Assembly: GCA_034226945.1 (NCBI GenBank)
Contig: CP120459.1
Span: 992,001-1,056,000 of the forward strand
Direction of reading: 5' to 3'
Origin: Picochlorum sp. SENEW3
Lineage: Eukaryota
DNA length: 64,000 bases
In this document: positions 1-64,000 of the stretch, in pieces
Numbering within the stretch: the first letter of the stretch is position 1
Layout: every line of letters begins with the position of its first letter
The notes under the pieces: generated by a model
What the model was told of the DNA's origin: nothing
Seen by the model: only the letters and a program-made list of their open reading frames with translations
The model's database searches: none
Made by a program: the position numbers and the translations under genes

Positions 1-13
1 CTTGCTTGCAACA

Positions 14-40
14 GAAGAAGAAGAAGAAGAAGAAGAAAAA
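14..40 (+). repeat. (GAA)n microsatellite
   Basis: About 8 tandem GAA units followed by an A run, upstream of the 65..466 ORF. Confidence 0.85.
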
Positions 41-64
41 GTGTCTGGTTTTGAGTGAGCTACC

Positions 65-466
65 ATGGCTCCCGTCAGGGATGTACATCACCATAGTAGC
101 ATACTGTGCCGACAGCAATGTCAGAGAAGGATGCTGTCCTGGGGTCCTGGGTACTATTGGCAGCCGGGAGGCCTGCGTGTACAGGGGGCATGTCCTCGGG
201 TGGGGAGAAAGGCCTTTCCCTGTGGGGTTGTGTCAGCATTGACTGAATCTAGCGAGGACGATGATGCGCTTGTGGAAGAAGATGCATCGTCGTGGGAGTA
301 TCGGATACAGAGTGTTGTGGCTATTTTCTTGCTTGGAGCCCTGGGGCTGTCGGCAGCCAATGTGCTGCTCAAGATTGGGGTGATTGCATTTGCACTCGTG
401 TCCGTGGCTGTCAGATACACCATTATTGGCATATTATTAGTCGTGCTGTTGTTTTGGTTCTTGTAG
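65..466 (+). CDS. Small membrane protein of unknown function, probable plastid transit peptide
   Basis: 133-aa ORF: Arg/Ser-rich N-terminus, acidic linker, two C-terminal hydrophobic segments; converges on delta-COP. Confidence 0.5.
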   Translation: MAPVRDVHHHSSILCRQQCQRRMLSWGPGYYWQPGGLRVQGACPRVGRKAFPCGVVSALTESSEDDDALVEEDASSWEYRIQSVVAIFLLGALGLSAANVLLKIGVIAFALVSVAVRYTIIGILLVVLLFWFL

Positions 467-488
467 CACTGTATTTACATGGTATTGA

Positions 489-2150
489 TTATTCGATCAC
501 GTAGGATTCTGTAACAAGGGACTGCTTCATGCCAAACTTGATCTGATCCCCAGTGATTGCGCCTACGACCTGAGCAATCTTGAGATCACACAGGGTCTTT
601 TGTGCGGAGAATGACACCTGGATGGGGAAGAATGCAGAGGCAGCTGCGGCTGGGATGACAAATTCTGCAGATCCAGATGAGTTGTCCTGGTCCAATAAAT
701 CGATTTTCCAAATCCATACGCTCTTTCTGGCATCATACTGGTGGTCACCATCAATCTGGTTCACATGTGGAGGTGCTGCTAATGCTGGCAATGGCACTAC
801 AATCCTCACATCGTGCAAATCAAAAGAAGCTGTGCATTCATACTCAATATTGATGTATGACTGTCCTCCAGAGACGGATGGCCAGCAGTTGACAGTGAGA
901 GGAATGTCGCTCTCATCCATGGACTGGTATCTCCATTTCAACACACCCAAGGGAGCCCCGGTGGGGAACGGGCGTGAAGGATCTTTGAGACCCAGCACAT
1001 GCTCAGATGAATATAAATTTTTATCAATGTTAGGATGCGTCTTAAACTGGTATCCTGGGGCTGGTGCACCATCCAAGAGCACTTTGACACACTGATTTTC
1101 ACCCTCACCATTCACCAACAAGGACATGGATCCAGCAACCTCCATACCCTCCACACCGCCATCTTTATTCAATGCTACACTTAACTTTTCCTCGATCGTG
1201 ACAAAAACGGGCTCTTTTGGCATCTCGACTGGAACTGCAGCAGCTGCTGCTCCACCAACAATATCTTCTACCGTCTCCCCTTCAGCCTTCAGGCTCGCAA
1301 GCATGGAGGCACCGCCAGGCTTGCCACCCAACTTCATTCCCTTGCGTCCAATAGATTTTCCAGTGGTTGGGACAGTTGAAGTCGCGCTTTGAATTCCCAT
1401 GCCTCCATAAGAAGGAGTAATGTCTGGGCGACCATATGATTGTGGCATACCGCCCATGCCCATGCCATCTCCAGAACTGACCCCTCCTGTGTATCCCATA
1501 CCAGGCCTGCCAGATCTTCCAGCATCCAACTTTTGCCTCTCGATCTCCATTGCCTTTTTCTTCATCACATCCTTTGTCTCATTAATCTTGCTCTGAATAA
1601 TCATCTTGTGCAATTTCTCCTCATGACTCTCCATTTCAATATTCTGCCTTACTTGCCCGGACGTCACATTTTCTTTGTGCCCTCCAAGTGTCACCACCTC
1701 ATCAAACGCAAAAATCAGATCAAAGGCCGCAGCAGCAACGTATTCCTCCTCCAACGGCAGCACAAAATCTGTAACCACCTTGCCAAGCAGCCTCAGCGTT
1801 TCCAAATCTTCCAGAATGTTACTGCTCTTATTCGTCACTAACACCAAGTACATGCTCTCCATTGGCTGATACAAGTATCGAATGCTGTCCGTCTCCACGT
1901 ACGTATGCTGCCTATCCGCACTGACAAGCTTGGGAAACGCTGCCAAAAGCCCCTCTATCCTCACCCTGCTCATATCTACGAATTGGCGCGACATAAGCCC
2001 TACACATCACCAGAAAATGGTAAATTTTTAAACAATACCACGAAAGGATCCAAGGAAACGCCGTTCATTGCAGAGTCTCCGCACCAACAACACGTCCTTC
2101 AACGTACCTTTGCCAGATTTGGTGACCACACCGGCCGCCAACACAACCAT
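489..2150 (-). CDS. ARCN1: Coatomer subunit delta (delta-COP); exons 2150-2108 and 1999-489
   Basis: Spliced N-terminus [49 protein letters not shown] and MESHEEKLH motifs; C-terminal mu-homology domain (FKTHPNIDK, GVLKWR); GT-AG intron 2000-2107. Confidence 0.97.
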
Positions 2151-2477
2151 ACTGTCTGTATATAACAATAGAGGGAACAAAAGCGAGTCAACCCGACTAT
2201 CAACGACACGTGTCGCCGAATCAACAACCAAATCGATCAATGGATGTGCCGATCCCCTATCTGCGACCTACTGCGACGCGAGATGTACGATTCCAATGCC
2301 GTAACTTTAAATAGGTATGATATCGCACTAGAAGCCCAGTGAAACTCCGTATCTGTGGACAACGCTCCGTGGGTCTCGAATTACTCTGTCCCCTTCATTC
2401 TGAGAGACCCAAATCACTACTGGCATGCATGTGAATGTCATCCCCATGGCTCTTCCTCCATTTCTATTCGATTCAAA

Positions 2478-4124
2478 ATGCATGTAAGAATGGGCATCTC
2501 TTGTAGGAGATGCATTGGAGTATTGAGACAGACACGGACATGCTCCCACTCACTCTTACAAGGTAGAACTCGACAGCAGCAGGCACAACTGCGTGGGTTC
2601 CTCGAATTCTACTCCACAATACGTAGAGATGGGAAATTTTCTTTTACAAATAGTGGGGAGAAGTCTGTCTTTGGTCATTTTGTGCCAAAGGCTTTGTCAG
2701 AGTCTGAGGGGAACATGCAAGGTACCAGTGGAAGCCTGGTGACAGAGTTCACTCGAGATCTGGGGGTGGATGAAAGGCTCGAGCCTGGACTGTTGGCGGA
2801 GCAGATTGTCGAGCCTACTCCAGTGCAGCGTGCGTCCATTCCTAGAATATTGTCCGGGGGCAATGCTGCTCTCCAGTGCTATACTGGAAGTGGGAAGACG
2901 TTGGCATACCTGCTTCCTGCGCTGACCCGTGCTATCAAGAAATCGGAAGAGGAGTGGTCCAAGGTGACTCGGAAGACTCGTGGGGAGGCAGGGAAAGCGC
3001 ATTGCATGATTGTCGTTCCCTCTCGTGAGCTGGCCATGCAGATTGTACGGGTTGCCCATGCCATCCTTCCGCCTCAAGCAAAACAGTCTGTTCAGCAGTG
3101 TATTGGGGGTGCAAATATCCATCGACAGAGAGATGCGTTGAAATTGCAGAAACCAATCATGGTGGTGGGCACCCCTGGTCGGTTGGCTGAGCTTTCCAGA
3201 GATGGTTCGCTTCAGACGCATCATTGTGGGATTCTTATTATGGATGAAATAGACCAGTTGTTAGCACCCCAGTTTAGAGAAGAAATGGTTCGAATAACAG
3301 ATCATACAGGTAAAAAGTGTGAGGGTGGTAGGCAGACTGTGGTGGTGTCTGCCACAATGACAGCCCGTGTTTTGGCAATGTGTAGTCCTTGGTGTCCAAA
3401 CCCAGAAAAGATATTCATTGATGGTGAAGGGAACACAGTAGAACCTCCAAAGGAAGAGAACGTGGTTCCTCCAAGTGTCTTGGCAGAGACTGCAAGGGTC
3501 CAAGGAGAATTTCCATCACGAGGATGGGGGGATCCTGACGAGGTCTTCCCTGAGGGGATACCAATCACCACTTCAAGCGCGGGAGGCTATGGTGGTCGCG
3601 CTTCAACTCCTTCAATAGCTCCAAATTTATCACACGTATATGTCTCGTCGCCACCTCAACACAAAGTAGATGCATTGAGAAAATCTCTTCATGCTGTGGA
3701 TGCACAGAGAGCCCTGGTATTTATGAATTTCCAGCACAGGTTAAAAGAGACAGAGGCCAAACTCAAAGCAAAAAAGATATCTGCAGCTTCTCTTCATGGT
3801 GAAATGACAAAAACCGAGAGGAAAAATGCATTGAATGCATTCCGGAGGGGAAAGCTTCGAGTGCTTCTTGTGTCCGATGTGGCAGCACGAGGTCTTGACA
3901 TTCCAGAATGTGATGCTGTGGTGAATTTAGAACTCCCATCAGATCCATCACACTATGCGCATAGAGCAGGAAGGACTGGAAGAGCTGGGAGAGACGGTGT
4001 TGTCATATCCCTTGTGACAGATCGAGAAAGGTTTGTCATGAACAAGTTCAGCAGCACCCTGGGCATCACCATTGATCAGGTAGAGAACAGGTTTGGAACC
4101 ATGCTTCCGGTTCGAAATGAATGA
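2478..4124 (+). CDS. DEAD-box RNA helicase, organelle-targeted (RH47/RH58-like)
   Basis: Motifs PTPVQ, TGSGKT, PSRELAMQ, GTPGRL, DEID, SAT, ARGLDI, HRAGRTGRAG; N-terminal extension; start uncertain. Confidence 0.93.
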   Translation: MHVRMGISCRRCIGVLRQTRTCSHSLLQGRTRQQQAQLRGFLEFYSTIRRDGKFSFTNSGEKSVFGHFVPKALSESEGNMQGTSGSLVTEFTRDLGVDERLEPGLLAEQIVEPTPVQRASIPRILSGGNAALQCYTGSGKTLAYLLPALTRAIKKSEEEWSKVTRKTRGEAGKAHCMIVVPSRELAMQIVRVAHAILPPQAKQSVQQCIGGANIHRQRDALKLQKPIMVVGTPGRLAELSRDGSLQTHHCGILIMDEIDQLLAPQFREEMVRITDHTGKKCEGGRQTVVVSATMTARVLAMCSPWCPNPEKIFIDGEGNTVEPPKEENVVPPSVLAETARVQGEFPSRGWGDPDEVFPEGIPITTSSAGGYGGRASTPSIAPNLSHVYVSSPPQHKVDALRKSLHAVDAQRALVFMNFQHRLKETEAKLKAKKISAASLHGEMTKTERKNALNAFRRGKLRVLLVSDVAARGLDIPECDAVVNLELPSDPSHYAHRAGRTGRAGRDGVVISLVTDRERFVMNKFSSTLGITIDQVENRFGTMLPVRNE

Positions 4125-4174
4125 TATATTTACATTATAAAAATCATTATATTCTACTGCGCGGTGCGACGTGT

Positions 4175-6385
4175 TTAATCGACCTCTTCCATGCGAGATC
4201 CCTCGTCGGCATTCTCCTCAAGTTCTGGCAAATCATCAGCATCTCCAAGTCCCAAGTCATCATCGGCCTCATCAATAGAAAGACCGAGCTTCACCATACG
4301 ATAGATTCTGTTGGAGAAGGTGTTTGGATCGTCCAGAGAGAAACCAGATGCCAAAAGAGCTGATTCGTAGAGAAGCTGGACCAAGTCCTTGACAGTCTTG
4401 TCTCCCTTATCAGCATCTGCACGCTTTCTCAGCTCATCCATGATCTGATTCTCGGCATTAATCTCAAGAGTCTTCTTTGCTCCCATGTACATGGCCATCG
4501 CACTATCACGCAAAGCCTGAGCCTTCATGATTCTCTCCATGTTTGCACTCCATCCGTACTCACCAGTCACAAGGACACAAGGAGAATCCACGATACGATC
4601 ACCCACAACGACCTTTTCGACCTTGTCTCCGAGAATATCTTTCATCACACCACAGAGTGGTTCGAACTTGGCCTTTCTTTCTTCCTTTGCCTTCTTCTCT
4701 TCCTCAGTCTCGTCAAGCTCCAATCCCTCCTTGGTGACAGACACCAATTTCTTTCCATCATACTCCTTGAGCTGCTGCACGACGTACTCATCTATTGGGT
4801 CAACCATGAAAAGAACCTCGAGTCCCTTGCGCTTCAAACGTTCCAGGAATGGTGAGTTCTCCACAGCCTTGCGTGATTCACCAGTGATGAAGTAGATGGA
4901 GTTCTGTCCCTCCTTCATTCTGGTCACATAATCCTTCAAGCTGGTCATCTCGTCTCCGCTCTTTGTCGAGTGGTATCTCAAGAGATCGGCAAGCTTGGCA
5001 CGGTTCTGAGAGTCTTCGTGAACACCGAGCTTGAGGTTCTTGCTGAAGGCCTCATAGAATTTGTTGTAGTCATCCTTGTTCTCGGCAAGCTCAGAGAACA
5101 TCTCAATCACCTTCTTGACAATGTTCTTCTTGATCACCTTCAAAATCTTATTCTGTTGGAGCATCTCACGAGAAATATTCAAAGGAAGATCCTCAGAGTC
5201 CACAACTCCCTTGATGAATCCCATCCATTCTGGGCAGATTTCCTCGCAGTTGTCCATAATGAACACCCTTCTAACATACAACTTTATGTTGTTCTGCTTC
5301 TTCTTGGTGTCGAAAATGTCAAATGGAGCACGAGCTGGGCAGAAGAGGACTGCCTTGAACTCGAGCTGTCCCTCCACGGCAAAGTGCTTGTAGGCAATTG
5401 GATCCTCCCAATCGTTAGACAAGGCCTTGTAGAAAGCATTGTACTCTTCGCGTGGAACCTCATCTGGACTGCGCATCCAAATAGGCTTTTGCTTGTTCAC
5501 CAAATCCCACTCGTGACTTACTTCCTTGATGGTCTTCTTTTTCTTCTCTTCGTCCTTCTCGTCCTTTACCTCTTCAATCTCTCCCTCCTTGGACTCATCC
5601 TTCTCCTCCTCCTCGTCATCACTCACCTCCTTCTCCACAGTCTTTTCGGTCCACACAGAGATAGGATAAGCAATGAACTCGGAGTGCTTCTTGATCAAAT
5701 CCTTGATACGGCGCTCCTCGAGATATTCGAGCTGGTCTTCCTTCAAATGCAAGATCATCTTGGTTCCACGTCCCAAGGACTCTCCCTCAGTGTCACGGGT
5801 GATGGTGAATGATCCTCCAGCCTGAGACTCCCAAATATACTGCTCATCATCGTTATGCTTGGTGGTCACAGTCACCTTATCAGCAACAAGGTATGCAGAG
5901 TAGAAACCCACACCGAACTGACCAATCATGGAAATATCAGCTCCGGCAGACAAGGCCTCCATGAATGCCTTGGTTCCAGAGCGGGCAATAGTTCCCAAGT
6001 TGTTCACCAAATCAGCCTTTGTCATACCAATACCAGAGTCGATGATGGTCAACGTTTTGTTGGTCTTGTCTGGTACGATATGGATGTACAACTCAGGGTT
6101 GGACTCCAGGACTGCCTTATCAGTCAAAGACTGATACCGAACCTTGTCCAACGCATCACTCGAGTTACTAATCAACTCTCTCAGGAAAATCTCCTTGTTC
6201 GAATAGAACGTGTTGATAATCAGTGACAACAACTGATTAATCTCAGCCTCTGCAACCAGAAACCAGTCCAGTCAGTAAAGGTCCATACGCAGGCTTCTAG
6301 AAGAACAAGACCGCCCACCACGACCCAACACTTAAACACAGGCAAACAACGTACGAAATGCATATGTTTCAGTCTCTCCAGCCAT
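4175..6385 (-). CDS. HSP90: Cytosolic heat shock protein 90; exons 6385-6355 and 6249-4175
   Basis: [39 protein letters not shown] after splicing; [13 protein letters not shown]-terminal MEEVD. Confidence 0.99.
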
Positions 6386-6629
6386 ATTTATCGTAAGTTT
6401 CGATCTAGTAGGGACAGAAATGAAGTTCTCTTGACTCGTAGAGTTGGATCACACGTGACGAATCCGCTCGGTCAAATCAAATCAAACCAATCACAGAGTA
6501 TCAGCGTTTCTCGTACTCGTACTCGTATATTCGTGATATACAAAGTATTTTATTCTGATTTTTATGCACTTCGGGGTGGCAGAGCCATGATTCTTGTATC
6601 ATGAGACCTGTCATCGCATGCATGAGAAT

Positions 6630-6650
6630 GCTTCTAGAAGCCTCGAGAGA
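6630..6650. promoter_or_regulatory. Heat-shock-element-like array upstream of HSP90
   Basis: cTTCtaGAAgcCTCgaGAG (alternating nTTCn/nGAAn with mismatches) about 250 nt upstream of the HSP90 ATG; the same 11-mer GCTTCTAGAAG recurs in intron 1 at 6293-6303. Confidence 0.65.
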
Positions 6651-6894
6651 AAAATTCTGGGTGGCGCCACCCATTCAAATCTCCCAATCGAAATTCTGGA
6701 TTGTTCCCGTGTTCATAGTGATCAGGATACTCGCTCTCCATGTTACATGTAATGCACATTCATATGACAATGTCTACGACACACCAGGTACATGTACTAC
6801 AAGGTACTACAGATGACATTCAAGCAACCTCCTCTGGCTGTTGCTTGCATGAAGAATAGGCAAGGATTCATTCGTATCCACCCTCCAGACACAC

Positions 6895-6916
6895 ATGATG
6901 ATGATGATGATGATGA
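6895..6916 (+). repeat. (GAT)n microsatellite
   Basis: About 7 tandem ATG/GAT units in intergenic or 3' UTR sequence. Confidence 0.8.
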
Positions 6917-6926
6917 CAGTGGAACA

Positions 6927-7522
6927 TTATATTCCGAAAGACGCTCGCAGCCCCTGAATATATGCCATCAGAAGGAAGAATGTGAGAAGGGTGCAGACAG
7001 CTGGGGACGTCTTTGCCCCTGGCCACTCCTCTGGATTGTATGGGGTATCCCTCACCCTATTGATATTCGTATACAGGATATACCCTGATGAAATGAGTCC
7101 AGTAATGCAACCCACTGGCGCAATCCCAGGATCGCTTTTGATAACTATGGCAGACACAACTGTGGCTCCAATACCAATCAACGTGCTTGTCAGCGTGGGC
7201 AGCCCTGGGGTCTCTGGCTTGTCTTCATTCACCTTTCCAGTATATGCTGCCTCTGCACCAGACACAATGGCTGCAACATTGTACACATGGGTGAATAAAG
7301 ATGAGTGTTCGGTGAGCGTGGATAAGAGACATTGAAGGACCTACCAAAGGCGATTGCCTGCTGCGCTATTGCGTATGATGAAGAAGCATCCAGTCCATAT
7401 TTTACCACATGAGTACTTCTACGCTGCTGTGGGGTCGTCGTCGCTCGAGTTGTCCAGGCGGGGTGAGGTACAGGATCATGCGACCTGCTCAGGATTCCTC
7501 TTTGGCAGAATGAAGTTGTCAT
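6927..7522 (-). CDS. Probable plastid membrane protein of unknown function; exons 7522-7345 and 7270-6927
   Basis: Transit-peptide-like exon 1 joined in frame through GT-AG intron 7271-7344 to a multi-hydrophobic-segment ORF ending EWPGAKTSPAVCTLLTFF... Confidence 0.7.
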
Positions 7523-7992
7523 TGTCGATCTATAGAATAATTAAATTACAATGAATATACAAAGCGATCAATGGGTTGGAATGTGTGAACTTTCTGGATC
7601 ATATCACTCGATCGAGTCAAGGTTGCCTTACATTGAAGGCAGTCCCAAGAACGCGTTCAGGCGCACTACAAACCGTACTATGCCGTCGTTGGAGCTGATT
7701 GCAGCGTTTTTGACTTTGAAAATGAGTTGTAGAGGCGGCGAGATACGCGCTTAGCGACACTGAAGAGCATTCTTCTCCGCATTGAATTCTTCCTGAGTAG
7801 AAACAAGGCACCCATGAATGGTCGTCTGATTGTTCGCACCGGCTAGTTTTGGTCCTTTGTATTCGATTTTGAGGATAATTTGAAATATTTAGAATTATTA
7901 AAGAGAGGTACTTCGGGTTCAACTCGATGGCATCCCGAAACGCGTTTGGTCAATCATCATCATCATCATCACCTCAACAAAAATACATAGCA

Positions 7993-9294
7993 TTACACAA
8001 GATGGGCATGCCCGATCGATACATCGACAGAGCTCGCTTCTCCTGGGTCGAATGATGCAAGTGGACTCGTTTTCTTGTATTGGAGCGCTGCAGTGAGGAC
8101 AAAAGTATCAGCAAGGCTGACTGTTGGTACACGCAGCAGGTGTTCCTGACACCCATCTTCTGTGACATGCTTTTGTGGCTGGGAGAGATGTTCACCAGTG
8201 AGGGACTTTCCATTCAACTTTATTGACTCCAAGGCAACCTCCAAGGTTTCTCCTGCTGGGACTTGTGCCTGAGATTTGACATTGCACAGCCTCAGTCCAA
8301 TGGCATCGAGGGGCATCAAGTTGTCCCTGTGAACTGTCGTCTTGATGATGGCACCGCTTCCGTGCGATGGAGTAGACCCAGGGGTACTTGAGGCGATCGA
8401 CAATATGCATGATAGCCCGGGCTTTATTCTATGAGACATGGCACGCATGTGTGCCATTCCTGAGGACTCATCATCAGGTTGCATATACGTCATCGATGAG
8501 GAGGACGCATTCCGACTCTCTTCCTGATCATCTAGAGATGATATAGGGCTGCAGTCAATGGTGAAAAAGGATTCCTCCTTCCATGCCATAAAGGCACGCT
8601 GTGATGCATGGTCCATGCTGCACGAGCCATCCGGACCTGATGATGATGCCCCATAATAGCCATCCTCATTTCCAAAATTTTGCATCCTGAAGCAAACCAC
8701 CTTCTCAAACTGTGTCTTGTCCGGGACAGGAATCCCTAACTGTCGGAATTTCATCAGTCTTGGCGGGTGTGGTGCAGGGCTCTGTGAGTCACTTTGACGA
8801 ATCAATTGCCTGAGCACGCTGCTCGTATTGGAATCTTGTCTTGCATTAATGCGATCACGAACATCCCCATCCCTCAGAATATTTTGAAGGACTCCGGGAG
8901 TATTTCCAGAGAGCATGCCATGCTTGGCTGCATACAGTTGCTCCCGCCTCTCTCTCCTCTTCTCCAAATACTGCATCAGACGAGAACCACCTCCACCTCC
9001 TTGCTGCTGACCATGCAATTGCTCCCTCGTTGGCGGCGTATGTATCACTCGACCGCTGCTATCTAGATCCAGAGAAGACCATAGGTCAGAAGACGATTGT
9101 CCATCATCAGACTGAGAAGAGGACAAGATACTGCTTTCTACGTTGACAACAGCCTCGTCCACAATATCCTCTGGAAGCTCATCAAAAACATTCTTCCACA
9201 AGTCCAAATACGAGTTGCGTTGCCCTCGGACGCCGTGTATCCCCGCATGCTGCAGCAGAAGCACACTCGTGAGAAACAAGACAAGCCCCTGCAT
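7993..9294 (-). CDS. Secreted protein of unknown function
   Basis: 433-aa intronless ORF; signal peptide MQGLVLFLTSVLLLQHAGIHG; low-complexity middle; Cys-containing beta-rich C-terminal half. Confidence 0.7.
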   Translation of the reverse strand: MQGLVLFLTSVLLLQHAGIHGVRGQRNSYLDLWKNVFDELPEDIVDEAVVNVESSILSSSQSDDGQSSSDLWSSLDLDSSGRVIHTPPTREQLHGQQQGGGGGSRLMQYLEKRRERREQLYAAKHGMLSGNTPGVLQNILRDGDVRDRINARQDSNTSSVLRQLIRQSDSQSPAPHPPRLMKFRQLGIPVPDKTQFEKVVCFRMQNFGNEDGYYGASSSGPDGSCSMDHASQRAFMAWKEESFFTIDCSPISSLDDQEESRNASSSSMTYMQPDDESSGMAHMRAMSHRIKPGLSCILSIASSTPGSTPSHGSGAIIKTTVHRDNLMPLDAIGLRLCNVKSQAQVPAGETLEVALESIKLNGKSLTGEHLSQPQKHVTEDGCQEHLLRVPTVSLADTFVLTAALQYKKTSPLASFDPGEASSVDVSIGHAHLV

Positions 9295-9619
9295 TCTCGT
9301 GCGCTACACACTATGCCATGTGCCTATCTGATCACACGCATATGGTAATTGCAGCCATATGCTATGCTTGGTCGTGTGAGGTTTTGATACGGACAACTCT
9401 AAAGAATGAGTCAACCGTTGACCGTCCTCGAAACATGGCTAGCGAATTAGTCTGTCCAATCTCCAGGACCCTATCTTCGGACATTCCTGTCGCACCATCA
9501 AAGGTACCATTTGATGGGAGAGCGATAAGAATGCAACTACTACCACACCCGAGCCCAGGCATTCAGCCTCACGACATATGCCCCCATGACGCATTCCGTA
9601 ATTATTGGAACAATTAATC

Positions 9620-10830
9620 ATGCAGAGAATTTTGAGCACTCAACGCACAATTGCAGTCTCAGGCGTGCGCCGTGAGTCGGGAGCAGCCCACATGCGCCAC
9701 GCCAAGGCCGCACCTCAGAGACTTGTGTGCAGCGTGGCGTCTCTCGAGAATGTGGATGCCCAGATGGACCAAGATGATAGTTTTGATAAAGATGCAGCAT
9801 ATCGTAGATTTGAAGAACTTCTTGGGGATGCTGATGTGTCGTTCAACCAGGGCGATAAGGTGCGTGGGAGCAGAAGACTCGTGGCTGCTACTTGGCGCAA
9901 GACGAGCATCGAATACGAGCATCCCGTGCATGACAATGTATCAACTAATAATATACAATGTGGTTGAATATGCAGATTACCGGAACAATTTTCCGTGTCG
10001 ATAACAAGGGGGCGTTTGTGGACGTGGGAGGAAAAAGCGCTGCCTTCTGCCCAACATCTGAATTGTCCTTGTCTCCAGTGTCCAAGGCATCTGATGTCGT
10101 GTCCGAGGGAACTGTGCGTGAATTTTATGTCATCAGAGGAGAAGGGTATGGCGAACTCACCGTATCTATCAGGCAGTTGGAGCTTGAGGTTGTGTGGGAG
10201 CGCCTGAAGGAGATGATGGCTGAGGAGACAACCATCACTGCACCAGTAGTTGCTGTGAACAGGGGAGGAGTGTTGGTGGATGTGAATAGTATCAGGGCTT
10301 TCTGTCCAGGAAGTCAGTTGTCTAGGCGTGTGCCAAACTTTGAGCAGCTTATTGGAACAGAGATGGAGTTTAAGATCATAGAGGCTGACCCAGAGAAGAA
10401 CAGACTCATGTTGTCCAACAAGCGTGCAGTGACATCAGATGCTGCCGCATCATACAATGTCGGTGATGTTGTCAACGGAACAGTCATGTCTGTGAAGCCA
10501 TATGGTGCATTTATTGATCTCGGAGGTATTTCAGGACTGTTGCACATTTCCCAAATCTCCCATGATAGAGTAATGGATGTGGAAAAGGTGCTTGCTGTTG
10601 GCGATGAGATCAAGGTCATGGTACTCAGCCAAGACCAGAAGCGTGGTCGCGTTGGTCTCTGCACGAAGAAGCTCGAACCAACACCAGGAGACATGCTCAG
10701 AGACCCTGCCCTTGTGTATGACAAGGCAGAGGAGATGGCTGAATTGTTCAAGAAGAGAGTGGAGGCTGCCGAAGCTGCAGCACTGGAAGGTGATGATGCT
10801 AGCAGCAATGAAGAGAACCAGGAAGCTTAA
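9620..10830 (+). CDS. PRPS1: Plastid 30S ribosomal protein S1; exons 9620-9859 and 9976-10830
   Basis: Three S1 repeats (GAFVDVGGKS, GGVLVDV..IRAFCPGSQ, YGAFIDLGGISGLLHISQIS) and KKLEPTPGDML; transit peptide. Confidence 0.96.
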
Positions 10831-10872
10831 TTAATATCATATCCAGTTTGTTAGTGTTACAATAATAATAAA

Positions 10873-11739
10873 TTAACAAAACTTCCATGCATTATTGCAC
10901 ACAGTGCACTGCACGAATGTTGTCATAGGTTCATCTGCTGACCTGGTCTGCATCTGATAATATGTACATTTCCGCTGTCTACATTTTCCGCACTGAAATT
11001 GATCGGTGGTTGCACGTTTCACCGAGCTTGGTGCAGAATCAAACAACTTTTTGTCCCTGATCCTCTGGTTCTCCTCTTTCTTTGCATCACTTGCCAACTC
11101 CTCTGGGGACGCTGTGATCAACTCTGAAGGGAAGAATTCGCCCATCAGTACTTTTCGTCTCAAATCGGGGTTATTAGAATCTTTCAGGTTAAAATGCAAC
11201 TGTCTAAATTTGGCTTTATATTTTGCAGACACGCCATCCAGTGTCGCATACATGGCGGTCTCAATCTGGCATGCCAATGCCGCTTCGTCCCCCTCTGTCA
11301 CGCCTTCCCCTCTCGCCTTGGCCAGAGAGTCAAACAAATTCTTCCTCACCTTGTCCCGTATCGTATCCCCTGTCATGGCCACAGATTTCTCAACCTCTTC
11401 TTTCTGCTCCCTGGATGGGGGCTCAGGCTTGACAGGCGTCGCCTCAGGACTTTCCAACTGATTCAACCCAGACTTTGAATTCGATCTCTGCACCATGCTT
11501 TTCCAATCCATCACCACATCCTTTGCCTTGACTGCAATATCAGGGTCACTATGCTTCACCAGAGCCCTCACCTTCCTCCCAGCTTGTGTGCTTGCCAGTA
11601 CCTCCTTGGTCACCTCCAACTTTTTCAACTGGTTCAATATATCCAAACATCGCGCTTTTTCGGAACTATCCCCCTCGATGCGAACTTTTTCGGCGCTCTC
11701 TTGGGCACTCTTCACCAAACGTATAGTCTCCTGCTCCAT
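10873..11739 (-). CDS. TFIIS: Transcription elongation factor TFIIS
   Basis: N-terminal TFIIS-N domain, central domain (FNLKDSNNPDLR), zinc ribbon CGKC...YYQMQTRSADEPMTTFVQCTVC. Confidence 0.98.
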   Translation of the reverse strand: MEQETIRLVKSAQESAEKVRIEGDSSEKARCLDILNQLKKLEVTKEVLASTQAGRKVRALVKHSDPDIAVKAKDVVMDWKSMVQRSNSKSGLNQLESPEATPVKPEPPSREQKEEVEKSVAMTGDTIRDKVRKNLFDSLAKARGEGVTEGDEAALACQIETAMYATLDGVSAKYKAKFRQLHFNLKDSNNPDLRRKVLMGEFFPSELITASPEELASDAKKEENQRIRDKKLFDSAPSSVKRATTDQFQCGKCRQRKCTYYQMQTRSADEPMTTFVQCTVCNNAWKFC

Positions 11740-11980
11740 AATACGAGTCTTCTCCTATCACACCACCATCCCAATTATACATGTAAATTTAAAACATTAA
11801 TATTCCGATGTGGGAGGCATACGCTGCAATACAATACTGCATTCGCCTGGACAAGAATTCCTTACATAGAATATTTGGTATCAAACTCTACACACCAAAA
11901 ACTCCTTTTACCAGCTCTGTACGTCCTTGAAAAAATTGATAGTTCATGAAGATGATTCTGTCTTCTTATTTGATCCAGAG

Positions 11981-13876
11981 ATGACCCCATTTAGTATTCT
12001 GAGTGCTCGTTTACAGAGCGATACTCCAGTGTGCGGGGTGGCCATTGAGCCATACGTCCTTGTCCGTCGTGCTGATGGAACCACAGTTACTGCTGGTATG
12101 TTAAATTGGTTGTTTGTGTTGCTACTGGATGCATGATTCGTAGCGATAGTCGGTAAACAAGTCGATCGTGATGCAGACGAAGTTCCTGAGGAAGGGTATA
12201 CAGACGCACGATTTAGCTTGAAATCTAGGTGGACAAAATCAGTAGTAACGAAAGAAGGGCAAGTATGCTGGGCTCATCCCGATCATGATGCGACGGTGCA
12301 ATGTATTTTGTGCCTTCGGTGCAAAGTCGATACAAAGAGGAGTTTTCACTGCAGCCCCGAGTGTCTGAAAGAGCATTGGCACTTTCATGTAGACTTTCAT
12401 AATCAATCTCGTAACAACGCGGGGTCCGATAGCAATCAATTGTCGAAGCAGAATAGTTCGGCCATGTTGAACGGACTGAGGTCGCCTGGAGACCTTGTCC
12501 ATTTGGCCGGGTATAATGCAACAGGCGAAACGTGGGTGGAGGTGGGCAATCAGAGGTGTTATATACCCACACAAGAGGATGTTGGGTGTGTGTTGCGCTA
12601 TGAATGCACGGCGTATGATTCGGCAAGCGCTTACCCTGATATGGGAAAGACGTTTAGCATTCTGACATCTAGGGTGCGGCCATCTGCAACTCCACCAATG
12701 CGATCGATGATTCATATGACTCCTGTGCGACCAACATTGAAGAGAGGAAAGTTCACGGTGCTATCATACAACCTGCTTGCCGATTTGTATGCATCTGCGG
12801 AACAGTTTGGGTATTGTCCTTCGTGGGCACTGCACTGGCCATACAGGAGAGCAAACTTGCTTAGGGAATTGCTCGCATATAATGCTGATATCATGTGCCT
12901 GCAAGAAGTACAGTCCACGCATTTCACTGAATTCTTCGCCCCCGAGTTTTCTCGAGCAGGATATACAGCCATCTTCAAGAAGAAGACAAATGAAATGTAC
13001 ACAAGGGACACGTACGCTATTGATGGATGCGCGACTTTCTTCAAGAAGAATAAATTCGCGCTTGTGAAAAAGTACGAAGTGGAGTTCAATAAAGCAGCAT
13101 TGTCCTTGGCCGAGTCGTTGCCACCTGAGCAGAAGAGCACAGCCCTGAGCAGGCTGTTGAAGGATAATGTCGCCCTGATTGCTGTGCTGGAAGCACTCGT
13201 GCCCCCTCAGCCATTGCCGCATCCAGAAGGCGGCGTACCTCCTCCATCGAGAAGAAAGCTCATCTGTATTGCGAATACGCATATCCATTCGAATCCAGAA
13301 TTGAGTGACATAAAACTCTGGCAGGTCCATACGCTCCTCAAAGGTCTGGAAAAGATTGCCACATCAGCTGACATCCCCATGCTTGTCGCCGGAGACTTCA
13401 ATTCAGTTCCAGGTTCAGCCGCTCATAATTTATTAGTCCATGGAACCGTGCCGCTGAATGCCGTGGAGCTTTCCAACGACCCACTTGGCATTCTGAAGCC
13501 AGCCACAAAGCTGTGCCATCGCCTGCCCCTGGCATCTGCGTATGCCTCCTTGGTGGCCGGTGGAACAGACAATGGAGATCCAGCAATCACCCGCCTGCGC
13601 AGGAGATTAGATCCGATCACCCAAGAGCCAAAGTTCACAAACTGCACCAGAGATTTCAAAGGCACACTGGACTACATTCTCTACTCAAAAGACTTTTTAG
13701 CACCTTCAGGATGCCTGGAGCTTCCAGATGAGTCCGAAGTCAGATCTAGAAAGAAAGAACATGGTGGCATCCCGAATGAGTCGTGGTCAAGTGACCACAT
13801 AGCACTCATGAGTGAATTCTCGTATGTCGTTCCAGAAGGCATGCCTGTCCCTGAGTCACCTGAGGCGGTGGGGTGA
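11981..13876 (+). CDS. CCR4: CCR4 deadenylase (plant CCR4a/b type, EEP family); exons 11981-12095 and 12177-13876
   Basis: N-terminal MYND-like Cys motif (CILCLRC..FHCSPEC), SYNLLAD, CLQEVQ, GDFNS, GTLDYI, SDHIAL. Confidence 0.95.
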
Positions 13877-14035
13877 CTCGGACAAAACAAATCATAGGGT
13901 GACCTAGGCCTGAGGAGCAGGACGATGATCCACCAGAGGATACACCTCCCGTTACACCTGTTCGTTATTAGCATTATTATTATAGTATAAAAATACGTAA
14001 TATAATATACCATACAAGCAGTACGGAATCAGCGC

Positions 14036-14881
14036 ATGGCAACTTCCGTGACCAAAAAATCCGACATTGACCGAACCGTTGCATTTTTGAAGAAGAGGGA
14101 TGGCATAGACAAGGTAACTGAACAATGATTGGTTCATATGTACAAGATACATGGCCATTACTGTTTCTGGAATGACCTATAGGTTCTGAAAGTGACTCGA
14201 TACACGTGCAAACTACTTCTGTCGATTGGCGCTGTGGACAAAACACGGAACAGTGGGCTGTATCAGAGTCTTGATAGTATTGAAAAATCTCTGGGTACAT
14301 CGCGAAAGGCATACAGGATTGGAAAGTTCCTTGAACACGTGTCAGCACTGCAAAAGAAGAACCCTTACCTGGTTCCTTCAATATCCTCGTCGATACTCGA
14401 GCTTCTTGTGAATGTTGGGGAGGGTGTATACTACTTTATCGATCAGTTTCAATTCTTTGTCAAGATTGGGGTGTTGAGTGTGAGGCAAGGGGAGACATTG
14501 ACCAAAGTAAGTGCTACTGCAGAGCTTGTGGGGTATGCAGCGAATACTGTGCTGAATGTATTACGGTTACATAATCTGTTGGAGAGAGAAATTGCATTGA
14601 TATCAGAATTGAAACGAAGAAAGAATAAATCCGAGGCTGGTGGGTCATTTTTCGACCCATCAGAGGATACGAATAAAGTCCTCCTGTCTGAGATACATTC
14701 CTTACGGAGGAGGAGGACGCTGCGGACATTGTGTCTGGCCCAAGACGCTGCGGATGCGTTTCTGGCAGTACATGATTTGCGAGATGTGTATGGTCGGCCA
14801 ACGGGAGGTGGGATGCGGAAGTCGGTCCTGGCTGCAGCTGGTGTTGTGTCAGGATGTATTGGCATGTATAAAAAATTTTAA
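14036..14881 (+). CDS. PEX11: Peroxisomal biogenesis factor 11; exons 14036-14113 and 14183-14881
   Basis: Spliced FLKKRDGIDKVLKVTRY; SLGTSRKAYRIGKF; C-terminal AAAGVVSG. Confidence 0.9.
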
Positions 14882-14942
14882 GCAACGTCATATGCGCTAG
14901 TGTTTGTATTGAATGGAATACTACATTTGAATACAATTCATG

Positions 14943-15965
14943 TTATAATATGAAATACCCCATAGCATATACAAATATAGGAACGGAAATGTTGTCATCT
15001 ATGACAGTGTTGATTGGTAAACTCTCAAGAACAGTGGCTGCTGCGGCAACAAGGGCAAGATGCTGGACGGTTGCAACACTCATGTCCATGAATCCAAAGG
15101 TGGATAAGTATGCTAGTAATGCTATTGAGGTGATAAAGCCTCCTAAAAACATGGCGAAACTTCCGGGCCAGGATTTGCTTGGGTTCCACGGCAGGGGCCA
15201 ATGTTTCCCATATGCCCTCCCAATGATATCTGCAAATCCATCCCCGCCGCACATAATAGACACGATAGCGACTGCGTTCACGGATTCTCTCCATAATAAT
15301 GCAGTGACCATGGTCAACGCGATTGTATAATACAGAGGCCCACGCAGCAGCTCTGTTGGGTCACCAGTCCTGGAAATGGCACTCACTGCTCTGTCATCTG
15401 GCAACGCTCTTGTTCCTGCGAGGAAGAGACTCAGTCCATTCAAGGCTGGAACGATACTAGCAACACATTGAGAAACAATAGTGGATCCGAAAAATGGCCA
15501 GCATGCCAAGAACAAAGGCCCAGCAAAGGAATGGACAAGTTTCCTGCTCAGAGTCTGCAAAATGACACACAGCTTACATGGATGCAACATGGATCACATC
15601 GAGTATGGTAGATAATAATACCGTACCTTGTGCACATGCCCTTTATATTCTAACATCTTGATGGAACCCACCAGCATGGCACTGCCAATGCATGCAAAAG
15701 AAAATGCCCCAATGTCTCGAAGGCTTACGGCACCTCCAAGCATTGTCATCAGGGACTGAGGATTCAAAGCCCGCGCCTCTATATTCCGATGCTTTGGAGG
15801 GAGATAAGGAGAGCCAGTCGCATGAGAGGGAAAACATGGCAGGAGGTGTCCCACACGAGTGGAAGCATGCTGCCTTGGCACTAGCAACCCCACACCTTGT
15901 CTTCTTCCCCTGGAGGATATCCTTCCCCCAGAGGATACTTGCGGTAGTACAGCCATGGCACGCAT
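14943..15965 (-). CDS. Phytol/farnesol kinase (VTE5/FOLK family); intron 15555-15626
   Basis: LSRKLVH, ISRTGDPTELLRGPLYY, GGDGFADIIGR, PWNPSKSWPGS, LESLP..DDNISVP; transit peptide. Confidence 0.93.
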
Positions 15966-16304
15966 TTCTAGACCTATACTTGGATTCTTTCTAAAATTGA
16001 ATACGTACGACAGTCGGTACATTGATCAAACAAAGATACGTTTGCATCAATGTTTTTTTGTATCTATGTAAGGAATTCGTGGCATCACACCGCCAAAAGG
16101 AGTACAGAAGAGTGATACTACACGCCGACAGAGTTGTTTTTATTTTTATTTCATTTAATTACACCCGTGGGCTGTTTGGATTGATTGAAATCATCCCCCG
16201 ACGGGAAACGAGTAGTATTCTCTTGAACGAAGAACGACCGAAGAAGAATGAATTCTGAGTATTTCACAGCAGAAAAGACCATGTAATTGATTTAATTTCC
16301 AGAA

Positions 16305-17381
16305 ATGTTTCCAGCGAAGTGGCAGGCCAGGGCATCTCTTGTCCAGGATCCACTGGGTGTGTGGCTGAACAGGAACGCCAGCCAGTCTCCTGAGCACCTC
16401 AGATTACATCACAGAGACTCGCGCCGTACTGCGATTGCCAATGCAAAGAAAAAGTCGTCTTCTGGAAAGTCAGATGGATCCTCTTCCAGCGATGAAGATG
16501 AAAAGGCGAATCCCCCACCGAGGATTGATCCGAATTCCCTGATTCCTGTCAGGAAACAGATTCGGTATGTCAAGGCAATGAAGTCTGCAGTGGCAAAGAC
16601 AGCGTATAGGGCGCCCAAGGCGCCGCAGACGTATAGAAAGGAGACAAAGTCGGCAGAAGAGTATAGACAGATACGGTTGAAGGCGGAGAAAGAGGCTGAA
16701 ATATTGTCCAAGAAGGAGTCAAAGAACTTTGCTCTGCGGAATCTCTACAATACAGATGCAAAACTCTACCCTGGCCAAAGCATGAAGCGAAGGCACATTC
16801 CCGTTCTTTTGGTTGATGGGTACAATGTATTGCATGTTTGGAGAAGAACGAAAGAGTTGATGGAGGAGGGGGAGTTGGAAGAAGCCCGCGAGATATTGAT
16901 ACATAGTCTTGAGGTGTATTCAAAAATGAATGGGGTCCGCGTTGTCGTTGCATTTGATGCCATGCATAATACCATGGGCAACCATGGAGTTACTGAGACA
17001 TTGCTCGACTCTGGTGTCACGGTTGCGTTTTGTGGAGACAAAGAGGCGGACTCTTTTATTTCTCTTCAGGCGAGGTCATGGGTGGAGCGAGGCTGTCCTC
17101 AGGTGGTGGTGGCAACAAATGATGCGACATTGCAAGTGGCTGTGCAGTCAAATCAGACACGGGCGCCACAGCAAGTTTGCTTCACCGTGCCGTCCTCCGG
17201 TTTGATAAATGATATCGAAGGGACGGAGAAACGGGCCCTGGCTCAAGTAGGCGACAGCGGAACACCAGATTTGTGTCTATTGGAATGCGTTGTTCAATCC
17301 AAAGACCCTGGAACATTCTCTGCACTGCAAGACCTGAGGCAGTCGCTGATCCCTCCTGCATCCCAGCGGAAGCAGAAATAA
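16305..17381 (+). CDS. YacP/Rae1-like NYN-domain endoribonuclease, probably plastid-targeted
   Basis: LLVDGYNVL, VVVAFDA, EADSFI, VVATND acidic PIN/NYN catalytic motifs; N-terminal extension. Confidence 0.88.
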   Translation: MFPAKWQARASLVQDPLGVWLNRNASQSPEHLRLHHRDSRRTAIANAKKKSSSGKSDGSSSSDEDEKANPPPRIDPNSLIPVRKQIRYVKAMKSAVAKTAYRAPKAPQTYRKETKSAEEYRQIRLKAEKEAEILSKKESKNFALRNLYNTDAKLYPGQSMKRRHIPVLLVDGYNVLHVWRRTKELMEEGELEEAREILIHSLEVYSKMNGVRVVVAFDAMHNTMGNHGVTETLLDSGVTVAFCGDKEADSFISLQARSWVERGCPQVVVATNDATLQVAVQSNQTRAPQQVCFTVPSSGLINDIEGTEKRALAQVGDSGTPDLCLLECVVQSKDPGTFSALQDLRQSLIPPASQRKQK

Positions 17382-17407
17382 TGTACCTTGAATATTAAAT
17401 AAACGTT

Positions 17408-18594
17408 CTATTCTTTCATGTTATTGTTCCTTGTTGTTTGACGAGTCTGCTTGATTTTTCCGGACGCCAGAGCTTCTTGTACTTGTTCATAGTCAACGTC
17501 TATTCCAGTATCTGATTCCAAGGGCACTCCAGACGAGCTCGGCTCGCCTTCGTGATTCCAATAACAAAATGAGCCATCAAGACCATCGTCATCATCCTGA
17601 GTGCTACCCCCATCATCTGACAGCATGTGATCCATTCTCGCCTCTTTCGCACTTAAATAGCCTTCGTTAAACTCCGTCGGGCTCACGATACAGGGCACCC
17701 GCCCGTTCACCTTGATACCTAATGATTCCATTTGCACTATTTTACGAGGATTGTTCGTCATCAACACAATACTATCAATGTCCAGGTCGTTCAGGATGTG
17801 CCTCACTGCTGAATACTCCCTGCAGTCATCAGGAAGACCAAGGGCTCTATTTGCATCAACCGTGTCCAACCCCTTCTCCTGAAGCGCATACGCTGCTATT
17901 TTATTTGCTAATCCGATACCTCTCCCCTCTTGTTGAAGATAAATGACCATACCAGGCGGGTTGTCATGAATGTACTGCAGAGCAAGCTGCAACTGCTCCC
18001 TGCAATCGCATTTCAGAGACCCCAGCACTTCACTCGTGAAACAAGCATCATGAACTCGAACAACAACCTGCATGTATAGAACACACAGTTAGATTGACGC
18101 CGCTCATGAGAGCACAGGCAAACAACAAGAAGAACATACCTCCTTCTGCTTTTCCACCTCTCCGCTAATGATTGCACTCGGTTCCGTAAATGTACGTCCT
18201 CCATCAACCTGCAATATCACGCAAACCATGAAAAAATGCACAGATCACTTCCAGATCAGCCCAATCAAAGACCGTTTGTTGGACGCACCGTGTGTCGATA
18301 TCCACGAAGTCGGAACTTCCCTTGCTGCGTCGGAAGCAGTGTTTCAGCCACAAACTCGGTCCATATACTATTCATGGAGTCATCAGGACCACTAGAATCT
18401 TTCCTTGTGTCGTTCGAGCGTGCCTGAGCATGGACTCGACACTTCAATGTGCTGTCATTCTTTGCGCTCTGAAGCAATCTACGGTCACTAAGGCCTACTT
18501 TGTATAATTTTAATGGACAATATGCGCATGAACAAGGTGACTGCCAGGGTTTCAGCCGAAGCGTCGATTTGTCACCAAAACAGGAGGACCACAT
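17408..18594 (-). CDS. ribA: Stand-alone GTP cyclohydrolase II (riboflavin biosynthesis), 3 exons
   Basis: TLLPTQQGKFRLRGY (exon 1), VRVHDACFTSEVLGSLKCDC, QEGRGIGL, LMTNNPRK; introns about 18211-18288 and 18068-18138; no DHBP synthase domain; start uncertain. Confidence 0.93.
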
Positions 18595-18665
18595 GATATT
18601 CACCCGTTGAAAACCTACGAGGGCGGAATTCAACCATGAAATAGTCTATTACAATTATTTATATG

Positions 18666-21600
18666 TCACAAAGGGTCAATTAGATTCCACAAGTGTATCA
18701 GAAGATGATGGTACACCATGCCATGATCAGTCTTGGCATCCTCAAGAACCGACATCATGTGCTTGGTTGCATGCCAAACATCTGCTCTTGATGCCTCGAG
18801 TCCAGTTGTATAGCTGATGGTATTTGGAGACAAGATGTTGGTGTCCAACGATGCGCCCGTGGCATCATCATAGTTGTGTAGAAACCTGTTCACAAGTATG
18901 CCATAGGCCAGGCTGGCGTCCAGCCACTTTTCAAGAGCGCCTCTGAGTGCCATGTTGTGGCTGAATTCCCCGGAAGATAGTGTGGATATTGCTGTGTCAA
19001 TCGCCTGTTTCATTTGGAGAAGAGCCTCTGCACTTTCAATCCTGTTGATGAGTTTGTCAAATATCACATCAAGGTACATGTGCAGAGAGAGCATCACATG
19101 GCGAAGCAGCACCGTGATGGAGAAGAGGCATGCGTGGTGCTCTCTCGAAATGGCGCTGCCCTGCTTGGAGCTGAGGCAATTCTTCTGTGCGCTAGACACC
19201 GTCTTCCATACCCACATCAGTTGAAGCATCAAATCTCTAAAGTCTGAGATGCAATCCAGTCCGTGCATACTGAGCATTGCATTCAATGGAGCATTGAAGT
19301 CGGCATGCCATTTGACGACCTTGACGTATGATGTTCTCCGAGATGTGAACGATGTGTCGATGCCACCAGTACTCAAGCCTTCCAGCCACATGGATGCAAT
19401 GGAGTTTTGGAGGTGGTGATTGTCACCGAGGACATTGCTGATGATCGCATTGAAATTTGAAATGGACACAGAATGAACTCCAATCCTTGAACTGCAGGCC
19501 TGAAAGAATGCAGTAAGAAGGGGCCCCCAGATGTGTTCTTCTACTATGAGGAAGCTTTTTAGAGCACGAACTTGGTCAACCAGACCCAGCGAGAGTGCAT
19601 CTTCTCTCATCCGAGCACTGTATTGACCTATTACCTTTGATGCATGCTGTTGCAATTCAACTGAGGGAGATGTTGGCCAAACAGACGTTTCTTGCCCTGT
19701 ATTTTCTTTGGAGCAAACTTCAGGATTCATGATGCTGTCTACCTTTTGCATTGCATGCTGACGCAATTGGTGGATGAATGTATTATTTTCTTCAGCATCC
19801 CCCCGACGACACCAAGTAGATGCAATGCCTCTCTCTGCCATGATGCTCTCAAATCTATTCTTTGATGACTGTGCCATCAACTGTTTCATACGTTGTCCAA
19901 GGCCCTCATGTATATTTTCATAGGGGACACTATGGTCGGATGGGTTGATCCCGTCCCATGTGATTTGTAATTCTGATAATATATCCTTGGACAGAGATGC
20001 ATCACCATCGTTGACAACTGTAAGCCATTCTCTAGCCCAATAATGACTTTCAGCTTGTCCATGGTCCAGCCGTCTCCTGGGTGGCATCGAGGAGGTGTCT
20101 TGTGTCTTGTCTTCCCTATATTGCTGTTGATCTGGGCAAAGCTGTAACAATGATATATAGCGTTCGCTCATCTCGATCGCAAGCCGCGCCAGACGGACGG
20201 AATCTTCGCTCACCATCCCTTCTTCAGACCACATTCCAATCATGCGCACATCATCTACCAAATCCTCAAACAGTTTTGGGCATGCCTCCAACTTGAATTG
20301 GCCTCCTTCATCCCCGCCATTCTTGAGACTCAAAGACACATTGGCAGACATTGATTGAAAATTCCCGCTCTGCATCCAGGCATCCATGCTTTTTAGCAAC
20401 GGAATGCATGCGGATACAAAGATTTCAATCGCCATGGCCATCACATATGCATTACTGCATGAAGAGCACTCTAGATGATGCTCCTCTATGATGCTTTGTA
20501 ACCTATCAATAACATCCTTCAGTAACATACGTATATAGTGTTCTTCGATCTCCCCTGCTGCAGCAGGAGTTGCTGACATGTCGACACAAAGGCTCTGAAG
20601 AAGGCATGCAGGATCTCTCATGGCTCGTGTTGCGCACACTAGCTCAGCAACTGACAGGCGCCCTTCATACATCATTGCTGTAATGTAATCTCTGCATAGA
20701 TTTGCTTGCCTTCGTAGTGCATCCGCATATGATGACATGATTCCCTGCTCGTCACCACGATGCATGACAGCCAAAACAAAATCATCAACAGCCCGTAACG
20801 CATTGGCCACCATCAAAACCTCATCTCCGATGCATGAGATGGCACCCACAGACACATCTTCCAGGTGCACCCCTTTTACTAATTTATACGCATTCTCTCC
20901 GCCACGAGAATATAAGAAACCAGGAGATTTCAATCCTCTGATGCAAGAGAGCATCTGTGACACAAACACATGTTCTGGAACGCAGTACTTGGGATGCAGC
21001 ACATCTGACACATGCGTCCTGCACATATTACTTGACAACCATACCGATAGCGACATGCAACCATACAATCTCTTGTATCCGGCAGTGCTCCTTGTCTGAC
21101 GCCTATTCCTGTCTCTGACAACAGTCTGCACCCGCTCTCTCATGAATGCCCTAGCATCCTGATCAGAACTGCCATGTACATCATAAGAAGTAGATACAAT
21201 AGGCGCGTTCTCCTCTTTTATATTCTTGTGTCCACGGACAGTAGTCAAACTTGGACCATGCTCTGCATCATCATCATCATCATCACTCCAATCAGACAAC
21301 TCCTCGCCAGAACTATATGCAATATTGCTCCTCCACCACTGCCCTTCCTCGTCTTCCTCATCCTCCATCATCAATTCTCTGATTAACATTGCATCTTCAT
21401 CCTCCTTCGTATGCCTCTTCTTGGTGCACAATGCCAAAACCTCTCCACACTCCCTCGTCACAAGACTCGACTCCACATTCCCTGACAACTTCATCAAAAA
21501 CAGCAGTACCCTATGACCATAATCAATCTGGTCGAATATCCCACTATATGAGCCCCGCAATCCCCGCTCCCACAGCCCACCCAATATCACACCCTTTCCT

Positions 21601-21860
21601 TCCTGTCCCACTTCCTCCAGTCTCCTGACTACAGAAGAAAACTCATGTTCGACATCCTCGGGATATGGGTCCAAATATCGGTAGCTCTGCAAAATACGGG
21701 TAATAAAGCTAAAACTGGACCCAGAGGACGTTGCTAATGCCTTCAATAAAGAGTCACGTTGTTCAAAAGCTGTAACTACTTGTTCTTCTTCATCTTCGCA
21801 GCCCCTTCTCGTCGTCGAAGCGCTGTCAAATATTGAGAATCCATGTATCTCATTATCCAT
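18666..21860 (-). CDS. Gamma-tubulin complex component, GCP5-like (divergent)
   Basis: 1064-aa ORF; N-terminal VLLFLMKLS followed by acidic ELSDWSDD stretch typical of GCP5; helical GRIP-like C-terminus (ALKSFLIVE). Confidence 0.65.
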   Translation of the reverse strand: MDNEIHGFSIFDSASTTRRGCEDEEEQVVTAFEQRDSLLKALATSSGSSFSFITRILQSYRYLDPYPEDVEHEFSSVVRRLEEVGQEGKGVILGGLWERGLRGSYSGIFDQIDYGHRVLLFLMKLSGNVESSLVTRECGEVLALCTKKRHTKEDEDAMLIRELMMEDEEDEEGQWWRSNIAYSSGEELSDWSDDDDDDAEHGPSLTTVRGHKNIKEENAPIVSTSYDVHGSSDQDARAFMRERVQTVVRDRNRRQTRSTAGYKRLYGCMSLSVWLSSNMCRTHVSDVLHPKYCVPEHVFVSQMLSCIRGLKSPGFLYSRGGENAYKLVKGVHLEDVSVGAISCIGDEVLMVANALRAVDDFVLAVMHRGDEQGIMSSYADALRRQANLCRDYITAMMYEGRLSVAELVCATRAMRDPACLLQSLCVDMSATPAAAGEIEEHYIRMLLKDVIDRLQSIIEEHHLECSSCSNAYVMAMAIEIFVSACIPLLKSMDAWMQSGNFQSMSANVSLSLKNGGDEGGQFKLEACPKLFEDLVDDVRMIGMWSEEGMVSEDSVRLARLAIEMSERYISLLQLCPDQQQYREDKTQDTSSMPPRRRLDHGQAESHYWAREWLTVVNDGDASLSKDILSELQITWDGINPSDHSVPYENIHEGLGQRMKQLMAQSSKNRFESIMAERGIASTWCRRGDAEENNTFIHQLRQHAMQKVDSIMNPEVCSKENTGQETSVWPTSPSVELQQHASKVIGQYSARMREDALSLGLVDQVRALKSFLIVEEHIWGPLLTAFFQACSSRIGVHSVSISNFNAIISNVLGDNHHLQNSIASMWLEGLSTGGIDTSFTSRRTSYVKVVKWHADFNAPLNAMLSMHGLDCISDFRDLMLQLMWVWKTVSSAQKNCLSSKQGSAISREHHACLFSITVLLRHVMLSLHMYLDVIFDKLINRIESAEALLQMKQAIDTAISTLSSGEFSHNMALRGALEKWLDASLAYGILVNRFLHNYDDATGASLDTNILSPNTISYTTGLEASRADVWHATKHMMSVLEDAKTDHGMVYHHLLIHLWNLIDPL

Positions 21861-22051
21861 TATAACATGATAATAATAAGATCAGCCTAGAGGACAGTGG
21901 TCTGGTTGGTTTTCTATGCAGGCATTCTATTTCTATCCTTTTACGGAACTTTGAACGCCGATTCTCCCTGTTCAAATGTCATGGGCTCGCACGCGACTGC
22001 ATTGTAATTGAATCGACTTTATAAAGAGCACTCACACTCGACTGGGGCAGG

Positions 22052-22926
22052 ATGTCATCATCGCATGCAGGTGGAGGGAGGAGGGTGGACCTGGTTCGTG
22101 TGATTAACCCGTACGTTGTCTTTCCTGTACGTGTATTGAAGATTTTAATAACCGTGGGGGCTGATGTGGTTGCAGGGTGGATCAGGGTGAGGATGAAAAG
22201 GGTGGAGCTGGGAGGAGGGCTGCAGCTGAGGTGTTTCCCCGTGAGAGTAAGAAGGCTCTTTTGGAATCTGCAAAAGAGAAGGGGCTCGTGAAAGACTCGA
22301 GGTTTGTTCGAGAATCAGAGGTGCGTCATGTTCCTGGTGATTTCTTGGAGCTATATGAGGCTCGCAGGATTTTTTAGCCTGATGTGATTGCTTTACTGAG
22401 GTGGGCATGGTTGCAGTTGGGAGGGAACCAAGAAGGCCCTGGTGGCGCTCCTCGCGAGGGTCGAGACTCGAGACCTTTGGCGGATATCTTGCTGGAACAG
22501 CGTGAGGCGAAACAGGCAAAGTTTGAGGAGGGCTGGAAGGTGATGAAGACTGGGAAGAATAGGCCTTTAGATGAAGAGGAGGCTGGGTTTTTAGAACAGT
22601 TGCTTGAGAATGAAGCACATGTGGAGAAGAGAATCATGGAGGAAGAAAAGAATGAAATTCAAGCCTTTCGAGAGGCTGCTGCTCATGCTCGAGAGAAGAG
22701 TAAGGGGGCATCTGTGGCTCCCAAGGTTGAAGGTAGCAGTGTGCCATCTAGCAGGAAGAGGCCTAGTGCGCTGTTAATGAAGGAACGGATTAAAGTATGC
22801 AAACCAGAATTAAAAAAGAATGATGATAATAATAGCGAGACGAATGACACTAAAAATGCTTCTGGTGATGATGATGATACTGGAGGAGTGCTGCAGAGTC
22901 TCCTTGGTGGATATGCCTCTGAGTGA
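22052..22926 (+). CDS. FAM192A/PSME3IP1 (NIP30, Fyv6) family protein; exons 22052-22110, 22176-22320, 22417-22926
   Basis: SRFVRESE..DSRPLADILLEQREAKQAKFEE..RPLDEEEAGFL; C-terminal LLGGYASE; in-frame GT-AG introns. Confidence 0.88.
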
Positions 22927-22930
22927 CATC

Positions 22931-25123
22931 CTACAGCAGGGAATGTTTGTCCAGGATAGACAATGCGTCCGAATGTGACTCCATGTTTTTTATATCATTG
23001 GCCAGTCTAATTGCATTGAGAGTGGAATATCTTTCATTCCTTCGCAATGTGCCTCCAGAATTAATGAGCCGCAGAATGGATGTGCCTCTGGTCACTACGC
23101 ATTGAGGCAATATGCCTTCAGTGCAGCCATTATTGGCTTCCTGTACGTCATTGTTGCGTGCTTTCACTTTGTATAAATATATTATACTTGAAGACGTGTC
23201 AGAAGGCGCAATTTTGTGCAGTACAGTCTCCATGAAGAGCACTTTGCAACTAGTGGTGGCCTCGTGACTCAGAGACTCCAGCAAAAGGTCACCCATATGA
23301 GTGGCGAAGAACACAACTGGTGGATTGCCCGCATGAAATTGTGCAAAATATTGTATGATACCAGATGTCAAAGATATCCCATCGCAAGACAAGGTTTCTT
23401 TGCCGAACTCATCAATCACAACCAGAGATTTGCTGGAACAGTATGCCATCATGTCAGATACCCTGCGGACACTCTGGCTGAAGGATGAATCACTGAGGGA
23501 CTCTGCAGCCCCCATTTTAATGAATATCCTATCCATTTGAGGAATAATCGCTCTCTGAGCTGGCACAAAACACCCTATATGGGCAAGAAACGAAATGATT
23601 GAAATTTGCTGCAGGTACGAAGTTTTGCCTGAATCCAAAGGTCCGGTGACCACATGTATTCTTTGGGTCACAGAAACTTCTGTATCATTTGAGATATAAT
23701 TCACAGACTTCTTGCGAATGAATGGATTCCAGCCATTCTTGATGACGAATTCATCATCCGTCTCGCTGTACTCTGGACGGTTGAAGTTGTGTTCAGCACA
23801 AAGCTTGGCCAGACTGAGTAGGCAATCAATATCTGCAATGTTTTGCATGACATCCGCAAGTATATTCTCTATTTGTAAGAGTTTGCTCAGTAACTTGTTG
23901 CATATGGCGGCTTCCAAGTCGCATATCCTTGGGAGCACATGATCAATTCTCCTATGCACTTCGTTGCTCACCTCTGTGGAATACAACGCCCCTTGATAGA
24001 TGCTCGATCCAAGCGCCCCAGGCTCAAACGCCAACTCCCAGTCTGGAAGACAATCATAAATATACGATGGCACTATACCTTCCGGACAATGCATGAAGAC
24101 TCCAACCTGATGAATATGGACCATTTCCCACTCATATGTCCCATGGCGCAAAACTTTAGGCAATCTATCCCTCTGAAACACAGTCAGATGTCTCATTAGA
24201 TCTTGAGTGCCAAAAAAAGAAGCCTTCAAATCGTCCAATTCCTCGCTGACTCCATAATGAATGCACATGCCTTCCTGGACTTGCTCTTGATCCACTACTT
24301 TGTCAATCAAGCAGGATGCATGATGCAATTGCTCTTCAGCATCTCGTGATTCCAACACAAGAGCCGAAGCATTCTCACTAAAATTTGAGGCCAAGTATGC
24401 CACGAGCTCCAAGAGACACACTAGAGACTCTTTCAATTTGGTGAAATCTCTTGCATGACTCTTCGGATTCGGCAGCGACTGAGTCTTCCACATCTTTTGA
24501 AGCACGTCCAATGGATTTCCTACCTTCTTGATTAGTCTTTGAGCATCAGAAAAGCAATACCTATTCTTATACAAGGATTCAATCTGATCCAAGCGCTGGA
24601 CACGAGCCTCTTTTGTCTTCAAAGGAAACAGAAGCAATTCTTTCAAACGCTTCTTCCCTTGCACAGTCATACAATGTCCCTTGCATATGTCGAAAATGTT
24701 TCCCCCCTCCTTGATGCCAGGCATGATCCCCATGGCACACAAAGATTCTTTGTCAGCCATGAGACACCCGTCTATTTGTGTCTGTGTGACTGGCACTTCC
24801 CCAGGTTCCTCATTGCTATTCACCATAGATTTAAGTGCGTGCACAGCACTGTGTATACCAGAGGTATCTTTTTGCTGGACGACGATTCGAACGTTCTGAT
24901 CAAGTTGTTTGATACATTCTATCCACTTGTTTGGAAAACAGCCAAACAAGTGTATCTCTCCTGCCTGAATCATCGATTGCAACTCCCTCATCCAATTCAC
25001 AAATACAGTCGTTGAATCGTACATGACCACATGAGTTGTCTGGATATCTTCACCATTCGCCCAAGCGATATCAATCTCTCTACCATGATCTGTCACGAAG
25101 AAACAAGCTACGGTTTGGCTCAT
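22931..25123 (-). CDS. MSH5: MutS homolog 5 (meiotic MutS-gamma subunit), intronless
   Basis: MutS ATPase region VVTGPLDSGKTSYLQQI, LAHIGCFVPA, DRIF, SLVVIDEFGKET, FATH; no mismatch-binding domain I; DEFGK is the MSH5 signature. Confidence 0.85.
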   Translation of the reverse strand: MSQTVACFFVTDHGREIDIAWANGEDIQTTHVVMYDSTTVFVNWMRELQSMIQAGEIHLFGCFPNKWIECIKQLDQNVRIVVQQKDTSGIHSAVHALKSMVNSNEEPGEVPVTQTQIDGCLMADKESLCAMGIMPGIKEGGNIFDICKGHCMTVQGKKRLKELLLFPLKTKEARVQRLDQIESLYKNRYCFSDAQRLIKKVGNPLDVLQKMWKTQSLPNPKSHARDFTKLKESLVCLLELVAYLASNFSENASALVLESRDAEEQLHHASCLIDKVVDQEQVQEGMCIHYGVSEELDDLKASFFGTQDLMRHLTVFQRDRLPKVLRHGTYEWEMVHIHQVGVFMHCPEGIVPSYIYDCLPDWELAFEPGALGSSIYQGALYSTEVSNEVHRRIDHVLPRICDLEAAICNKLLSKLLQIENILADVMQNIADIDCLLSLAKLCAEHNFNRPEYSETDDEFVIKNGWNPFIRKKSVNYISNDTEVSVTQRIHVVTGPLDSGKTSYLQQISIISFLAHIGCFVPAQRAIIPQMDRIFIKMGAAESLSDSSFSQSVRRVSDMMAYCSSKSLVVIDEFGKETLSCDGISLTSGIIQYFAQFHAGNPPVVFFATHMGDLLLESLSHEATTSCKVLFMETVLHKIAPSDTSSSIIYLYKVKARNNDVQEANNGCTEGILPQCVVTRGTSILRLINSGGTLRRNERYSTLNAIRLANDIKNMESHSDALSILDKHSLL

Positions 25124-25416
25124 ACTTCCGAAAAATCGAATGTGAAGTTCGTAAACTCCTCGCACATGACACAGTTATGTGCATGGATATAATTTCAAAA
25201 TATTCATCTGGATAGGTCCGGTATTCAATCCAGAAAGAGGAAAGAAGACGGACGTCGTCATGCAGGGCACCGCCCATGCAACAACACATGGGCAGTGGGT
25301 CGCCCATCCAAGGCAATCCTCGATAGGATGGCATACCAACCACTACAATGCTGCCACCTATCCCATCAAAGAAGTGATTTGATAGAGACTCTTGAGGATA
25401 GAATAGGGCTGAAGCG

Positions 25417-25435
25417 GATAAGATGGCCCACGTGG
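25417..25435 (+). promoter_or_regulatory. Adjacent I-box (GATAAG) and G-box (CCACGTGG) upstream of FNR
   Basis: GATAAG 25417-25422 and CCACGTGG 25428-25435; resembles the light-responsive I-G module of plant rbcS promoters. Confidence 0.45.
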
Positions 25436-25679
25436 TATGAGTGACACGCCACATTTACTTCAGTCTATTCTTAGAAATCTGGTACATTTTAATAGGTAGG
25501 TAGTTGGTAGCTTGCTTGTGGTCTCCTTCTAGGCACTCTCGAGGGCCACCCGTCCGCGTGCAACGTCAATGGAAGGAGGTCTACCCGGCGATCCCAGCCA
25601 GTGATTTCCTCTTGATAAATATTGAGGCCTAGATGGATAACAATCATATATATATGTGCAGATCTTTTGAATCGAGAAG

Positions 25680-26948
25680 ATGAACGCCGCTGTTGTTCAA
25701 CGCCCAAGCGTCAAGGTATGAATGTGGCCAGAGCCGCTGTTGTTGGAGTTTGGGTCCGAGGGGGCTGGGAGATGGCGATGTGGACTTTGCAGTCTCCAAT
25801 ATCCTTTTTGGAAGAACTTCAATCACCATTCTGGTAGAATTGTAGTCTACATGTCCATAGTCGTCGTCTCCTGTCGGGAAGTGTGAGGGCCAGACGTGTC
25901 CTGCTCAAGTTCTCGTGTCTCACATGGATCTGTTTGATTGTTGCAGGCTGTTTTCGCCTCAAAGCCATCTGCCAAGCGCACCTCTGTGCGATCTGCAGTC
26001 CGTGCTGCTGCCACAGAAGTGAAGCGTGCCGATGTGCCTCTCGAGTTGGAGGAGATTGGTCTTCCAATGAACACCTTCAACCCAAAGAAGCCATTTACCG
26101 GAAAGATCAAGTCCGTTGAGCGTATTGTCGGTCCAAATGCAACTGGTGAGACGTGCCACATCATCATTGAGACTAACGGTGACATCCCATTCGTCGAGGG
26201 TCAGTCATATGGAGTGATCCCACCAGGAACCAAGGTGAACTCCAAAGGAAAGGAGGTTCCTCACGGAACTCGTCTCTACTCTATCGCATCCACTAGATAC
26301 GGAGATAGCTTCGACGGACAGACCGCCTCTTTGTGTGTTCGTCGTGCCACCTACTGGTGCCCAGAGCTTGGAAAGGAGGATGCAGCCAAGAAGGGAATCT
26401 GCTCCAACTTCTTGTGTGATGCTACCCCAGGAACCGAAATCACCATGACCGGACCAACCGGAAAGGTTCTCCTCCTTCCAGAGGATCCAAATGCCGTGGT
26501 TATCATGGTTGCAACAGGAACTGGAATTGCTCCATTCCGTACCTTCTGGCGCAGAATGTTCATGGAGAATGTGCCAAACTACAAATTCACTGGACTTGCA
26601 TGGCTTTTCATGGGTGTTGCCAACTCTGACGCCAAGTTGTACGATGATGAGATCCAGTCCATTGCTGCAACATACCCAGATCAGTTCAGAATTGATTACG
26701 CCCTCTCTAGAGAGCAGACCAACAAGAGTGGTGGAAAGATGTACATTCAGGACAAGGTCGAGGAATATGCTGATGAGATCTTTGACCTCATGAAGAATGG
26801 AGCTCACATGTACTTCTGTGGACTCAAGGGAATGATGCCTGGTATCTTGGAGATGCTTGAGCGTGTTGCCACAGAGAAGGGTCTCAACTGGTCTGAGTTC
26901 TACGAGGGACTTAAGCACAACAACCAGGTCCACGTTGAGGTTTACTAA
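25680..26948 (+). CDS. FNR: Plastid ferredoxin-NADP+ reductase; exons 25680-25715 and 25947-26948
   Basis: [35 protein letters not shown]-terminal HVEVY; exon 1 [12 protein letters not shown] splices in frame. Confidence 0.99.
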
Positions 26949-27036
26949 TTAATTTGAATATGCACATTCTATTTTCGCCGTGTTGGCAAATTTATCCTAA
27001 AGTGTAACATGTGGAGCATGTATTAGAGATTCGTAA

Positions 27037-28317
27037 TCATGGCATAGCCAACCTCAGAAACTCCTCCCGTTGCTGTTGCAAGCTGAAGGTGCTGTGGTCG
27101 TATACGTCGTCGAAAAGGCTCACAGGTGACAAAGGTGGCTCCTTCTCTGCCCTGCGAATTGCCTCTCGTGCCTCTTCTACTCCGCGCTGGAAGAGCTCTG
27201 TGTCATCATCATCATCAATACCCTGACACAATTGGCTTCCATACGTCTTCAAAAAGCATTTCAGTCGAAAGAGAGGATCGCCCACCTTCATACTCTGCTC
27301 CAACAATGTTGTCGGCATATATCTTGTACAGTCATCAGATGTCGAATGGTCGCCCAGCCTGTGTGACAGCAGTTCCAGTAGAACAGGCAATCCAGTTGCT
27401 GAAACATACTCTCGGGCCATTCTTGTTGCCAAATAGACAGCCCTTGCGTCCCCTCCATCCACTCGACAAGATGCGATTCCATATCCAGAAGCTCTCGAAA
27501 CAATACCGTCCCCTCTATATTGCTCGTTGGCCGAAGTGCTGATGGACCATCCGTTGTTTCTACAAATGAACAATACTGGACATTCCAGTGTGGATGCAAA
27601 GTTCAATGCAGCGTGAAAATCCCCTTCAGAAGCTGCGCCTTCTCCAAAGAAGCAGCATGATATATTTTTTTCTTGCGAAAGCTTTAACGAGTACGAAAAT
27701 CCCACGGCATGAAGGAGTTGCGTTGCCAGTGGAGACGACACTGTGTGGAAGTTTCTGGTCTTGTCTCCATAGTGAACCGGCATCTGCCTCCCTTTCCCTG
27801 CATCCTTCCTGGTCCCACAGCACTGATGGGCCATATCTTCCATAGATGTCCCTCGCCAGAGCAACGCACCATGTTCACGATACTGAGAAAATATGTGATC
27901 ATTCCCCTCCAATGCTGCCGCACTGGCCACAACTGCAGCCTCCTCCCCTCTTGACTCCATGAAGAAAGAAAGCCTACCTTGTCTCTGAGCTACCTTGAAT
28001 GTTTCGTCAAAAGCTCTCAAACGAACCATAGTTTCAAAAATCTTGCGCAGCACCGCCATATCCATATCATACTTGGCAATACTGATGCCATCCTGGGTAA
28101 TTGTTTGGAACGCCTGGACAACAGAGTCGCAGTGATCTATGCTCAAATGGGCTGTTATTGGATACTTTCCAGAGGGATGAGACATCATCGCTGAAGTTTC
28201 CACCGTCTCAAGACTGTCAACCATGGACGAAAACCAATGCGGTGCCCCATGGTAACAACTCTGGAGTGATCTTTTGTTCAACACCCTCCTTAATGGAGAA
28301 TACAGCGTACCAAGCAT
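27037..28317 (-). CDS. BCKDHA: Branched-chain 2-oxoacid dehydrogenase E1 alpha subunit
   Basis: QRQGRLSF, FSQYREHG, GRQMPVHYG, TVSSPLATQ, GEGAASEGDFHAALNFA, CRNNGWSIST, HSTSDD; start uncertain. Confidence 0.95.
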   Translation of the reverse strand: MLGTLYSPLRRVLNKRSLQSCYHGAPHWFSSMVDSLETVETSAMMSHPSGKYPITAHLSIDHCDSVVQAFQTITQDGISIAKYDMDMAVLRKIFETMVRLRAFDETFKVAQRQGRLSFFMESRGEEAAVVASAAALEGNDHIFSQYREHGALLWRGTSMEDMAHQCCGTRKDAGKGRQMPVHYGDKTRNFHTVSSPLATQLLHAVGFSYSLKLSQEKNISCCFFGEGAASEGDFHAALNFASTLECPVLFICRNNGWSISTSANEQYRGDGIVSRASGYGIASCRVDGGDARAVYLATRMAREYVSATGLPVLLELLSHRLGDHSTSDDCTRYMPTTLLEQSMKVGDPLFRLKCFLKTYGSQLCQGIDDDDDTELFQRGVEEAREAIRRAEKEPPLSPVSLFDDVYDHSTFSLQQQREEFLRLAMP

Positions 28318-28577
28318 GACATAGCTTTGAATACATCTATCGTGATGATTCGAAGATGGAACAGTCATGGTGACATTGACCATTCCGAATCCGACAGATG
28401 TCAAAAACAACCAGTCAACTTGCCTCGAAAGTGGCGCCTTCCGAAGGGGGATTCCGGTAGACGTCGAAATTTAAAAAAGTGCTGCTCAAACGGACTGAAA
28501 TCATCTTGTTGATGATTTAATAATCATTATTATTATCAATATCCCTTTGAATCAGGTTGTCCACCACCTCAGTAGTT

Positions 28578-29756
28578 ATGTTTCAAAGCATCTCGCGCCA
28601 TTCTGTCAACCAGGTTTCTGTGAAGCACACAAAAGCTTCCTTTTGGTCGTTTCATAGATACAATCTTGTACGTAAACCCAAACTATTGATGCCTATTAGT
28701 CGCGCCGTGGAGGACATTGAGGCTACTGCAACCGACGTTGGACCAAGACTGCATCTCCACGTTACTGTGCCTTTGTCAGTGAATTTTGGCGAACATCTCC
28801 GCCTAGTAGGATCTTGCCCAGAACTCGGTGAATGGGATGTGAACAGTGCCCCTCAATTTCGTTGGACGGCTGGTGATCTGTGGCAACTTGATGTTGATTT
28901 TGCTCCTGGCCTGGAACCAACTGAGTTTAAGCTGGTTCATGTCCTTTGGACTGGTGAATGCATTTGGGAATACACAAATAATAGGACACTAGATGTTTCG
29001 GACATGGATGCAATGAAGGATGGCCGTGTGATGTTGAAATGGTGTGATGAGTCGGAGGATGCAATGACCATTTACCCAGAGCATATGAGCACCATTGCGT
29101 CGTGGGACGAGGATGATACGCCTCTGGCGACTGGATTTGATGATGAGGATACCGCCACGTCATTTACTGAAGATATGGTGAGTACAGAAGATGTGGCTGG
29201 TGGCGACAACGAACCAATTGAGATGATTGGCACCCTTGAGGAACCCAACCAAACAGATGAATTGGTTGAGGATTCAGATGTAATGATCGAGGAAGAGAAA
29301 GATGATACGATTAAGAATGATGATACAGAATCAGTTACTTCGGAAACAGTACAAGATAATGAATCCAATCAGAAAGCTTTCAAGAAGGTCGCAACAACAG
29401 CTGGAATGGTGGCTGCAGGGGTTGCTGGCGCAGCCTTGCTTGGAGGCCTTGCGGTCGATATGGCTGACACTGCGGTTTTGGGAGCATTCGCTGTCGCCGC
29501 TGGCAGCGCTGCCTTTGGCCCCAAGTCGGCGAAGAAGAATCAGAAGACAGACACAGTTCTGGATGAGACTGACACACTTCCAACCCCTTCTGAGGGCGAT
29601 GAGGAAGAGAAAGACAGAACAATCACAGAACCTGGCACAATCATCGCCGCTGGATTGCTCTCAGCCTTTGAGCAAGGCGCCAAGGTTGTCAACGCCACCA
29701 GTCCAGAGCAGCGTGCAAGTGACCTCCCAAAGGATGACGACTCGGACCTCCAATGA
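28578..29756 (+). CDS. CBM20 starch-binding domain protein with C-terminal membrane segment
   Basis: VNFGEHLRLVGSCPELGEWD...WTAGDLW..EFKLV..WEYTNNR; acidic linker; hydrophobic Ala/Gly-rich segment. Confidence 0.85.
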   Translation: MFQSISRHSVNQVSVKHTKASFWSFHRYNLVRKPKLLMPISRAVEDIEATATDVGPRLHLHVTVPLSVNFGEHLRLVGSCPELGEWDVNSAPQFRWTAGDLWQLDVDFAPGLEPTEFKLVHVLWTGECIWEYTNNRTLDVSDMDAMKDGRVMLKWCDESEDAMTIYPEHMSTIASWDEDDTPLATGFDDEDTATSFTEDMVSTEDVAGGDNEPIEMIGTLEEPNQTDELVEDSDVMIEEEKDDTIKNDDTESVTSETVQDNESNQKAFKKVATTAGMVAAGVAGAALLGGLAVDMADTAVLGAFAVAAGSAAFGPKSAKKNQKTDTVLDETDTLPTPSEGDEEEKDRTITEPGTIIAAGLLSAFEQGAKVVNATSPEQRASDLPKDDDSDLQ

Positions 29757-29906
29757 TAGCATGCACAGGGCCTCCCCTAATATGGTAGAGTATCAAGTTA
29801 TGTAATAGAAAGAATCGTGTGCCAAAAACAACCATGCACGTACGTGAGAAGGGATTTTCCATGTCGGCATGCAAGGTTGTACGACGACGCCCCTAGGGCT
29901 TTTGAA

Positions 29907-29928
29907 GATTCCCGGTCGACCGGGAATC
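29907..29928. repeat. Perfect 22-nt palindrome
   Basis: GATTCCCGGTCGACCGGGAATC equals its own reverse complement. Confidence 0.95.
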
Positions 29929-30364
29929 ACCAGCCTGGGGCCGTCCTAGGGGGATTCCGCTCGACAACATTGGAAGTGCCAACCAAATCATCACATTCTT
30001 CCATCCCTCGATTCCGCTACTTCCCCCATGAGATTATTTACACAAATCAATTCGCAAATTTCACAATTGCCAGTGCAGGGAATGGATATAGGTGAAGACC
30101 TCGTACGACAAACGAAGTCTCATTATCCAACGCAAGTGGCATAGGTGTGCGTATCTCTTCCACATCTGAACCACAGTTGATACTATATTTCATAGTTGAT
30201 TATAATTGAGGGTAGGTGCATTTCATTTGTGACCACAACCCCGAGAAACGGTTACGCCCTTTTGCATAGAACAGGATTTCACTTGCTATTTTCTGTCCGC
30301 AGGAATTGATCTATGATGGCAAGAGCCATTTAAATTTAATTACATAGAGTTTCTTGAGCAATCG

Positions 30365-33300
30365 ATGAGAGAGATGAGTGGCAAAGGAACTCTACAGAAA
30401 GGGTCGCCGGGCGAGGGACAGCAATTTCAGCCTCCGGCACGGTCGACCGATAAAGCGACCAAGAGGCCGGCACCATCCAGCCATACTCAGAATAATAAGC
30501 CAACCGTGACAGAGAACAAACAGGATGGGGGGCAGCAGGAACCAGTCGACTCCGTGCGAGCTCAGGCTGTGCCAACACCGAGGCCAGGTTCCTATGCTCC
30601 TCCCGGCGGATTTGCCCAAAGGCAAGAGGGATGGAGCAGGCCAATTCCACGGCATGGGTCGAACTACAGCTTCTCTCCCTTGGGTATGTACGGCCATAGC
30701 TTTGGGTCCGAGGGCATGATGGAGTATGAGCAATCAGTGTATGGGCCTTACCCCCTGCTGCCTGGCCAGTCTCCGCCTGGCCATAGACGTGCGGCGAATG
30801 ACGCACGACGGGGTGATATGAGATTTGGCAGTCTTCTTGGGATGAATAGCATGGGTGGTGGCCCTGACCACAGGACAGGGGGAATGTTGGGTAAGATGCC
30901 AAGAATGGGTCTGCATTCTCTCAACCTTCAGGGCAACATGTCAGGGCTTTCAGCAACAACTGCAGCTTGGTATGAGAGGAGTGCTGCGAGTTATGAGAAA
31001 TCAAAGGAGATATTCGATTACATGTCGAAACGCTGTGATGCTAATGACTGCACTCACGTTGATCAGGAGAAGTTGGTGACCATTACGAAAGAAAGGACTG
31101 TGCGCCAACTTGATTTCAATGCAGCTTCTCAAGCTATGAATGCGATCATAATCGCGGAGAAGAAATGGAGTACTGAGCCCCATGGAGATGGCTTTAGAAC
31201 GTATGCAAAGGATATTCGAGCGCTGATTGAGCACAACTCTATTGATGCCATGCGCATCATGTATCCCATGTCAGAAGACGCCGGTCCTCAGTGCGAAGCA
31301 CAGATTATTGCTGAGACAGTCGAGGAAGCAGGCAAGAGAGCAGCCTTCATGAAGGAGTACGCGGAGAATACTGCACAAGCATATGGGATACCTTTGAACA
31401 CGCCAGCTGATGCCTTCTTGGAGTGTGCCGAGCAGTATTATCTGTCAGAGAATTCTGACGGTACGTATATGGTACCTTCCCCTGGAACTGAAGCGCATTT
31501 GGGGAGATTCAGGGACTTTTCGCAGACATTCAGCGGCTACTTCCCAAGGCATGATCATGGCAAGAATGGGACGCCCAAGGCAGAAACGAGTCTTGCGCAG
31601 TTTGCAAAAGCAATCATGCCAAAAGATAATGGCACTGAAATGGGAGAAAAGTTTTTGCACGCTCAAGGTTGGAAGACAAAGCCTGCACCAATCAACGCGC
31701 ATGTTCTGATGAAGGAGCGGCAACCACAGGCATCAGCCATGTCTTTTGATGTTCGCTCCAGTCAGTGGTGGAATCCAACACAGGATGGGTTTTCACCAAA
31801 GGTTGATTCGTTCGGGCAGCCGGGAAATCCTGTGTGGGGGATGAACGATGACCTCTTCCAGAGTGGATTCCAGGATGGTTTGGAGGAGCTAAGCTCAGGT
31901 GTGCCAAAGGATTTCAATCAAATAATTCAAGCCGCAGAGAAAACCTCAAGTTCAAAAGGTGGAGAAAGGTCTAAAGCACCGTTGGATTTGGAGCAAGATA
32001 CATGTGGCCAGCAACCTAGCCCACCAGCTCCTCTCTGCTACTGTGGTCAGCGATGTACAAAGAAGCGCAACACACAAGGGTTTTTCTGGGGCTGTGCTTC
32101 TTGTGCATGTGAGGCACAAATACCGATTATGCAGGGCAAAATGGCTGACAAATCCGGAAATCCTGGTTTAAAACATCATATGACGGTGCATGGGCGTGAG
32201 ACACAGGCACCTCAACGCCTTGCTGCTGACGAGACGACGTCAAAGACATGCGTCGATGGCGAAAACGAGAGAAATGGGACTCAGAAGCCTAAAGGAGCAG
32301 GCAGAGTGGCACTCACATCGTCGCTGCCGAATAAACTTCCAAACAGCCTTGATTCTTCTGGGATCAAAGAGTCTGGCACAACATATCGGGTCAACTCTGA
32401 ATCTTTTCCACTTCAGCCATGCAAGAGAAAAGACTATTGCGTTAAATCCGCTGGTCATCGTGGTGGGTGTAGTAAAGGTCGACCAAGAAGACCTGTTGGA
32501 AGACCTAGAAAAAAGCCAAAAGTACAGAATGGTGCAGATGATACCGGTGCAATTCTAAGCATGGATAAGGGCGCACCTTTGCCTCATGAAGAACTCATTC
32601 TGTCAAGGCCAGAAAATCCATCAAAAGGGGGTCCCAGGAACAGCAAGTCGTCCCAGGCAACGGAAAGTATCAGGAAGGCTGCAGATAAAATGGAGGACAG
32701 AGGGAAAACTGAATCCCCCAAGATTGGAAAGAATTTGGAAGTGACGTCAAAATGGGCAAATGAGGCGAACCATACTACATCAAGCCGTGATGTCTCAAAT
32801 GAGAGCGATCCTGATTACACTGAAGGACAAAGTGGGGATCAGGTCACTCCACAAAAAGTGGAGCAGCAGCAGCAGCCGCCAGGAGATTATAATTCGTTGC
32901 TGATGGAGGCAATCCAGAAGGAAAGAGAAGCGATTCCTGTAGAGCTCCGCTGCATTAGGAAGCCAACATGTCTTAACATCAGAGGACATCGAGGCCGGTG
33001 TAGGTTGCGGCCTGGTGGTTTTCCTGCAAAGAAGAACAAAGGTGCATCTAATGCACAAATAGAAGCTTTGATCGAGGAGATGACAAAGCAAACTTCCCCA
33101 GAAGCTTTTAGTGAAGAGAAGACAAAGCAAACTTCCCCAGAAGCTTTTAGTGAAGAGAAGACAAAGCAAACTTCTCCAGAAGCTTTTAATGAGGAGAACA
33201 GGAAGAAAGCACCTGAAGTAGGCGCCAAAGGTAAAATAGGCCCTGAACCTGTTTCAAAATCTCCAGATTTGCCAGCAGTCTTGACAAGTAATTCTGATGA

Positions 33301-34243
33301 AGCAGCAAATATGAAGGCAATAATTCCTGAGGAAGACGCAACCCAGTCTGAGAGGGAGATGCAAAAATCAAAAGACGTGAACTCTGGGAAGGAACTGGCT
33401 GATTCAGCAAAGGAAAACATGTCTGCCACACCTGAACAAGTAGCCCCCGAAGAAAATGTCAGTTGTGAAAAGAAAGAGGGGCTGAAAGTCTCTGCACAGT
33501 ATTCCCCTGAAAAGTTTTTGGATAGGAATGTGCTTTTGAGGTGGGAGTTTGAGAATTTGTCCTCAGAGTACATCAGAACATTCTATGGATGCAGCCAGAC
33601 CTTCCCTGCATCAGAGTGGAAGGCCCAAAAGGATGCATACTTGAACCAGTGCTCCATTTTGGCAGCAAAGCCACCTGTCTCCATCGAAGCAGGAGGAGAA
33701 CAAGCCAAGAAGAGCAAGCTTGCAGCTTGCAAAGATGTTCCTGCTTCCAGCGAATGGGCCAATATTGCCTCACTCAATGGTGCTTCATACAAAGAAGATA
33801 GATCTAGCATCCATGGCTGTGGTCTGTTTGCCATCACAGACATTGCATCAGGAACACCAATCACAGAACTCATAGGTGAGTTCATCTCCCAGCTTGATGC
33901 CAAGGCAAGAGAGAGTGTCTATGCAGATTCGCCCGTGAAAATTAAAAACTGCATCGGTATCACAAAGGGAACTATCGACCATGCGAAGCACATGCTCTTT
34001 GAAGTCAACAGAGATTGGACCCTGGACGCCACCAAGGCTGGCTCTATGGCAAAGTTTGTGAACCATTCCTGCATGCCCAACTGTGAAATGCGATTGCTCA
34101 CAGACAAGAAGGGGTTACCACACGTTGTCATACATGCTTGTACAGATATTAAAGAAGGAGAGGAGTTGACGTGTGACTACAAGCTCTTGTCGGGTGGCTT
34201 CTCCTGCCACTGTAAATCAGACAAGTGCCGCAAATCAGTTTGA
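30365..34243 (+). CDS. SET-domain histone lysine methyltransferase (SET1/trithorax-like SET and post-SET) with GRF-like zinc finger and AT-hook-like motifs
   Basis: RSSIHGCGLFA, AKFVNHSCMPNC, GEELTCDY, post-SET CHCKSDKCR; CYCG..GFFWGC; GRPRRPVGRPRKK. Confidence 0.88.
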   Translation: MREMSGKGTLQKGSPGEGQQFQPPARSTDKATKRPAPSSHTQNNKPTVTENKQDGGQQEPVDSVRAQAVPTPRPGSYAPPGGFAQRQEGWSRPIPRHGSNYSFSPLGMYGHSFGSEGMMEYEQSVYGPYPLLPGQSPPGHRRAANDARRGDMRFGSLLGMNSMGGGPDHRTGGMLGKMPRMGLHSLNLQGNMSGLSATTAAWYERSAASYEKSKEIFDYMSKRCDANDCTHVDQEKLVTITKERTVRQLDFNAASQAMNAIIIAEKKWSTEPHGDGFRTYAKDIRALIEHNSIDAMRIMYPMSEDAGPQCEAQIIAETVEEAGKRAAFMKEYAENTAQAYGIPLNTPADAFLECAEQYYLSENSDGTYMVPSPGTEAHLGRFRDFSQTFSGYFPRHDHGKNGTPKAETSLAQFAKAIMPKDNGTEMGEKFLHAQGWKTKPAPINAHVLMKERQPQASAMSFDVRSSQWWNPTQDGFSPKVDSFGQPGNPVWGMNDDLFQSGFQDGLEELSSGVPKDFNQIIQAAEKTSSSKGGERSKAPLDLEQDTCGQQPSPPAPLCYCGQRCTKKRNTQGFFWGCASCACEAQIPIMQGKMADKSGNPGLKHHMTVHGRETQAPQRLAADETTSKTCVDGENERNGTQKPKGAGRVALTSSLPNKLPNSLDSSGIKESGTTYRVNSESFPLQPCKRKDYCVKSAGHRGGCSKGRPRRPVGRPRKKPKVQNGADDTGAILSMDKGAPLPHEELILSRPENPSKGGPRNSKSSQATESIRKAADKMEDRGKTESPKIGKNLEVTSKWANEANHTTSSRDVSNESDPDYTEGQSGDQVTPQKVEQQQQPPGDYNSLLMEAIQKEREAIPVELRCIRKPTCLNIRGHRGRCRLRPGGFPAKKNKGASNAQIEALIEEMTKQTSPEAFSEEKTKQTSPEAFSEEKTKQTSPEAFNEENRKKAPEVGAKGKIGPEPVSKSPDLPAVLTSNSDEAANMKAIIPEEDATQSEREMQKSKDVNSGKELADSAKENMSATPEQVAPEENVSCEKKEGLKVSAQYSPEKFLDRNVLLRWEFENLSSEYIRTFYGCSQTFPASEWKAQKDAYLNQCSILAAKPPVSIEAGGEQAKKSKLAACKDVPASSEWANIASLNGASYKEDRSSIHGCGLFAITDIASGTPITELIGEFISQLDAKARESVYADSPVKIKNCIGITKGTIDHAKHMLFEVNRDWTLDATKAGSMAKFVNHSCMPNCEMRLLTDKKGLPHVVIHACTDIKEGEELTCDYKLLSGGFSCHCKSDKCRKSV
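33082..33198 (+). repeat. Coding minisatellite, 3 x 39 nt (TKQTSPEAFSEEK)
   Basis: GACAAAGCAAACTTCCCCAGAAGCTTTTAGTGAAGAGAA twice identically, third copy slightly diverged. Confidence 0.95.
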
Positions 34244-34482
34244 GTTGTTCGCAGCTACAAGCAAGTGACTATAACATGTCAAGGTATTATTCATATTTGT
34301 TTCTGATATATTTTCATATACATATATATCTGTAAATAATTAATGCATCCATCCATGATGATACGATTTACTGATCTAGATCTGCAGAGGGCAATACCCT
34401 TCAAATTCAAATGCTGCATACTGGTGAGAACAGGGCAAAAGAATTGAACCAATAGTCATTCATCGCTGGATTTCTGAATAGT

Positions 34483-35208
34483 ATGGATGAGTTTCTGCCT
34501 CCTGACCAGGAATCAGGGACGAGCCACCCAATCCAGCGAGAAACACGAAACACTTTGGTGCTGCGAGACAGATCACCACAGATTCTTCTATCTAGTGATT
34601 CACAGTTTCCAAAAACATTAGACAAGTTAAAAATACGCAAAAGAGTCGAATTCTTCCCCTTGCGAGTCACATTGAAAGCCGACTACGAAACCAAAACTCG
34701 AACATTTACCTATGGGTGTTCAGTCAAGGTGCGATGGATAGTGCCATAGGAGTGCGTTTCATGCCCATCTATGTAACATGAATCTTTCATGTCGCTAACA
34801 CTGTAGGATTCGTTGCTTAAAGGCCGTTTCTCTTTGAATGTGCCTGAACGTCAAATTGGATACAGGAAGCAGATATCGTTGCCGAATGGTTCCAGGCTCG
34901 CTCTTCTTGGATGCTGCTCGTATAGAGATGGGAAGATCAAGCCTGATTTTGGGGTTCAATTGAAATTCGGGGCAGATGTTCCTCGAGCAGGGCATACAGA
35001 TGCAATGTGGGTTGGAAACAGTGCCTTTTCAATCAGGCAAAAGTTTGATGTTGTTCGAGGCGTAGGGTTTGAAGTTTGCGGAGGAGTATCGCTGCCGACG
35101 CCAACAGCTCGCTATACCTACGATAGTGGGTCGCTCATGGTGGGCGAAGGGGCCTTCAACATTCACGTCGCAGAGGTGAATGGCATCCTCCGGTTGGGAT
35201 ATTCGTAG
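34483..35208 (+). CDS. Unknown protein with amphipathic beta-strand pattern (possible plastid outer-envelope beta-barrel); exons 34483-34728 and 34807-35208
   Basis: In-frame GT-AG intron joins two ORFs; alternating hydrophobic pattern (RVTLKADY, FGVQLKF, GFEVCGGVSL, VAEVNGILRL). Confidence 0.6.
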
Positions 35209-35226
35209 ATCAAACCAAGGTTTTTA

Positions 35227-35897
35227 TTACATTTTCTTCTTGAGCCAACCAATAAAGCCAGATACAATCTACAGATGACACAATATCATTATTGACGATA
35301 ATGAGGATGAGAGGCATTCACATACAGAAGCACGTACTGCACCGAGCATGAGCACGCCAATTGCAGGCTGGAAAACCCACTGCCACAAGCCAAGCCAGGC
35401 ATCCAGAATGCCCTGAACACACACACACACAGAAGATTACTAATCACCTAGGCCACCACCAGGAGAAGAGAAAAGTACATACCGTATTGCCACTGGATGA
35501 TTTCACCCCGACACCCACTCCAAGCCATGCCAACGCAAAGAGAATAAAGAAGAAATCGGCAATGAGAGCCTTGTCAATAATATCCTGCAGAGGTGCCTTC
35601 TCATCATTGCCCCCACCAAGATTGCTTGTTGTCACAGACTCTTGTTTCCTTTCCTGAAGTCGCCTCAAATCCTCCTGTAATAGCTCATCCACATCTGCAA
35701 AACATGATTGCTGTTGTTGTCCACCCAGAAAGCCACTGGTATCCTTCACTCCACGCACCTTGGTCACCACCTGCAGCTGCTATACACCTTCTTGATCGCC
35801 TATGCACGGACCGATGTGTGAGTACTCTGCCGCAGACACGTGTGTTGTTGCTAGGTGCTCGACTGATAGCTGGGGGTGTCTCTACCAGAACATGCAT
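35227..35897 (-). CDS. Plastid membrane protein of unknown function, 4 exons
   Basis: Transit-peptide exon; IIDKALIADFFFILFALAWL; then ILDAWLGLWQWVFQPAIGVLMLGA and IVSGFIGWLKKKM exons joined by GT-AG introns. Confidence 0.75.
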
Positions 35898-35985
35898 GCC
35901 TATTTTCTCAATCTCTATGGCACGTATTGGTAGATGAATGAAATTCAAAGACAATTCTCCTCAGACAAGGCAAGATAGGAGCCCA

Positions 35986-36016
35986 AAAATATCTGAAAAT
36001 CTAAAAATCTGAAAAT
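35986..36016. promoter_or_regulatory. Evening element (AAAATATCT) and CCA1-site (AAAAATCT) cluster
   Basis: AAAATATCT-GAAAATCT-AAAAATCT-GAAAAT in a divergent promoter. Confidence 0.5.
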
Positions 36017-36371
36017 GGCTGGGTGCCTAACTAATTAAGGAGTTTCACCCGCCTTTATTTTTCCTTCCCTTGATTGTCACCCTGCTGGGCAGTATCAATA
36101 GTATTTACGTATGTAGAAGGGGTAGTTGATCTTTCCTTTCATCAACAGAGTCACGAGGCCCCTATTCAAGAGTGCATGTGGACCCAGTAGTTGCCACGTT
36201 TGCTCGATAGCAGCGCAACCTCTGAAATACGATAGGGAATTGATTCATTTTGAATACAATCCATCTGTAGCATAGTACGGTAGACTGCATTGTCGTATTG
36301 AACCTGGTAGGGCTTTTGTCTTTTCCGGAAACATCGGAGGCAGTGCCGCGGGGTGATACGATTTCGCATTG

Positions 36372-38337
36372 ATGACAGAACAACAACAAGCAGCGGTGTC
36401 TGTGGGTGGACAAGGCCCGGTGGCTGCGGAAGAACCAAAGCGTTCGACCTTGCTGACTGTGTGTCCGTTCATCCTGGGCAATGAGTTTTGTGAGAGGCTG
36501 GCATTCTACGGCATTTCTACGAACCTAATTATTTATCTAACTAAAGTGATGGGTGAAGATTCTGGTTTTGCTGCCGTGCAAGTCAACTTGTTCGAGGGGA
36601 CGTGCTATCTCACTCCTTTGCTGGGTGCTTGGTTGGCAGATTCTCTGTGGGGGAGGTACAGGACCATTCTGATCTTTTCGTTGATTTACTTTGTGGGGAT
36701 GACGATGTTGGCTGGTTCGGCATTTCTTCCTGGGCTCACGCCGGATTCGACGAGCGTGGCAACTCCATTGCAGAATGCAGCCTTGTATGTGTCGCTGTAT
36801 GTTGTCGCTCTTGGTACTGGAGGAATCAAGCCGAACGTGTCTGCATTCGGAGCAGATCAGTTCGATGAGCTTGATCCTCGCGATAGAAAGGAAAAGAAAT
36901 CGTTCTTCAATTGGTTCTATTTCAGTATCAATGTTGGAAGTTTGCTCGCTGTGACTGGGATTGTGTGGATCCAGGAGAATGTTAGTTGGGCGATTGGGTT
37001 TGTCATTCCAGCAATAGCCATGGCGATTGCAGTTGTTACATTCATTGCTGGGAGCCCCAGGTATAGGCATGTCAAACCCAGTGAGAGTCCTATTTCAAGA
37101 GTGTACAGAGTGACCATTGCTGCCTGGAGAGAGAACAGGAGAATGAAAAGAGCTGGAGCGTTAGTGTCGGCAGACGGATCATCGGCAGAGCCTTTGATAC
37201 CCAACGAAGATGGACATACCGCGATGCACCGTACACCCAGCCTGCCATGGCTGGATTCTGCAACACAGGTTCGCGCACGGGGTGGTGTGCAGCAGTTCAC
37301 AACCAGGCAGGTGGAAGAAGTGAAACTTGTCTACCGCATGCTTCCAATCTTCTTCGCTACAATCTTGTACTGGACCATTTACATGCAAATGAGTTCATTT
37401 TTTGTGGTTCAAGGCTCAAAGATGGACAGAGAAATCGGATTACCATTCAACCTGGGTTCCTTTTACATTCCTGCTGCATCTCTGACTGTCATAAATACAT
37501 TCGCCATTGTCGCATTGATTCCAATCTACGATAGAATCTTAGTTCCAGTCCTTCGGAAGATTGGCCGACCCATCACCATGCTCAAGCGGATTGGGTGGGG
37601 GCTGGCCATCTGTGCAGGAGCCATGTTTGCCTCTGCCATCGTTGAGCGCAAGCGACTCGCACTGTATCATCAGGATAAAATGATAGATGAAGATGAAGGT
37701 ATAGTAGATATGTCAGTGTGGTATCAAATACCACAGTATCTCCTCATTGGCATGTCGGAAATATTTGCATCCATTGGGCAGATGGAGTTTTTCTATGACC
37801 AGGCGCCAGATGTACGTGTTTTAACCTACACACAGCAAAAACAATTCACAATGGTGGTATGATTGAAAAACTACATGAACATGTGTCGTGCAGGTGATGA
37901 GGTCATGTTCCATGGCGCTGCAGCTCTTGTCTGTCTGCATTGGCTCCTACCTATCAGGGGCTCTTGTCTTTGGTATCCAGGCAATCACTTCATCCTTCGA
38001 CCCGAGAGGCTACGGATGGCTCCCCAAAAATCTCAATAAAGGGAGGTTAGATTTGTTCCTCATCACCCTGGGCATGTTGATGCTCCTCAACTTGCTCCAT
38101 TTCATGTGGGTGGCAGCAGGATACGAATACAAGGCAATCGAGCACGTCAGGAGGGCTGCACCAGGGTCTCGACCAAGACCTCCGAGACCTACTCGCCCCC
38201 CTGTGGACCACCTGGATATTCCACGTGCAAGGCAACCACAAGACATGTTTGAACCAACGTCAATGACACCAGCCCAATATGGAAGATCAGTCACGTTCAA
38301 TCCACAAACTCCAGTCATGCCTCCACAGTTCCGATAA
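36372..38337 (+). CDS. NPF/POT (PTR2) proton-coupled peptide/nitrate transporter; intron about 37812-37893
   Basis: EFCERLAFYG (ExxER), GAWLADSLWGRY, GTGGIKPNVSAFGADQF, FFNWFY, EFFYDQAP; about 12 TM segments. Confidence 0.96.
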
Positions 38338-38491
38338 ATGTCTTTATATAATTATATTTTTGTCAATTATACACAATCTATGAACCCACGAGATACAGAC
38401 TAGGAATACAGGTGGAATTCATTCTTGGAGACTTTCAGTCGAATCTGATCCTCCTTCATTCCGCATTCGACGTGTTTGAAGTTCAAATAAA

Positions 38492-39967
38492 ATGGAAGTA
38501 GAAGGTTTTGATGAGGAAACCATCGCTCGGGTAATGGAAATAGCGGGCTGTTCTCTGAACGAAGCAGAATTCATCCTTGGAGCAAGTGGTGGAGATGTCG
38601 ACCTGGCTGTTCAATTATACAAAGGTATGTAACTATGAAAAATCAAGGGTTTCGCTGATTGTTGGGGATGGATTGGATGCTGACAGGGTTTCACATGTCC
38701 AGATGAAATTGCGAATCAGTCTCGCCCTGCTGAGAATGTCCCACCGAGGCCTGATCCGCCTACAAATCGACAGGAGAATGTTCAAGAAGCGAACAGGATG
38801 GACGTCGTGAGACATTCGCGACCCCTGCCTGGGGTTTGGGGGGTTCCAATTCATGTGATTGGCATGTCATTCGGCATGATTGCAAAGCTTTTGGGGGTGG
38901 CAGGTAATATATTGAGCATGGTTGGAAGACGAATCTTGCCGAGGCGGATCCAGAGGATGCTTGGCGGTCTTCGGAGGGCTCTCTTGCCTCGTGTTGGGCC
39001 AGCGGATCCCACTGCTGCCGCAGCAGATTTTATCCAAGGGTTTTCCGCGGCATACGGGGAGAGATGTCCAAGGTGGCAGATCAGTAGCTGGGAGGTAGCG
39101 GCACAGAAGGCTCAAGCTGACGGATCATTTCTTTTCGTATATTTACACTCCCCGCGGCATCAGGACACGGCAACGTTTTGCAGGAATACTCTTTGCTCAC
39201 CAGCTTTTGTGGACTACCTCAATTCAACGTTTGTGTCTTGGGGAGGGAATATTCGAAGTCCTGATGCCTTCAGGTTGGCGTCAAGTCTGAGGGTGTCCAA
39301 GTATCCGTACTGTGCATTGCTAGCATTTTCAGGAGCCAGGACACGTTTGATCACCTTTGCAGAGGGGAATGTCCGACCAGAGGCGTTGGCTGAGTTGTTG
39401 CAGGCCGCTTTGGTGGAGCATAATGGTATTTTGTGGGAAGAAAGGCTCATCCATGAGCAGCGTTCTCATGATAGGAGACTGAGAGAAGAACAGGATGCAG
39501 AGTACCAGCGGTCTTTGGAGGCTGACAGGGCAAAGGAGCTGGAGAGGCAACGCCAGGAAGAAGAACTGCGACGAATCGAAGATGAACGATTGGAGAAGGA
39601 AAGAATAGAAAGAGAGAGAAAAGAAATGGAGGAGCGTGAAAGGCAAATGATGCTGGACGAGCTGCAGAAGAGGAGGGACCAGAAGAGCAAAATGCTGCCA
39701 GAAGAGCCTGGAGCTGACGATGAGGGTATTGCAATTGTTCGAGTCCGATTCCCGTCAGGGGAGAATCATCAACGAAGATTTAGATCGTCTGATCCTCTGA
39801 AGACTGTGATTGATTGGGCCGAAAGTTTGGATTGCAATACCTATCTTAGGTTCAGTGTTGCCACAACATATCCTCGCCAGGTCCTTGTTGCTGAGCAATA
39901 CCATGAGACATTGGAAGCATTGAATTTCGGAAAGCAAATTGCCTTGGCTATTCAGCCAGAGGATTAA
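38492..39967 (+). CDS. UBA-UAS-UBX protein (PUX10/FAF2-like); exons 38492-38624 and 38703-39967
   Basis: UBA-like exon 1, hydrophobic hairpin, FLFVYLHSP..FCRNTLC, REEQDAEYQRSLEAD, UBX RVRFPSG..RRF..TYPR. Confidence 0.92.
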
Positions 39968-39984
39968 ATTAAATGCATGTACCA

Positions 39985-42689
39985 CTAATATTGTGAGTTG
40001 ATGTTAAGGCCACTTCGTCTGGCTGATTCAATGGCTTCATCAATTCTGTACCCAAGTAAATTTTTCCTTGTAATAATTCCTCGCACGTGATTTGCTTCAT
40101 CAACAACGACAAGATGCCGAAGCCCCATTGTCGTGAAGAGTAAATATGCCTTCTCCACGGAGAAGCTCTCTGAGACTCTATAGGTTGACATGTTTATGTA
40201 TGGGAAGAGATCAAGTTCCTCTTCCCAAAAGTTTGCAGATGACATGCCTTGCGTGGATGCCATATGACCCTCTAAGACTGCTAACTGCTGTTCTTCTTCT
40301 GCAGCACTGGTCATGGGATCGACCAATCCTTGGTCCAAGTCAGAGTATCCCACTTCCAGATGCTCGCAGGTTCCGCGTCTGACAGCCTCGACAAGGAGTT
40401 TCAGCAGATGCTCCCTTGCTACCAAACCGATTAGATTTTCGTCGAATCTGCTCACAATCGGGAATCCGTTATGATTTGTTGATCGTAAGACGTCTCGTAT
40501 ATCTCCGAGCTTCATACGTTCATACAACGTCACAACCGGCTTTGCCATGACATGTCTGACCTCTAGTAGCTCCAAGGAAGAAGAGGTTGTTGCCTCCTTT
40601 GGAAGGAAAGGAACACACTTGACTTCCAAGAGACCGTGGTAGAGAGAATGACACCCAGCATCTGCCACCCATTTGGCAAGCATGATAGCCACCATCGCTG
40701 GCAACAATATGCGGACATCATTTGACATCTCCATCATAATGACAGCAAGGGCTAGGGTCATTCTCGTGACCCCTCCCATGAATGCTCCAGCACCAATGAG
40801 CGCAAAAGCACCAGGATCAATCCACGCCCATGGGCTAGGAGGCAAGAAAACACCTGGAGGAGCTCTGCATATCAAATCAACATGTTCAACGTAGTTTTTC
40901 TTTCTGAAAGAGCATCAAACAATATAAAAGAAACATACCCATCGCTCCCTGCGCCATGTGACGCGGCTATGTTGACCGTCACAAGACCAACCAGTCGTCC
41001 AATACACGCCCCAATCAACAACATAGGAACAAACGTTCCACTTGAGATGGCACTTCCTGCTGCCACAGCTGCTCCGATGAAGTAAAAAGCCAGCATACAG
41101 AGAATAGCTGCGTACCCAAACTCCCTATGAGTTCCACGACTCAGCAGATGCCTAATACTCTCTTCACCAGTCACAGACATTAGTGTTGCGAGTTCATTGT
41201 ATGATTTGGGCACGGTAATGTTTGACTGTGATGGATCCGTGTCCCAATCTGGCGGGATGTCGGACGTTGCTGCATCGGGGGAGCACGTATATAACTCAAT
41301 ACTATCCTCAACAATTCTCTGAATTCTCGGAGGAGTACCCTCAGGACACACTGGTGTCGATTCACCTTGAATAATGACACATTGTGTGGGCACACAGGGG
41401 AAAAAGAGGGGAAGAATAGTGCCAATTGTGATGAAGACCACGATCAAAATGCACGGTTCCATCATTTTTGCCTTTTTTGTCTTCAACAGCTCTGACCGCA
41501 TCCGCGTCACCCTCAAATTTAGAAACGTGAAAGCAATAGCCAAAAGACCGGATACAAGCCCACAGACAGCTGCAGGAATAATGGCCATCGCATGCGTTGC
41601 AAGCTGCGTTTGTACTTCAAAAAATACTGTAGAAGCCTCATCATCAAACAGTCCGAATGTACCTTCCTTCAACGCCGACACTCCCGAATGAAGAGTGTCG
41701 GCCGTCAAAACAGATACCATACAGGCAAAGAAGATTTGCCAACCCAATGATTGCTGCCAAAACGAAGCTACTTCTTCAAACATGAATAAAAGCCCGCCAA
41801 CTGGTGCAGAAAATGCTGTGGCAACTCCAACCGCAGCTCCAGCAGTCACAAAATCCCTCTTATCTTTTGGGTTTTGAAATCTCCGAAGCAGGCCACTGTC
41901 CCATCCAAGGTGCGTCGAATGACCTTGCGACAGCCCAGCAGCCATGATTGCCCCAATATGCACCATTGGACCCTCTGGCCCCACTGGAAGGCCAGACCCC
42001 ACTGCCAGCGCTGCGGATAAAAACTTGACCACAAGCGTTTTCAACGTCAATATGTTCGGTATATCGCACCCATTCAGGTACGCCATGACTTCACTGACTC
42101 CTGCCCCAGCAGCCTCAGGTGCAACATGCACCACCAGCCACGTCGACCCATACACCAATGCCAGCGAAAATGATACGTTAAACATCCATCCTATCAGAAC
42201 ATGAGTATGACCTAACAACCATCTATTACCGTGGTATTTTATGAAAGAGAAGAAGTGAATCAAGTAATGCAGAGAGAACCCAACCACTCCCATGGCAATC
42301 CCAATGCACGCCATCACCAACCAACGGTCCCAATGCCGACCCCATGCCTGCTGTGCCAACCAATGCTTGTACACCCGTGAACTAGGAGCCAAGTAATCGA
42401 TACTCTCCGCAGCCAACAGTTTCTTCTTCTCCTTGGCCGTATACGTATGATTCTGACTGGCACTCTCAAGATCATGCCCTCGGTTCAGAAGAGCCATCAC
42501 GCCAACCCCAGGGTCCTGCTGATGCTCCCCTGGTGGCGTCGTCCGCCCATTACCTACCAAAAATAAAAATGCACAGTCAAAACCCTACCCTACTACTCCA
42601 CAATGCTCGACACGTGACACATTCATACCTAAAACGGCCTGATCCGGGTCAGATGAGAGAGGAAACCTCTCCTCAGTCCGTTTCTCCAT
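39985..42689 (-). CDS. CLC anion channel/exchanger with two CBS domains (CLC-6/7, CLC-d-like), 3 exons
   Basis: GAGVSEV, GPEGPMVHIG, FSAPVGGLLFMFEE, GTFVP, GGVTRMT, HNGFP, MGLRHLVVV; introns 42554-42628 and about 40865-40938. Confidence 0.96.
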
Positions 42690-43148
42690 TTTATTATATT
42701 ATACAATGCGAATGGTACTCCTGTAATCCGAATATGACCATACCACTCGCTCTAGTGGCGGAGCTACCTCCAATTTTCTCAATAATCTTTGTTCATTTAC
42801 ACTCCAGTCCCGTATGAACCACAGCTCGGTATCCTATGTTTTACTAGTATTGTTAGAGAGCCACGAGCAATGGTATTCTGTGCCTGTAAGAGGGGCCCCT
42901 CCCTCCACGGGTCCCAAGATGAAAAAGACAATAGACTACGGTCCAAACAGTGCTTTGATAGTACGCATGTGTCAAAGACTTGTGGGAACGACCAATGAGA
43001 CCTCTGGATCCTTCTTGTTTCTCAGGATGCCAAGATTGATATCCAAATGCATTTTATTGAATGTAATCTATTCATTGATCACCCTACGGTACTCAGGGAT
43101 ATACACGGAGGGAATTGAGGGAGTTCGTGTATTTGAATTTCAAATACC

Positions 43149-44091
43149 ATGTCTGCTCGGGCCAGGCGATCCGGGGGCGATGATCAGGTGGATTTGACCC
43201 AAGGAACTGCTCAGAGTGGTATTGAATTTGTTGCGTCTGGTAGTGGCAGCGCTGAGAGGCGGGGGAGTGGTGGATCTCAGGTGGTTGTCAAGGTGGACGC
43301 TGCAGCTGTCGACTCTGTGGCTGATACAGTGCGTACGGGTGACCTTCTGTATGAATTACGGTGCTGTCTCATCACTATCCATGTCATTGTAGATTAAAGA
43401 ATACAAGGATGCCGCTGATGCTCTGGAGAGTGGACTTTCCACTCAGATAACAGACCATGAACTCGAGGCTCTCACTCGATCAACTCTGCGACACGTATTG
43501 TTCTGCAATAGTTTCAAAGAAGGAGGCATCATATCCAGGAATGAGGTGATTCAGCACATCAATGCGGCATCGACAGCGCAGAGGAAGGGTGTCCCTCCTC
43601 TGGTGATTGCCAAGGTGCAGCTGGCACTGGCCACTCTGTTTGGTATCAACATGGTGGAGCTGACAAAACCGCCGGCGAGAAAGACTGGGAATGATGGCGC
43701 AGGAACAAAGTATTATGCATTAAAGAGCATGATTCCGAAGGATCTGTACCAGTGCACTGTGGGTACGTTTGAGTCAACCCCGACAGTGTCCCAAAAGGGG
43801 CTCTTGGGGGTGATCATTGCCCTGATCAAGGTGTCAGGGGGCACCATCGTCGAGGAGGAGCTTTGGAGGCATTTACAATCACTTGGTGTTGAAAAGAGCA
43901 CAAAACACCCGATATTTGAAGCTATTCCATCCGACGTTGTGGATGAATTCGTGAGGCGGAGGTATCTCAAGGTTGAGAAGATGCCCAGCATGGACAAGGA
44001 CACGAGGCTGTATGCCGTTGGGGAAAATGCACTGCACGAGATTTCGGAGGACATGGTGACCCAGTATGTAGAATCAGAGCTGAAAGAATGA
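43149..44091 (+). CDS. NSE3: MAGE-domain protein, SMC5/6 subunit NSE3; exons 43149-43328 and 43393-44091
   Basis: LATLFGINMVEL, KGLLGVIIALI, EEELWRHLQSLG, EFVRRRYL, YAVGENA. Confidence 0.85.
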
Positions 44092-44118
44092 TGATCAGAA
44101 TAATAGTAATAATAATCT

Positions 44119-44652
44119 TTACATCTCTTTTTGCACACGTTCTCTCTTCCTCTTCGTCTTCTCCCGCGCCTTTTTCTCAGCTTCTTCCAGGATCTCTTGT
44201 ATCTCTACATCTTTACACAAAGATCTCGCCAAATTTCCCCTCTTATCCATGGCCAGCACATTCGCCTGGTGCTTCAGCAGCGTGCTCACCACCCCTCTCT
44301 CACCAGCCATGGCAGCCAGGTGAAGCGCGTTTCTACCCTTGACATTCTTCCCATTCACCCTCGCACCCGAATCCAGAAGTTTCTCTACCACGCCTTCCCT
44401 CCCTTTCATCGCCGCAAAGTGCAATGCCGTCATTCCATCCTGTGCAGGGGCAGCAATTTGGATGCCAGGCTGTTTCAATAACAAGGCCACCGCATCACAG
44501 TGCCCCGCCCACGCTGCCAAATGCAATGCCGTTCTCTTCAATCCATCTCTGCTATTAATCACCTCAGAGGGATCATCCAATGATTGAAGATAGTCTTCCA
44601 ACGCAGACACTTGTCCTGCTTTGGCAAGGTCGTGCAGCGTTGAGGGAGACAT
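44119..44652 (-). CDS. Ankyrin-repeat protein
   Basis: TALHLAA, TALHFAA, NALHLAA repeats; basic C-terminal tail. Confidence 0.9.
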   Translation of the reverse strand: MSPSTLHDLAKAGQVSALEDYLQSLDDPSEVINSRDGLKRTALHLAAWAGHCDAVALLLKQPGIQIAAPAQDGMTALHFAAMKGREGVVEKLLDSGARVNGKNVKGRNALHLAAMAGERGVVSTLLKHQANVLAMDKRGNLARSLCKDVEIQEILEEAEKKAREKTKRKRERVQKEM

Positions 44653-44871
44653 CCATATCACGCTCAAACCCTTGATTATTCTTCGATTGTTATCTATTAC
44701 CAGCTGCTGTGAGTGTTGGATGAGACGTCCTCATAGAAACGATGCCTTGCATTGGTTTCTAAACTTCTTCTTTTAAGGAGAGAGCCACGTGCCGGCACTT
44801 CATTCGATGCCAAGAGGTGCGAGAATTTCATCATAGAAATTATACTTTTATTTTTCCATGCGTTTTATGAC

Positions 44872-46276
44872 ATGTCTGGATTGGCAACGTTGGTCAGTCT
44901 TTGTCCGAAGAGCTCATCGTTGCGAATTCGTCGCAGAAGGGCACGCTTCTGAATTTATGATTGTCTGTGTTAGGAGGATTGCTAATTATATATATTATGC
45001 ATGCAGAGACGGATTGCGTACACGTCTGCGGGGGCGATTGCTGGGACATTTGCAGTATATAGGAATGACTTGAAGCAGTTGGAATTCGATGCCGTTAGTT
45101 CGTTGGGCCCCCTGCTTCGTCTCCTGGATGCAGAGAAGGCTCATGGTGTTGGTATATGGGCGGCATCAAAGGGTTTGTTTCCAAGGGAGACTCGGGAGGA
45201 TCCCCTGTCACTGTCCGTGTCTGTGTGGGGGAAGAAGTTTTCCAACCCTATTGGCTTGGCAGCTGGTTTCGATAAAGATGGGGAGGCTGTGACGGGACTT
45301 TTGGATATGGGTTTTGGTTTCGTGGAGATTGGGTCCGTCACGCCGTTGCCGCAGCCGGGGAATCCAAAGCCTAGGTGTTTTCGGTTGAAAGAGTTTGGGT
45401 AGGTGTGCATGCATGAGGTGATTCGGTGTTGGATGTGTGGGTACAACGTTCGTCACGTGAATATGCAGTGCTGTGATTAATAGGTACGGTTTCAATAGTT
45501 CTGGAGTGGAGAAAGTGAAGGAGAATTTAGTACGAGCTCGATCTCGAATGACAGGATCTGGGCTGCTCGGGGTTAATTTGGGGAAGAACAAGCTCAGTGA
45601 CGATGCTGTAGGGGATTATTCAGTCGGTGTGCGGGAATTAGGTCCATTAGCTGATTATATAGTGATTAATATATCGTCTCCGAACACGCCTGGACTGAGG
45701 GCCTTGCAGAGTAGAAGAGAGCTAGAGACCTTGGTTGCTGCTGTGTTGAAGGAGAGGAATGCAATCATGAAAGGAAAGGATGGGGCGCTTCCCCTTTTGG
45801 TGAAAATTGCCCCGGATTTGGTTGAAGAGGATTTGGAAGATATCGCAAAGGTGGCACTCAAGTTGGGGGTTGATGGCTTGATTGTCTCCAACACAACAAT
45901 TGAGCGACCAGGTCCCATCCAGCATCATGTGCATGGACAAGAGACTGGGGGCTTGAGTGGGAAGCCTTTGTTTACCATGTCAACAGCAGTTTTGTATGAA
46001 ATGTACAAGTTGACGCGTGGCAAAATTCCTCTCGTTGGAGTCGGAGGAGTCTCCTCAGGAAGAGATGCATACCTCAAAATTCGTGCGGGAGCATCTCTTG
46101 TAGAATTGTATACGGCTCTGTCGTACCAAGGGCCTTCCGTCGTGCCTCATATAAAAAAGGAACTCGCAGAGTGCCTTAGGGCGGATGGATTTGGCTCGAT
46201 ACAGGAGGCGATCGGTGCGGACCATGCCACTGTTTCAATAGAAGAGAAGAAAAAGAAGAAAAATTTGTTCTGGTAA
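44872..46276 (+). CDS. DHODH: Class 2 (quinone) dihydroorotate dehydrogenase, 3 exons
   Basis: [59 protein letters not shown]; introns 44893-45006 and 45399-45468. Confidence 0.97.
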
Positions 46277-46283
46277 GATGAAT

Positions 46284-47457
46284 TCATTGCTCATCACGCT
46301 CCAATGGTTTAAAACCTTCAAATACGTCATCTTGGCTCCAAAATTCTCCTTCAGAAAGCTTTGAATCCTTGACAAAATTTCTCCAAGCAGCTTCCATTTC
46401 AGGTGTCATTGCCAAGCTATCTTCTCGATCTTCTGGCTGACTCTCGCCAATTTGGCGCACAGCGTTGAACACAGCGGCGTCTACACCTTCTTGGTCACCT
46501 GAACCTAGCATCTGCGTGAACCTTTGCCTTTGAGACTCTCTCTTCCTCCTGGATATTCCATCTTGCCGACGTAATTCCTCAAGCTCTTGTTCCTTTTTCA
46601 ACTTGCGCACATGCTACAGGCAAAACCAAAACGTGTCCTGAGATGCACATGCCAAAGTGACCAGCAATATCAAATGCATACCTGTACTCTGAGAAGCCCT
46701 AGAATGACCATGGCGCCGACGGACGCGAGAATCGTATTGAACAGAATCGGCTGTCTCTCCCCTGCTCGGACACCAATAGCAGTCAATAACAGCATCAAAC
46801 AATACTCGAAGAACACATCAACGTACGATACTGTACAATTGTAGTCTGTGCACGATTAGCTTTCACGAAAGTTTCCTCCCGTACACCTACTGCATATTCG
46901 TGCAATTTTGATTTGTAGCGTTGAACCTCTTTTTCCAGGGCAACTGACACTGATTCTTTCCCACCCATCTCCACCAACGGCCCTTCATTCCTTCCAACAG
47001 TTTCATTGGGTTGCTTCCCTTTCATTTGTCCAGGCATTTTTTTCATAGCATCGCCGATGGCACGGGAACGTGTTCGCATATACGAGAAAGCAACCTTCAT
47101 AGAGGACTGTCTGAATTCCTGCAACTGGGACAGGTGCTTCAACACGCCCTCCCGCAGAGCAGCACGGTTGCCCTGTGCGTCTGTGGGAGACGCTGTCTCT
47201 TGGATCGTGTCTCTCTCACCCACCTCGGGACGAGTCCTGCCATCCTCGACATCCTCCGACTGTTCGTGCAACTGCCCTGCCAAAGGAGCCTCAACAGAAC
47301 CATGGATTCCCTCCTCCTCCCCCTGAATAACCACGCCTGACTCGAAAAACGATTCTAATCTGTATAGATCATCACTCTTAACCGCTCGTGGCCTATGCAA
47401 GGGCATTGCTCTTGCAACCGCAACAATTGGCGTGAGCGTAACCAACTGAAAGGCCAT
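46284..47457 (-). CDS. Unknown single-pass membrane protein, probably plastid, 3 exons
   Basis: 220-aa and 108-aa ORFs bridged by a short hydrophobic exon (PILFNTILASVGAMVILGLLRVQ, about 46682-46763) with GT-AG boundaries. Confidence 0.6.
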
Positions 47458-47834
47458 CGTATTACACTGACTGATTCCTCACTCACGTGACACCGATGCA
47501 CCCATAAATAGAAATTTGTATCTAGAGATGGCCTTGTATTGATCAATCATCTATGCATCCCCACAAAATCCAAGAACTGATGAGAACAACGAATTACTTT
47601 GGACTCACTGGAAAACGACGCCCCTCTGTCTTGTATGTTCCAGCAGACATGTGGGCCTGTGTGGGTATAAATTCATGTATACAGATGAGCAGATAACGGA
47701 GCATAAGGGCGGGTTTGAACTGGTATAGGTGACTCAGGTTGACTGGACGAGTCAAGCAGTTGGCAAGACACAGGACTTCAACCTTGCCTATGCGATTGGG
47801 CGGTCCATTACCTTACTACAATATACTATAGAAG

Positions 47835-49613
47835 ATGCAGTTTCATGGTGAATGGGTGGAGAGCATTGAGCAAGGGAGAGAAGAAGCTAGTGCTGCTTGG
47901 GCAGTTCCTGGTTCTCGCATCTGTATCGGCAGATACAGGTGTACTGTGCGATATGTGGGTTCTATTGAAGGTCAAAAAGGTCTTTGGGTGGGGATAGAAT
48001 GGGACGACGTGTCCAGAGGCAAACATGATGGGACCCATGAGGGGAAGAGATATTTCTCATGTCGGAGGCAGGGTGATGCGTGTGCCACGTTTGTGAGGTA
48101 CGCAAAGTTACGGGAGCACGACGTTGCTTTCGGAAAGTCTCTCGAAAAGGCTATCAGTGAGCGATACAAGACCGTGGAGCCATCTGTGAGGGAGGTTGTT
48201 GGCGCTGAGGAAGCTGCATTGACAGCTCAGTGTGACGGTTCATTGACCCAAGCTGGGTTGAGTGGGATGATGATTTCGGGGCTGGTGCGTGATATATCCA
48301 TGAGTTTTCAGTTGAAACAGGTGTGAGTTGATGAGTATGTCTTCTTTCAGGCAGTGACACCACTTGTTAAGAGCTTTATGAGAAATGTCAGGAGTCTAGA
48401 CTTGTCTGATAATCTCATCTCGTCCTGGCGCGATGTAATCACCCTCGTATCTTCGCTTCAAAACCTAAAAGTGCTGGATCTAAGTAAGAATATGTTCGAT
48501 TTTACCGAGATCGAGGGAGGTCCGTGCAACAACTTGGAGACACTTGTTCTCAACAACTGTGTGATTGAGAACTGCAAGGCATTGGAATACATTGATGCCG
48601 TGTTCCCCAAACTGAAGGAGCTTTACGTGTACAATAACAATGTATTCTCTGGTGTATTCTCTGGTGTACCCAGTGACGTACCCGGGAGGACATGGACGTT
48701 TAGTGAACTGAACCTTGTTGACATTGGAGGCAACACCATAAAGTCTTGGTCAACCATTGCACAATCTTTTGGGCATCTGCCAAATCTACGATCTCTTCTA
48801 GTGGAGAATAATAAAATTCAATCTATTGATATGCAGTCCATGATGGACAAGGGACAATTCCCAAGCCTGGAGCATTTGAATGTCGGAGGCAATTGCATTT
48901 CTAATTGGGAATCCATTCAACAGCTATCTTGTTTGCGTTCGCTCACAGAACTGCGTTTTTCACGCAATCCATTATGCGGAGATGATACATTAAGAGATAG
49001 AATTCAGGTGATTGGCAGAATCAAAAGCCTGAAATGGGTCAATGGGAGTGATATATCCCATGCGGAGAGGAGAGACAGTGAACTTGCATTTCTGAGAAGG
49101 CTAGATAGTTTCGTACCTACCAAGGCAAATCTTGACTCTCTTTTAGAAATTCGTATACAATATTTAGAGAACCAGTACCATGTCGAACGCAATTCGTCCG
49201 GCCGAGTAGGGGGACCCACATCACTTGGATCTGGGATGATCCACATCAGACTATCATGTGGTTCCAAGTTGGTTGAGAAACGAGTTCCCCGTTCACTCAC
49301 GGTGAACAAACTCAAGATGGTTGTGCAAAAGCTGACAGGGGTGAAAGCACAAGATCAGGTCCTAATCCTATGCCGAGAATCCGACAGTTCACCTGCATCT
49401 GCAGAGGTTATTAGTTCAGAGGGTACTCGTGAACTTTCCTTCTTCTCTGCTGTGAATGGAGGTGATTGGCACATTCGAGTTGAAAAGGGGGATACGCAGT
49501 CTCAATTGACCTTGATATCTGAACAAGAGGCGAGAATGCAGACCCAAGAAGAGGATATGAGGGCCATCAGAGCAGAAGAGGAGAGACTCATGAAAACTCG
49601 GCATGACGCCTGA
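47835..49613 (+). CDS. TBCE: Tubulin-folding cofactor E; intron about 48286-48350
   Basis: CAP-Gly WVGIEWDD..GKHDG..YF, leucine-rich repeats (LDLSDN, LDLSKN, LVLNNC), ERRDSELAF, C-terminal ubiquitin-like domain. Confidence 0.95.
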
Positions 49614-49677
49614 TCGCTCCATGTGCTGGTATCAACGCACAATGCAATATATTTAATTGAATTTAATTTAATCAGAT

Positions 49678-51129
49678 ATGTATACGGTGTCAGGATCCTG
49701 TCTGTCTGCACCAGGGTTCACGAGAGCTAATCCTCCAATACGGAAATTCGCCTCAATAATGGCCAAAGCTTCCCCAACATTGGATGATTTTGGAAATGAA
49801 AAGTCTAATTCTTTCAATATATCCATTCTGGGGGACCTTCACTTGCCTAATGCGCCAGGGGAGTTGGACCATTTCCACCAAGCTCGCGAGCAGCTCTTAG
49901 CTGCTGCTGCTCCAGATTGTGATGAGGCCCGTGTGGTGCAACTTGGTGATCTGGGAAGCTATGAGAAAGGATGGCCTGGATCCAATAAATGCTTCGATCT
50001 TGCCAAGCAATATCTTGACTCTTTTGGCAACCCAGTTGGCCTGATTCTTGGCAACCATGATTTAGAAGGCGATGAGTTCGAGACAGATGCGGACAATTTG
50101 GATGCTTGGAAGGCAAAGTTTGCACAGAATCACTATTGGTCATCCAAGATTGGGAAGGTGACATTTGTAGGCCTGTCGACGGTGAGATTTAGGTCAAATG
50201 TCCACTCTGTTCATGAAGTGCACATTGATGATGAGCAGATTCAATTTCTAGAGGACACACTTAAAGAGGCACAGGGAGAGCCAGTGGTGATGTTTAGCCA
50301 TGCGCCAATACTTGGATCAGGTTTGAAAGCTGTCCAAGCGGTTCACGTGAAAAATAGATGTGCTTGGCTGAATCACAGCAGCAACGCGGACTATTTCATT
50401 TCTCTTGTCAGGAGGTATCCAAACATAAAGTTGTGGTTCTCGGGCCATTTCCACCTGTCCCAGAGTTATCCTGACAGTATATCTATCGTCGGAGGATCAG
50501 CGTTTGTCTTGACTGGAGTTATTGGAGATCGTTTCTCTCGTGATGGCCATCGTCATTCTCGCGTCCTCCGCGGTAATCTTGATGGTTTTGAGTTATTGAC
50601 AATGGATCACGACACGGGAGAAACTCGACTTGATTTGAAAGGCTCTTGGGACGCGATGGATGTTCCAGAGTATTTGACTCCAGAGGAGGAACTCTTGTGT
50701 GATCCATCAGCAGGATGGCTCTGCAGTAAAGTAGACTGCAGCATTCCATCACCTGGTGAAAGCTCTGATACTGGCACCCAGTGGTTCAACTCTGGGCCAA
50801 CATCAATGCTTTCATTGCAAGACGGCATACTAGTAGAGTATGATGCAATATGTATGGCACCTATTGGGGCCGTTTTCCTTGAAGTGCCAGACAACTGTTT
50901 CATACGATTGGTAGATGAATCTGGAGCACCAGTTGACACTGTCAATACCGATGGGTCGGCCTCTGTCAGAGTCGAGATGGTAGATTCTGATGCCAATCAG
51001 GTTCTTGAGTACGTAGAAAGAAATTCTGAGGGAAAATTCTATCAGATTTTCCAGCCAAATAAATGGGTGACCTTGCAAAAAAAAAAAAAAAAGGAGGCAG
51101 CTGCAAAAGCTGAAATGGCCACCGCATGA
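49678..51129 (+). CDS. Calcineurin-like metallophosphoesterase, probably plastid-targeted
   Basis: GDLH, QLGD, GNHD, SHAP, SGHFH motifs. Confidence 0.9.
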   Translation: MYTVSGSCLSAPGFTRANPPIRKFASIMAKASPTLDDFGNEKSNSFNISILGDLHLPNAPGELDHFHQAREQLLAAAAPDCDEARVVQLGDLGSYEKGWPGSNKCFDLAKQYLDSFGNPVGLILGNHDLEGDEFETDADNLDAWKAKFAQNHYWSSKIGKVTFVGLSTVRFRSNVHSVHEVHIDDEQIQFLEDTLKEAQGEPVVMFSHAPILGSGLKAVQAVHVKNRCAWLNHSSNADYFISLVRRYPNIKLWFSGHFHLSQSYPDSISIVGGSAFVLTGVIGDRFSRDGHRHSRVLRGNLDGFELLTMDHDTGETRLDLKGSWDAMDVPEYLTPEEELLCDPSAGWLCSKVDCSIPSPGESSDTGTQWFNSGPTSMLSLQDGILVEYDAICMAPIGAVFLEVPDNCFIRLVDESGAPVDTVNTDGSASVRVEMVDSDANQVLEYVERNSEGKFYQIFQPNKWVTLQKKKKKEAAAKAEMATA

Positions 51130-51165
51130 TACACCGATGGTTATTTGTTACATGAGAGAATGCAG

Positions 51166-51651
51166 TCATCCTGCCAGAGGATTCGCGTGAATTGTCACCG
51201 AATTCAATTGGATGTCTTCGAGAGGCCTATCCCCTTGTCCAGTGGGCACTCGCTCCATCCGGTCTAATGTATCCAAGCCATCAATCACATGACCAAACAC
51301 TGTATACTGGCCGTTCAAGTGGCTATGAGCCTTGTAGGTTATAAAAAATTGAGAACCATTCGTATTCGGCCCTGAATTGGCCATTGAAACTATACCTCGC
51401 TTTGAATGCTTCAAGGAAGACACAATCTCGTCTTCAAACTTGCCACTCTCATACACACTCTTGCCTCCCTTGCCTGTTCCAGTGGGATCACCACCCTGAA
51501 TCATAAATCCTTTGATGTTTCTATGGAAAATGGTCCCGTCGTAATAATTCGAGGCACAGAGAGCCAGGAAATTGTTCGCTGTCTTGGGCACTTGTTCGCA
51601 AAAGACTTCAATCTTTACATCCCCAAGGCTAGTATGCAGCGTTACAGACAT
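51166..51651 (-). CDS. PPIL3: Cyclophilin-type PPIase, PPIL3/CYP18-1-like
   Basis: MSVTLHTSLGDVKIE, FHRNIKGFMIQGGDPTGTG, MANSGPNTNGSQFFITY, IHANPLA. Confidence 0.96.
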   Translation of the reverse strand: MSVTLHTSLGDVKIEVFCEQVPKTANNFLALCASNYYDGTIFHRNIKGFMIQGGDPTGTGKGGKSVYESGKFEDEIVSSLKHSKRGIVSMANSGPNTNGSQFFITYKAHSHLNGQYTVFGHVIDGLDTLDRMERVPTGQGDRPLEDIQLNSVTIHANPLAG

Positions 51652-51823
51652 GATAACATTATCAAATCTATAATCGAAGTTATCATTTCAACGAGCAATG
51701 AGGTCGCATCGTTCGGTACACATCTGGGGACTCTTTAAAAAAGAAAAAGAAACGTTGTCCGCGGCTTGCAAGCCTATTGACAATCCGTGATCATCTCATT
51801 AATGTGCATTGGCGAGCCACTAC

Positions 51824-51851
51824 CTTTGAATACAAATCTTTGAATACAAAT
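51824..51851. repeat. Exact 14-nt tandem duplication in a divergent promoter
   Basis: CTTTGAATACAAAT x2. Confidence 0.9.
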
Positions 51852-51965
51852 TACAGTATTTAATCCTGATAGGTGGCAGATCTAGACACATTCTCCGACT
51901 GCGGAATAGAGTCGCCGATCTTTCGTTTTGGTATCGTCTGTGGTGACACGTGGCTATAGATCAAC

Positions 51966-53373
51966 ATGCACGGTGCTCTCCGAAGACTGGCAGTGGAATG
52001 CTCCAAGAAAAGGGGCGTCAAGAAGGCATACGACAGCATCCTGACGAGGGGCTATGCTGGACAGGATTTGGCTCCAGCTCAGACTGCGCTGCAACAAGAG
52101 GTAGGGTTTTCTCGTGCACAAGTGGTATTCCCTGCTCGACATCAAGTGTTGTCTATGATACATGCAGTTTATTGATCGAGAGGAACGATATGGGGCACAT
52201 AACTACGCCCCCCTCCCTGTTGTGTTGAATAAGGGAGAGAGGATTTACATGTGGGATGTGGATGGCAAGAGGTACTTTGACTTCTTGTCGGGATACTCTG
52301 CTGTGAATCAAGGGCACTGCCACCCAAAGATTATTAAGGCGATGGCAGAGCAGGCTTCGAAGTTGACGCTGACCTCGAGGGCATTTTTCAATGACGCACT
52401 CGGGGAATTTGAGGAGTACATTACAAATCTCCTTGGCTACGACAAGGTTCTAGCGATGAACACAGGGGTCGAAGGTGGGGAGACTGCAATAAAGCTGGCG
52501 CGAAGGTGGGGTTACGACGTCAAAGGGGTTCCGAAGAATGAGGCAAAGATTCTGTTTGCGACAAACAACTTTTGGGGAAGAACCACCTCTGCCATTTCGT
52601 CATCTACTGATCCTGAATCCTACTCAGGATTCGGCCCATTCATGCCTGGATTCGAAATTATTCCATATAATGATGTCTCAGCTTTGACAGCGAAACTTGA
52701 GGCGGATCCCAACATTGTTGCATACATGGTGGAGCCAATTCAGGGGGAAGCAGGAGTGGTTGTACCTGAGGATGGGTACTTGAAGCAGTGTAAAGAGGTG
52801 CTCACAAAGCATAACGCGCTTTTGATCGCTGACGAGGTTCAAACAGGCCTAGGAAGAACAGGCAAGATGCTCTGCTCTGAATGGGATGACACCAAGCCTG
52901 ATATCTTGGTGCTGGGTAAAGCACTAAGTGGCGGTGCCATGCCAGTCTCAGCAGTGCTCTGTAGAGACGAAATCATGTTGACAATTGGCAGGGGACAGCA
53001 TGGATCTACATTTGGGGGCAATCCTGTGGCTGCCAAGGTTGGCCAAGCGGCCCTCCAGGTCCTCGTGGATGAAAAATTGCCCGAAAATGCTGCTGCCCTG
53101 GGTCCAAAGTTTAGGGATGCCTTGTCATCCATTGACAGCCCACTGATCCAGACAGTAAGGGGTCGAGGCTTGCTCAATGCCATTGTCGTAGATGATTCCA
53201 AGGGAGTGACAGCAGGACAGTTGTGCACAGAATTGATGAAAAGGGGCGTGCTGTGCAAACCAACCCACCAAAACATTATCCGTCTGGCACCACCCTTGGT
53301 GATCACTGAAGCAGAGTTGGCAGAAGCAACAGCCATCATTCAAAGCACCGTTTTGGACATGACTCCGCAGTAG
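51966..53373 (+). CDS. OAT: Ornithine aminotransferase, mitochondrial; exons 51966-52100 and 52168-53373
   Basis: [66 protein letters not shown]. Confidence 0.98.
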
Positions 53374-53644
53374 CACTCTCGAAGTATTTCTCATAGCCGA
53401 TGTTGACTTTCTTGAGTGGGCTGCTCTGTCGAAAATATTTTCTTCAAAAGGGTTTTGGTTGGTTTTTTTTTGTAGCGACATACATAAAGATGACATTTCC
53501 CACCCAATACACTCTTCGACCGAGCTTGATGCCTCGTTCCCATCGGTTGTTGTTACGCGAGTTTCATTCACGAAACCACAACAATTCGAGCTCCTATTCC
53601 ACTATAAAAACGATTCGTTGTGCTCGATCGATCAAACCATAATA

Positions 53645-54735
53645 ATGACGGCCGTTATCCAACCAGCTGTGGCTTTTGTAACAGATTTGCTCAAAACGAG
53701 CGCAAAGCTTTCTCACGTCGGCGATGTACCAGGTTTGCTGACAAAGGTCCCATACCCGGTGTTGCTCACCGGACATTGCCTTGCAGTTTCTGGATTATCA
53801 AAGGACTCATCATCCGGGCGACTGTTGAGCTTTGTTGTGGTGCGTTGGATGTCGTACTTGGTGTCGGAGAATTCGCTCGATTGCCTCTTATTGCTCGAGA
53901 ATACAGAGGGTGCAATGAAGATATTATGTTAATTATTGGCACATTATGACCGCAGGGTTTCATGCTGGCCTTTGGTGGCAACTTGCTCTCTTGTTTCTTC
54001 TTGGGAACCCAGGGGTCCAGCATCCTCTTCTCAAGCAACCAGGCCTTGTTGATTTGGACCGCCAGTTGGTGGTTGGTGAATCACAATCCAATTCCTGTGA
54101 TTGACGATTTGTTCGACCTTCAGATTGTGGGTGTTCTCGCGAGGGTAGGTGTTACGATTGCGTGATGTCTTGTTCCAACCAGGTTGAGGCTGATGGTCTT
54201 GTTTTTGCTGCTGCAGTCCTGTCTTCACATTCTCCGTTCTTTGGGAATCGCAAGCCAGGTCAATGCTGCCGCCGGGGCGTACCCCGGCGTTATTGCTCCG
54301 GCTATTGTTGCTGGGACGCTTGCAGGATGTGGAGGTAAAATGTTGGCTGAAACTGTAAAGTCAATCAGTGGATTGAAGTCCAAGTTTGAGCTTGCTCATC
54401 CAGAATTCCTGCTCAGAAGCTCAGTTGTGAATTCTTGCCTGGTATACCTGCTGGTTCATGTGCTCAAAGCATTCACCGTTCTCGAAGGCACTGGGCTTTT
54501 GATCGTCATTGCAATGCTATACACGCTGACTGATGATCTGGCTGCTCGCGCAGTCGATGTGTCCGAGCATGTCACCAATGTGGTCACCCTGGTGACCCTG
54601 ATTGCACCGGCAAGTAGTATGGCCCCTGCAACGCGCGGAAGAAAGCCTTCGACAAGCTCTGCTGCCGCAACTTCCACCCCAAGAGCACGCTCTGCGAGCG
54701 CAAAAAGAACAAGAGCCAGGACACCACGAAGATGA
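53645..54735 (+). CDS. TRIC (TMEM38)-like membrane channel, 3 exons
   Basis: Duplicated glycine motifs LAFGGNLL and GTLAGCGGKML in multi-TM protein; WWLVNHNP; introns 53840-53955 and 54144-54216. Confidence 0.75.
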
Positions 54736-54969
54736 TGAAATGGATCAGGTTTATCGTCCATTGTGCAACTCTTGCCATTATTCAATCTCACCCCAAATAT
54801 ACGTGGTCTACTACGGTACACGTGTGCCGAGGGTGAGTCAATCATGGCATGAAAGGATGATGCAAATTTTCAAAAAGACTGAAGAACTGTTGACGATGAC
54901 CAAACCGTGGACTGATTATGACACCGACGATGACCTTTTACATTTTTGTGTAAAATCACAATGATTCAT

Positions 54970-55299
54970 TCATTTCCTCCAGCGACCGGATTTTGCATCT
55001 CTCTCCTGCATCTTTTCCGCCGCATCTATTCCAGGTTTGAGAAGAAACGGAATTGCTAACACGCCGGCTGAAACCCCAATGGCAGCAATGATGATGGCCA
55101 CAGGTGGTGCCTCCACAGTCCCTGGGGCTGCATCAGCCAAAAACAAGGCCATTTCTGGCAATGAATGAGATCTTGTGTCGCTGCAATTCCTCTTCCAGTG
55201 GCTTTTCGTTCTTCCCATTGCTTGGTACGTTGCAAGAGGACCCTTCACCTGCATTCCGAAACGGGAACCTGAGGGACTAGCCCGTGTTGTGGCCATCAT
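54970..55299 (-). CDS. Small single-TM plastid (thylakoid-like) protein of unknown function
   Basis: Transit peptide, then PGTVEAP, one hydrophobic helix, LLKPGIDAAEKMQERD. Confidence 0.65.
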   Translation of the reverse strand: MMATTRASPSGSRFGMQVKGPLATYQAMGRTKSHWKRNCSDTRSHSLPEMALFLADAAPGTVEAPPVAIIIAAIGVSAGVLAIPFLLKPGIDAAEKMQERDAKSGRWRK

Positions 55300-55578
55300 G
55301 TTACTTTTTTGGTACGTAATATGTAATAATAATACAAATCGCAACCTAATATTGATAATGAACTTGTCATCGACGTGGCCTTTGATGACGACAACAGGAT
55401 TCAGGATACTGCGAAATTCAGGCAGTGGTACTGTGAAACAGTAGAATGAAATTCCTTCCCAAGCCTGCGAGTCCTCCGGATGGATATCGTATTGAATTCA
55501 TTGAGTGATCTTTTTCTGTCATGATAGAGACATGGAGGAAGATCTTATCCCGGAATTTGGAACTCGCGTTTGAAGGCC

Positions 55579-56844
55579 ATGGCTCCACCCGCTCACCTGG
55601 AGGTTGAGAACCAACCAAAGAGCATGTACATGTCACAGGTGAAAAATAATGTAGCATTCTGGTTACTTGGTCTGTTAAACAATGCGTCCTACGTTATTAT
55701 GATTGCTGGAGCGGTGAAGATCAGTGCCAGTGCTGTTGGTTTAGTCTACCTGTGTGCAGTCTTGCCAGGGATCATCTGCAAAGCGAGTGCACCGTATTGG
55801 TTCCATAAGGTGTCGTATTCGCGGAGGATGGTTCTTGCCGCCTTTCTTATGGTCATGGCGTTTCTCTTCGTGGGGCTTGGGGAGACAAGGGGGGTCCAAC
55901 TGATTGGTGTGGTATGTGCTGCATTGCAAAGTAGCATAGGCGAAGCAAGCTGTCTTGCTTTGACATCACATTTCCATAGTCAGACATCTATTACAATGTG
56001 GAGTTCGGGAACGGGATTTGCGGGCGTCTTTGGGTATGCTTGGGTTGCCTTTCTGCATGTCATTGGTGGGCTCTCATTTCGATTTACCCTTCTATCAGCA
56101 TTGGTGCTTCCTTTGATATGGGCGTATGTTTTCTTTCAGCTTTTAGAATCCCCGGATGGGCGGACACATATGATTGAGGAACTTTTCACCGGGAATTCTA
56201 TTCTTGTAATGGATGCCCTGGGAGCAGAAGAATCAGAGCCCTTGGCCAGAACGAACGACACAGAGAGGAATTCAAGAAAGCTGTCCGCTGTTGCTCGAAT
56301 GACATTCAAGGAGAAATTTATGTTTGTTCTTGGATTGTGGTCGTATACGGTGCCTTTGTTCTTGGTATATTTTGCAGAATATGCAATGCAGTCAGGTGTT
56401 TGGACCTCAATAGGTTTTCCGGTCGACGATGAGGAGGCACGGCATAGATTCTATGTGTACGCAAACTGGATGTATCAAGGTGGTGTTTTTGTATCAAGGA
56501 GCTCTGGAACAGTGTGGCAAGCGGAGCTATCCATGCTTTGGGCTATGCCAGGCATGCAGGTGGTATTGTTGTTGTTCTTTGGTTGTGTCGCAGTCTATCA
56601 CGTATTGTATAATTGGGGCTTGTTATTACCTTGCTTTTGCACTGGATTGTTGGGTGGAGCAGTGTATGTGAATGCTTTCACATTGATATCAAGAGATGTC
56701 CCTGTTGAGTATAAAGAGTTCAGCCTTGCTGCAGCAAGTGTCTCTGACAGCATAGGTGTGGCTGCTGCGGATGTAGCCGGAATATTACTGCAAGGTTGTC
56801 TCTTCAAGATTAATGGGCTGCAAGGTGCTGATTTTAAGTGCTAA
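55579..56844 (+). CDS. CLN3: CLN3/battenin (Btn1) vacuolar membrane protein
   Basis: AFWLLGLLNN..YVIMIAGA, WSSGTGFAG, PLFLVYFAEY, YQGGVFVSRSS, GLLGGAVYVNAF. Confidence 0.95.
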   Translation: MAPPAHLEVENQPKSMYMSQVKNNVAFWLLGLLNNASYVIMIAGAVKISASAVGLVYLCAVLPGIICKASAPYWFHKVSYSRRMVLAAFLMVMAFLFVGLGETRGVQLIGVVCAALQSSIGEASCLALTSHFHSQTSITMWSSGTGFAGVFGYAWVAFLHVIGGLSFRFTLLSALVLPLIWAYVFFQLLESPDGRTHMIEELFTGNSILVMDALGAEESEPLARTNDTERNSRKLSAVARMTFKEKFMFVLGLWSYTVPLFLVYFAEYAMQSGVWTSIGFPVDDEEARHRFYVYANWMYQGGVFVSRSSGTVWQAELSMLWAMPGMQVVLLLFFGCVAVYHVLYNWGLLLPCFCTGLLGGAVYVNAFTLISRDVPVEYKEFSLAAASVSDSIGVAAADVAGILLQGCLFKINGLQGADFKC

Positions 56845-57037
56845 TTTATCTTTGTGCACAAAGCTGCTGACCAGCTATGCCATTGAAATTGTCACTCGCC
56901 TCTGAATGCTCTCTCATGCATTGGTATGAGCCCAGGAGCTTGTCATGCCAATTTGTACCGCCTCTTTATTTATTTATCTATTTATATATGTTAGGACCTG
57001 ATCGTATGCATATCACTACATTGACTCTGGCCAAGAC

Positions 57038-58708
57038 ATGGAACAGGTTGGAATGAACACCTCTGTAGACTCCATAGCTCTTCCGAACAATATTGAGGAC
57101 ATTATCTCAAACTATATACGAACTGAAACACAGATTTTGGCAAAGGTGTGTGTTGGTAGAGCGTCCATGTTGGAACAGTCGAACTGAATGCCATTCATTC
57201 ATTGTTCAGAGAGCCAGGGATACACAAGACTGTCAAGGGGCCCTGGAAGATGTCAATTCATTAAAGCTTTGTTTGAGGCACAAAATCGACAATTTAGAAG
57301 ATCACAAAGACTATGTGGCTCGAGAGGTACGGCGCTTTCACGCGTAATATCTCCATGGCGCTCTCTAAAATGTTAAAGTATGGCGCAGGCCCAAACACTG
57401 CAAGATCTTCTCCGTGAGACTCATCGAATGAGCGATCGTATAGGACACGAGATTCGTCTGCGAGAGTATGAGGTTTTCAATATAGTAGCACAGAAGGAGA
57501 GGCAAGATCAGAACATATGTGCATGTTTGGCTTTTGCCAATGTCAACCTGGAGAGACGTGCTCAAGTCACGCTGCTAGAAAAAGCACTGGGACAAGAGCT
57601 CAAGTATCTCACAAAATCTATTTCTGAAAGCTCTATGCATCTCCAGGTAGTAGAATCTGATAAGAAAACAACCTTTACGGTAGAATCCTTCCTGGAACAC
57701 ATGCTTGGAAACAAGATGAGAGCCTTGGCAAAACAAAAGGAATCTGCCCTGGTCCTACGACAACAGGCAGATGTCAAGTTGCACGAAGTGCGTGGACATT
57801 TTCACCAGATCTCTGGAAAAGAACACCAAGCGCGGGCGCTCAAACTGTACCTATCAAAACTGATGACACAATCAAACTCCCTGGCATCTTATCTGAGTGC
57901 ACTTCTGAAACATGTTGGGAATGCTCAATCTTCCGAGACGAGAGGGAACCTGGCCACATACACTATGCCTTCTAATACATCTGCTGAGATACAGAAATGT
58001 GTTACAGATGTTGCCAATTTGATCGTAGGAAACACATCTGGGCCACTTGCCGCCAACAATCTTGTCGTTAAAATGCAGACTGTCCTAAACAACATGCAAG
58101 GCCTTGTCTACTCAAAAGAAAGACCTGAGGACCAAAAATTTGTTCACAAGTGGGAGCAAATTGTGAAATTCGCCTGTGCCTTAGAAAAGGAGTATGAGAG
58201 ACAAACATACTTCAGGCAAAACCTAGAAAAGGATTGTACTGAGGCACAGGCATGCATGGCGACATTGAAGCGATTGGAAAACGAGTTACACTTGCAACAG
58301 GATAAAGTGCGTCAACAGAAGCTTCTGAATGACATGGCCATCATAAAGTCCAGGTCATCTGAATCAAAATCCATCCACCTTATTGAGGATAAGCAGACAA
58401 TCCAGTTCCGGCGTGCATCAGAGAAAGCAAGCACAATGCATGATATCATTGCATTGTTAGATGAGGAAAAGTCTCTTGTCAAGCATAGACAACACATTTT
58501 GACCGCTGTTGAAGAAATGGAAAAGGCCATCTCACGAGACAGCAAAGACAAGAACACATGCCCTGACCATCACCATTCCAACAAAAAGCCTGACAAACAG
58601 TGTGAACACGGCCGAAGCGATGCTACTACAAGAAATTTTAGAATCACCGCATTGGAGTCGCGCTTTAAGAAGTCAATCTTCCAGATGATAGAGAAACAGA
58701 TCAGTTGA
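57038..58708 (+). CDS. Long coiled-coil protein of unknown function, 3 exons
   Basis: Exons about 57038-57145, 57210-57326 and 57389-58708 splice in phase 0; heptad-rich sequence with no recognised domain. Confidence 0.65.
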
Positions 58709-58712
58709 TTGA

Positions 58713-59948
58713 TTACAACTTTTCCAAAACCCTTAATTTTGCACTTCTGCTTCGTACATTTTGTTCTTCCTCTCGTTCGGATGGGCATATTGGTTTCCTT
58801 GTAATAATTTTTGCTGTGGCCGATGACATGTTATCGAATGGTAAGCAGTAGCCTGGCAGAGGAGAGTCGCTTGGAGCCATACCAGCTGCCCGACGAAAAG
58901 CCCACTTTACTATTCTATCCTCCAACGAGTGGAATGTAATAATGGCCAATCTACCACCAGGATGAAGCATTTCTATTGCATCTGGCACCGCGTGAGAGAT
59001 CGCGTGGAGCTCTCCATTCACAGCAATTCGTAGAGCTTGAAATACCCTAGTTGCTGGGTGCTTGGGACTATTTTGCTTTCTATTCTTCCTCTGGTCACCT
59101 CGCTTCTTGCTATACACTCCACCAGGGTTTCCTATTGCATCGACAAGATCTTTAGTCGTCATAATAGGTCGCTCCACCCTTCTATCAGCAATTCTTCTTG
59201 CTATAGATTTCCAGTACCTCTCTTCCCCAAATTCTTTCAGTATCTTCCCAAGTTTGGCTTCAGGCCATGTGTTCACTATCACTTCGGCAGTAACAGAAGA
59301 AGTGGGGTCCATTCTCATGTCCAGCGGACCATCTTTCATGAAACTAAACCCTCGCTCATCTATATCCAGTTGCATTGAAGACACACCAAGGTCTAGCAAA
59401 ATTCCATCAACTTTTTTGTTCGGCACGATGCCCTCATGCTCCAGCTGCACTAAAGTTTCCTTCATATCTGAAAAGTTCCCTCGTATTGGCACCATATACC
59501 TCCCATTTGCAGGCTCTTTCTTTCCTCCATCTCTTTCCCCCAAGTCATCCAAGACAACTGGAGGCAAAACATCTACACCCAAGCCCCTCATGTTTTCTCT
59601 TGCCAGATCGTGCGCCAGAGGATCTTTATCAAACCCTAGAGCCCACTGTAGCTCCTGGTGCGCCTCCAAGATGGCTCGAGAATGCCCACCCGCCCCCAAG
59701 GTTCCGTCTACAAAAGCCCTCAACTCTAGAGGCTGGAAGGCCTCCAACACTTCTTCCAGGAGAACAGGAACATGATGAATATCCTGAGAACCGACACTGT
59801 GAGCAAATGGAGGCTGAACCCTCCAAAAAAGGGCTCTTGTACTTGCCCCTGCCTTGACTTGCGTTCCGTAGCAGTGCCTTGTCCTACCCAAAACCCTGAA
59901 AGACCGACCAGTGCTCCTCACCTGACTGATCCAACTCAATCCAAACAT
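58713..59948 (-). CDS. rsmH: 16S rRNA m4C methyltransferase RsmH/MraW (organellar)
   Basis: HVPVLLEE, VDGTLGAGGHS, DLGVSSMQLD..RGFSF..GPLDMRM, HPATRVFQALRIAVN, FHSLEDRIVK, RSRSAKLR. Confidence 0.97.
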   Translation of the reverse strand: MFGLSWISQVRSTGRSFRVLGRTRHCYGTQVKAGASTRALFWRVQPPFAHSVGSQDIHHVPVLLEEVLEAFQPLELRAFVDGTLGAGGHSRAILEAHQELQWALGFDKDPLAHDLARENMRGLGVDVLPPVVLDDLGERDGGKKEPANGRYMVPIRGNFSDMKETLVQLEHEGIVPNKKVDGILLDLGVSSMQLDIDERGFSFMKDGPLDMRMDPTSSVTAEVIVNTWPEAKLGKILKEFGEERYWKSIARRIADRRVERPIMTTKDLVDAIGNPGGVYSKKRGDQRKNRKQNSPKHPATRVFQALRIAVNGELHAISHAVPDAIEMLHPGGRLAIITFHSLEDRIVKWAFRRAAGMAPSDSPLPGYCLPFDNMSSATAKIITRKPICPSEREEEQNVRSRSAKLRVLEKL

Positions 59949-60015
59949 ATCCAATCCGTGATACACAATCCAAATTCAAATGCATCCGTGGGCCGCTGAT
60001 TTTTTTCTAGATGCT

Positions 60016-60192
60016 CTAGTGCTGTTTCGACTCCAACTTCTTCACAGGTCTGCTACCGCGGATCAGCAATATTACATAAAACAAAAGGGCAGCGATATGA
60101 AACAGAATCAATCCAGCAATGATGGGACGTAAACCGAAACGGGTACCCAGGAACTCGGCTTCAATTTCTTCAACCTCTTCTTTGGACACCAT
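60016..60192 (-). CDS. 58-aa single-TM microprotein
   Basis: MVSKEEVEEIEAEFLG, hydrophobic helix IIAGLILFHIAALLFYVILLI, basic tail KKLESKQH; protein-like composition. Confidence 0.6.
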   Translation of the reverse strand: MVSKEEVEEIEAEFLGTRFGLRPIIAGLILFHIAALLFYVILLIRGSRPVKKLESKQH

Positions 60193-60609
60193 AGTGTCTG
60201 CCACGCCGCAGCCAATGACACTGAATAGTAGATATTACTAATTTTGTCTTTGTTTGTCGGGTATCAGGCATCATTCTCATTGTGAAGGAGACTGTACAGT
60301 GATCATCATCAAAAGAAAGAAGAGCTGCAAAGCTCTTGGGTGAATTCACCCATGCATGGGTCACGATGGGCACATCTTCCCTTGAGAGGATACTCTTGTC
60401 ATATAAAAAGTCTCTGGGGACAAAGAATGGAACGAAACCAAAAAGCTGCGCTCACATGGCAAATTCATGTGGGAGGCTGCAATTGAACTTTCGAAAGAGT
60501 AATTAACGTGTGTGTGTATCCATACAAAGGCAAAAGAATTAGAACTGTACTCTATCTAACAAACAACCCCGGGAACTCTGCATATATCTGGCAGAATGAT
60601 CAATACATG

Positions 60610-60845
60610 TCACTGCACTGAGCAAAAAGAAGCACCAGCATTTGCAGCATCGTGGTCTTCCTGGGTCGCAGCCTTGCATTTGCAACGCTGCTCAATGGGA
60701 ACGCCTTCCAGAGCAAAGTCGATATGCCTGCAACGTATGATTCAGCTGGTCAGTCTACGACGAACAGAAGACTAGTACACTCCTACCTTCCGCAACCGAT
60801 CCAACTTGGTTTCCAGCACTTTGGACAAGGGATTCGATGACACAT
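60610..60845 (-). CDS. 58-aa Cys/His-rich microprotein with C-terminal CaaX (not in ORF track); exons 60845-60787 and 60727-60610
   Basis: Splicing the 59-nt GT-AG intron (60728-60786) gives MCHRIPCPKCWKPSWIGCGRHIDFALEGVPIEQRCKCKAATQEDHDAANAGASFCSVQ*. Confidence 0.85.
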
Positions 60846-61046
60846 TGGTTCTTCTCTGAATTAAAACCCTGTATGAATGGTGGTATCTATGTACGAACGC
60901 GTCAGCGTAGGGTTCACGTGTGTGATCGTCAGTCGACTGGCACGTGTGAACGAATTGATGCTTGGATGTACTTTAATGTAAGTAACTTCTCGTATTTACG
61001 CTGAATAAATTGACAATAAATGAATTGACAAGAGTCGAGCCCTTTT

Positions 61047-63398
61047 TTACGACGTCACAAAATCCCTGAGGCTTTGGGGGACATGTACAGCCTTGAGGGA
61101 TTCCTGAAGGGATTCGCCTTGTAGTCTCTCATCTTGCTCTAACAAGGTCGAAAGTGAGGTGTGCAGATCTCTATTGCATGTTATCACATCCTGCGCTGCT
61201 TCTAAAGCTTTTGTGCAGAGAGATCTGACTTCCTGTTCGACAATACTACTCATTTCTCCAGACTCTGCCATGACATACTCGGATCCCATGGCCAGGGCAC
61301 CGACATTGACGGGTCCGATCGCTTGATTCAGCCCAAACTCTGTGACGCATCTCTGTGCTAGTTCAGTGGCTCTTCTCAAATCGTCTGAGGCTCCGGTTGA
61401 GATGGAAGAGCTTGTGATGACTTCTGCAGCACGGCCACCCATGAGAGTTGCTAGCTGTCCTCGAATCTCTGATTCGAAGGCAAGGGCTCTGTCTTCGGCT
61501 GTTGGAGGTGAGTATGTGAATCCCAAAGCTCCTCCTGATCTTGGAATAATGCTCAGACGCTCGGGCTTTGGGACAGTGGGAGCCAGCATACTCACGGCCA
61601 TTCCCACAAGGGCATGTCCAACCTCGTGTCTTGCCACAACAGACCGTTCTTCTCCCTGCAATATACTCCTTTTCTTCTCTATTCCGGCAACTGTTCGGAG
61701 AATTGCAGAGTCAAAGTCTTCAAAGCCCACGGCATCCTTGCCGCTTCTTCCGGCAAGGAGTGCCGCCTCATTGACAACATTGGCGAGGTCAGCTCCCGTG
61801 AACCCAATCGTTTGAGATGCAAGACTGGAGATATCAAAGCTTGCATCCAGAGGCAAATTGTTGTTGTCAATATGAACCCGAAGGATTTGTTCTCGGCCGA
61901 TTTTATCAGGTCTTTCGACGGGAACCCGTCGATCAAACCTCCCAGGACGCAACAGCGCTGGATCTAGGACATCTGGCCTGTTGGTCGCAGCTATGCAAAT
62001 GACAATGCCTGAACCCTCCGAATTGAACCCATCTAATTCTGTGAGAAGCTGGTTCAGCGTCTGCTCTCGTTCGTCGTTGCCTGAGCTGCGGAATCCCTTC
62101 ATAGGGGTATCCCTGCCCTTGGCTACAGCATCAATTTCATCAATAAAGACAATTGCTGGTGCATTCTTTCTTGCCTGTGTAAACAGTTCTCTAACACGAA
62201 GAGCGCCCATGCCTACATACAACTCTACAAATTCTGAAGCTGATGTACTATAAAATGGAACCCCTGCTTCACCGGCGACTGCTTTTGCTAACAGTGTCTT
62301 CCCGGTACCAGGCGGCCCAGAGAGCAGCACCCCACGAGGAGGTCTTGCTCCCAACTTCAAAAAGCGCCCTGGTTCCTTTAAATACTCTACAATTTCTTCT
62401 AACTCTTCTTTTGCTTCGTCAACACCTGCGACATCGTCAAAGGTCACGTCCACAAATGCATTTCCCCCCGATGTCCCGCGTTTCACAAATCCTCCACCTC
62501 TGTGGGGCATTCTCACGCCTGCTTTATTCATCACAGACAGAAGCGCGACAAATCCAACCAAGTATAGGAGCGCATTTGCAATATCGCCTATGATAGACTT
62601 TTCAATCACGGTGAAGCGCGTGCCTTTTGTCATCAACGAATCGTAGGGAAGCCTGTAGTCCTTTGGCTTGACAGTCTCAAACCACACGGCTGACTTGTCC
62701 ATGTCCTTGGAAAAGGAAGCATATATACCCGCTTGGTCCTTTAGCCTCATCCGCAACCTATTGCCTTCGACAGCCAAAAATCTAATCTCCTCCTTCTTCA
62801 GAGATTCCAGAAAGTCTGAAAAGGGCAGTTTGACAGTGACGTATCTAGAGGGAGGCAAATACCCAGGAACAGGGCTCTTCTGCAGTGGCCACAGATTCAA
62901 GAGAAGATTGAGCACAATCAAGGAAAAGAAAAACCTCAATGTCGTATTGCCTGGACCACCAAACCTTGAGAGAAATGAGCCCCTTTCGTTCTTTTCTTTT
63001 CGAGTCGGCCTGCCCCTCTTCTGTGGAGCAGTTGTGGTCTCCACAGACAACGACTCCTCCTCCTCCTTCTCGTCGTCGGCCTCCCCGGTGAAAGACCCTT
63101 GCCTTTCCGATTCTAATTCCTTGGAGTCATTCGACTGTCCATTGGAGCCCTCCGCATGGCCCATCTGTCGACCTCTTGTCCTCGCCAACCACATGGAGGG
63201 CCGACCAACGTCACCTCCCAGCAGCCTTCCAGTCGGGCAATACTGGAATCCCATTCCTCTCTCACGCACACCCACACACTGTGACCTCCCGTAAAAGCAT
63301 AACAAGGGTGTCATTCTCTGTCTTTGTCCCGACAGTCCTTGACCACCGCAGAAGCTCTGCAAGGCCACGGGTGGTCCACGACCTCCCCCTACTGGCAT
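61047..63398 (-). CDS. ftsH: Plastid FtsH ATP-dependent zinc metalloprotease (FtsH7/9-like)
   Basis: Two TM segments, [52 protein letters not shown]; start uncertain. Confidence 0.96.
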
Positions 63399-63591
63399 CA
63401 CAGAATATAACATCAACATTAAATCAAATTCCAAGTATGCATGGGCCAAAGCATGCCCAGAGTTTTGAACTGACTTGAATCCTTTTTTGGCCACTTGCAA
63501 TTGCAATGCCACAACCCTCTCAGGCAATGAATGAATTTATGATCTGGCGATTCTACCATATGATACGCTGATGTATTTCATTTTTGAATAG

Positions 63592-64000
63592 ATGCAGAGA
63601 ATGAAGGTATCACACACCCACGACATTTGCTATCGACAGCTTTCCTTGTTGTCCACCAGGACTGCACCTGGACGACTGTTGGCTTGGAGTCCCTCACTCT
63701 CTGATACAAGGAGTGCGAGGGAGTGCTCCATTCAATCATGTGTGTGTAGAAGCACTCACAGGGACTCTTTGATTCCTGAGACGCTGAAGGAGCTCGAGGC
63801 TGACGAGGAGCTTGTTCAGCTTCACGACAATATAGCCAGGCGTGGACAGCGATCCCTCACGGAGGAAGAGGATGCTCTGCGCAGAAAAACATTGGAAAAT
63901 TTGGGAACGAAGCCATTCAAGGCAATGTGCGAGAAAGAGGGGGTCACGGCGCTGAGGAGAGGACGGGCCAACATCTTCCAGTTAAACATTGGACTTTACT
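63592..64000 (+). CDS. 5' part of radical SAM protein, ArsS (arsenosugar synthesis)/DUF3641-like; runs off the window
   Basis: Open frame from ATG 63592 to the window end: transit-peptide-like start, then ..ALRRGRANIFQLNIGLY, the segment that precedes CxxxCxxC in this family; the Cys motif itself lies outside the window. Confidence 0.7.
   Translation, partial: MQRMKVSHTHDICYRQLSLLSTRTAPGRLLAWSPSLSDTRSARECSIQSCVCRSTHRDSLIPETLKELEADEELVQLHDNIARRGQRSLTEEEDALRRKTLENLGTKPFKAMCEKEGVTALRRGRANIFQLNIGLY

Follow-up and report, generated by a model that had tools for sequence, protein, structure and literature searches.

A spliced algal microprotein gene ending in a CaaX box belongs to a cross-domain Cys/His-rich family with a probable link to bacterial persulfide regulons

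What is encoded between positions 60610 and 60845 of the window, the whole 64,000-nucleotide stretch of Picochlorum sp. SENEW3 DNA that was analysed here, and what might its product do? An earlier note had proposed a tiny gene at this place, split by a 59-nt GT-AG intron, with a 58-residue product that carries a Cys/Trp/His pattern and ends in the prenylation box CSVQ. We found that the gene is real and spliced from two exons, and that it lies on the minus strand, for which the note had given no indication. It is laid out as follows.

60787-60845, minus strand, 59 nt: exon 1 (codons 1-20), with Met1-Cys2, Cys7-x2-Cys10, Lys12, Trp15 and Gly-Cys18-Gly, from sequence, translation and spliced contigs
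60728-60786, minus strand: intron of 59 nt, GT-AG (GTAGGA...TGCAG), phase 2, inside codon 20, with an in-frame stop; joint found in runs X2, X6 and X14
60610-60727, minus strand: exon 2 (codons 20-58 and TGA), with His21, a helix, Cys35-x-Cys37, a polar linker and the CaaX box, from sequence, contigs and orthologue
60610-60612, minus strand: TGA stop codon, from sequence
60676-60845, minus strand: conserved family core (residues 1-37, spanning the intron) with candidate ligands C2, C7, C10, C18, H21, C35 and C37, from alignment and AlphaFold2
60613-60624, minus strand: CaaX box CSVQ, predicted farnesylation site, from orthologue conservation and CaaX rules

Translation of the spliced frame indeed gave 58 residues, among them seven Cys (six in the core and one in the CaaX box), with the ending CSVQ, which confirms the proposed product; read unspliced, the frame meets a stop after 20 codons. 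When alternative GT/GC-AG pairs were enumerated, the 59-nt pair was the only one that restored the family motif across both exons and the only one seen as a joint in contigs. This joint, with its GT-AG ends, was present in assembled contigs of three of the four runs compared (X2, X6 and X14, from three studies), evidence that bears on the joint and not on expression level or transcript ends. Run X1, which spans all bins of the gene, retains the intron with 4 substitutions and several insertions inside it; its differences from the window are mostly intronic, and it probably represents DNA of a related strain. The six exon substitutions listed in the comparison of runs all fall at third codon positions, and five of them are synonymous. 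The chance level of an ending of the form C-x-aliphatic-[AQSMCLF] is 6 of 1851, counted over the stop-ending frames of the window. One could argue that both frame and intron are accidental, given the small size and the fact that X14 (oligo-dT) is the sole joint-bearing run recorded as RNA, the other two being presumed RNA. However, the joint in three studies, the third-position variation, an intronless orthologue, a paralogue and thousands of homologues all speak against such an accident, and the spliced contigs together with the syntenic position of the orthologue rule it out to the point that its probability is practically nil.

The orthologue, an intronless gene for 58 residues in a related alga (P0233, locus L150), is colinear with the spliced reading and is flanked by the same FtsH-like, small membrane and RsmH-like genes. 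Around the window gene, the following neighbours were recognised.

61047-63536, minus strand: FtsH-like AAA/M41 protease, upstream neighbour, syntenic in the related alga; from domain scan and synteny
60016-60192, minus strand: second small gene, 58 residues with one hydrophobic helix, downstream neighbour; from syntenic orthologue and strain differences
58713-59975, minus strand: RsmH/MraW methyltransferase, from domain scan
57377-58708, plus strand: 443-codon frame with no Pfam match in the domain scan
55528-56844, plus strand: CLN3/battenin-like gene, from domain scan

The downstream small gene has a syntenic orthologue in the related alga (77% identity over 44 residues) and only synonymous strain differences (4 of 4); it gave no Pfam match and showed no sign of a function shared with the microprotein. 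One X2 contig (60586-61200) links the 3' end of the FtsH-like gene with the spliced microprotein, and another (59900-60236) joins the small membrane gene to the RsmH-like gene. These contigs may reflect bicistronic RNA, which the available text of PMC7896298 describes in green algae, or merged contigs. None of the microprotein's neighbours in the alga (FtsH-like, small membrane protein, RsmH) is tied to sulfur.

Between the two algal genes, synonymous differences were found in 30 of 40 identical non-Met/Trp codons, and replacements numbered 11 in the 37 core codons and 5 in the 13 linker codons. The last eight codons contain no replacement despite six synonymous changes, which shows that purifying selection acts on the CaaX box in this lineage. 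Under the established CaaX rules X = Gln indicates farnesylation, so the box is a predicted farnesylation site, and it is quite probable that the algal microprotein is farnesylated. The algal genome (13.9 Mb in 14 contigs, by its gene style apparently that of a compact green alga) holds two beta-type and two alpha-type prenyltransferase loci, which may belong to FTase or to Rab GGTase. The same genome carries an intronless paralogue (L129:1492-1644, minus strand, equal to G000:C1 ~248650-248802), 59% identical to P0233, which ends without a CaaX box and has no sulfur genes as neighbours. A metagenome scan that was blind to the tail returned 18 loci of about eight gene types, 17 of them without CaaX and the orthologue alone with it. 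Among named eukaryotes the box was present in two of eight species, a look-up that is itself biased towards CaaX carriers. The conservation expected of the box thus holds for the nearest orthologue but fails beyond it: CaaX recurs in scattered eukaryotes as an optional, minority trait and is not a feature of the family. In nine near-identical eukaryotic homologues (L135, L137-L141, L145, L146, L148) a Cys stands two, not four, residues from the end, and the intron lies four codons later than in the window gene.

To which family does the gene belong? We scanned GTDB genomes with a degenerate pattern of the N-terminal motif that required Met-Cys, and obtained at least 127 stretches, mostly with titles of Actinomycetota and a few of Myxococcota, Chloroflexota and Acidobacteria. 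The bacterial members are stand-alone ORFs of 37-71 residues, most with a ribosome-binding site. Profile searches extended the family to 3031 clusters at 90% identity (1380 representatives at 50%), with the orthologue as top match of the profile search (E 8e-23). Both algal exons align with 44 bacterial members, with the core ungapped, and every core position of the motif C-x4-C-x2-C-x-K-x2-W-x-G-C-G-x-H-x13-C is found in the window gene at family spacing. The algal gene is thus an ordinary member of its family. This bears out the statement in the earlier note that similar microproteins occur in bacteria and fungi, since yeasts and a chytrid are among the homologues, but not its view of the gene as the best candidate for an undescribed system in this window; it is rather one of thousands of related microproteins. 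Among named eukaryotes, members were found in a chrysophyte, three yeasts, a chytrid, a choanoflagellate and a volvocine alga, and under an acanthocephalan record. Sampling of eukaryotes is thin because the three sequence-database searches were dominated by bacteria, and among the matches listed in them we identified no land plant member. The family is presumably the one catalogued as PANTHER PTHR34724, which covers uncharacterised small proteins of plants, fungi and bacteria that share this motif. In the literature consulted, mostly main texts outside subscription journals, we found no paper on the family or on the CstR link described below; neither the connection of the family with persulfide regulons nor the exchange of membrane anchors seems to have been described.

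The ligand set is conserved across the family. In the 127-row alignment, M1, C2, C7, G17, C18, G19, H21 and C35 are invariant, the invariance of Met1-Cys2 being partly built in because the bacterial scan required it, and C10, K12, T14 and W15 are nearly so. A seventh candidate ligand follows C35 in all 127 bacterial proteins listed, as CxC (70), CxxH (47) or a nearby His or Cys (10). Zinc ligands typically show such an exchange of Cys and His. Modelled with AlphaFold2, the orthologue has a hairpin (3-16), two helices (19-25 and 37-47) and a loose tail, at moderate confidence (pLDDT 70.9) and without ligand geometry. Pfam and NCBIfam scans of the exons, the orthologue and the bacterial members gave no family above cut-off, a PDB sequence search gave one chance row only (E 0.13), and fold searches with the orthologue model gave a best Foldseek E of 2.6 and no VIA-align Z of 2 or more. 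For a model of only 58 residues and pLDDT 71, the lack of a fold match is no proof of a new fold. The ESM Atlas returned only unnamed clusters for one bacterial member and no named cluster for the orthologue. CHORD, an automatic UniRef label on one fungal homologue, was rejected on scans of other family members: four of them gave no Pfam match at E<=1, and three gave none at E<=0.01. Bacterial loci often hold two or three close copies (L007, L010, L040, L043, L036, L128), typically one short form and one with an amphipathic tail.

Beyond the core, the members differ in their endings. A tail is lacking in 37 of the 127 bacterial proteins listed, which end at the core. Among the 90 longer bacterial tails, 56 have an amphipathic end pattern (shuffled mean 1.7, maximum 8 in 500), against 35 of 351 neighbouring ORFs, and none has a distal CaaX. 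We also compiled 340 non-redundant database proteins, 302 of them with tails of at least 10 residues (117 non-amphipathic, 185 amphipathic). A Cys at position -4 was present in nine of the non-amphipathic tails, compared with two for the other six last positions (p 1e-6), or six versus two once three tails are removed that had served as inputs or had matched through the CaaX column; it was present in none of the amphipathic tails. One of the nine ends in Glu, which is atypical for a CaaX substrate. This count leaves out two read-through versions of the orthologue, and the core pattern missed a yeast member ending in CVIS. The chrysophyte member (Chlorochromonas danica, P0026) has a bacterial-style amphipathic tail and no CaaX. 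Since bacterial proteins may be tailless and the algal paralogue lacks the box, the membrane anchor is dispensable.

The genomic context of the bacterial members is more informative about function. From 80 loci with long flanks (up to 2.5 kb on each side), 7 overlapping ones were removed and 73 were counted. At least one sulfur-detoxification gene (rhodanese, CsoR, MBL/PDO, CoADR, TauE, SQR-like or DsrE) lies at 36 of these, and none of them is near the microprotein at the other 37. With neighbours named by scanning cluster representatives against Pfam (one scan covering 142 of 253 clusters), rhodanese was found at 28 loci, the CsoR family at 21, MBL/PDO type at 15 ("PDO type" resting on the MBL-rhodanese architecture), CoADR at 10, TauE at 6, SQR-like at 3 (a weak NCBIfam match below cut-off) and DsrE at 2; thioredoxin was found at 15. 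From 13 CsoR-family matches in ~23 Mb of five genomes, we estimate that ~0.3% of 5-kb windows would contain a CsoR gene by chance, compared with 29% seen. In all 21 neighbouring CsoR-family repressors both Cys are kept, and the His four positions ahead of the second one is missing. According to the available text of PMC8643695, it is loss of this His that separates CstR from Cu-CsoR, and actinomycete persulfide sensors fall in one cluster.

Operator sites point in the same direction. Of 128 gene copies, 51 have a palindrome, TACCC-n-GGGTA, within 150 nt upstream and the other 77 have no such pattern; among background windows it occurs in 22 of 1705 (Fisher p 2e-46), for a pattern that was written after the palindrome had been seen in a few loci. 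It matches the ScCsoR site, ATACC-n6-GGTAT; in the part of PMC7533328 that was available, S. coelicolor CsoR is a sulfane-sulfur sensor that represses pdo, rhodanese and tauE. Copper-type CsoR genes are also flanked by this palindrome (L151, L153), so the operator alone does not discriminate, and two orphan cases were therefore examined. The two Demequina genomes (G001, G002) each have a single CsoR-family match, which is His-less and beside a CoADR gene. They contain 8 and 9 operator sites versus 1 for a control pattern, and 4 of the 8 and 4 of the 9 precede a microprotein, thioredoxin, rhodanese, CoADR or SQR-like gene. No copper ATPase was seen beside the sites inspected, which were 16 of the 17 (14 of 58 listed ORFs scanned). 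Taken together, these results indicate that the Actinomycetota members are very probably targets of CstR-type (His-less CsoR) persulfide sensors. The context strongly supports rhodanese, MBL-rhodanese, CoA-disulfide reductase-rhodanese, TauE, an SQR-like flavoprotein and thioredoxin as co-targets in that regulon.

Some further sites and neighbours were recorded. Both Demequina genomes have a CstR-type operator site upstream of an aldehyde-dehydrogenase-domain gene (L171, L176), and G001 has another in front of a zinc-ribbon gene (L165). In L025, the Myxococcota neighbour that was considered as a CorE-type copper-responsive sigma factor looks like a generic ECF sigma whose tail is H-x3-C-x2-C, and it is uninformative. 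The algal genome itself contains 18 rhodanese-domain and 7 MBL matches. A single bacterial PDO query retrieved from it only a glyoxalase-II-like gene, identified by reading its sequence, and a single bacterial SQR-like query retrieved nothing; judged from these single queries, the alga seems to be without close PDO or SQR relatives.

How could these observations be accommodated in one function? The best explanation, to which we give close to an even chance, is a zinc-thiolate microprotein that would buffer or carry sulfane sulfur near membranes and be farnesylated in this alga. We favour a zinc-thiol sulfur buffer over a plain metal chaperone because bacterial members sit under persulfide-sensing repressors. 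The protein is built on the ~37-residue Cys/His module of the cross-domain family, in which a membrane anchor is optional. Its core may bind one or two Zn(II) via C2, C7, C10, C18, H21, C35 and C37 or His, and the thiolates could accept sulfane sulfur in persulfide or polysulfide form, with zinc being released or re-bound. A co-regulated thioredoxin or rhodanese would then reset the thiolates, as with metallothionein-3, for which the available text of PMC12618007 describes hold-and-release of zinc and persulfide with resetting by thioredoxin. The tail would bring the protein to the membrane, the site at which sulfane sulfur is produced and exported, and the anchor would depend on lineage: many bacteria would use an amphipathic helix, this alga and some other eukaryotes a farnesyl group. 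The algal protein is most likely a membrane-peripheral zinc-thiol redox buffer; that reactive sulfur is still its ligand is extrapolated from the bacterial members, with a chance that we put somewhat below even.

Three other functions deserve consideration. The core might bind Zn, Cd or Cu and hand it over to, or buffer it near, membrane transporters as a metal chaperone or mini-metallothionein, and the sulfur context would then only reflect metal disturbance under sulfide stress. Such a role would suit the Cys/His ligand swap, the cation-efflux gene next to an operator site in G002, the palindrome beside Cu-CsoR genes, and the P1B heavy-metal ATPase that follows directly on the same strand in L059 and L076, two loci that also have the operator. 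However, a metal ATPase occurs at just these 2 of the 73 loci, compared with 36 that have sulfur-regulon genes; an HMA/CopZ motif occurs at none of the 73, the adjacent repressors are His-less without exception (21 of 21), and the protein has neither an HMA domain nor an HMA fold. We consider a metal chaperone unlikely. It is quite unlikely that the module is instead a structural zinc-finger adaptor with no sulfur chemistry of its own, tethering a sulfur enzyme (PDO-rhodanese, SQR or CoADR) or the repressor to the membrane. The invariant Gly17 and Gly19 and nearly invariant Lys12 and Trp15 do suggest a fixed surface, the membrane tails are optional, and short and long-tailed copies stand side by side in L007, L010, L040 and L043. 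An adaptor should have a partner, yet none is constant, even the most frequent, rhodanese, being present at 28 of 73 loci; many copies are orphans with their own operator, and the alga seems to have no close PDO or SQR relative to tether.

The presence of Met1-Cys2 in 127 of 127 rows brings to mind a sensor of redox state or electrophiles. The initiator Met is removed before Cys, and an N-terminal Cys can act as an N-degron; Cys2, once exposed, might react with oxidants, aldehydes or cysteine dioxygenases, and N-degron logic would make the protein a short-lived signal or scavenger. But part of this invariance comes from the Met-Cys demanded by the scan, bacteria are not known to have the eukaryotic Cys N-degron route, and the other six ligands would be left unexplained, which makes such a sensor very unlikely. 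Returning to the zinc-thiol sulfur buffer, its widest form would make the family an unrecognised cross-domain sulfane-sulfur carrier and a missing member of the CstR regulon, with the same chemistry in eukaryotes and a prenyl group independently replacing the amphipathic anchor in several lineages; this extension is tentative and, in our estimate, rather doubtful.

The matter reaches beyond one algal gene, as the family has thousands of members, found in bacteria, algae, fungi and protists and in at least one animal record, and lacks a domain model and a known function. Their place in CstR regulons provides a direct and cheap functional hypothesis, and genes of 37-60 residues under these operators are easily overlooked. 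If the hypothesis is true, a low-molecular-weight protein buffer would be added to bacterial persulfide detoxification, sulfur and zinc homeostasis would be linked, and two unrelated membrane anchors would meet one targeting need.

Several known systems resemble the microprotein in part. Metallothioneins typically have a Cys content of ~30% and lack an aromatic core. Metallothionein-3/GIF and the bacterial metallothioneins are likewise small and Cys-rich, but the present family has 6-7 ligands, a hydrophobic core, a predicted hairpin and helix and a membrane tail. A metallothionein was rejected on the lack of any Pfam or NCBIfam match, 7 Cys in 58 residues and a nearly invariant Trp. The bacterial tails have what we take to be a sequence likeness to the membrane-targeting helix of MinD. 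In the available text of PMC8155659 the C-terminal membrane-targeting sequence of MinD is a short amphipathic helix that serves as a weak, transplantable anchor; the bacterial tails resemble it, in pattern only, as short C-terminal amphipathic helices, whereas the algal protein has a CaaX box instead. Plant HIPPs likewise combine a candidate metal-binding module with a C-terminal CaaX (here CSVQ-stop), and the earlier note had taken them as a model for a metal- or redox-binding module of different fold. The metal-ligand-like anatomy stands, and so does the difference in fold, as no HMA domain was found and structure prediction matched no known fold. The metallochaperone analogy does not, given the bacterial members in CstR-type persulfide regulons. 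The microprotein is not a HIPP because it has no HMA domain (no Pfam family for exons or orthologue, no fold match), its CaaX is optional and its family spans bacteria and a broad range of eukaryotes, while the available text of PMC10459601 confines HIPPs to vascular plants. The alga appears to have no CstR/ScCsoR regulon (SSN cluster 3 of PMC8643695; PMC7533328), and the accessible text of these accounts names four genes and no Cys-rich microprotein; the repressor type, operator, pdo, rhodanese and tauE of that regulon are nevertheless the same as those around the bacterial members.
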